This document shows, piece after piece, positions 1-8,018 of a DNA stretch of 8,018 bases (positions within the stretch are counted from its first letter, which is position 1; each line of letters opens with the position of its first letter). Below the pieces are notes generated by a model that had not been told where the DNA came from, ran no database searches, and worked only from the letters and a program-made list of their open reading frames with translations. The position numbers and the translations under genes are program-made. Source of the stretch: a virus (Duplodnaviria > Heunggongvirae > Uroviricota > Caudoviricetes); the IMG/VR virus record IMGVR_UViG_2663763286_000023, one strand, 5' to 3'.

Positions 1-211
1 CGTAATTCAGATGACCCTGTTCGAGCAGGTATTCGCGGATATCAGACAACAGGATACGGTGAACCGCGTTCTTGTCCTTTCTCCGGTAAAGTTGTTTGGT
101 GATCATGAAGTAGTTGGCAATAACGCCTGGTATATCCCTGGTGCTGATACAGGCAGTGTGCTGTTCAATTGCCTCGATCATCTCTTCACGGGTGACTAAT
201 GACGTTCTCAT
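1..211 (-). CDS. 5' part of the antirepressor-like ORF (first 70 codons), running off the window edge; the same gene as 6778-7890 if the unit is circular or tandem, otherwise a paralogous copy
   Basis: ATG at 211-209 on the minus strand, preceded by AGGAGG (complement of 215-220). The open frame continues to position 1 and is identical to 7680-7890. Confidence 0.55.
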   Translation of the reverse strand, partial: MRTSLVTREEMIEAIEQHTACISTRDIPGVIANYFMITKQLYRRKDKNAVHRILLSDIREYLLEQGHLNY

Positions 212-339
212 AGCCCCTCCTGAGCAGAAGCGTTAACAGGGAGGCACCAGTAACTGAGAGAATTGCGCAAATCGGTAGAAAAGCGGGCAGAGAAAATACA
301 GGGAGCATCCGGAAGCTGAGAACGTGCCTCATCTTCTGT
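1..339. repeat. Direct repeat, copy 1 (identical to 7680-8018); both copies are cut by the window edges, giving a period of 7,679 bp
   Basis: Base-by-base reading: 1-339 matches 7680-8018 with no mismatch. Copy 1 starts at the window start and copy 2 ends at the window end, so the true repeat may be longer. Confidence 0.95.
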
Positions 340-862
340 TGGTGCGATAACGAAGTGATAGTGACGTTTCTGGCAGGAGTAAAAGCGCCAGATAAATTCA
401 GGGCGTGCGCAAGGATTGGCATTAACCATAGTTACGGCCTCATGTACAGGTTTAACAACCTGCTACCCGCTGCTAAACGGGTGGCAGGACGTGACGGGGT
501 TAGCAGACTGGCGTACATGAAACCAGCAGGCCGAAGCCTCCCCATCACGCCCCACCATAATTCGGGCGTAATGCGGTTTTACGGACATAAAAATACCGCA
601 ATATCGGAAATCTGCGGTTGTCCGCATGTACATTCAGGCTGCTAAACCCGGTCGCAGAATTTGCTACGACGTAGGAACTATAAGCCTGAACAACAGGAAG
701 ATCAATAGTCTGGCGTCCAATAGTAGTTTATTTGTTCCAATAAATCAAATTTATTAGAGCAATAACAATCTAGTTGAATGTTTCCTCTCTGAGGTTGCAA
801 TGTGCACACTTAGTGTCTTATTTGTATGCACTAATAAATATATTATTTTTAATAATAAATAA

Positions 863-890
863 TTGACAACTGACAAGTGACTTCAGTCAG
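863..890 (+). promoter_or_regulatory. TTGACA hexamer followed by a cluster of TGAC repeats (TGACAAC, TGACAAG, GTGACTTC, then inverted GTCAG); candidate promoter, operator or iteron-like site
   Basis: Read directly from the sequence at the 3' edge of a very AT-rich stretch (about 700-860). No convincing -10 hexamer at canonical spacing. Confidence 0.25.
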
Positions 891-900
891 AATCATCACA

Positions 901-963
901 CGCCCGGTACGGATGGATCCCTTTTCAAATATTCCATGGACGGCACAGTCTGAGTACCGGGCG
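901..963 (+). other. Perfect 10-bp inverted repeat (CGCCCGGTAC at 901-910, GTACCGGGCG at 954-963) with a 43-bp spacer
   Basis: Seen directly. Lies in the presumed 5' leader or upstream region of the 1024-1668 gene. Confidence 0.4.
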
Positions 964-984
964 CTACCTTCAGTTGTATTGCTA

Positions 985-1012
985 AGCCGCCGCTGGTGGC
1001 TTTTCTTTTTTG
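985..1012 (+). terminator. Terminator-like hairpin and U-tract (stem AGCCGCC / GGTGGCT with one G-U pair, then TTTTCTTTTTT) just upstream of the ribosome-binding site of the 1024 gene; possible attenuator
   Basis: Stem 985-991 pairs with 995-1001, followed by a T-rich run 1002-1012, then GGGGGAG and ATG at 1024. Confidence 0.3.
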
Positions 1013-1023
1013 TAGGGGGAGCT

Positions 1024-1668
1024 ATGGATAAGAAAATATGCGTTGTTTCGATGAGCGTCGGCAAACCGGCGTCAATGACTGCTGCATGGATCAATAACGA
1101 GCTGATAATGGCTGAGCGGACCAGCTACCCTGAACGCCGCCGCGATATGGAACTCCAGCTGCTGCGCGAATTGCGAGAAAAAGAGGAGAAGGGTTTTATC
1201 GTGCTGGTGGAAGAGGAAAACAGCTTTATTACTGGTCGAGTTGGCCAGCGTGTAAGGTTGCGCGATCCCTTCATGAACGGCAGGCCGGTACTAATTGAGG
1301 CAATGCAGATTTATAAGGAGCTGGAACGCCAGAAAGCAATCAAGTTACCGCGCAAGGAATCCGGCAAATACATCCTCCACCAAAGCATCTTCGATTCCGA
1401 ACACGATAAAAAAGGCGATGAGTTTTTCAACATCAACTGGAGCGAAATAACGACAGAGCATGTTCTGACGTTGTTATGCTGCTTCGCAACAGAATACAAC
1501 AACGTGGTAAGCGCAGACTACATCAGGACAATGACAGACACCATTACTAAACAAGACAACGAATATTCACCATATGAGCCATTTGTAAATATGATAAAAG
1601 CATTTTATCGGATGGAGCTCGCTAAAGTTCCTCAAGGTAAATTAACAGGTAAGGATAACATCTTTTAA
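1024..1668 (+). CDS. Hypothetical protein, 214 aa, no family recognised
   Basis: ATG at 1024 preceded by a GGGGGAG Shine-Dalgarno-like run (1014-1020); stop TAA at 1666-1668. The six-frame ORF extends upstream to a GTG at 877, but that stretch overlaps the inverted repeat and terminator-like hairpin, so the 1024 start is preferred. Confidence 0.55.
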   Translation: MDKKICVVSMSVGKPASMTAAWINNELIMAERTSYPERRRDMELQLLRELREKEEKGFIVLVEEENSFITGRVGQRVRLRDPFMNGRPVLIEAMQIYKELERQKAIKLPRKESGKYILHQSIFDSEHDKKGDEFFNINWSEITTEHVLTLLCCFATEYNNVVSADYIRTMTDTITKQDNEYSPYEPFVNMIKAFYRMELAKVPQGKLTGKDNIF

Positions 1669-1721
1669 GCACAGTAATGAGGTGCTTAGACGTTCATATC
1701 AATATCCTAACTCTCTGCATC

Positions 1722-2411
1722 TCATAAATCTGATAGCCACTTACTATCTATGGACTCAATCTCCGTCAACGGAATTGATGGGAAAAAATATCCTTGAGCG
1801 CCCCATAGCCCTATCCCTTTTAATAACCTATAACAATCAATGTTTTCGACGCCTTCAGCGATGATATTCGGACATAACTTTTTTAAATTGCTAATAATGA
1901 CATCAAAATGAGGCTTAATCATATGCTCTTGCAAAAATGACTTATCAAGTTTTATTGCATGGTATTTATTTTTAATTAATGCTTTCATGGTGGCGTTACC
2001 ACTTCCAAAATCATCAAGCCAAACATTATCTGTCAAAGTCAGTAGAAAGGATATGACGTAATCCTCATCGCTTAAATCAGGATAGTTTTCTGATATCTCA
2101 ATCGCTATAAATTTATTGTTTATTAGTAGCTCTTGAATTTGTTTATTACCATATATATATAAACAGGTCTCATAATCTACATTGATAGAGCATAATATAT
2201 TATGGCATTCAAAAAAACACTTATATTTGATTATTGTGTTAAGTTGAGATGTTAGCAAGTTAATCTTCATCTTGCTTGTAAACATACCTAATACTCTCTG
2301 AGTAGGAAGAATAGCCCCCTCGTTGGAATAAAATCTGCTTAACACTTCCACTGCTATCAACTTGTTAGTGCTTGTGGAAATGATTGGTTCTACTATGTAG
2401 ATAACTTCCAT
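1722..2411 (-). CDS. Standalone EAL-domain protein (c-di-GMP phosphodiesterase family, YdiV/PdeH-like), 229 aa, with catalytic motifs apparently intact
   Basis: Translation contains EVLSR (EAL motif), NVD, IEISENYP, DDFGSG (DDFGTG motif), KLDKSF, AEGVEN (EGVE motif) and QGYFF. ATG at 2411-2409 with GAGGG upstream. Gene is about 30 percent G+C by eye. Confidence 0.85.
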   Translation of the reverse strand: MEVIYIVEPIISTSTNKLIAVEVLSRFYSNEGAILPTQRVLGMFTSKMKINLLTSQLNTIIKYKCFFECHNILCSINVDYETCLYIYGNKQIQELLINNKFIAIEISENYPDLSDEDYVISFLLTLTDNVWLDDFGSGNATMKALIKNKYHAIKLDKSFLQEHMIKPHFDVIISNLKKLCPNIIAEGVENIDCYRLLKGIGLWGAQGYFFPSIPLTEIESIDSKWLSDL

Positions 2412-2647
2412 GCTCCCACCCTCTATTTTTAAATTGCTTGATTTTGCTCAGATAACGAGCCCCCTATATTCACAAGAGTTACACTCTACTTTTGTAGATT
2501 AAATGTCAATTTATTTGTTTGCGATAATATTGAAAAATATCAATTAAAATAATCAACAAATGTGACATAAATCAATAATTTTATTTTTACACAACTTCTT
2601 GATTTCTGAGCCTGGTTATCTCTATTCTTATTCAAAGCCTCTTTAGA
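2412..2647. promoter_or_regulatory. AT-rich divergent intergenic region between the EAL gene and the AraC-family gene; presumed divergent promoters. A weak CRP-like half-site pair sits at 2561-2576 (TGTGA-N6-TCAAT)
   Basis: 236 bp of non-coding, very AT-rich sequence between two divergently oriented starts. Individual promoter hexamers cannot be assigned reliably in such AT-rich DNA. Confidence 0.4.
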
Positions 2648-3382
2648 ATGGTGGTGGCCATGTCAGCAGTTTGTTACTTCATACTCATAAAGAAACCTAT
2701 AAGCTTTCAATTTCTTAAGGATTTCTTGATATTAAATTATGGTGATGTGCTGTTGCTTAAGCATTCTGAGCATGAATGCTTAAAAATGTATTCAGACAAA
2801 TATATAGAATTCGAACTCAATGATAATACCGTAAGAAACTATTTATTATGTAACAACAACCATGGAAACCAATCGCTGGATAAGTGTCCACATTTGCTAA
2901 AAAAGTCTTTTGCCTATCCTGATTTATTAATCAGGATGATCGATAATATAAGCGACCAAAATCATATCCATTCTGATTTTAGGGAGGCAGTAACTTTTTC
3001 ATTACTCTCAATTTTTAATGATGTTGATAACTTTAGAGCATTTCTTACGTCTGGTATGCCCACTTTCTCAGGGAAAGTGCGCAGCATATTTCTTTCAGAT
3101 GTATCTAAACACTGGAAACTAAGAGACCTAACCGATTATCTCTACATGAGTGAAAGTTTAATAAAGAAAAAACTATTACTAGAAAACACCTCCTTCAGTA
3201 AGTTATTACTTGATACACGGATGGCTTTTGCTATTAAATTACTAAAGCAAAATCATCCAGTCAAACAAGTATCAGAAAGCTGTGGCTTTAGTAGTACATC
3301 GTACTTTGTGTGCCTGTTCAGGCAATATTATAATTGCACGCCACGTGAATATGCAAAACATCAGTTATTATCTGGAAAATAA
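2648..3382 (+). CDS. AraC/XylS-family transcriptional regulator, AppY-like (N-terminal sensing or dimerisation domain plus C-terminal double helix-turn-helix), 244 aa
   Basis: C-terminal region SESLIKKKL...TSFSKLLLDTRMAFAIKLL...SESCGFSSTSYFVCLFRQYYNCTPREY matches the AraC-family HTH signature and resembles AppY as recalled. Very AT-rich. An alternative start is the ATG at 2660, which has GGTGG just upstream. Confidence 0.85.
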   Translation: MVVAMSAVCYFILIKKPISFQFLKDFLILNYGDVLLLKHSEHECLKMYSDKYIEFELNDNTVRNYLLCNNNHGNQSLDKCPHLLKKSFAYPDLLIRMIDNISDQNHIHSDFREAVTFSLLSIFNDVDNFRAFLTSGMPTFSGKVRSIFLSDVSKHWKLRDLTDYLYMSESLIKKKLLLENTSFSKLLLDTRMAFAIKLLKQNHPVKQVSESCGFSSTSYFVCLFRQYYNCTPREYAKHQLLSGK

Positions 3383-3420
3383 GATGCATTTATCTCCCAG
3401 ATAATATTGTAATATTAAAC

Positions 3421-3669
3421 TCAGTCAGCATTTAGTAGCAGAGCATTATCTATGATGATCTGCTCCCATTCTTCGAATGCCCGATCGCGGACCCCCTGGG
3501 GAACACTGTTAGTTTTGAAATCGACGACCGTACGCCATTTCCCGTCCGGACGGTACATGCGCAGAGCTTTACTTCCCCCTTCCCTGCGCACCTCAACGTT
3601 ATGCTTGTCAGCAAACTCTTGTAATGCTCGTAGCGTCCCATGCTTTACTGTGTAGTATCGCTTTTTCAA
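3421..3669 (-). CDS. Small basic protein, 82 aa, TTG start; possible HicA/YcfA-like fold (speculative)
   Basis: TTG at 3669-3667 preceded by GGAGAG (complement of 3675-3680) with a 5-nt spacer. No in-frame ATG before residue 38. The segment GGSKALRMYRPDGKWRTVVDFKTNSVPQGVRDRAFEEW resembles the HicA pattern GSH..hPdG..tvP.H...l..Gtl as recalled, but the His positions are replaced. Confidence 0.55.
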   Translation of the reverse strand: MKKRYYTVKHGTLRALQEFADKHNVEVRREGGSKALRMYRPDGKWRTVVDFKTNSVPQGVRDRAFEEWEQIIIDNALLLNAD

Positions 3670-3857
3670 GTTTTCTCTCCAGCCTGTGCCAAGGCTTTGA
3701 CGTCGAAGTTATGTCCTATTCGGTTTTATTGTATCAGATAGTGTGGACATATTATTTCACGTCCGGCGTAGTCGGTCATAGCTTTTGCCTTCCACCTTTT
3801 CCACGCCGTATCTAATCGGCGCCCGATGAAATGTTATTGCACTAATATATTTCAATA

Positions 3858-3882
3858 TTTCGCTGACACTTGAACAGCGAAA
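3858..3882. promoter_or_regulatory. Perfect 8-bp inverted repeat TTTCGCTG-N9-CAGCGAAA, about 100 bp upstream of the portal gene start, between divergent genes; candidate operator
   Basis: Seen directly: 3858-3865 and 3875-3882 are reverse complements. A possible extended -10 (TGtTAAATT) lies at 3930-3938. Confidence 0.3.
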
Positions 3883-3971
3883 CACCACATAGATAGCTTG
3901 TTCATTGGTAATCCTTAACAAGTGACTAGTGTTAAATTCCGTTCAAACATGATGTGAATTGTTCTAATTAA

Positions 3972-6701
<2,730 letters not shown>

Positions 6702-6702
<1 letters not shown>

Positions 6703-6733
6703 CCACCAAAAATAACCCCGGCGGCTGCCGGGG
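6702..6733 (-). terminator. Rho-independent terminator for minus-strand transcripts (antirepressor gene): stem CCCCGGC / GCCGGGG with loop GGCT (6716-6733), followed on the minus strand by a U-tract
   Basis: Perfect 7-bp GC-rich stem. The plus-strand A-tract ACCACCAAAAATAA (6702-6715) reads as UUAUUUUUGGUGGU after the hairpin on the minus strand. Confidence 0.65.
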
Positions 6734-6747
6734 TATCTGAAATCACT

Positions 6748-6775
6748 GGCGGCCGAAAGGCCGCCTTTTTAATTT
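6748..6775 (+). terminator. Rho-independent terminator for the portal-scaffold operon: stem GGCGGCC / GGCCGCC with GAAA tetraloop, followed by TTTTTAATTT
   Basis: Perfect 7-bp GC stem at 6748-6754 and 6759-6765, GNRA-type tetraloop, T5 run at 6766-6770; 46 nt downstream of the stop at 6702. Confidence 0.8.
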
Positions 6776-6777
6776 AA

Positions 6778-7890
6778 TCACTCAGCCGCTACAGGCTTTA
6801 ATAAACCTGCATCGAGCAGTTTACGCGTCAACCACTGCTGGCCTTTACCCGTTAATTGGGGCGTCAGCCGTATCTGGTAACCATCTTCATCATCCAGCAC
6901 CACTTCTTTCACCGTGAAATACCCGGCGTTGATGTATTGCTGGAACGGCACATTTTTACGTCCACCGGACGCTATCAGGATGCCGTTCCCCCGTAACCAG
7001 GCAAACAACGCGTTTTGCTTAAGCCCAACAACCTTTGCAAAATTTCCAATCAGGATCCCCTTGGCCCCTGATACCCGGTCGGCAAAATCGACTTTAGGGG
7101 CGGCGGCCACCAGCTGCTGATTTAGCTGGTGGGCTTTCTGTTCCAGAAGTTGCTTTTGTTCAGCCAACTCGGCAGCCAGGCGCAAAGCTTCGGGAAGCGT
7201 CTGAGGGATTGCGACCGGTTGCTGTTCTTTTTGCCGGAAGTAGCTGTCTTCCAGTTTTTCAAAGAATGCCCATGCTTCATTTGTGTCCACGATCTTAGAC
7301 ATGCGTGCAGCGCCGCGCTCTGTCCAGAGTGTAAGGCTTCTGGCGTTCTTACCAACAGAGTAACTTCCGGTTACTCTGTTCTTAAATTCTCTTAATTTTA
7401 AACCAGTTAGAAGAAAGTAATGCTTACCTTCTTCAAAGCGGTCAAGGTTGCGAGACAAATTGTTGCGAATATTGGCTTCATCGACCCCATACCCTCTAGC
7501 AAGAGTTTCGGTTGTTACGACACGTACTCCCTGCCATTCCAGAACGGGAATTTCATCCGGCTGATTCTGAACAACCACCAGTTCCGATTCCTGAACTGAA
7601 GGTGCATGAATTTTTTCTGATTTAACGTTAGTTGCTTTCATTCTGTGTGCCTCCTTGCGTGCTTCGGCTGCGACGGTTGCGTAATTCAGATGACCCTGTT
7701 CGAGCAGGTATTCGCGGATATCAGACAACAGGATACGGTGAACCGCGTTCTTGTCCTTTCTCCGGTAAAGTTGTTTGGTGATCATGAAGTAGTTGGCAAT
7801 AACGCCTGGTATATCCCTGGTGCTGATACAGGCAGTGTGCTGTTCAATTGCCTCGATCATCTCTTCACGGGTGACTAATGACGTTCTCAT
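6778..7890 (-). CDS. Phage antirepressor (ORF6N/Bro-N-like N-domain plus KilAC/Ant C-terminal domain) with an 83-aa N-terminal extension; 370 aa from the upstream start, 287 aa from the internal start at 7641
   Basis: ORF6N-like segment VVTTETLARGYGVDEANIRNNLSRNLDRFEEGKHYFLL...LTLWTERGAARMSKIVDTNEAWAFF. KilAC-like segment ILIGNFAKVVGLKQNALFAWLRGNGILIASGGRKNVPFQQYINAGYFTVKEV...GYQIRLTPQLTGKGQQWL. Both in-frame ATGs have strong Shine-Dalgarno sequences: AGGAGG 5 nt before 7890, AAGGAGG 8 nt before 7641. Stop TGA at 6780-6778. Confidence 0.85.
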   Translation of the reverse strand: MRTSLVTREEMIEAIEQHTACISTRDIPGVIANYFMITKQLYRRKDKNAVHRILLSDIREYLLEQGHLNYATVAAEARKEAHRMKATNVKSEKIHAPSVQESELVVVQNQPDEIPVLEWQGVRVVTTETLARGYGVDEANIRNNLSRNLDRFEEGKHYFLLTGLKLREFKNRVTGSYSVGKNARSLTLWTERGAARMSKIVDTNEAWAFFEKLEDSYFRQKEQQPVAIPQTLPEALRLAAELAEQKQLLEQKAHQLNQQLVAAAPKVDFADRVSGAKGILIGNFAKVVGLKQNALFAWLRGNGILIASGGRKNVPFQQYINAGYFTVKEVVLDDEDGYQIRLTPQLTGKGQQWLTRKLLDAGLLKPVAAE

Positions 7891-8018
7891 AGCCCCTCCT
7901 GAGCAGAAGCGTTAACAGGGAGGCACCAGTAACTGAGAGAATTGCGCAAATCGGTAGAAAAGCGGGCAGAGAAAATACAGGGAGCATCCGGAAGCTGAGA
8001 ACGTGCCTCATCTTCTGT
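7680..8018. repeat. Direct repeat, copy 2 (identical to 1-339)
   Basis: Same comparison as copy 1. Contains the first 70 codons, ribosome-binding site and upstream region of the minus-strand antirepressor ORF. Confidence 0.95.

Follow-up and report, generated by a model that had tools for sequence, protein, structure and literature searches.

A conserved, structured non-coding leader with a predicted intrinsic terminator upstream of mat in P1-like phage-plasmids

What lies between the promoter and the start codon of mat in P1-like phages can be read in two ways. In the P1 reference record, the nucleotides equivalent to positions 913-1023 of the window, i.e. the whole 8,018-nt stretch analysed here (IMG/VR record IMGVR_UViG_2663763286_000023), are assigned to a 251-aa Mat protein (P1 gp006), of which they form the first 37 codons. 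An initial annotation of the window, made from the sequence alone, described a structured leader in front of a 214-aa gene and compared it with a transcription attenuator or an antiterminator leader. The window comes from a phage-plasmid of the P1 type, and its 214-aa gene is the mat gene of P1; coordinates were converted as window = P1 - 1803. In the present study, we asked whether 863-1023 is coding sequence or a leader, and what such a leader might do.

First, the upstream part of this region consists of promoter elements. The cluster of TGAC repeats at 863-890 (TTGACAACTGACAAGTGACTTCAGTCAG) listed in the initial annotation is present, and when matched to the P1 annotation it comprises the -35 hexamer TTGACA of the sigma-70 promoter Pmat (863-868, + strand; P1 2666-2671), the -22 box AAGTGACTT of the Lpa-dependent late promoter LPmat (875-883, + strand; P1 2678-2686) and the -10 hexamer CAGAAT common to both promoters (888-893, + strand; P1 2691-2696). 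Upstream of these, the C1 repressor operator Omat, with the core ATGCACTAATAAAT, occupies 825-842 (feature Omat of the P1 record, 2628-2645) and has nearly the same sequence in P1 and in the window. The Pmat -35 element is kept as TTGAC(A/T) in the clades L008, L095 and L013. The LPmat -22 box resembles the -22 boxes of LPpro, LPlyz, LPdar, LPs and LPsit, and a search for the -22-box pattern within the window returned only LPmat and LPpro. The distance from the -10 hexamer to the first base of helix H1, described below, is 7 nt in the window and in the L008 and L095 clades, and we infer from the sequence that transcription starts near A900.

Second, the start of mat was examined. The 251-aa form is annotated in both NC_005856 and NZ_CP077484, with a 37-codon extension that translates as MDPFSNIPWTAQ...; the frame of ATG 913 continues without a stop into mat in the window, P1, L003, L094 and L012, and ATG 913 is invariant in all 16 aligned leaders. 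If 913-1023 were the N-terminus of this protein, the hairpins described below would be incidental features of coding sequence. However, several different indels of 1-2 nt break the long frame in 79 of the 139 P1-group loci, leaving it intact in 60; the distance from ATG 913 to the ATG of the MDKKIC start is 111 nt in these 60 loci, 110 nt in 69, 112 nt in 4 and 109 nt in 6. The frame of ATG 913 is out of phase with mat in the L008, L095, L096 and L013 clades. MDKKIC is invariant, but the N-terminal extensions of three clades show no relationship at the protein level, and the conserved nucleotides of the leader fall in different reading frames in different clades. An open frame from 913 is in itself weak evidence for translation, because stop codons are scarce in all three frames of the leader. 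As read from the sequence, there is no Shine-Dalgarno (SD) motif before 913, in contrast to AGGGGGAG (1014-1021, + strand) before 1024, and a purine-rich SD is found 3-5 nt 5' of the MDKKIC ATG in every clade; ATG 913 is itself part of helix H2. Most database homologs have been called at 213 aa by PGAP, and nearly all of the full-length family representatives are ~185-270 aa long and match from profile position 1-5. An AlphaFold2 model of the 214-aa form reached a pLDDT of 92, with residues 1-10 at 96 and the first beta-strand formed by residues 3-9 (a model using only 19 close homologs, at a pLDDT of 55, was uninformative). The homolog lengths, the family profile and this model all suit the short form, and place the true start of the 214-aa mat coding sequence (CDS) at the MDKKIC ATG (1024-1668, + strand), in agreement with the ribosome-binding site and ATG given in the initial annotation. 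Positions 913-1023 are non-coding by these comparisons, the 251-aa annotation of P1 mat appears to be wrong by 37 codons, and the N-terminal reading is largely refuted, with hardly any probability left to it.

Third, the leader is predicted to be a folded RNA of ~123 nt, in which a 5' three-way junction is followed by a variable linker and an intrinsic terminator, and then by the SD and ATG 1024. The perfect inverted repeat listed in the initial annotation was recovered, with 10-nt arms at 901-910 (CGCCCGGTAC) and 954-963 (GTACCGGGCG) that are 100% complementary and 43 nt apart; among 2000 dinucleotide-preserving shuffles of 863-1023, 0.6% contained a perfect repeat of 10 bp or longer. The folding energy of 900-1012 was -39.4 kcal/mol, compared with -30.1 +/- 3.2 kcal/mol in shuffles (z = -2.9). 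The minimum free energy (MFE) and centroid structures and the RNAalifold consensus supported a junction domain (901-963, + strand) consisting of helix H1 (901-910/954-963), helix H2 with the conserved loop CCCUUUUCAAAUAUU (913-917/933-937) and helix H3 (942-944/948-950), all on the + strand. The single-stranded linker that follows (964-983, + strand) was delimited by its poor identity between clades, 15-27%, and varies in length from ~9 to 30 nt.

The structure of this domain is conserved between clades. Double (compensatory) changes were observed at 4 of the 10 pairs of H1. Paired cells made up 96% over the whole structure and 97% in H1, compared with ~40% when the partner was slid, and the covariation score was 0.214 against 0.141 in shuffles (reached in 0 of 500), although these changes are drawn from ~5 clades and represent few independent events. 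G.U pairs occur in all helices and would be A.C on the opposite strand, and thus the fold belongs to the + strand RNA. Within the P1 group, the H1 polymorphisms C901U, A956G and C962U each yield a G.U pair, while a C901A variant breaks the terminal pair. The loops CUUUUCAAA and CCAYGGACGGYAC are nearly invariant across clades, above the conservation of the CDS, and the H2 loop CUUUUCAAA is unpaired in both the MFE and the consensus folds. The L004 leader, which is partly alignable, has ACAAGCCAG in common and forms two competing long-range helices, was not counted as covariation. Judged by nucleotide identity to diverged clades, the junction, at 73-78%, is more strongly constrained than the mat CDS, at 52-70%. 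An Rfam assignment, which had been put forward as a check on the leader, was not obtained: no family of Rfam 15 matched 863-1023 at the gathering threshold, and at E<=10 the same region returned only chance-level matches (the best, MEG3_2, at 15.8 bits against a gathering threshold of 60). The only genuine Rfam matches in the window were the C4 RNA and its a1/b1 sites, on the other strand; this copy of the P1 C4 antisense RNA lies 340 nt away.

Fourth, a predicted intrinsic terminator separates the junction from mat. The G+C-rich stem placed at 985-1001 by the initial annotation, and the U-tract after it, were found as a hairpin at 984-1002, AAGCCGCC GCT GGTGGCTT followed by TTCTTTTTTG, with a stem of 8 pairs (984-991/995-1002), 5 of them G-C, a 3-nt loop (GCU) and the U-tract UUUUCUUUUUU at 1001-1011; the whole element (984-1011, + strand) was delimited by a terminator scan and by folds of homologous hairpins. 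The hairpin has an energy of -11.5 kcal/mol (z = -2.6) and combines a short-loop, G+C-rich stem with a run of U, the features from which intrinsic termination is predicted. It is the single terminator-like site on the + strand in 400-1800, but shuffles contained a mean of 1.2 such sites, so that one in 1.4 kb equals the chance expectation and the significance of the terminator rests on its conservation. Six homologous hairpins fold at -11 to -15 kcal/mol, and at least 5 U lie directly 3' of the stem in all 10 lineages examined (at least 9 in the window). The position is likewise conserved: a hairpin and U-tract stand directly before the SD in L003, L008, L095, L096, L012, L013 and L004, and also in the non-alignable leaders of L264, L265 and L271. 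These features suggest that termination occurs at 984-1011 in vivo. Together with the frame indels and the covariation in H1, the conserved hairpin before the SD bears out the proposal of a structured non-coding leader in front of the 214-aa gene.

Could the hairpin serve the genes upstream instead? A gene of the ref family (RecA_dep_nuc) lies 5' of mat and in the same orientation in P1, L264, L266, L269 and L271, and a hairpin at this site would stop transcripts of an operon formed by ref and its neighbours, the leader fold being a by-product and mat being expressed by leakage. Against this, the annotated and conserved promoter (-35, -22 box and -10) is located 3' of ref and 5' of the hairpin, with a constant spacing to H1, and the hairpin adjoins the SD of mat at 150-240 nt from the ref stop codon. 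In the window, the gene upstream of the mat leader is divergent, yet the element is unchanged; the L008 clade carries a separate terminator 5' of the promoter; and the junction is more constrained than the CDS. We consider it improbable that the hairpin is primarily the terminator of upstream genes. As a separate observation, the upstream gene is often a co-directional ref, and the hairpin may also act as its terminator.

The element is tied to mat throughout its distribution. The core motif was found 70-90 nt upstream of mat in all 103 matches with enough flank, once per contig, and among the viral contigs the core DNA pattern never occurred apart from mat. The covariance model R1 detected a single copy each in the window and in the first 50 kb of P1. 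The layout of a terminator before the SD recurs in Mat homologs of no more than 44% identity. Such a leader is absent from L269, which has a 53-nt spacer, from L266 and L270, in which mat is coupled to the upstream gene, and from L263, where the terminator lies upstream of the promoter-like site. In the more distant relatives L004, L263-L265 and L271, mat and the gene that follows it in a baseplate/tail operon overlap.

Herein, we propose that 863-1023 comprises the mat promoter and a non-coding 5' leader with an obligatory read-through terminator checkpoint, from which a leader RNA of ~110 nt is made; we regard this as the probable reading. Transcription would begin near 900, driven by the sigma-70 promoter Pmat, which C1 represses, and by LPmat, which overlaps it and depends on Lpa, and the first 63 nt would fold into the three-way junction closed by the 10-bp H1, a helix that begins at the 5' end of the RNA. 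Past the variable linker, RNA polymerase would reach the intrinsic terminator ~12 nt before the mat SD. Since there is no room for a promoter between the terminator and the start codon, every mat mRNA would be a read-through product. The default product would be a leader RNA of ~105-112 nt, and only a fraction of the transcripts would enter mat; in the most distant relatives, this fraction would also carry the baseplate/tail genes to which mat is translationally coupled. Gene 26 is served by a late promoter of its own in P1 and L008, where read-through would be needed for mat alone. The initial annotation had allowed that the hairpin might instead be the terminator of an upstream small RNA, and this is the same object as the leader: an RNA of ~110 nt made from Pmat/LPmat, whose read-through form is the mat mRNA. 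No account of the mat leader, and no mapping of P1 transcript ends or 3' ends, was found in the published literature.

Is read-through controlled by alternative folding of the leader? The attenuator or antiterminator leader suggested by the initial annotation holds in so far as a terminator is predicted in the leader, and is not supported with respect to mutually exclusive hairpins, as no conserved alternative pairing was found. A classical antiterminator helix was rejected: with the 5' arm of the terminator blocked, the best alternative structure was worse by 8-13 kcal/mol in six of seven clades, and by 4.9 kcal/mol in the P1 group; the pairing of GCUACC with GGUGGC that P1 shows is not conserved. 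An intrinsic terminator that ends the leader directly upstream of the ribosome-binding site is shared with trp-type attenuators, riboswitches, T-boxes and Bgl-Sac RAT leaders, and the junction resembles a small riboswitch aptamer, i.e. a three-way junction closed by a P1-like helix. In contrast to the classical attenuators, the mat leader has no conserved competing helix, an unconserved linker, no Rfam family match, and a leader ORF with neither an SD nor a conserved peptide. A hairpin pairing the U-tract with AUG GAU AAG AAA, which would sequester the start codon, is part of the MFE structures of the P1 group, L003, L008 and L095, and is absent from those of L094, L096, L012, L013, L004, L264 and L265; start-codon sequestration by such a hairpin is a P1-specific possibility. 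Pairing of the H2 loop as an anti-SD for mat was rejected because the duplex energies were no better than those of shuffled loops in most clades.

Translation of the leader might couple to termination in another manner, with a ribosome starting at AUG 913 crossing the terminator and blocking the hairpin, so that read-through would report translation. The invariance of AUG 913 would fit this, as would its frame, which in every clade either remains open across the terminator or, in L095 and L143, ends 5 nt short of the stem, while each of the other two frames contains stops in ~3 of 7 clades. However, the AUG lacks an SD and sits within the G+C-rich fold of H1 and H2, 13 nt from the 5' end; H2 (AUGG/CCAU) accounts for its invariance, the encoded peptide shows no conservation, and stop codons are rare in this region as a whole. 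A translation-coupled attenuator is therefore very improbable in our judgement, and leader-peptide attenuation from AUG 913 was rejected on the missing SD, the unconserved peptide and the scarcity of stops in all frames.

With no conserved antiterminator helix and a freely varying linker, control of read-through must act on the polymerase, or there is none. Two options follow for the proposed read-through terminator. In the first, factor- or RNA-mediated processive antitermination would act on polymerase. In the second, there would be no control, and the terminator would set a low, fixed output of mat; the junction would then protect the 5' end, or act as or within a small RNA. Any regulation of read-through is an inferred reading. 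For the protective role, a 5'-terminal stem of the ompA type has a geometry that protects mRNA from 5'-end-dependent decay by RNase E, and H1, which starts no more than ~1 nt from the predicted 5' end and keeps a conserved spacing to the -10 hexamer, shares this geometry. Conserved loops and a terminator are not needed in such a stabiliser, which would explain H1 and not the rest.

In the first option, the junction would be a processive-antitermination element, either a cis-acting RNA like put or the site of a phage or host antiterminator (lambda N/nut-like or Q-like), and the terminator would be passed only at the right time, e.g. late in infection. The element stands directly behind a late promoter, and a conserved module and a conserved terminator joined by a free linker are expected if the module acts on polymerase; moreover, essential baseplate/tail late genes lie behind the terminator in L004, L263-L265 and L271. 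Against this, P1 is not known to encode an antiterminator, and none was found in the literature, only mat depends on read-through in P1 and L008, and the fold of Mat is that of a terminase nuclease rather than a regulator. At the P1 late promoters examined besides LPmat, leaders are short (~30-90 nt), and no terminator was evident by eye in their first 60 nt. On balance, processive antitermination through the junction is a tentative possibility. Mat itself, which has no Pfam match, was considered as an autoregulatory RNA-binding protein or antiterminator and was rejected, since the AlphaFold2 model and structure comparison assign it a terminase-nuclease/RuvC-like domain.

Comparison with known antitermination systems gives partial likeness. 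As in the lambdoid PR'-6S/StxS-tR' units, a late promoter leads into a short non-coding RNA with a strong intrinsic terminator at its end, ahead of the late gene(s): here the LPmat -22/-10 elements at 875-893, a leader of ~110 nt, the terminator and mat. Unlike the lambdoid Q systems, the mat leader lacks a TAnnnT pause element in 900-930 (+1 to +30), no Q-binding/pause element was found for it, and its promoter belongs to the P1 type, with a -22 box for Lpa, and overlaps a sigma-70 promoter repressed by C1. With regard to a Q-family gene, from whose protein a Q-binding element would be defined, the protein examined was Mat, which has no Pfam match and folds like a terminase nuclease domain. 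The leader also contains a conserved three-way junction, and a single gene (P1) or a single operon (distant relatives) lies behind the terminator rather than the whole late region. The put RNA of HK022 is a cis-acting, factor-independent processive antitermination element of two stem-loops whose spacing to the terminator is not critical. The mat leader shares with it the general layout only, i.e. a conserved structured RNA at variable spacing between a phage promoter and a terminator, whereas its fold is a junction closed by a 5'-terminal helix rather than two stem-loops; no sequence similarity between the two is known. A further hypothesis is that in P1-like phages the mat unit, which stands at the head of the baseplate/tail operon in the more distant relatives, is controlled by processive antitermination through the junction as a new cis-acting RNA, which would make polymerase resist the terminator 20-50 nt downstream either directly, as put does, or by way of a loaded phage or host factor, and that the terminated RNA might be a small RNA as well; we consider this reading unlikely.

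The terminated transcript of ~110 nt could also be functional in its own right, as a trans-acting small RNA made upon C1 derepression or late in infection, with mat as a by-product of read-through, which is compatible with the proposed read-through terminator. The terminated leader RNA of a lambdoid late promoter can be a functional small RNA, as in the PR'-tR' precedent of StxS/6S, which acts as an Hfq-bound small RNA (PMC7547250). A structured 5' domain, an A/U-rich linker and a terminator with a long U-tail form the layout of many enterobacterial small RNAs, and the leader offers the terminator hairpin, the U-tail and an accessible, conserved CUUUUCAAA expected of the Hfq type. The near-invariance of the CUUUUCAAA and CCAYGGACGGYAC loops, above that of the CDS, is consistent with such a function, and on an Erwinia chromosome (L013) the leader is intact beside a decayed mat remnant. 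However, when the loops were scanned for duplexes against the entire P1 genome, no target was convincing (the strongest non-self duplex, of 13 bp with one G.U within the pro coding region, was at about chance level), and the motif never occurs apart from mat. In our estimate, a trans-acting role is doubtful. The C4/immI leader of P1 (RF01695, RF03163) likewise is a regulatory RNA in a C1-controlled leader, in which C4 pairs with a/b sites to block translation of icd/ant. The mat leader is unrelated to it in sequence and structure, has no a/b repeats and gave no match to the C4 model.

As a classic model phage, P1 also represents, as its prototype, a large group of phage-plasmids carrying genes for resistance and virulence. 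The apparent error in the annotation of P1 mat hides a regulatory element, and has spread into RefSeq records including that of the present plasmid. The RNA motif of the mat leader is absent from Rfam, no description of it was found in the literature, and it separates an essential gene from a promoter that C1 represses and Lpa activates. Late regulation in P1 has been thought to consist purely of promoter activation by Lpa/SspA. The mat leader implies that termination, and possibly antitermination or a leader-derived small RNA, takes part in the control of late genes, and antitermination, if true, would add a layer of elongation control to the late regulation of P1. Moreover, a terminator before the SD in homologs of 44% identity or less, with mat coupled to baseplate genes, suggests that this is an old and conserved design in the lineage.

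Over positions 700-1700, the window showed 100% identity with plasmid p99_1145-3 of E. coli O111:H8 and 95-99% identity with approximately 670 further records, nearly all of them plasmids, and the remainder of the window matched phage P1 prt/pro and related genes. By sequence similarity, the window is a P1-like phage-plasmid whose 214-aa gene is mat ('maturation control') of P1. With coordinates converted as window = P1 - 1803, the P1 reference record NC_005856 places the C1 operator Omat at 825-842, the -35 element (TTGACA) of the sigma-70 promoter Pmat at 863-868, the -22 box (AAGTGACTT) of the overlapping late promoter LPmat at 875-883, and a -10 element, annotated for both promoters, at 888-893. 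The TGAC repeats described in the initial annotation are present and correspond to the -35 element and the -22 box. The -22 box agrees at every position with the one common to the P1 late promoters LPpro, LPlyz, LPdar, LPs, and LPsit, whose pattern is AAGT(G/T)ACT(T/A), 4 nt, and then TAnnnT. A perfect 17-nt C1 operator consensus (ATTGCTCTAATAAATTT) was also observed at 747-763 on the minus strand, between the c4 module and mat, where it presumably acts as operator for the divergent c4 promoter; another operator-like sequence, with 2 mismatches, is located at 3836-3852 on the plus strand, upstream of LPpro (3920-3938). The same reference record starts mat, as a 251-aa coding sequence, at ATG 913 (P1 2716), which is in frame with ATG 1024 in the window, and RefSeq annotates this long form on plasmid p99_1145-3 as well. 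Officially, then, the region noted as a leader belongs to a coding sequence, and whether it is coding or leader has to be settled before anything else.

The arms of the inverted repeat at 901-910/954-963 were perfectly complementary over 10 nt, and when the region was shuffled with dinucleotides preserved, a repeat of that length turned up in 0.6% of cases. The terminator-like hairpin at 984-1002, followed by TTCTTTTTTG, was the sole such plus-strand site within 400-1800. Folding of 900-1012 bore out both elements, giving a domain at 901-963 plus the hairpin (-39.4 kcal/mol, z = -2.9). Sequences lying upstream of mat homologs, taken from genomes, viral contigs, and metagenomes, provided 16 distinct leaders in approximately five alignable clades (P1; Pantoea-type L003/L007/L094; Salmonella-type L008/L098; L095/L143/L013; and L096/L097/L012). 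RNAalifold and independent pair counts agreed on four helices, namely H1 (901-910/954-963), H2 (913-917/933-937, with a 15-nt loop), and H3 (942-944/948-950), which form a three-way junction on the plus strand, and the terminator stem. Compensatory double changes were observed in 4 of the 10 H1 pairs (CG/UA/AU/UG, GC/AU/GU, UA/CG/UG, and AU/GC/GU), and paired cells amounted to 96% for the whole structure and 97% for H1, compared with 37-48% when the 3' partner was slid by 1-3 columns. The covariation score of the 16 leaders was above all 500 shuffles, with few independent covariation events because few clades were sampled. The G.U pairs found in every helix would be A.C on the other strand, so the structure is that of the plus-strand RNA. 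Among 62 P1-group haplotypes, the H1 polymorphisms C901U, A956G, and C962U each change a Watson-Crick pair to G.U, and the only other H1 variant, C901A, leaves the terminal pair unpaired. The -10 hexamer lies 7 nt from the first H1 base in the window and in the L008 and L095 clades, and this fixed distance suggests that H1 begins at approximately +1/+2 of the transcript, as judged from the predicted start.

The identity of the other clades to the window was 73-78% in the junction, 61-76% in the terminator and U-tract, 52-70% in the mat coding sequence, and 15-27% in the linker (964-983), the length of which varies from approximately 9 to 30 nt between clades; this pattern indicates two constrained modules with a free spacer between them. 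Each viral contig with the core motif CTTTTCAAA...TTCCAYGGACGG contained it a single time, and all 103 occurrences with sufficient flanking sequence were 70-90 nt upstream of mat. The covariance model R1 of the leader detected a single copy in the window and likewise a single copy in the stretch of P1 searched, its first 50 kb. An Erwinia sp. chromosome contig (L013, 1365-1662) carries an intact mat leader (104 bits with R1) downstream of a HigB/HigA pair, followed by only approximately 20 mat codons before the frame decays; from its sequence, this locus is a prophage remnant whose leader has survived better than the gene itself. In four human-gut metagenome contigs (L151-L154, e.g. L152 75-1953), a low-G+C phosphoglucomutase-like gene (446 aa) is joined to an internally deleted, 168-aa mat inside the terminator hairpin (AAGCCAC gaat GGTGGCTT). 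The 3' half of this hairpin and the U-tract resemble P1; its 5' half is foreign yet still complementary. Such joins may stem from real recombination, from engineering, or from chimeric assembly.

It is hardly credible that 913-1023 encodes the N-terminus of a 251-aa Mat, as in the reference annotation. The frame from ATG 913 into mat is open in the window, which is weak evidence for coding given how rare stops are in all three frames of the leader region, and five independent lines agree in saying that the segment is not the Mat N-terminus. The distance from the ATG 913 equivalent to the ATG of MDKKIC, the first residues of the 214-aa Mat, is in frame (111 nt) in 60 of 139 P1-group loci and is otherwise 110 nt in 69, 112 nt in 4, and 109 nt in 6, reflecting several distinct indels in the Shine-Dalgarno (SD) G-run, U-tract, and stem. 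MDKKIC is invariant in the protein alignment, in which the N-terminal extensions annotated in three clades bear no relation to one another. Across clades, three different frames run through the well-conserved nucleotides UUCCAUGGACGGCAC, owing to differences of 1-2 nt in the length of the H2 loop. A length of 213 aa is already assigned to the majority of database entries, and an exhaustive profile search showed nearly all full-length representatives of the family (approximately 185-270 aa) matching from profile position 1-5. The AlphaFold2 model of the 214-aa form (86-sequence alignment) had a pLDDT of 92, with residues 1-10 at 96 and beta-strand 1 at residues 3-9. Moreover, AGGGGGAG precedes ATG 1024, whereas ATG 913 lacks an SD and lies inside a helix. 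The frame breaks, the unconserved extensions, and the covarying helix thus uphold a non-coding structured leader over the annotated coding sequence.

The terminator appears from these comparisons to be older than the junction. The leaders of four distant homologs (L004, L264, L265, and L271; at most 44% identity to Mat) could not be aligned with the P1 type, and all four have a G+C hairpin and at least 5-7 U right before the SD and ATG, e.g. AGCCGCC-uccg-GGCGGCU-UUUUU, AGACCGC-cucugu-GCGGUCU-UUUUAUUUUU, and GGGCCGCUG-cuua-CAGUGGCCC-UUUUUUU. L264 (2360-2500) and L271 (2340-2500) have leader blocks in common (UUUCGACA...UCAGCGCGA), with their own long-range helix and terminator, and may represent a second leader family at the same position. 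The leader is absent from L269 (53-nt spacer) and from L266 and L270 (coupled to the upstream gene), and in L263 a terminator lies upstream of a promoter-like site. In the leaders compared, the gap between U-tract and SD nowhere has room for a promoter, suggesting that mat is transcribed only by read-through wherever the hairpin is present. The hairpin is very unlikely to be the terminator of the upstream gene ref. Although ref often precedes mat in the same orientation and its transcripts would stop at the hairpin too, a conserved promoter lies between the two, the hairpin adjoins the mat SD rather than the ref stop codon, a separate terminator is present upstream of the promoter in L008, and in the window ref is replaced by a divergent c4-icd-ant module with the leader element unchanged. 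This module comprises, where P1 has ref, a C4 antisense RNA (RF01695, 71.7 bits; 477-562), a1/b1 target sites (RF03163; 631-683), and then an icd-like ORF (208-429), all on the minus strand. Its content marks it as an additional module of the immI type, oriented divergently from mat; three pairs of icd and KilAC-antirepressor genes are present in the source plasmid (L001 989-2325, 6400-7730, and 14080-15410), and homology with ref-carrying P1 relatives starts at approximately 826. On the other side of mat, an EAL-domain gene (229 aa; 1722-2411, minus strand), at the position of res/mod in P1, is convergent with mat, the two stop codons lying only approximately 50 nt apart.

In relatives, mat is followed directly by homologs of P1 genes 26, 25, and 7, encoding baseplate wedge and tail proteins (PHROGs 1269, 1722, and 1906), as observed in L003 (3713-6123), L004 (3630-6180), L008, L263-L265, and L271. 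In L004, L263-L265, and L271, the next gene overlaps mat and is translationally coupled to it, which places essential tail genes behind the terminator there. Gene 26 has its own late promoter in L008 and in P1 (LP26), and the P1 arrangement, with genes 26-25-7 approximately 75 kb from mat, looks derived. Structured leaders with an intrinsic terminator are a well-known kind of element; the mat leader is at odds with the reference annotation of mat, and Rfam contains no riboswitch, leader, or sRNA family that matches it. Neither the mat leader, termination before mat, nor P1 transcript-end mapping was found described in the literature searched, the P1 genome paper lying outside that search. The mat gene was reported to be essential from amber mutants, and upon CRISPRi knock-down it was not scored essential (EOP 0.28; PMC10695390).

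Several candidate mechanisms were rejected. Of the attenuator or antiterminator leader proposed initially, the conserved terminator, forming by default behind a constrained domain, was retained, and the mutually exclusive antiterminator helix was not. With the terminator 5' arm blocked, the best alternative fold lost 8-13 kcal/mol in six clades and 4.9 kcal/mol in P1; since the linker is free to vary and no alternative fold is competitive in those six clades, such a helix is not conserved. Pairing between the H2 loop and the SD was no better than in shuffled controls in most clades, and a search of the P1 genome for sequences that the conserved loops could target yielded nothing convincing. 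Leader-peptide coupling from AUG 913 is possible but unsupported, as this AUG has no SD and stops are rare in all frames. In P1-group read-through RNA, the terminator U-tract can pair with the mat AUG GAU AAG AAA (1002-1035, plus strand), leaving the SD in the loop, and this predicted hairpin could dampen mat translation; it is present in P1 and some clades only and is not conserved.

Herein, we propose that an intrinsic terminator forms by default behind a sequence-constrained 5' domain that would act independently of spacing. Two readings would fit. First, a constitutive attenuator may keep mat expression low, with the junction stabilizing the 5' end and/or making the approximately 110-nt RNA a functional sRNA. 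The lambdoid StxS/6S RNA is a precedent for a terminated leader RNA acting as an sRNA (PMC7547250), which the mat leader resembles in its predicted terminated RNA of approximately 110 nt. Second, read-through may be set at RNA polymerase, by a put-like RNA or a nut/Q-like factor, a reading made attractive by the late promoter upstream and the tail genes downstream in distant relatives. If the junction were such an antitermination element, the interest of the finding would rise.

Follow-up and report, generated by a model that had tools for sequence, protein, structure and literature searches.

The closest described counterpart of the locus is the cargo slot of phage P1, in which the EcoP1I res-mod genes lie between mat and lxc (P1 annotation) and whose low G+C is consistent with variable region 1 of P1-like phage-plasmids (PMC9603915). 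Described relatives of the first of its two products include PdeH, likewise a single EAL domain without a sensor domain, the fimbria-linked SfaY/PdeY, and YdiV (RflP) and STM1697, which have the same compact EAL-only architecture and are anti-FlhD4C2 factors with their metal and substrate ligands missing and no c-di-GMP binding (PMC5622320). Overexpression of PdeY led to less biofilm according to work that is cited second-hand in PMC5635171. The window analyzed here (the whole stretch of 8,018 nucleotides) belongs to a P1-like phage-plasmid, is 100% identical to the Escherichia coli O111:H8 plasmid p99_1145-3, and carries between mat and lxc a cassette encoding a stand-alone EAL-domain protein and an AraC/XylS-family regulator (Table 1). 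The cassette resembles the P1 res-mod region in its slot and its low G+C but differs in its content of signaling and regulatory genes and in having its breakpoint within mat. Four states of the slot were found between identical flanks, namely res-mod, a PIN-domain gene (pSF26_102-2), empty (pO111_2), and EAL-AraC, and all the cargos are AT-rich (33-36% G+C). The first-pass annotation had proposed horizontally acquired cargo (a moron) inside phage DNA, and this is borne out by the known variable slot with its alternative occupants and by the presence of the same pair on unrelated IncF plasmids; as expected of a moron, the segment is replaced or absent in close relatives between conserved phage genes and deviates in base composition.

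An AT-rich island had been claimed for 1669-3420, and the windowed G+C check confirmed a sharp deviation. This interval (n = 1752) has a G+C of 0.328 compared to 0.496 in the remaining window (chi2 154.6, p 2e-35), sliding 300-nt windows gave 0.29-0.35 across 1700-3400 with flanks of about 0.5, and GC3 was 0.33-0.34 in both island genes versus 0.51-0.63 in lxc, prt, pro, and ant. The convergent gene ends and the two divergent genes were also as described, the island interior holding exactly two genes in divergent orientation between the stops of mat (1668, plus strand) and lxc (3421, minus strand). The left boundary in composition and homology is at 1533/1534 in mat, rather than at 1669. Homology by blastn to P1, pO111_2, and pSF26_102-2 ends at this point and restarts at 3418-3425, an unsupervised two-boundary maximum-likelihood segmentation of the whole window placed the boundaries at 1531-3460, and 1534-3424 has 32.9% G+C versus 50.0% outside. 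Within mat, positions 913-1533 are 96.5% identical to P1 with a G+C of 0.488, and the final 45 codons (1534-1668), which are diverged and AT-rich (G+C 0.333), came in together with the cassette on sequence grounds. On the other flank, the p99_1145-3 annotation has a "SAM-dependent DNA methyltransferase" pseudogene near the ulx and darB remnants. When 1500-3600 was used as query, approximately 570 other E. coli plasmids matched the lxc side only and not the island. Neither tandem nor long repeats were found within the island, the sole repeat of the window being a 300-nt direct repeat at its two ends.

Table 1. Features of the EAL-AraC cassette and its surroundings (positions in the window).
Feature	Position	Strand	Basis and remarks
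mat (P1 maturation control gene)	913..1668	+	p99_1145-3 annotation; blastn; comparison of Mat C-termini
Mosaic replaced AT-rich segment	1534..3424		True island extent in the mat-lxc cargo slot; homology and likelihood segmentation
Stem-loop between converging ends of mat and EAL gene	1677..1725	+	RNA fold -14.8 kcal/mol, z -3.2 versus shuffles
EAL gene, 229-aa stand-alone EAL-domain protein	1722..2411	-	Pfam EAL, E 6e-20; predicted c-di-GMP phosphodiesterase
Divergent control region, 248 bp, 29% G+C	2412..2659		Sequence, composition, seven-cassette alignment
(TTTG)n tract	2514..2521		Two copies; three in phage Ro157c2YLVW, about seven in relative L031 (alignment)
Conserved block of control region	2545..2630		Columns invariant between P1-type and IncF-type cassettes that are elsewhere synonymous-saturated
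AraC/XylS-family regulator, YdeO/GadX/Rns class, 240 aa	2660..3382	+	Alternative upstream ATG 2648; Pfam HTH_18 and HTH_AraC
AT-rich 17-bp stem-loop between converging ends of AraC gene and lxc	3366..3406	-	Terminator scan; fold -18.8 kcal/mol, z -4.3
lxc (bof), modulator of C1 repressor in P1	3421..3669	-	Conserved right-hand slot flank; 96.3% identical to P1 9754-10026
ulx and darB remnants	3670..3906	-	P1 10027-10390 and 10454-17092 deleted, stubs left (blastn versus P1)
Perfect P1 C1-operator consensus (Omat)	747..763	-	Outside island; pattern search, P1 annotation
Second C1-operator site, two mismatches	3836-3852		Outside island

The ATG of the EAL gene is directly preceded by a strong Shine-Dalgarno-like GAGGGTGGGAG, and its product scored 72.1 bits with Pfam PF00563 compared to a gathering threshold of 31.3, with residues 8-210 corresponding to positions 18-233 of the 236 in the profile. 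The catalytic set was all present (E22, R26, N77, E105, E108, D133, D134, K154, E186, E189, and Q206) within the motifs EVLSR (E22, R26), EISE (E105, E108), DD (133, 134), KLD, EGVE, and QG, and the catalytic positions were invariant in a 17-member family alignment extending down to 23% identity, except for the nearly invariant R26. The protein is predicted to be a catalytically active c-di-GMP phosphodiesterase because all canonical catalytic residues are kept and are invariant across the family. Loop 6 reads DDFGSGNAT compared to the canonical DFG(T/A)GYSS, such that the DFG-G core is retained and YSS is replaced, and PdeH, an active enzyme, also deviates here (DDFGTGMAN).

The wording "YdiV/PdeH-like EAL" of the first-pass annotation was a fair one, as STM1697 and YdiV gave the best solved-structure matches and PdeH the best NCBIfam model. 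By sequence, the best PDB matches were STM1697 (1e-27) and YdiV (2e-21); the AlphaFold2 model (pLDDT 92.9) matched more than 100 solved EAL structures, the best being YdiV (TM 0.88, rmsd 1.9) and STM1697 (TM 0.85-0.88 and rmsd 1.9 for the two together), with active EAL domains clearly behind at a TM of approximately 0.78; and PdeH (NF008617) was the top NCBIfam model with 93.5 bits, under its cut-off of 190. PdeH has ten of the 11 catalytic positions in common with the EAL protein, all except R26, and a similar loop 6. The EAL protein is nevertheless no PdeH orthologue because of its 26% identity and its score under the cut-off, and it differs further in an N-terminus shorter by approximately 25 residues and in a gene that is AT-rich, located on mobile elements, and outside the flagellar regulon. 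YdiV and STM1697 share the GN(A/S)T loop with the EAL protein, but YdiV is without seven of the 11 positions (R26, E105, D133, D134, K154, E186, and E189), E105 being replaced by L, DD by GN, K154 by M, and E186 by G, whereas the EAL protein has them all. SfaY/PdeY belongs to the same alignment family with common catalytic columns at 23% identity; in contrast to such fimbria-linked genes, the EAL gene has no adjoining fimbrial operon in the window, is paired with an AraC gene, and is carried by a phage-plasmid. The record of Salmonella phage SJ1 labels the EAL gene ydiV, and for a protein with all its catalytic residues a "YdiV-like" label would misleadingly imply a dead enzyme.

The AraC protein has the C-terminal two-HTH domain of approximately 100 aa that characterizes its family, with Pfam scores of 50.3 bits for HTH_18 (E 3e-13) versus 33.6 and 37.1 bits for HTH_AraC versus 26.6. 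It had been described as AppY-like, which is roughly the right class, but YdeO is closer with 34% identity compared to 25% for AppY (29% for EnvY). Every equivalog cut-off was missed, including that of YdeO (NF007407), which matched over the full length (E 2.7e-44) with 151.7 bits under a cut-off of 348. PDB matches included CsvR/Rns (E 1e-20) and the GadX DNA-binding domain, onto which the modeled DNA-binding domain could be superimposed with a TM of 0.91 and rmsd of 1.1 at 38% identity. Rns and CsvR matched the fold of the whole protein, and R75, the fatty-acid ligand of Rns, aligned with a Glu of the AraC protein. Rns and AppY, the latter a gene of the DLP12 prophage, are AT-rich and located on mobile elements, as is the AraC gene. 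The AraC-like regulators PatE, PsrA, and PsrB of EHEC prophages are presumably YdeO/GadX-like kin as well.

A divergent, AT-rich spacer separates the two genes as had been claimed, but the proposed length of 236 bp requires a start at ATG 2648, and it is 248 bp from ATG 2660, the AraC start favored by the RefSeq annotation and homologue alignment. The copy number of the (TTTG)n tract varies between cassettes, and an effect on promoter spacing is speculative. The conserved block contains an inverted repeat, AAATCAA (2569-2575) and TTGATTT (2599-2605) with 23 nt between, together with a promoter-like TTGATT (2599-2604), 18 nt, and TATTCT (2623-2628) facing the AraC gene (8/12, just under the scan threshold), and these elements have a putative regulatory function. 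A sigma-70 promoter scan gave nine sites versus 9.3 expected and was thus not above chance, the EAL leader region (196 nt) folded no better than shuffles (z -0.6), and an Rfam search for riboswitches and structured RNA over 1400-3800 gave nothing at an E of 1 or better. The stem-loop beyond the EAL gene is possibly a terminator or insulator, and that beyond the AraC gene appears terminator-like. A pattern search for the P1 C1 operator gave two matches in the window versus 0.06 expected, and none within 1534-3424; without a C1 operator in the island, nothing ties its expression to phage state, and the link suggested in the first-pass annotation was not upheld. Silencing of the island by H-NS is plausible from its base composition, the high-affinity motif TCGATAAATT being uninformative with 11 matches in the window versus 11.1 expected (nine of the 11 inside the island).

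The gene pair was identified in 126 E. coli complete-genome records compared to 57 plasmids with EcoP1I res, the cassette being present in approximately 18% of lxc-bearing E. coli plasmids (126/698 records). It was also present on plasmids from E. albertii, E. fergusonii, Shigella, Salmonella, and Klebsiella and in two phage isolates, and at least one of 18 "chromosomal" places of the pair in E. coli was an integrated P1-like element. Searches of the literature and of database names gave nothing for the cassette, phage Ro157c2YLVW, or the accessions of the proteins. IncFII plasmids carry the two genes together as a conserved unit with 70-73% nucleotide identity, homology being confined to 1713-3364 of the window. 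One IncF copy has a chaperone-usher operon 1.8 kb away, and another adjoins eatA on the ETEC plasmid pETEC_74 (E24377A); an araC homologue adjoining eatA has been described on ETEC plasmids (PMC6331568), and the AraC gene in E24377A is possibly peaR. Distant relatives of the EAL protein (35-49% identity) are encoded at the ends of fimbrial operons of the chaperone-usher type, a SfaY cluster among them, and have no AraC partner; distant relatives of the AraC protein likewise occur without an EAL partner. The pair appears to originate from adhesin or virulence loci on plasmids, namely from their regulatory end. It is no pair of ordinary core-genome neighbors, as none of 80 chromosomal EAL-only relatives in other species had an AraC partner nearby. 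A chromosomal origin in other species was rejected with the best species-representative relatives being at most 39% identical and without an AraC partner. Neighboring unknown proteins of distant loci (206 aa in L018 and 228 aa in L007) were also considered as kin of the cassette and were unrelated to both of its proteins.

Both genes are under purifying selection, with a dN/dS of 0.10-0.16 for the EAL gene and 0.08-0.13 for the AraC gene (0.08-0.16 overall) at a dS near saturation. Lesions also occur: of 14 plasmids sampled from the commonest P1-like lineage, 11 had a frameshifted AraC gene, which goes back to a single inherited event rather than many independent ones, and the EAL gene was frameshifted in approximately four of the 25 plasmids sampled for it as well as in the lytic isolate Ro157c2YLVW; IS insertions were found as well. 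Judged from these sequences, AraC control of the EAL promoter cannot be obligatory because most plasmids of the commonest P1-like lineage combine a frameshifted AraC gene with an intact EAL gene. Alleles have reassorted among P1-like plasmids, the EAL gene of the window being near L026 (dS 0.045) and its AraC gene far from that lineage (dS 0.46), with the reverse pattern in L031.

Several other roles have to be weighed against a phosphodiesterase cargo for lysogenic conversion. The EAL protein could be an anti-FlhD4C2 factor of the YdiV/STM1697 type that binds FlhD and stops flagellar genes in lysogens, with catalysis irrelevant; this might help to evade immunity or to exclude phages that depend on flagella. 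The best PDB matches in sequence and structure and the ydiV name in the SJ1 record point this way, but the role is unlikely: the residues lost by YdiV and STM1697 are all kept and invariant in the EAL protein family, and their FlhD-contact residues are mostly not kept (PMC5622320). YdiV F155, F168, F181, and A184 correspond to I146, F159, H168, and V171, which vary within the family, and STM1697 F160, L172, L173, K175, and H176 align with F159, V171, I172, S174, and N175, the interface retaining no more than the generic Phe of EAL domains and a hydrophobic character. The closeness in fold may, moreover, just mirror an EAL-only subgroup, there being no solved structure of PdeH. It is also quite unlikely that a catalytically competent member of the otherwise "dead" YdiV/STM1697 structural branch sits in the restriction-modification slot either to exclude or defend against phages by depleting c-di-GMP or to serve as a trigger enzyme for a transcription factor, for example FlhD or its AraC neighbor; if true, a temperate phage-plasmid would reprogram host second-messenger signaling for its own protection or spread.

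A role of the cassette in defense or superinfection exclusion, whereby c-di-GMP depletion removes c-di-GMP-dependent surface receptors or matrix and thereby shields the lysogen from other phages, is in keeping with the alternative contents of the slot, a type III restriction-modification system or PIN-domain gene, and with the protection that the E. coli phosphodiesterase PdeL affords against phage N4, the receptor of which is a glycan that requires c-di-GMP (PMC8669472). Such a role is nonetheless very unlikely, as the EAL-only enzyme PdeH protected to a limited extent only in the N4 study (PMC8669472), no PADLOC model matched the EAL, AraC, or Mat protein at an E of 0.01 or better, and the IncF copies adjoin adhesins and an autotransporter toxin rather than defense islands. 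That the cassette is a decaying, silent hitchhiker in the P1 context with no present function is suggested by the recurrent inactivating lesions and by an AT-richness indicative of H-NS silencing, but is decidedly improbable given strong purifying selection on both genes, the invariant catalytic residues, an AraC frameshift that is a single event, and retention of the cassette in 126 of 698 lxc-bearing records and in several other genera. The least credible proposal is that the EAL protein binds and modulates its cognate AraC protein in a c-di-GMP-dependent manner, as a trigger enzyme or anti-activator such as in YdiV-FlhD and PdeR-MlrA. Kin of the EAL protein do bind transcription factors (PMC5622320), and cassettes with approximately 70% nucleotide identity retain the divergent pairing; however, the alleles of the two genes have been reshuffled among P1-like plasmids, the EAL gene is intact where the AraC gene is frameshifted, and distant relatives of each occur without the other.

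With some reserve, the probable explanation is a self-contained, moron-type accessory cassette encoding an active EAL phosphodiesterase and an AraC activator for lysogenic conversion. Against it stand the nearest solved relatives in sequence and fold, STM1697 and YdiV, which are catalytically dead FlhD-binders, along with the non-canonical loop 6, the missed PdeH equivalog cut-off, a cassette that is not always intact (AraC and EAL frameshifts), and promoter predictions at chance level. The cassette would have been acquired through recombination inside mat and at the lxc end, bringing two outward transcribed genes with a common AT-rich control region and hairpins at both outer ends. In the lysogen, the EAL protein, as a member of the PdeH/YdiV/STM1697/SfaY group with a complete catalytic site, would most likely hydrolyze c-di-GMP, and the YdeO/Rns-class AraC activator would most likely target promoters of the host or of co-resident plasmids in addition to its own control region. 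Lower c-di-GMP would mean less curli and cellulose and release of the YcgR brake on flagella, with an altered motility, adhesion, and biofilm program as the predicted outcome of lysogenic conversion.

The cassette is a real, widespread, and uncharacterized accessory cargo and not a system of a new kind. Work on P1-like phage-plasmids, which occur commonly in E. coli, Shigella, and Salmonella, has dealt chiefly with their role as carriers of resistance genes, and in their res-mod slot the EAL-AraC cassette is at least as frequent as the textbook EcoP1I system. A likely mis-annotation is also corrected, since a label of "ydiV anti-FlhDC factor" or inactive enzyme misfits a complete catalytic site. 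The plasmid in the window comes from the O111:H8 Shiga-toxin lineage, and an ETEC sister copy adjoins eatA. As a testable candidate for lysogenic conversion by phage-plasmids, the cassette adds to known themes and does not open a new one: it would give these elements a direct handle on c-di-GMP and thereby on motility, on biofilm of curli and cellulose, and on some of the receptors used by phages, and the AraC protein could extend their reach to host or virulence-plasmid regulons.

The gene identities taken from the annotation of plasmid p99_1145-3 and from comparison with phage P1 (an antirepressor/icd copy, mat, an EAL gene, an AraC gene, lxc (bof), ulx and darB stubs, the portal gene prt, pro, and a second icd/antirepressor copy) placed the window in a P1-like phage-plasmid of the genus Punavirus. 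Positions 1500-3600 were 100% identical to p99_1145-3 of E. coli O111:H8 and several hundred E. coli plasmids, 80-130 kb in size, matched as well. P1 carries the EcoP1I type III restriction-modification genes res and mod plus IS5 between mat (2716-3468) and lxc (9750-9998), a slot that here holds the EAL and AraC genes; in pO111_2 (O111:H- strain 11128) only 39 bp lie between mat and lxc, and in pSF26_102-2 the occupant is a single PIN-domain gene. The gene pair is near-certainly an accessory cassette, exchangeable with other occupants of the P1 res-mod slot, in agreement with the cargo module (moron) proposed by the first-pass annotation. Homology of the window to P1, pO111_2, and pSF26_102-2 stopped exactly at 1533 and resumed at 3418-3425 (blastn). 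The left breakpoint falls inside mat, whose final 45 codons (1534-1668; 33% G+C) specify a Mat C-terminus that is strongly diverged yet still recognisable as homologous. The cassette thus came in by recombinational exchange, within mat on one side and at the end of lxc on the other, and not by insertion into an intergenic site.

The sharp G+C drop originally estimated by eye for 1669-3420 was real and sharply bounded: G+C fell from ~0.5 to 0.29-0.35 between roughly 1700 and 3400 (sliding 300-nt windows), and 1669-3420 contained 32.8% G+C vs 49.6% in the remaining window (chi2 155, p about 1e-35). GC3 was 0.33-0.34 in both island genes vs 0.51-0.63 in lxc, prt, pro, and ant. Unsupervised two-boundary likelihood segmentation set the boundaries at 1531-3460, and the island proper is 1534-3424. 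Exactly two divergent ORFs lie between the mat and lxc stops, as first described, and the accompanying 236-bp spacer holds if the ATG at 2648 is used, but RefSeq annotation and homologue alignment favor 2660 and hence a 248-bp spacer (29% G+C). The slot occupants were all AT-rich (P1 res-mod 35.7% G+C, PIN gene 34.3%, and EAL-AraC cassette 32.9%), and res-mod has already been given as the low-G+C “variable region 1” of P1-like phage-plasmids (PMC9603915). Silencing of the cassette by H-NS is plausible, the argument for it being one of composition.

Features of the AT-rich cassette and its borders in the window
Feature	Position	Strand	Details
mat end	stop 1668	+	left neighbor of the island genes
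EAL gene	1722-2411	-	229 aa; Pfam EAL, E 6e-20
Inverted repeat	AAATCAA 2569-2575, TTGATTT 2599-2605		arms 23 nt apart; within conserved block
Promoter-like TTGATT-18-TATTCT	within ~2545-2630 block	facing AraC gene	putative; conserved block alignment
AraC gene	2648/2660-3382	+	Pfam HTH_18 and HTH_AraC; start 2660 gives 240 aa
lxc (bof) end	stop 3421	-	right neighbor of the island genes

The window ends carry a direct repeat (1-300 and 7680-7979; at least 300 nt, 100% identical, spaced 7679 nt, and reaching the window ends) that is part of a pair of icd/antirepressor modules, which share 91.7% identity over 1.7 kb and flank the mat-to-pro segment. Module copies in p99_1145-3 lie at 5564-7266, 13240-14945, and 216-1526, the third being inverted and elsewhere in the plasmid; one copy stands in place of ref, and insertion of another separates pro from the lysis genes. 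ulx and darB were deleted in the window's plasmid (P1 10027-10390 and 10454-17092 missing, leaving only stubs; window 3763-3906, with junctions at 3698-3768), so the Dar anti-restriction function linked to darB was probably lost; ulx and at least part of darB are kept in the same-cassette relatives phage Ro157c2YLVW and L026, a member of the common P1-like lineage. A cassette-bearing P1-like element was also recorded within the E. coli ST2747 chromosome (NZ_CP007393.1, locus L117, 1-16101), with c1, truncated ref, mat, the EAL and AraC genes, ulx, and frameshifted darB, plus extra non-P1 genes near ref (GlxA-family regulator and MBL-fold hydrolase); the record reflects integration or else an artefact of assembly.

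The query 1500-3600 matched 698 complete E. coli genome records, mostly via lxc alone; 126 of these held the full cassette, vs only 57 plasmids with EcoP1I res. In PLSDB, at least 80% of the cassette was present in 164 plasmids and any match in 333, from E. coli, E. albertii, E. fergusonii, Shigella, Salmonella, Klebsiella, and Enterobacter. The cassette was likewise present in two phage isolates, vB_EcoM-Ro157c2YLVW and Salmonella phage SJ1, the latter with the EAL gene labelled ‘ydiV’. An unannotated remnant of the AraC gene (3' half, window about 3029-3364; ~81.5% nucleotide and 88% amino acid identity) is carried by numerous large plasmids (230-300 kb) of E. coli, Salmonella, and Klebsiella, plus some smaller ones.

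Within the spacer, a block at ~2545-2630 stood out as conserved between P1-type and IncF-type copies, and is a footprint rather than proof of a putative control element because a generic promoter scan gave no more matches than chance. A (TTTG)n tract (2514-2521) varied between 2, 3, or about 7 copies among close relatives and may shift promoter spacing in a phase-variation-like manner. Stem-loops separate mat from the EAL gene (z -3.2) and the AraC gene from lxc (z -4.3). A search for Rfam families gave no match, and the leader showed no unusual structure. A perfect match to the P1 C1-operator consensus lies upstream of mat at 747-763 (Omat), and a second site at 3836-3852, in the interval from the darB stub to prt, has two mismatches; the island itself contains none. 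The suggested coupling of the cassette to phage state is consequently not supported, as nothing ties its expression to the phage repressor, whose control the neighboring phage genes retain and the cassette lacks.

The divergent pair was also found on IncFII plasmids at 70-73% nucleotide identity, with homology confined to window 1713/1719-3364, a stretch that starts at the EAL stop, takes in the spacer, and ends close to the AraC stop. Between the P1-type and IncF pairs, dN/dS was 0.08-0.16 for both genes despite synonymous sites near saturation, and both have therefore evidently long been kept as functional genes. One IncF pair lies 1.8 kb from a chaperone-usher fimbrial operon, and on pETEC_74 of ETEC E24377A (NC_009790.1, 8073-14148) a sister pair with about 65% (EAL) and 80% (AraC) protein identity directly adjoins the autotransporter toxin gene eatA. 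For this strain, the ETEC literature reportedly describes ‘peaR’, a plasmid regulator induced by bile. An uncharacterised araC homologue next to eatA is mentioned for ETEC (PMC6331568). The pETEC_74 AraC gene, this homologue, and peaR are possibly one gene. A 46-49% EAL relative is preceded by a pap-like operon and followed by a SPATE gene and hlyCA; a Pantoea EAL relative has a fimbrial operon on one side and, on the other, a TibC-type glycosyltransferase gene with a large gene of unknown family behind it; a 59% AraC relative lies beside a K88-type fimbrial subunit gene; and SfaY is a member of the same EAL family. The pair was not an ordinary core-genome neighborhood, as none of 80 chromosomal EAL-only relatives of other species (<=39% identity) had an AraC partner within 6 kb. 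The most economical reading of these contexts is that the pair began as the regulatory end of plasmid-borne adhesin/virulence loci and was later captured by P1-like elements.

EAL and AraC alleles reassort among P1-like plasmids: relative to the common lineage (L026), the window's EAL gene was close (dS 0.045) and its AraC gene distant (dS 0.46), and a further P1-like copy, L031, displayed the reverse. In the commonest lineage, the AraC gene has lost one nucleotide near window 3149 (ACATGAGTGA to ACAT-AGTGA; L026 5634, L028 3279), which cuts the protein off ahead of both helix-turn-helix motifs. This single inherited event was seen in 11 of 14 evenly sampled PLSDB rows, consistent with PLSDB listing the EAL gene alone in 11/15 sampled rows. 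The adjoining EAL gene stays mostly intact in this lineage. Of 25 rows sampled, 20 carried the EAL gene as a single uninterrupted frame, and it was frameshifted in the lytic isolate Ro157c2YLVW; both genes were intact in the window. The persistence of the EAL enzyme is therefore independent of the AraC regulator, and the cassette is dispensable cargo.

The AraC protein gave a full-length match to the YdeO model (E 2.7e-44, under the cut-off), followed by GadX, HilD, and HilC, and was 34% identical to YdeO, 29% to EnvY, and 25% to AppY; the initial label ‘AppY-like’ thus named the right broad class but not the closest member. Its nearest solved relatives were CsvR and Rns (1e-20) and the GadX DNA-binding domain, and in the structural model (pLDDT 87.8) the whole chain matched Rns, CsvR, and ToxT and the DNA-binding domain GadX (TM 0.91). 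These matches assign it to a class of two-domain activators that takes in acid-resistance regulators and mobile-element-borne adhesin/virulence regulators, although it is not an orthologue of any named regulator; the Rns fatty-acid ligand residue R75 aligns with a Glu (phmmer alignment). A 36%-identical relative on pMbl488 (IncK2/Z; 4699-5726), from a large cluster of 659 member sequences, represents a type found on IncK/IncB-type plasmids divergent to a PerC-family regulator gene, another small regulator cassette on E. coli plasmids.

The description of the EAL protein as ‘YdiV/PdeH-like’ agreed with both searches: its closest solved relatives by sequence were STM1697 (1e-27) and YdiV (2e-21), then active YahA/PdeL (3e-10), and PdeH was the top NCBIfam model, scoring under the cut-off. 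The AlphaFold2 model (pLDDT 92.9) superposed best on YdiV (TM 0.88, rmsd 1.9) and STM1697, with active EAL domains at TM about 0.78. These matches favor a YdiV/STM1697-type FlhD antagonist, which we nevertheless regard as unlikely since the catalytic residues lost in YdiV are all kept. All canonical catalytic/ligand positions are present (EVLSR (E22, R26), N77, EISE (E105, E108), DD (133-134), KLD (K154), EGVE (E186, E189), and QG (Q206)) and show little or no variation across an alignment of 17 family members that extends to SfaY/PdeY at 23% identity. Aligned directly, E. coli PdeH agrees at 10 of the 11 positions, R26 alone differing, while YdiV lacks seven of the 11 (R26, E105, D133, D134, K154, E186, and E189); loop 6 (DDFGSGNAT) is non-canonical, as in PdeH. 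The FlhD-gripping residues of YdiV and STM1697 (PMC5622320) are mostly not conserved and vary within the family. From its residues, the protein is therefore probably a minimal, active c-di-GMP phosphodiesterase of the EAL-only group; FlhD binding is less likely, whether in place of this activity or alongside it. One review notes that E. coli plasmids carry EAL-only proteins of the YdiV subclass and describes them as catalytically inactive (PMC10333796); if these include the present protein, the residue pattern would argue otherwise.

Low c-di-GMP in E. coli reduces curli and cellulose and releases the YcgR brake. On balance, the EAL protein would probably hydrolyse c-di-GMP in lysogens and may shift the host to such behavior, while the AraC protein would most likely activate its own region and host or plasmid promoters. 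An exclusion function via c-di-GMP depletion, suggested by the res-mod slot and by the protection that PdeL gives against phage N4 (PMC8669472), is improbable on present evidence; silent decay of the cassette is slightly more doubtful still, and an EAL-AraC partner switch is the most doubtful of all.

No functional study, gene name, or description of the cassette as P1 cargo was found in the literature searched; both proteins are of well-known kinds, and the low-G+C slot and E. coli plasmid EAL-only proteins are already described. The finding is of moderate interest for the prevalence of the cassette relative to EcoP1I res, a catalytic site intact despite ‘YdiV’ labels, the link to ETEC and UPEC virulence loci, and a possible, unproven signalling or exclusion device for the phage-plasmid.

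Follow-up and report, generated by a model that had tools for sequence, protein, structure and literature searches.

A Predicted Stand-Alone EAL Phosphodiesterase Paired with an AraC-Type Regulator in the Cargo Slot of P1-like Phage-Plasmids

On balance, sequence comparisons incline us to the view that the EAL-domain protein described here is a catalytically competent single-domain phosphodiesterase and forms part of the lysogenic-conversion cargo of a P1-like phage-plasmid. The genomic context is the fresher finding; the enzyme itself is unremarkable within a known class, and its setting has been little studied.

Genomic Context

The window analyzed here is an 8,018-nt stretch of the IMG/VR record IMGVR_UViG_2663763286_000023, and its features are collected in table 1. 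It starts and stops in two of the three icd/ant cassettes of its source plasmid. The identity of bases 1–339 with 7680–8018 could be read as a small circular element, a reading that we rejected given the three icd/ant cassettes.

Table 1. Coordinates of Features in the 8,018-nt Window.
Feature	Position	Strand	Basis
C1-repressor operator, perfect match, equivalent of P1 Omat, upstream of mat	747..763	-	Exact match to ATTGCTCTAATAAATTT, 0.06 expected by chance
Left-flank homolog of mat (maturation control)	877..1668	+	96.5% identity to P1 2629-3336; phrog_1837; annotated Mat in element L012
Cargo cassette (EAL and AraC-type genes), ~1.9 kb, ~31% GC	1534..3424	.	blastn vs. NC_005856, composition profile
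Single-domain EAL protein (229 aa), a predicted c-di-GMP phosphodiesterase with catalytic residues E22, R26, N77, E105, E108, D133, D134, K154, E186, (E189), and Q206	1722..2411	-	ORF, Pfam EAL, AF2 model, dN/dS
AT-rich divergent intergenic region, common to EAL and AraC-type genes	2412..2647	.	Sequence, six-allele alignment
AraC-family transcription regulator, 244 aa, RefSeq start ~2660	2648..3382	+	Pfam HTH_18/HTH_AraC; phrog_1450
Long hairpin at right cassette boundary, between convergent AraC-type and lxc genes; possible terminator	3366..3406	-	Consensus match only
Right-flank gene lxc (bof), encoding the C1 co-repressor (82 aa)	3421..3669	-	96% identity to P1 9754-10026; phrog_2160; Lxc in L012 and NC_005856

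The cassette has no counterpart in canonical P1, of which it replaces positions 3337–9753 (the 3′ end of mat, res, and mod), and the final ~135 nt of the mat homolog in the window diverge from P1 mat. An identical layout is present in OP279344, "P1 isolate del res del mod". The operator equivalent to Omat lies outside the cassette. The classical occupant of the slot, EcoP1 res-mod, resembles the cassette in its mat–lxc position, in the use of the same minus-strand region, and in being self-contained with its own regulatory region. The two share no homology, however, and a type III restriction-modification system stands there in place of a signaling enzyme and a regulator. In P1 the slot adjoins the dar anti-restriction genes, and another of its occupants is no obvious defense system.

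The EAL Protein and Its Catalytic Site

The EAL gene begins with ATG, the ends of the ORF match exactly those originally predicted, and a Shine–Dalgarno-like GAGGGTGGGAG lies upstream at 2413–2423. Its product is a single EAL domain, matching Pfam EAL (PF00563) over residues 8–210 (E=6e-20, 72 bits vs. a 31-bit cut-off) and belonging to a PHROG family of unknown function (phrog_32988). The motifs DDFGSG, EGVE, and E-x-L-x-R, which the original prediction had singled out as retained, are all present within the series E22-V-L-S-R26, N77, E105-I-S-E108-N-Y-P, D133-D134-F-G-S-G, K154-L-D156-K-S-F, E186-G-V-E189, and Q206. The AF2 model is confident (pLDDT 90.6) and every top Foldseek match is an EAL domain, the closest folds being YdiV (TM 0.86) and STM1697 (TM 0.81/0.87). 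By sequence, too, the nearest solved structures are STM1697 (1e-27) and YdiV (2e-21), and the best active EAL among such matches is YahA/PdeL (3e-10). The gene is under purifying selection (dN/dS = 0.35 and 0.11), strongly so at the catalytic residues. An intact ORF is found in all six viral contigs and in 129 of the 137 Escherichia coli genomes with the gene.

Ten catalytic positions were scored in an alignment of 151 sequences. All ten are kept in the EAL protein and in PdeL, against six in STM1697 and four in YdiV, so that the alignment check proposed for losses of metal ligands hidden to the eye brought none to light. The seven metal-binding and catalytic residues of RocR (E175, N233, E265, E268, D295, K316, and E352; PMC2952852) correspond to E22, N77, E105, E108, D133, K154, and E186, all present and unchanged throughout the protein's own family. 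Among the four RocR substrate-recognition residues (Q161, R179, D296, and D318; PMC2952852), Q161 is replaced by E8, and the others are kept as R26, D134, and D156. The catalytic ten never vary in a family that extends down to 44% identity and has only 47 invariant columns out of 229 (hypergeometric P ~6e-8). Likewise, when the protein is compared at the 30 positions conserved to 80% or more in 44 multidomain EALs, it has lost no metal or catalytic ligand.

Two features depart from canonical EALs. Outside the query family, every fully intact member of the 52-sequence group (see below), 10 in all, also has E in place of Q8, as do 39 of 56 other short EALs; across these alignments, E at the QP position is the rule among intact stand-alone EALs. 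Loop 6 reads D134-FGSGNATM instead of the canonical DFG(T/A)GYSS, with DFG and the second G kept and Y replaced by N. It departs from the canonical form also in the active PdeH (DFGTGMANF) and PdeL (DFGTGYATY). A degenerate loop 6 can silence EALs that are otherwise intact (reviewed in PMC10333796), which would place our protein in the conditionally active class. The same review mentions "catalytically inactive" EAL-only proteins on plasmids of E. coli, among which the present one may figure.

Phylogenetic Placement

A stand-alone EAL subclass is recognized in enterobacteria (El Mouali et al. 2017, as cited in PMC10333796 and PMC9275015), in which PdeH and YE2225 are placed together with YdiV and STM1697 (PMC9275015, PMC10333796). 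PdeH/YhjH and YE2225 are documented active members, whose catalytic mutants are inert (PMC6401482), and SfaY/PdeY is reported to be a functional phosphodiesterase when overexpressed (PMC5635171, PMC6385356). The protein under study has one EAL domain, no sensor or partner domain, and a length inside the class range of ~220–265 aa, and its representative matches better than 1.3e-12 are all at most 286 aa long. In a neighbor-joining tree built on gamma distance it belongs to a group of 52 sequences (median length 229 aa) that also contains the STM1697 and YdiV subgroups (deep-node bootstrap ≤0.2). Its own family has a bootstrap of 0.95 and is nested in neither subgroup. The best NCBIfam model is the PdeH equivalog (1.3e-26, 93 bits vs. 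a 190-bit cut-off). Of the 35 nearest relatives outside the family, 18, or about half, are degenerate (six or fewer of the ten positions), which weighs against an active enzyme.

This branching pattern points to a separate family inside the recognized stand-alone subclass, in which intact catalytic motifs are common. The protein had originally been assigned to a YdiV lineage because of its ENYP...LDKSF core. The resemblance to YdiV is real in both sequence and fold, but ENYP, LDKSF, and GxGNxT are subclass or EAL-wide traits and not specific to YdiV, and the lineage label proved too narrow.

Comparison with characterized members is informative. STM1697 and YdiV/RflP/STM1344, the degenerate EAL-like anti-FlhD4C2 factors of the subclass, are likewise compact one-domain proteins of ~230 aa and share the GxGN(A/S)T variant of loop 6 and the ENYP/LDKSF context, but they are encoded at a chromosomal core locus rather than on a phage-plasmid. 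PdeH (YhjH) and YE2225 also combine one EAL domain and an intact catalytic set with a noncanonical loop 6 (DDFGTGMANFS in PdeH). Nonetheless, PdeH is only ~24% identical to our protein, and it differs in having the Q of the QP motif and no R26; it is a flagellar class 3 core gene, whereas the EAL gene is mobile cargo paired with an AraC-type regulator. SfaY/PdeY, a stand-alone EAL whose gene is distal in the S-fimbrial operon of ExPEC, shares both departures from canonical EALs (E at QP and a WLDDFGSGNA loop 6) and is similarly accessory and horizontally acquired, and more distant members of our protein's own family likewise end a pap-type fimbrial operon. SfaY/PdeY differs in its low identity (22–24%), its position in another region of the tree, the absence of R26 (ELxxD), and its genomic setting.

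The AraC-Type Neighbor

The AraC-type protein is YdeO-like over its full length (NCBIfam YdeO model, 2.7e-44, below cut-off), and its nearest solved relatives are Rns, CsvR, and GadX (PDB matches: CsvR 1e-20, Rns 4e-20). The gene has a dN/dS of 0.11. Every P1-like locus keeps the divergent EAL–AraC pair, and so does an IncFII plasmid. The alleles of the two genes reassort: EAL alleles matching at 86% occur with AraC-type alleles at 99%, and EAL alleles at 95–96% with AraC-type alleles at 86–90% (dS 0.05 vs. 0.49). Lesions in the AraC-type gene beside an intact EAL gene are found in two elements (L012 and L019), and more distant members of the EAL family have no AraC neighbor. Relatives of the EAL gene are found not in phages but on chromosomes and plasmids, where they adjoin fimbrial and autotransporter loci.

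In the intergenic region, the AraC-proximal half contains blocks such as TTATTGATTTATGTCACATTT that are conserved even in alleles of 66% identity (six-allele alignment). A match to the C1 operator was sought in the same region and was absent. Scans of the cassette for promoter and terminator consensus sequences returned fewer promoter-like sites than shuffled controls and are uninformative.

Proposed Role and Alternative Explanations

We infer that the EAL protein is made in the lysogen, probably from the shared AT-rich region, and that the adjacent AraC-type regulator probably controls its expression. It would hydrolyze c-di-GMP to pGpG and so deplete the pool of c-di-GMP in the host; the expected consequences in E. 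coli would be relief of the YcgR brake on flagellar rotation and a reduction of CsgD-dependent curli and cellulose. Related stand-alone EALs beside adhesin operons, such as SfaY/PdeY, have been proposed to link adhesion with motility in a similar manner. EAL activity usually requires dimerization. The closest overall fold is that of the compact, monomeric, and inactive YdiV and STM1697, which counts against an active enzyme.

The same kinship underlies a different scenario, in which the protein binds FlhD (or Fur, or another transcription factor) in the manner of YdiV and STM1697 and represses flagellar genes in the lysogen, catalysis being irrelevant. We consider this unlikely, even though the anti-FlhDC factors are its nearest solved relatives in sequence and fold and one automated annotation labels it ydiV. 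Moreover, it has the STM1697-type helix length, ungapped in the binding region, with F159, K166, and the hydrophobic V171/I172 at the positions of STM1697 F160, K167, L172, and L173. The contact residues give a mixed picture. YdiV contacts FlhD through F155, F168, F181, and A184 (plus H175, E179, R183, and Q188) on helices alpha6–alpha8 (PMC3510510), the equivalents of which are I146, F159, a gap, and V171 (plus K166, D170, a gap, and N175). Only the F of DKSF is kept, which is uninformative on FlhD binding because it is EAL-wide; F155 and A184 are changed, and the 4-residue segment bearing F181 and R183 is missing. For STM1697, the contacts F160, L172, L173, and H176 (plus V147, K167, K175, Y180, V115, L116, and L136; PMC5622320) correspond to F159, V171, I172, and N175 (plus I146, K166, S174, L179, two gaps, and F135). 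Two are identical and three conservative, at positions that vary within the protein's family, and the replacement of H176, K175, and Y180 by N, S, and L, with a gap at V115/L116, counts against this scenario. The equivalent of the FlhD-binding helix is the least conserved segment (1st percentile in the EAL family vs. the 90th in the STM1697 subgroup), although the target, FlhD, is conserved, which argues against a YdiV/STM1697-like role. Finally, the degenerate catalytic site that characterizes YdiV, which neither binds nor hydrolyzes c-di-GMP, is not found here, and a pure FlhD binder would not need one that is intact and invariant. From these alignments, the protein is not expected to sequester FlhD as YdiV and STM1697 do.

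Alternatively, the protein might act as a trigger enzyme, or c-di-GMP sensor, which binds and hydrolyzes c-di-GMP and, depending on occupancy, modulates the adjacent AraC-type regulator (or another transcription factor) by contact, as a split analogue of PdeL/PdeR. The strict divergent pairing on two replicon types and the purifying selection on both genes would agree with this, and precedents exist in BluF–BluR, where an EAL directly controls a transcription factor (PMC3509220), and in PdeL, which bears its own HTH. Yet alleles that reassort freely are unlike tightly co-evolving interfaces, the AraC-type gene can be damaged or missing beside an EAL gene of this family, and simple cis-regulation accounts equally well for the pairing, so that we judge direct contact improbable. 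A role in phage conflict, put forward in the original prediction as anti-defense hydrolysis of cyclic-dinucleotide signals, seems to us very unlikely. The protein would destroy immune signals such as 3'3'-cGAMP (anti-CBASS) or exclude other phages through the loss of c-di-GMP-dependent receptors, in a variable slot whose classical occupant is a defense system and which in P1 neighbors dar. One stand-alone EAL, VcEAL, reportedly breaks down cGAMP as well as c-di-GMP (Yadav et al. 2019, as cited in PMC7288161; PDB 6ifq), and infection by phage N4 requires a c-di-GMP-controlled exopolysaccharide (PMC8669469). VcEAL is, however, only a distant relative (E=4e-6), and the EAL, AraC-type, Mat, and Lxc proteins found no match among the PADLOC defense and anti-defense models. 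No anti-CBASS protein is known to be an EAL enzyme. Furthermore, the gene has a transcription regulator as its partner, shares the AT-rich composition of lysogenic-conversion morons, and belongs to a cassette without its own C1 operator; its relatives stand beside adhesin loci rather than in phages, and another slot occupant is no obvious defense system. It is a long shot that the whole cassette is a conflict rather than a lifestyle module, that is, a regulated phosphodiesterase selected into a restriction-modification slot. If it were, it might remove c-di-GMP-dependent surface structures that competing phages need, a nuclease-free superinfection exclusion, or destroy 3'3'-cGAMP-type immune signals during P1 infection, and the latter would make it the first EAL-type anti-CBASS enzyme. 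That the gene is a decaying passenger with no current function is scarcely credible. The 31% GC suggests a recent foreign origin and probable H-NS silencing, and the neighborhood in sequence space is rich in degenerate EALs, but the dN/dS values argue against decay, as do the largely intact ORFs and catalytic residues that remain invariant to 44% identity.

Prevalence and Significance

Searching with the EAL gene alone, we found it in 137 of 5,426 complete E. coli genomes (~2.5%). Taking the P1-type portal gene as denominator (492 genomes), it is present in ~28% of carriers and is commoner than EcoP1 res. A figure of 542 genomes was rejected, as it was inflated by the P1 backbone flanks in the query. 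The P1 res-mod slot is thus a cargo hotspot, and of the two occupants compared in E. coli the signaling cassette is the commoner. A literature search for an EAL protein borne by P1 or phage-plasmids yielded nothing specific, and a preprint on an O111:H8 P1-like plasmid does not mention the EAL and AraC genes. Current inventories of c-di-GMP signaling in E. coli do not include the protein, which goes only by the name "EAL domain-containing protein" or is mislabeled ydiV.

Should the candidate phosphodiesterase be active, an extra mobile c-di-GMP phosphodiesterase with its own regulator would be present in ~2.5% of completely sequenced E. coli and in more than a quarter of the strains that have a P1-like phage-plasmid. 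The biofilm and motility of lysogens could then shift, including those of O111 STEC and of many multidrug-resistant isolates from livestock and the clinic. As a close relative that combines an intact active site with the same compact fold, the protein also offers a natural comparison for the evolution of the YdiV/STM1697 anti-FlhDC factors from active enzymes. These results extend a known EAL class to a new vehicle and do not overturn current understanding. As a separate observation, some 24 further IMG/VR matches (27–31% identity) are located at the ends of their contigs and resemble host genes bordering prophages.

The EAL Protein Retains an Intact Active Site

The protein encoded by the EAL gene (table) matches the Pfam EAL model over residues 8-210 (E=6e-20), and all motifs named in the original prediction are found in its sequence, where the motif set reads E22-x-L24-x-R26, N77, E105-x-x-E108, D133-D134-FGSG, K154-L-D156-KSF, E186-G-V-E189 and Q206. 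It was aligned with its homologs, with the K-12 YdiV/RflP, PdeH and PdeL sequences, with residues 3-222 of STM1697, and with 150 representatives drawn from 1.84 billion proteins by an exhaustive HMMER search. At the ten RocR-defined catalytic positions the protein scores 10/10 (ERNEEDDKEQ), the same as PdeL; PdeH retains nine, STM1697 six and YdiV four. The original prediction had also considered that an alignment might expose a loss of ligands hidden to the eye. We examined the protein's family at the 30 positions that 44 multidomain EALs conserve to 80% or more, a reference set in which catalytic positions are conserved by construction and only the other positions are unbiased, and all metal and catalytic ligands proved to be kept. 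The systematic changes are Q8 to E, P37 to T, F40 to V, G127 to T and L197 to S, with T107 to S and L142 to M being conservative.

Under the definition of PMC2952852, the metal/catalytic residues are all present (7/7), as are three of the four substrate-recognition residues, the exception being RocR Q161, which corresponds to E8. Glutamate occupies this position in all 10 of the fully intact members, outside the family, of the 52-sequence group described below, in 39 of 56 further short EALs, and likewise in SfaY/PdeY, described as functional (PMC5635171); of 43 long multidomain EALs, 40 have glutamine. To judge from these sequences, the exchange is no sign of decay. Loop 6 (DFGSGNATM versus canonical DFG(T/A)GYSS) is by its residues a genuine deviation, although the loops of active PdeH (DFGTGMANF) and of PdeL (DFGTGYATY) are also off canonical.

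The family comprises 17 representatives, down to 44% identity (bootstrap 0.95 in the NJ tree). Its invariant columns number 47 of 229 and include all ten catalytic positions (hypergeometric P ~6e-8). For the EAL gene, dN/dS comes to 0.35 in comparison with an allele of 95.6% identity and to 0.11 with one of 66%, and the reading frame is full length in 129 of the 137 E. coli genomes with the gene and in each of the six P1-like viral contigs. It follows that the gene is being maintained, and for its active site. That the protein, unlike YdiV, is probably active was the central inference of the original prediction, and it is the reading with the best support.

Relationship to YdiV and STM1697

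When all PDB chains were searched, the best sequence match was STM1697 (1e-27, 100 bits), followed by YdiV (2e-21, 80 bits), so that the likeness to YdiV noted in the original prediction is genuine; the best active EAL was YahA/PdeL (3.4e-10), with RocR at 6.6e-7. The AlphaFold2 model is confident (pLDDT 90.6, pTM 0.88), and its closest solved fold is YdiV (TM 0.86, rmsd 2.6 Å); STM1697 gives TM 0.81/0.87, and active EALs such as YahA rank after (TM ~0.74, rmsd ~4 Å). All matches better than 1.3e-12 in the representative search are single-domain proteins of at most 286 aa. The bootstrapped NJ tree, a simple distance method applied to a sample biased towards relatives of the protein, places the family within a 52-sequence group (median length 229 aa) with the STM1697 and YdiV subgroups but nested in neither, the deep nodes being poorly supported (bootstrap <=0.2). 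The proposed "YdiV lineage" stands as a neighbourhood, but not as a clade. In both degenerate subgroups the basal members have kept the full site (P0031, P0032 and P0045, all 10/10), and among the 35 non-family members of the group 10 score 10/10, 4 score 9/10, 3 score 8/10 and 18 score at most 6/10. Fold, search and tree placement so assign the protein to the previously described stand-alone EAL subclass (El Mouali et al. 2017, as cited in PMC10333796 and PMC9275015), which has YhjH/PdeH and YE2225 as active members (PMC6401482) and also includes SfaY/PdeY. It is a member of a known enzyme kind, and no exception inside the YdiV lineage.

A Cassette in the mat-lxc Slot of P1-Like Elements

Over 1500-3500 the window has 100% identity with plasmids from E. 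coli O111, ~91-98 kb in size and organised like P1 (c1, cre, icd/ant, mat, portal, pro, lyz and ssb), and it was mapped onto canonical P1 (NC_005856).

Features of the window and their equivalents in canonical P1
Feature	Window	Strand	P1 equivalent	Remark
C1 operator, perfect	747-763		Omat	
Omat and mat	826-1533		2629-3336	
Cassette	1534-3424		none	in place of P1 3337-9753 (mat 3' end, res, mod)
EAL gene	1722..2411	minus		ATG-initiated ORF, 229 aa
Shine-Dalgarno-like GAGGGTGGGAG	2413-2423			5' of EAL gene
AraC-family regulator gene	2648..3382	plus		full length
lxc	3425-3697		9754-10026	
darB 5' remnant, prt, pro	3763-6734		17093-20065	
C1-operator-like ATTGCACTAATATATTT	3836-3852	plus		two mismatches; between lxc and portal gene, inside darB remnant

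The cassette is 1.9 kb long, with ~31% GC versus roughly 45-55% in its flanks. Compared with canonical P1, ulx is mostly and darB nearly all deleted and res-mod is absent, so the element has neither the P1 restriction system nor this portion of the anti-restriction system Dar. The same order (mat, EAL, AraC-type, lxc, ulx, darB) is found in the GenBank record 'P1 isolate del res del mod'. The darB remnant measures 144 bp (3763-3906, inside 3698-3980), and the portal gene follows lxc almost directly. An operator match scan of the window found no C1 operator inside the cassette; in the part of P1 examined, no operator is annotated at the place equivalent to 3836-3852. Where the AraC-type and lxc genes converge, a hairpin with a 17-bp stem (3366-3406) falls precisely on the right boundary of the cassette; it could act as a bidirectional terminator or be a scar left by recombination.

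Among 5,426 complete E. coli genomes, the P1-type portal gene occurs in 492, the EAL gene in 137 (134 of 138 places on plasmids) and an EcoP1-type res gene in 88 (only 57 plasmid places). The cassette thus occupies the slot of ~28% of P1-like elements, and in complete E. coli genomes it is commoner there than the EcoP1 restriction system. In PLSDB the cassette is on 146 plasmids, 143 of them from Escherichia. The sibling O111:H11 P1-like plasmid NZ_CP077568.1 has a third kind of occupant (4231-8688: an extra icd/ant cassette, an HTH protein of 157 aa and a DUF3944 protein), and the mat-lxc interval therefore behaves as a cargo hotspot. This plasmid also carries an ompC gene and a TnpB gene downstream of ssb.

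The window ends are identical over 339 bp (1-339 and 7680-8018), because the 7.7-kb mat-EAL-AraC-lxc-prt-pro segment lies between two direct copies of an icd/KilAC-antirepressor cassette. In the plasmid containing the window sequence this repeat spans ~1.7 kb at 92% identity (6564-8266 versus 14240-15945), and a third copy, in inverted orientation, is found near c1. Through such repeats the segment could be deleted, duplicated or inverted.

The AraC-Type Partner

The AraC-type protein is closest to the YdeO model (2.7e-44), yet under the equivalog cut-off; it is also close to GadX and to the solved Rns/CsvR (~1e-20), and belongs to phage family phrog_1450. The divergent pair is kept in all P1-like loci with enough flank, and the 66%-identity EAL allele has the same pair on an IncFII plasmid, where it adjoins ParE/RelB. 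Alleles are reassorted, with an EAL gene of 86% identity beside an AraC-type gene of 99%, and EAL genes of 95-96% beside AraC-type genes of 86-90% (loci L012, L019-L023 and L014); in one pair of elements the EAL gene has a dS of 0.05 and the AraC-type gene one of 0.49. Such a pattern indicates recombination within the cassette, the pairing always being kept. In its AraC-proximal half, the intergenic alignment (window 2412-2659) shows long blocks kept even in 66%-identity alleles (e.g., TTATTGATTTATGTCACATTT) and even where synonymous sites are saturated; these are candidate regulator-binding sites. The EAL-proximal half is variable, with a (CAAA)n expansion in locus L022 that is a possible phase-variable tract. 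Given allele reassortment and conserved intergenic blocks, a cis-regulatory link fits better than a co-evolving protein complex. In 'P1 isolate del res del mod' (6065-6766) the AraC-type gene has lost ~7 aa from its HTH region, and in IMG/VR contig L019 (3049-3779) its reading frame is split; the EAL gene is intact beside both.

Probable Function and Alternatives

On balance we favor a stand-alone EAL phosphodiesterase that is catalytically competent and travels as lysogenic-conversion cargo, a proposal whose demonstrated part comprises fold, active-site integrity, selection, position and partnership. The enzyme would hydrolyze c-di-GMP to pGpG, and its gene would be expressed from the shared intergenic region under control of the AraC-type regulator; in E. 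coli, curli and cellulose would be expected to fall and the YcgR motor brake to be released. A trigger enzyme working with its AraC neighbor is an unlikely alternative to which the constant pairing is also relevant. A decaying passenger gene, contradicted by the selection data, is scarcely credible.

Catalysis-independent binding of FlhD, or of a transcription factor, also appears improbable. YdiV contacts FlhD through F155, F168, H175, E179, F181, R183, A184 and Q188 (PMC3510510), which align in the same order with I146, F159, K166, D170, two gaps, V171 and N175; the only contact retained is the F of DKSF, an EAL-wide motif, and YdiV F181 and R183 belong to a 4-residue segment that the protein lacks. 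The STM1697 contacts V115, L116, L136, V147, F160, K167, L172, L173, K175, H176 and Y180 (PMC5622320) correspond to two gaps, F135, I146, F159, K166, V171, I172, S174, N175 and L179, positions variable within the family. Residues 160-180 (21 residues), equivalent to the binding helix, are the least conserved window of the family (1st percentile), and the segment reaches the 90th percentile in the STM1697 subgroup. With most contacts not conserved and the helix least conserved, FlhD binding is therefore not supported. A phage-conflict role (anti-CBASS or receptor removal) would agree only with the history of the slot, with cGAMP degradation by the distant relative VcEAL (as cited in PMC7288161, reference 172) and with c-di-GMP-dependent infection by phage N4 (as indicated in PMC8669469). 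PADLOC models gave no match, however, and the anti-defence speculation of the original prediction has gained no positive evidence; we consider such a role very unlikely.

An intact stand-alone EAL would not surprise a c-di-GMP specialist. The more useful result is the context, a common and hitherto uncharacterised EAL-plus-AraC cassette in place of restriction-modification in P1-like phage-plasmids, whose prevalence, together with the clean comparison with YdiV and STM1697, makes it worth a short experimental study.

Distant Relatives and Annotation

More distant family members are without an AraC neighbor and lie beside adhesin or virulence loci. Alleles of 44-49% identity are found at the distal end of a pap-type fimbrial (chaperone-usher) operon (L013, 1-12711; L006, L007), a position like that of sfaY at the sfa operon, and directly upstream of a ~1,300-aa SPATE autotransporter, adjoining hlyC/hlyA or ccdA. 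Pantoea relatives adjoin fimbrial and TibC/autotransporter genes. These neighborhoods suggest a recurrent adhesin-EAL linkage.

The exact protein is present on 417 contigs of the protein collection under the sole name "EAL domain-containing protein". Elsewhere, PLSDB rows included, labels for the gene clash ('EAL domain-containing protein', 'diguanylate phosphodiesterase', 'signal peptide protein'), and Salmonella phage SJ1 (OQ595196.1) has 'ydiV: putative anti-FlhC(2)FlhD(4) factor'; the ydiV label is probably functionally wrong. Some 24 IMG/VR contigs (L024-L047; roughly 25-97 kb, most ~55 kb) have an EAL match of 27-31% identity at position ~4001-4600, at the contig end in most, and these are probably host genes at prophage borders, not phage cargo.

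Follow-up and report, generated by a model that had tools for sequence, protein, structure and literature searches.

The window, an 8,018-nucleotide stretch of viral DNA (IMGVR_UViG_2663763286_000023), carries on its minus strand an open reading frame of 370 codons (6778-7890; first residues MRTSLVTREEMIEAIEQ in the ORF listing of the window) with two in-frame start codons, here named ant1 and ant2 as in P1 (Table 1). An in-frame TAA lies eight codons 5' of the ATG at 7890 with no intervening start codon, so that this ATG is the first possible start, and the second ATG, at 7641, follows in frame 249 nt (83 codons) further on. The initial annotation had described both starts as having strong ribosome-binding sites, and this description was borne out: the minus strand reads AGGAGG-GGCT-ATG at 7900..7888, with the Shine-Dalgarno (SD) sequence 4 nt before the ATG, and AAGGAGG-CACACAGA-ATG at 7656..7639, with a spacing of 8 nt. 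With both strands counted, the 8 kb contains the pattern AGGAGG-N3-9-ATG three times (expected, 0.37; three reached in 1 of 200 shuffles), and all three sites are ant1/ant2 starts, one being the repeat copy at 209-221. Both Pfam domains of the protein lie downstream of Met84, in agreement with the earlier statement that an ORF6N/KilAC core begins at the second ATG.

The gene immediately upstream is icd, whose TGA overlaps the ant1 ATG as ATGA at 7890-7887 (4 nt). A promoter region had been proposed directly 5' of 7890, but a promoter within 7891-8018 is excluded, as these 128 nt are the coding 3' part of icd, with the ant1 SD inside it, and the promoter and operator lie ~470-550 nt further upstream. 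The control region (440-763), comprising operator, promoter, C4 and a/b targets, is readable in the left copy of the operon only; c4 of the right-hand operon lies beyond the window end and is present in L014, a 25-kb contig from another assembly. In the left copy, the promoter TTGATC-17-TATAGT at 677-705 (-), with its -10 at 677-682 and its -35 at 700-705, matches the P1 promoter P1c4, and a C1 operator homologue at 747-763 (-) agrees with P1 Oc4 at 16 of 17 positions. Both b2 and a2 are complementary to the C4 loops of the left operon, and the sequence elements follow the same order and spacing as in P1.

Table 1. Features of the 8,018-nucleotide window, ordered by position.
Feature	Position	Strand	Basis or remark
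Left copy of the 339-bp exact repeat	1..339		Identical to 7680-8018
Site-A ant1 5' fragment, codons 1-70, cut by the contig end	1..211	-	L015 gene 7808-8017
icd of the site-A operon, complete, 73 aa	208..429	-	NCBIfam NF033153 phage_ICD_like, 49.8 bits (cut-off 25); phrog_1426, E 4.8e-46
C4 targets b2 (440-447, adjoins icd RBS) and a2 (470-476)	440..476	-	Alignment to annotated P1 sites
C4 antisense RNA gene; mature 77-nt form 480-556	477..562	-	Rfam RF01695, 71.7 bits (gathering score 45); P1 c4 alignment
a1/b1 element upstream of c4; b1 624-631, a1 639-645	624..683	-	Rfam RF03163, 53.2 bits (46.7), at 631-683
Operon control region: P1c4-like promoter and C1 operator Oc4 homologue	677..763	-	Promoter scan; P1 alignment
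263-aa ORF, annotated as 251-aa hypothetical protein	877-1668
EAL-domain protein	1722-2411	-
AraC-type HTH regulator	2648-3382
82-aa ORF	3421-3669	-
ant1 CDS, long antirepressor form	6778..7890	-	370 aa and stop; P1 Ant1 and phrog_63 matches
ant2 CDS, short form from Met84	6778..7641	-	287 aa and stop; aligns with P1 and P7 Ant2 start
KilAC/ANT domain, aa 258-359	6814..7119	-	Pfam PF03374, 107.9 bits (25.3)
ORF6N domain, aa 116-200	7291..7545	-	Pfam PF10543, 66.5 bits (gathering score 27.8)
Ant1-specific extension, aa 1-83, predicted small helical domain	7642..7890	-	dN/dS, tblastn, AlphaFold2
ant2 Shine-Dalgarno AAGGAGG	7650..7656	-	Encoded by Ant1 Lys-Glu-Ala
Right copy of the 339-bp exact repeat	7680..8018		Part of the 436-bp perfect repeat between operons in L014
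icd 3' part, last 43 codons and stop (right operon)	7887..8018	-	Identical to 208-339 of left icd
ant1 Shine-Dalgarno AGGAGG	7895..7900	-	Inside icd coding sequence

This arrangement is that of the P1 immI operon (NC_005856), in which icd (48470-48691), ant1 (48688-49731) and ant2 (48937-49731) show the same ATGA overlap and the same 249-nt offset between starts. The P1 gene shares with the window gene the homologous extension, the internal start context AAGGAGGC-N7-ATG and the KilAC C-terminus, and the P1 operon likewise has icd upstream, a C4 RNA with a1/b1 and a2/b2 sites, and a C1 operator. The dual-start antirepressor is thus already known, P1 having been on record since 1989 (X15639), where both proteins are listed, also under the names RebA and RebB, and where X15639.1 annotates a ribosome-binding site at the same place as the ant2 SD of the window. 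P7 (AF503408; ant1 51402-52448, ant2 from 51651) has the same architecture with a 4-nt icd overlap, and its record describes ant2 as "contained within ant1 and translated in the same frame". The locus also differs from that of P1: a second paralogous operon is present here, unlike in the P1 ant1/ant2 locus, and the gene neighbours are a lysozyme gene upstream and convergent pro/portal genes, whereas P1 has sim upstream and kilA-repL downstream. The best DNA matches, at up to 99% identity, were P1-like plasmids of Shiga-toxin-producing and other E. coli, in whose annotation the gene of a "host cell division inhibitor Icd-like protein" overlaps by 4 nt the start of a 1113-nt CDS for a "phage antirepressor KilAC domain-containing protein". 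For P1, Ant1-Ant2 has been described as a heterodimeric antirepressor, and C4 control has been described as well (PMC8546580; PMC8198154). Extra icd-ant1/2 homologues have been reported in this plasmid region (PMC6906374); we found no discussion of C4 specificity in that paper and no mention of operon duplication in a preprint on an O111:H8 P1-like plasmid.

At the protein level, the window product matched P1 Ant1 over its full length (BLASTP; 57% identity, E 7e-130), the first 83 residues and Met84 aligning without gaps and the KilAC C-terminus being almost identical to that of P1 Ant. The family phrog_63 ("anti-repressor Ant") matched aa 1-370 (E 2.9e-136) and covers aa 1-82 of the extension. 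Stand-alone antirepressor PHROG families begin at ~aa 100-119 of the window protein; the short form is therefore the counterpart of ordinary ORF6N-KilAC antirepressors, with the extension as a feature peculiar to the P1 group. Those stand-alone proteins (phrog_4792, phrog_1760, phrog_9438) share the ORF6N-then-KilAC core of the short form but have neither the 83-aa extension nor the dual start, and they lack both icd coupling and C4 control. What distinguishes the present allele is its middle third, in which Pfam found ORF6N, whereas in P1 Ant1 (347 aa) Pfam found no ORF6N and assigned nothing to the middle region; the partner or target of the window protein could therefore differ from that of P1. 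The middle domain of P7 Ant differs from that of the window in the same way. A further Ant1 variant recovered as a HMMER match (P0048, 467 aa) has both a P1-type middle region and ORF6N between the extension and the KilAC domain, which shows that the middle of Ant1 is shuffled in a modular way while the extension and the C-terminus stay fixed.

Comparison with homologous antirepressors bears on whether the 83-residue extension belongs to the gene. It is 64% identical to P1 Ant1 (E 2e-31), with dN/dS of ~0.07 against P1 and 0.07-0.13 against four P1-type genes (pS 0.71-0.75 and pN 0.21-0.24; P1, 0.75 and 0.22). Differences fall at the three codon positions as 23/16/46, and stop codons abound in both other frames; these patterns indicate that the extension is under strong purifying selection as protein in the ant1 frame. 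A tblastn search located it at 920 places in 577 plasmids and also in 21 phage records; among the matches listed, all extension loci stood under antirepressor and/or Icd annotation, and in every inspected context the extension lay within an antirepressor ORF directly downstream of icd with an ATGA overlap. Searches with aa 1-83 gave no match in Pfam, NCBIfam or PDB sequences, and an exhaustive HMMER search of 1.84 billion representatives gave 17 matches, essentially all of them P1-type Ant1 N-termini or fragments and one a spurious repeat protein. The AlphaFold2 model of the extension (pLDDT 76) places helices at residues 8-21, 24-38, 47-65 and 70-90. A 77-aa ORF antisense to the extension (7645-7878, +), with a 62-aa version in the left copy (11-199, +), is most likely spurious, given the selection signature of the sense frame.

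Two other occurrences of extension-related sequence were observed. On an E. coli chromosome (GCA_054461465.1; L018, 4001-4417), residues 2-69 of Ant1 recur at 72-74% identity in a 138-aa ORF that has no antirepressor body and adjoins SSB, ProQ-like and DUF927 genes of another mobile element. On NZ_CP135674.1 (L006, 2435-3580), an antirepressor gene at a third site, adjoining c1 and without icd upstream, begins with the first 60 residues of the late-promoter activator Lpa (PF25716), joined in frame to ant at DIREYLLEQG, so that the Lpa N-terminus stands in for approximately the first 56 residues of the extension. This gene seems to be a fusion created by a deletion in which the pac genes were lost.

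The initial annotation had considered that the upstream segment might have come from a different gene and survive as a remnant joined in frame, in which case the short ORF6N-KilAC protein alone would be functional. The beginning of typical stand-alone antirepressor families near aa 100-119, the lack of a Pfam family or solved-structure match for the extension, its copy in an unrelated chromosomal ORF and its partial replacement by Lpa would all fit such an origin. However, we consider it highly improbable, because the extension shows strong purifying selection in frame against P1, and also in view of its distribution over plasmids, where each inspected copy was fused to Ant downstream of icd, and of the standing of ant1 as a recognised P1 gene. 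The converse possibility, that only the long protein is made and the internal ATG is an ordinary methionine codon, with AAGGAGG a by-product of the conserved Lys-Glu-Ala, is also very unlikely, if somewhat less so. In its favour, the SD is encoded by conserved amino acids, so that protein-level selection could explain most of its conservation, and PGAP annotates the 1113-nt CDS in closed plasmids in its long form only. Ahead of Met84, the window, P1, P7 and two further plasmids (L007 and L008) all carry the sequence AAGGAGGC despite saturated synonymous sites, but such conservation alone is weak evidence, as it concerns two to three synonymous sites in essentially two clades. Against production of the long protein only, AAG and GAG have kept their synonymous third positions at a pS of 0.75, the 8-nt spacing of the SD is ideal, both products are annotated precisely here in the records of P1 and P7, and an Ant1-Ant2 heterodimer has been described (PMC8546580). 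The earlier suggestion of long and short isoforms thus holds by homology to the P1 and P7 genes annotated with the same offset, and it is from P1 that production of both from the present gene is deduced.

The 5' region of the gene had also been placed in a terminal repeat. The 339-bp exact repeat is real, with identity between 1-339 and 7680-8018 continuing to the window end, but it does not mark a genome terminus. The window equals, in reverse complement, a complete draft contig (JXWD01000090.1, assembly GCA_000948825.1), and L014 contains all 8,018 nt at 100% identity and continues on both sides into two complete icd-ant operons, the flanks being further, diverged operon sequence. Within L014, a perfect 436-bp stretch occurs at 863-1298 and 8542-8977, 7,679 bp apart in direct orientation; because the contig ends lie inside the patch shared by the two operons, the repeat is not a physical terminus. 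A true terminal repeat was rejected in view of the linear position of the window within L014 and of the two copies in closed plasmids. Nor is the duplicated part exactly the promoter and the extension, as had been stated: it consists of codons 1-70 of the 83-codon extension and, instead of a promoter, the last 132 nt of icd. In L014, L012 and L003, the site-A ant1 fragment runs on into a complete 370-aa gene, and both operon copies are present in a closed 98-kb plasmid. The two-operon layout is the same in the closed plasmid p99_1145-3, with modules 91.9% identical over 1.7 kb and a longest identical run of 200 bp. Other plasmids carry one of the two operon sites only. The simplest reading is that the repeat is a real intra-plasmid duplication with a gene-conversion patch, from which short-read assembly yields repeated ends or false circles. 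The right end of the window coincides with the upstream edge of the 436-bp stretch, but the left end lies 97 nt inside it and not at an edge, so that assembly gives an incomplete explanation of the exact end points. The other explanation of the repeat would be a real element of 7.7 kb, circular or terminally redundant, in the form of either a circle excised through recombination of the two operons or a tandem amplification: in two further draft assemblies, contigs of 7.5-7.6 kb represent the window unit in circularly permuted form (listed with L015, L016 and L017), and direct repeats 7,679 bp apart could recombine. The unit encodes a portal protein, a head-processing protein, an EAL protein, an AraC-type regulator, icd and ant, but no replication gene was recognisable in it, and cyclic contigs are the expected short-read outcome of a collapsed repeat. 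As the full window is also linear within the 25-kb contig, with different sequence past both ends, and as closed plasmids show the two-copy layout, we regard such an element as very unlikely.

We therefore conclude with high confidence that the ORF at 6778-7890 is ant1/ant2 of a P1-like plasmid prophage of E. coli, as an allele with an ORF6N middle, and that the repeat reflects two immI operons inside which the contig ends.

The two operons are of different C4 specificity. Module A, the left copy of the window, has the a sequence TTAGCAG and the b sequence GTACATG, and module B has TTGACAG and ACGAATG, respectively. The a site of module A is that of P7 (TTAGCAG; b, GATTGTG) and the a site of module B is that of P1 (TTGACAG; b, GTTAGTG), while the b sequences of both modules differ from those of P1 and P7; the C4 recognition sequences of the window thus differ from those of P1, and its left operon combines the P7 a site with GTACATG where P7 has GATTGTG. 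In each module, the changes are fully compensated in a1, a2, b1, b2 and both C4 loops. The loci concerned are window positions 440-645 (-), 12060-12320 in L003, and 678-705 and 8357-8384 in L014. In L014, C4-B lies upstream of the 6778-7890 ORF and C4-A upstream of the other copy, whereas L012 has C4-A twice: there the apparent conversion has turned c4, too, to the A type, with b1 still of the B type. A junction resembling an A/B hybrid (window 7575-7635) was matched by one IMG/VR contig, a different 96% variant, which showed that typing modules as A and B from one plasmid was too simple.

Otherwise the two operons are ~92% identical, with a perfect patch over the icd 3' end and the ant1 5' end. 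This patch comprises window positions 1-339 and 7583-8018 and has a length of 436 bp in L014 as against 724 bp in L012 (9585-10308 and 17265-17988), while in L003 the longest identical run is 200 bp. On comparison of the copies, the patch looks like the product of gene conversion between the modules. That two complete c4-icd-ant1/2 operons with mutually orthogonal C4 RNAs, their 436-724-bp patch kept by gene conversion, give the plasmid a dual antisense immunity or a two-key induction switch is a tentative proposal, to which we assign a rather low probability.

Between the site-A operon and the portal gene, the window carries cargo (877-3669; Table 1). In related plasmids, a darB methyltransferase remnant follows this cargo, and others hold SIR2 or RelA/SpoT-domain genes or an intact darB at that place.

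The ant1/2 gene is the last of an immI operon ordered as C1 operator, promoter, a1/b1, c4, a2/b2, icd and ant1/2. Since the ATG at 7890 overlaps the icd stop as ATGA, translation of ant1 would be coupled to that of icd, a coupling itself carried over from P1, and ant2 would start at the ATG at 7641 from its own SD, embedded in the Lys-Glu-Ala codons of Ant1. According to work of Schuster and colleagues, the antisense control reportedly acts via translational repression of icd. For P1, C1 and C4 together are described as holding the operon silent (GenBank notes; PMC8198154; PMC8546580): processed C4 pairs with a2/b2 at the icd ribosome-binding site, blocking icd translation and thereby preventing ant expression, and upon failure of repression the Ant1-Ant2 complex binds and inactivates C1, sending the prophage into lytic growth. 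By analogy with P1, both proteins would be made from the allele in the window and act on C1.

As the dual start and the control by antisense RNA and translational coupling have been on record for P1 since 1989, the discovery value of the gene itself is small. Its annotation nevertheless carries several lessons: in this plasmid family, automated pipelines call the long CDS and omit ant2; the sequence just 5' of ant1 is icd coding sequence and contains no promoter; and where a short draft contig of a P1-like plasmid has repeated ends, it should not be taken for a small circular or terminally redundant element. The occurrence of two orthogonal immI operons with a gene-conversion patch in one plasmid may interest the field of phage-plasmid immunity. 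If our proposal is true, antisense immunity could protect such a prophage simultaneously against superinfecting P1 relatives of two immI types, or its induction could depend on a two-key switch, and the N-terminal domain of Ant1 would be the part held identical between the copies.
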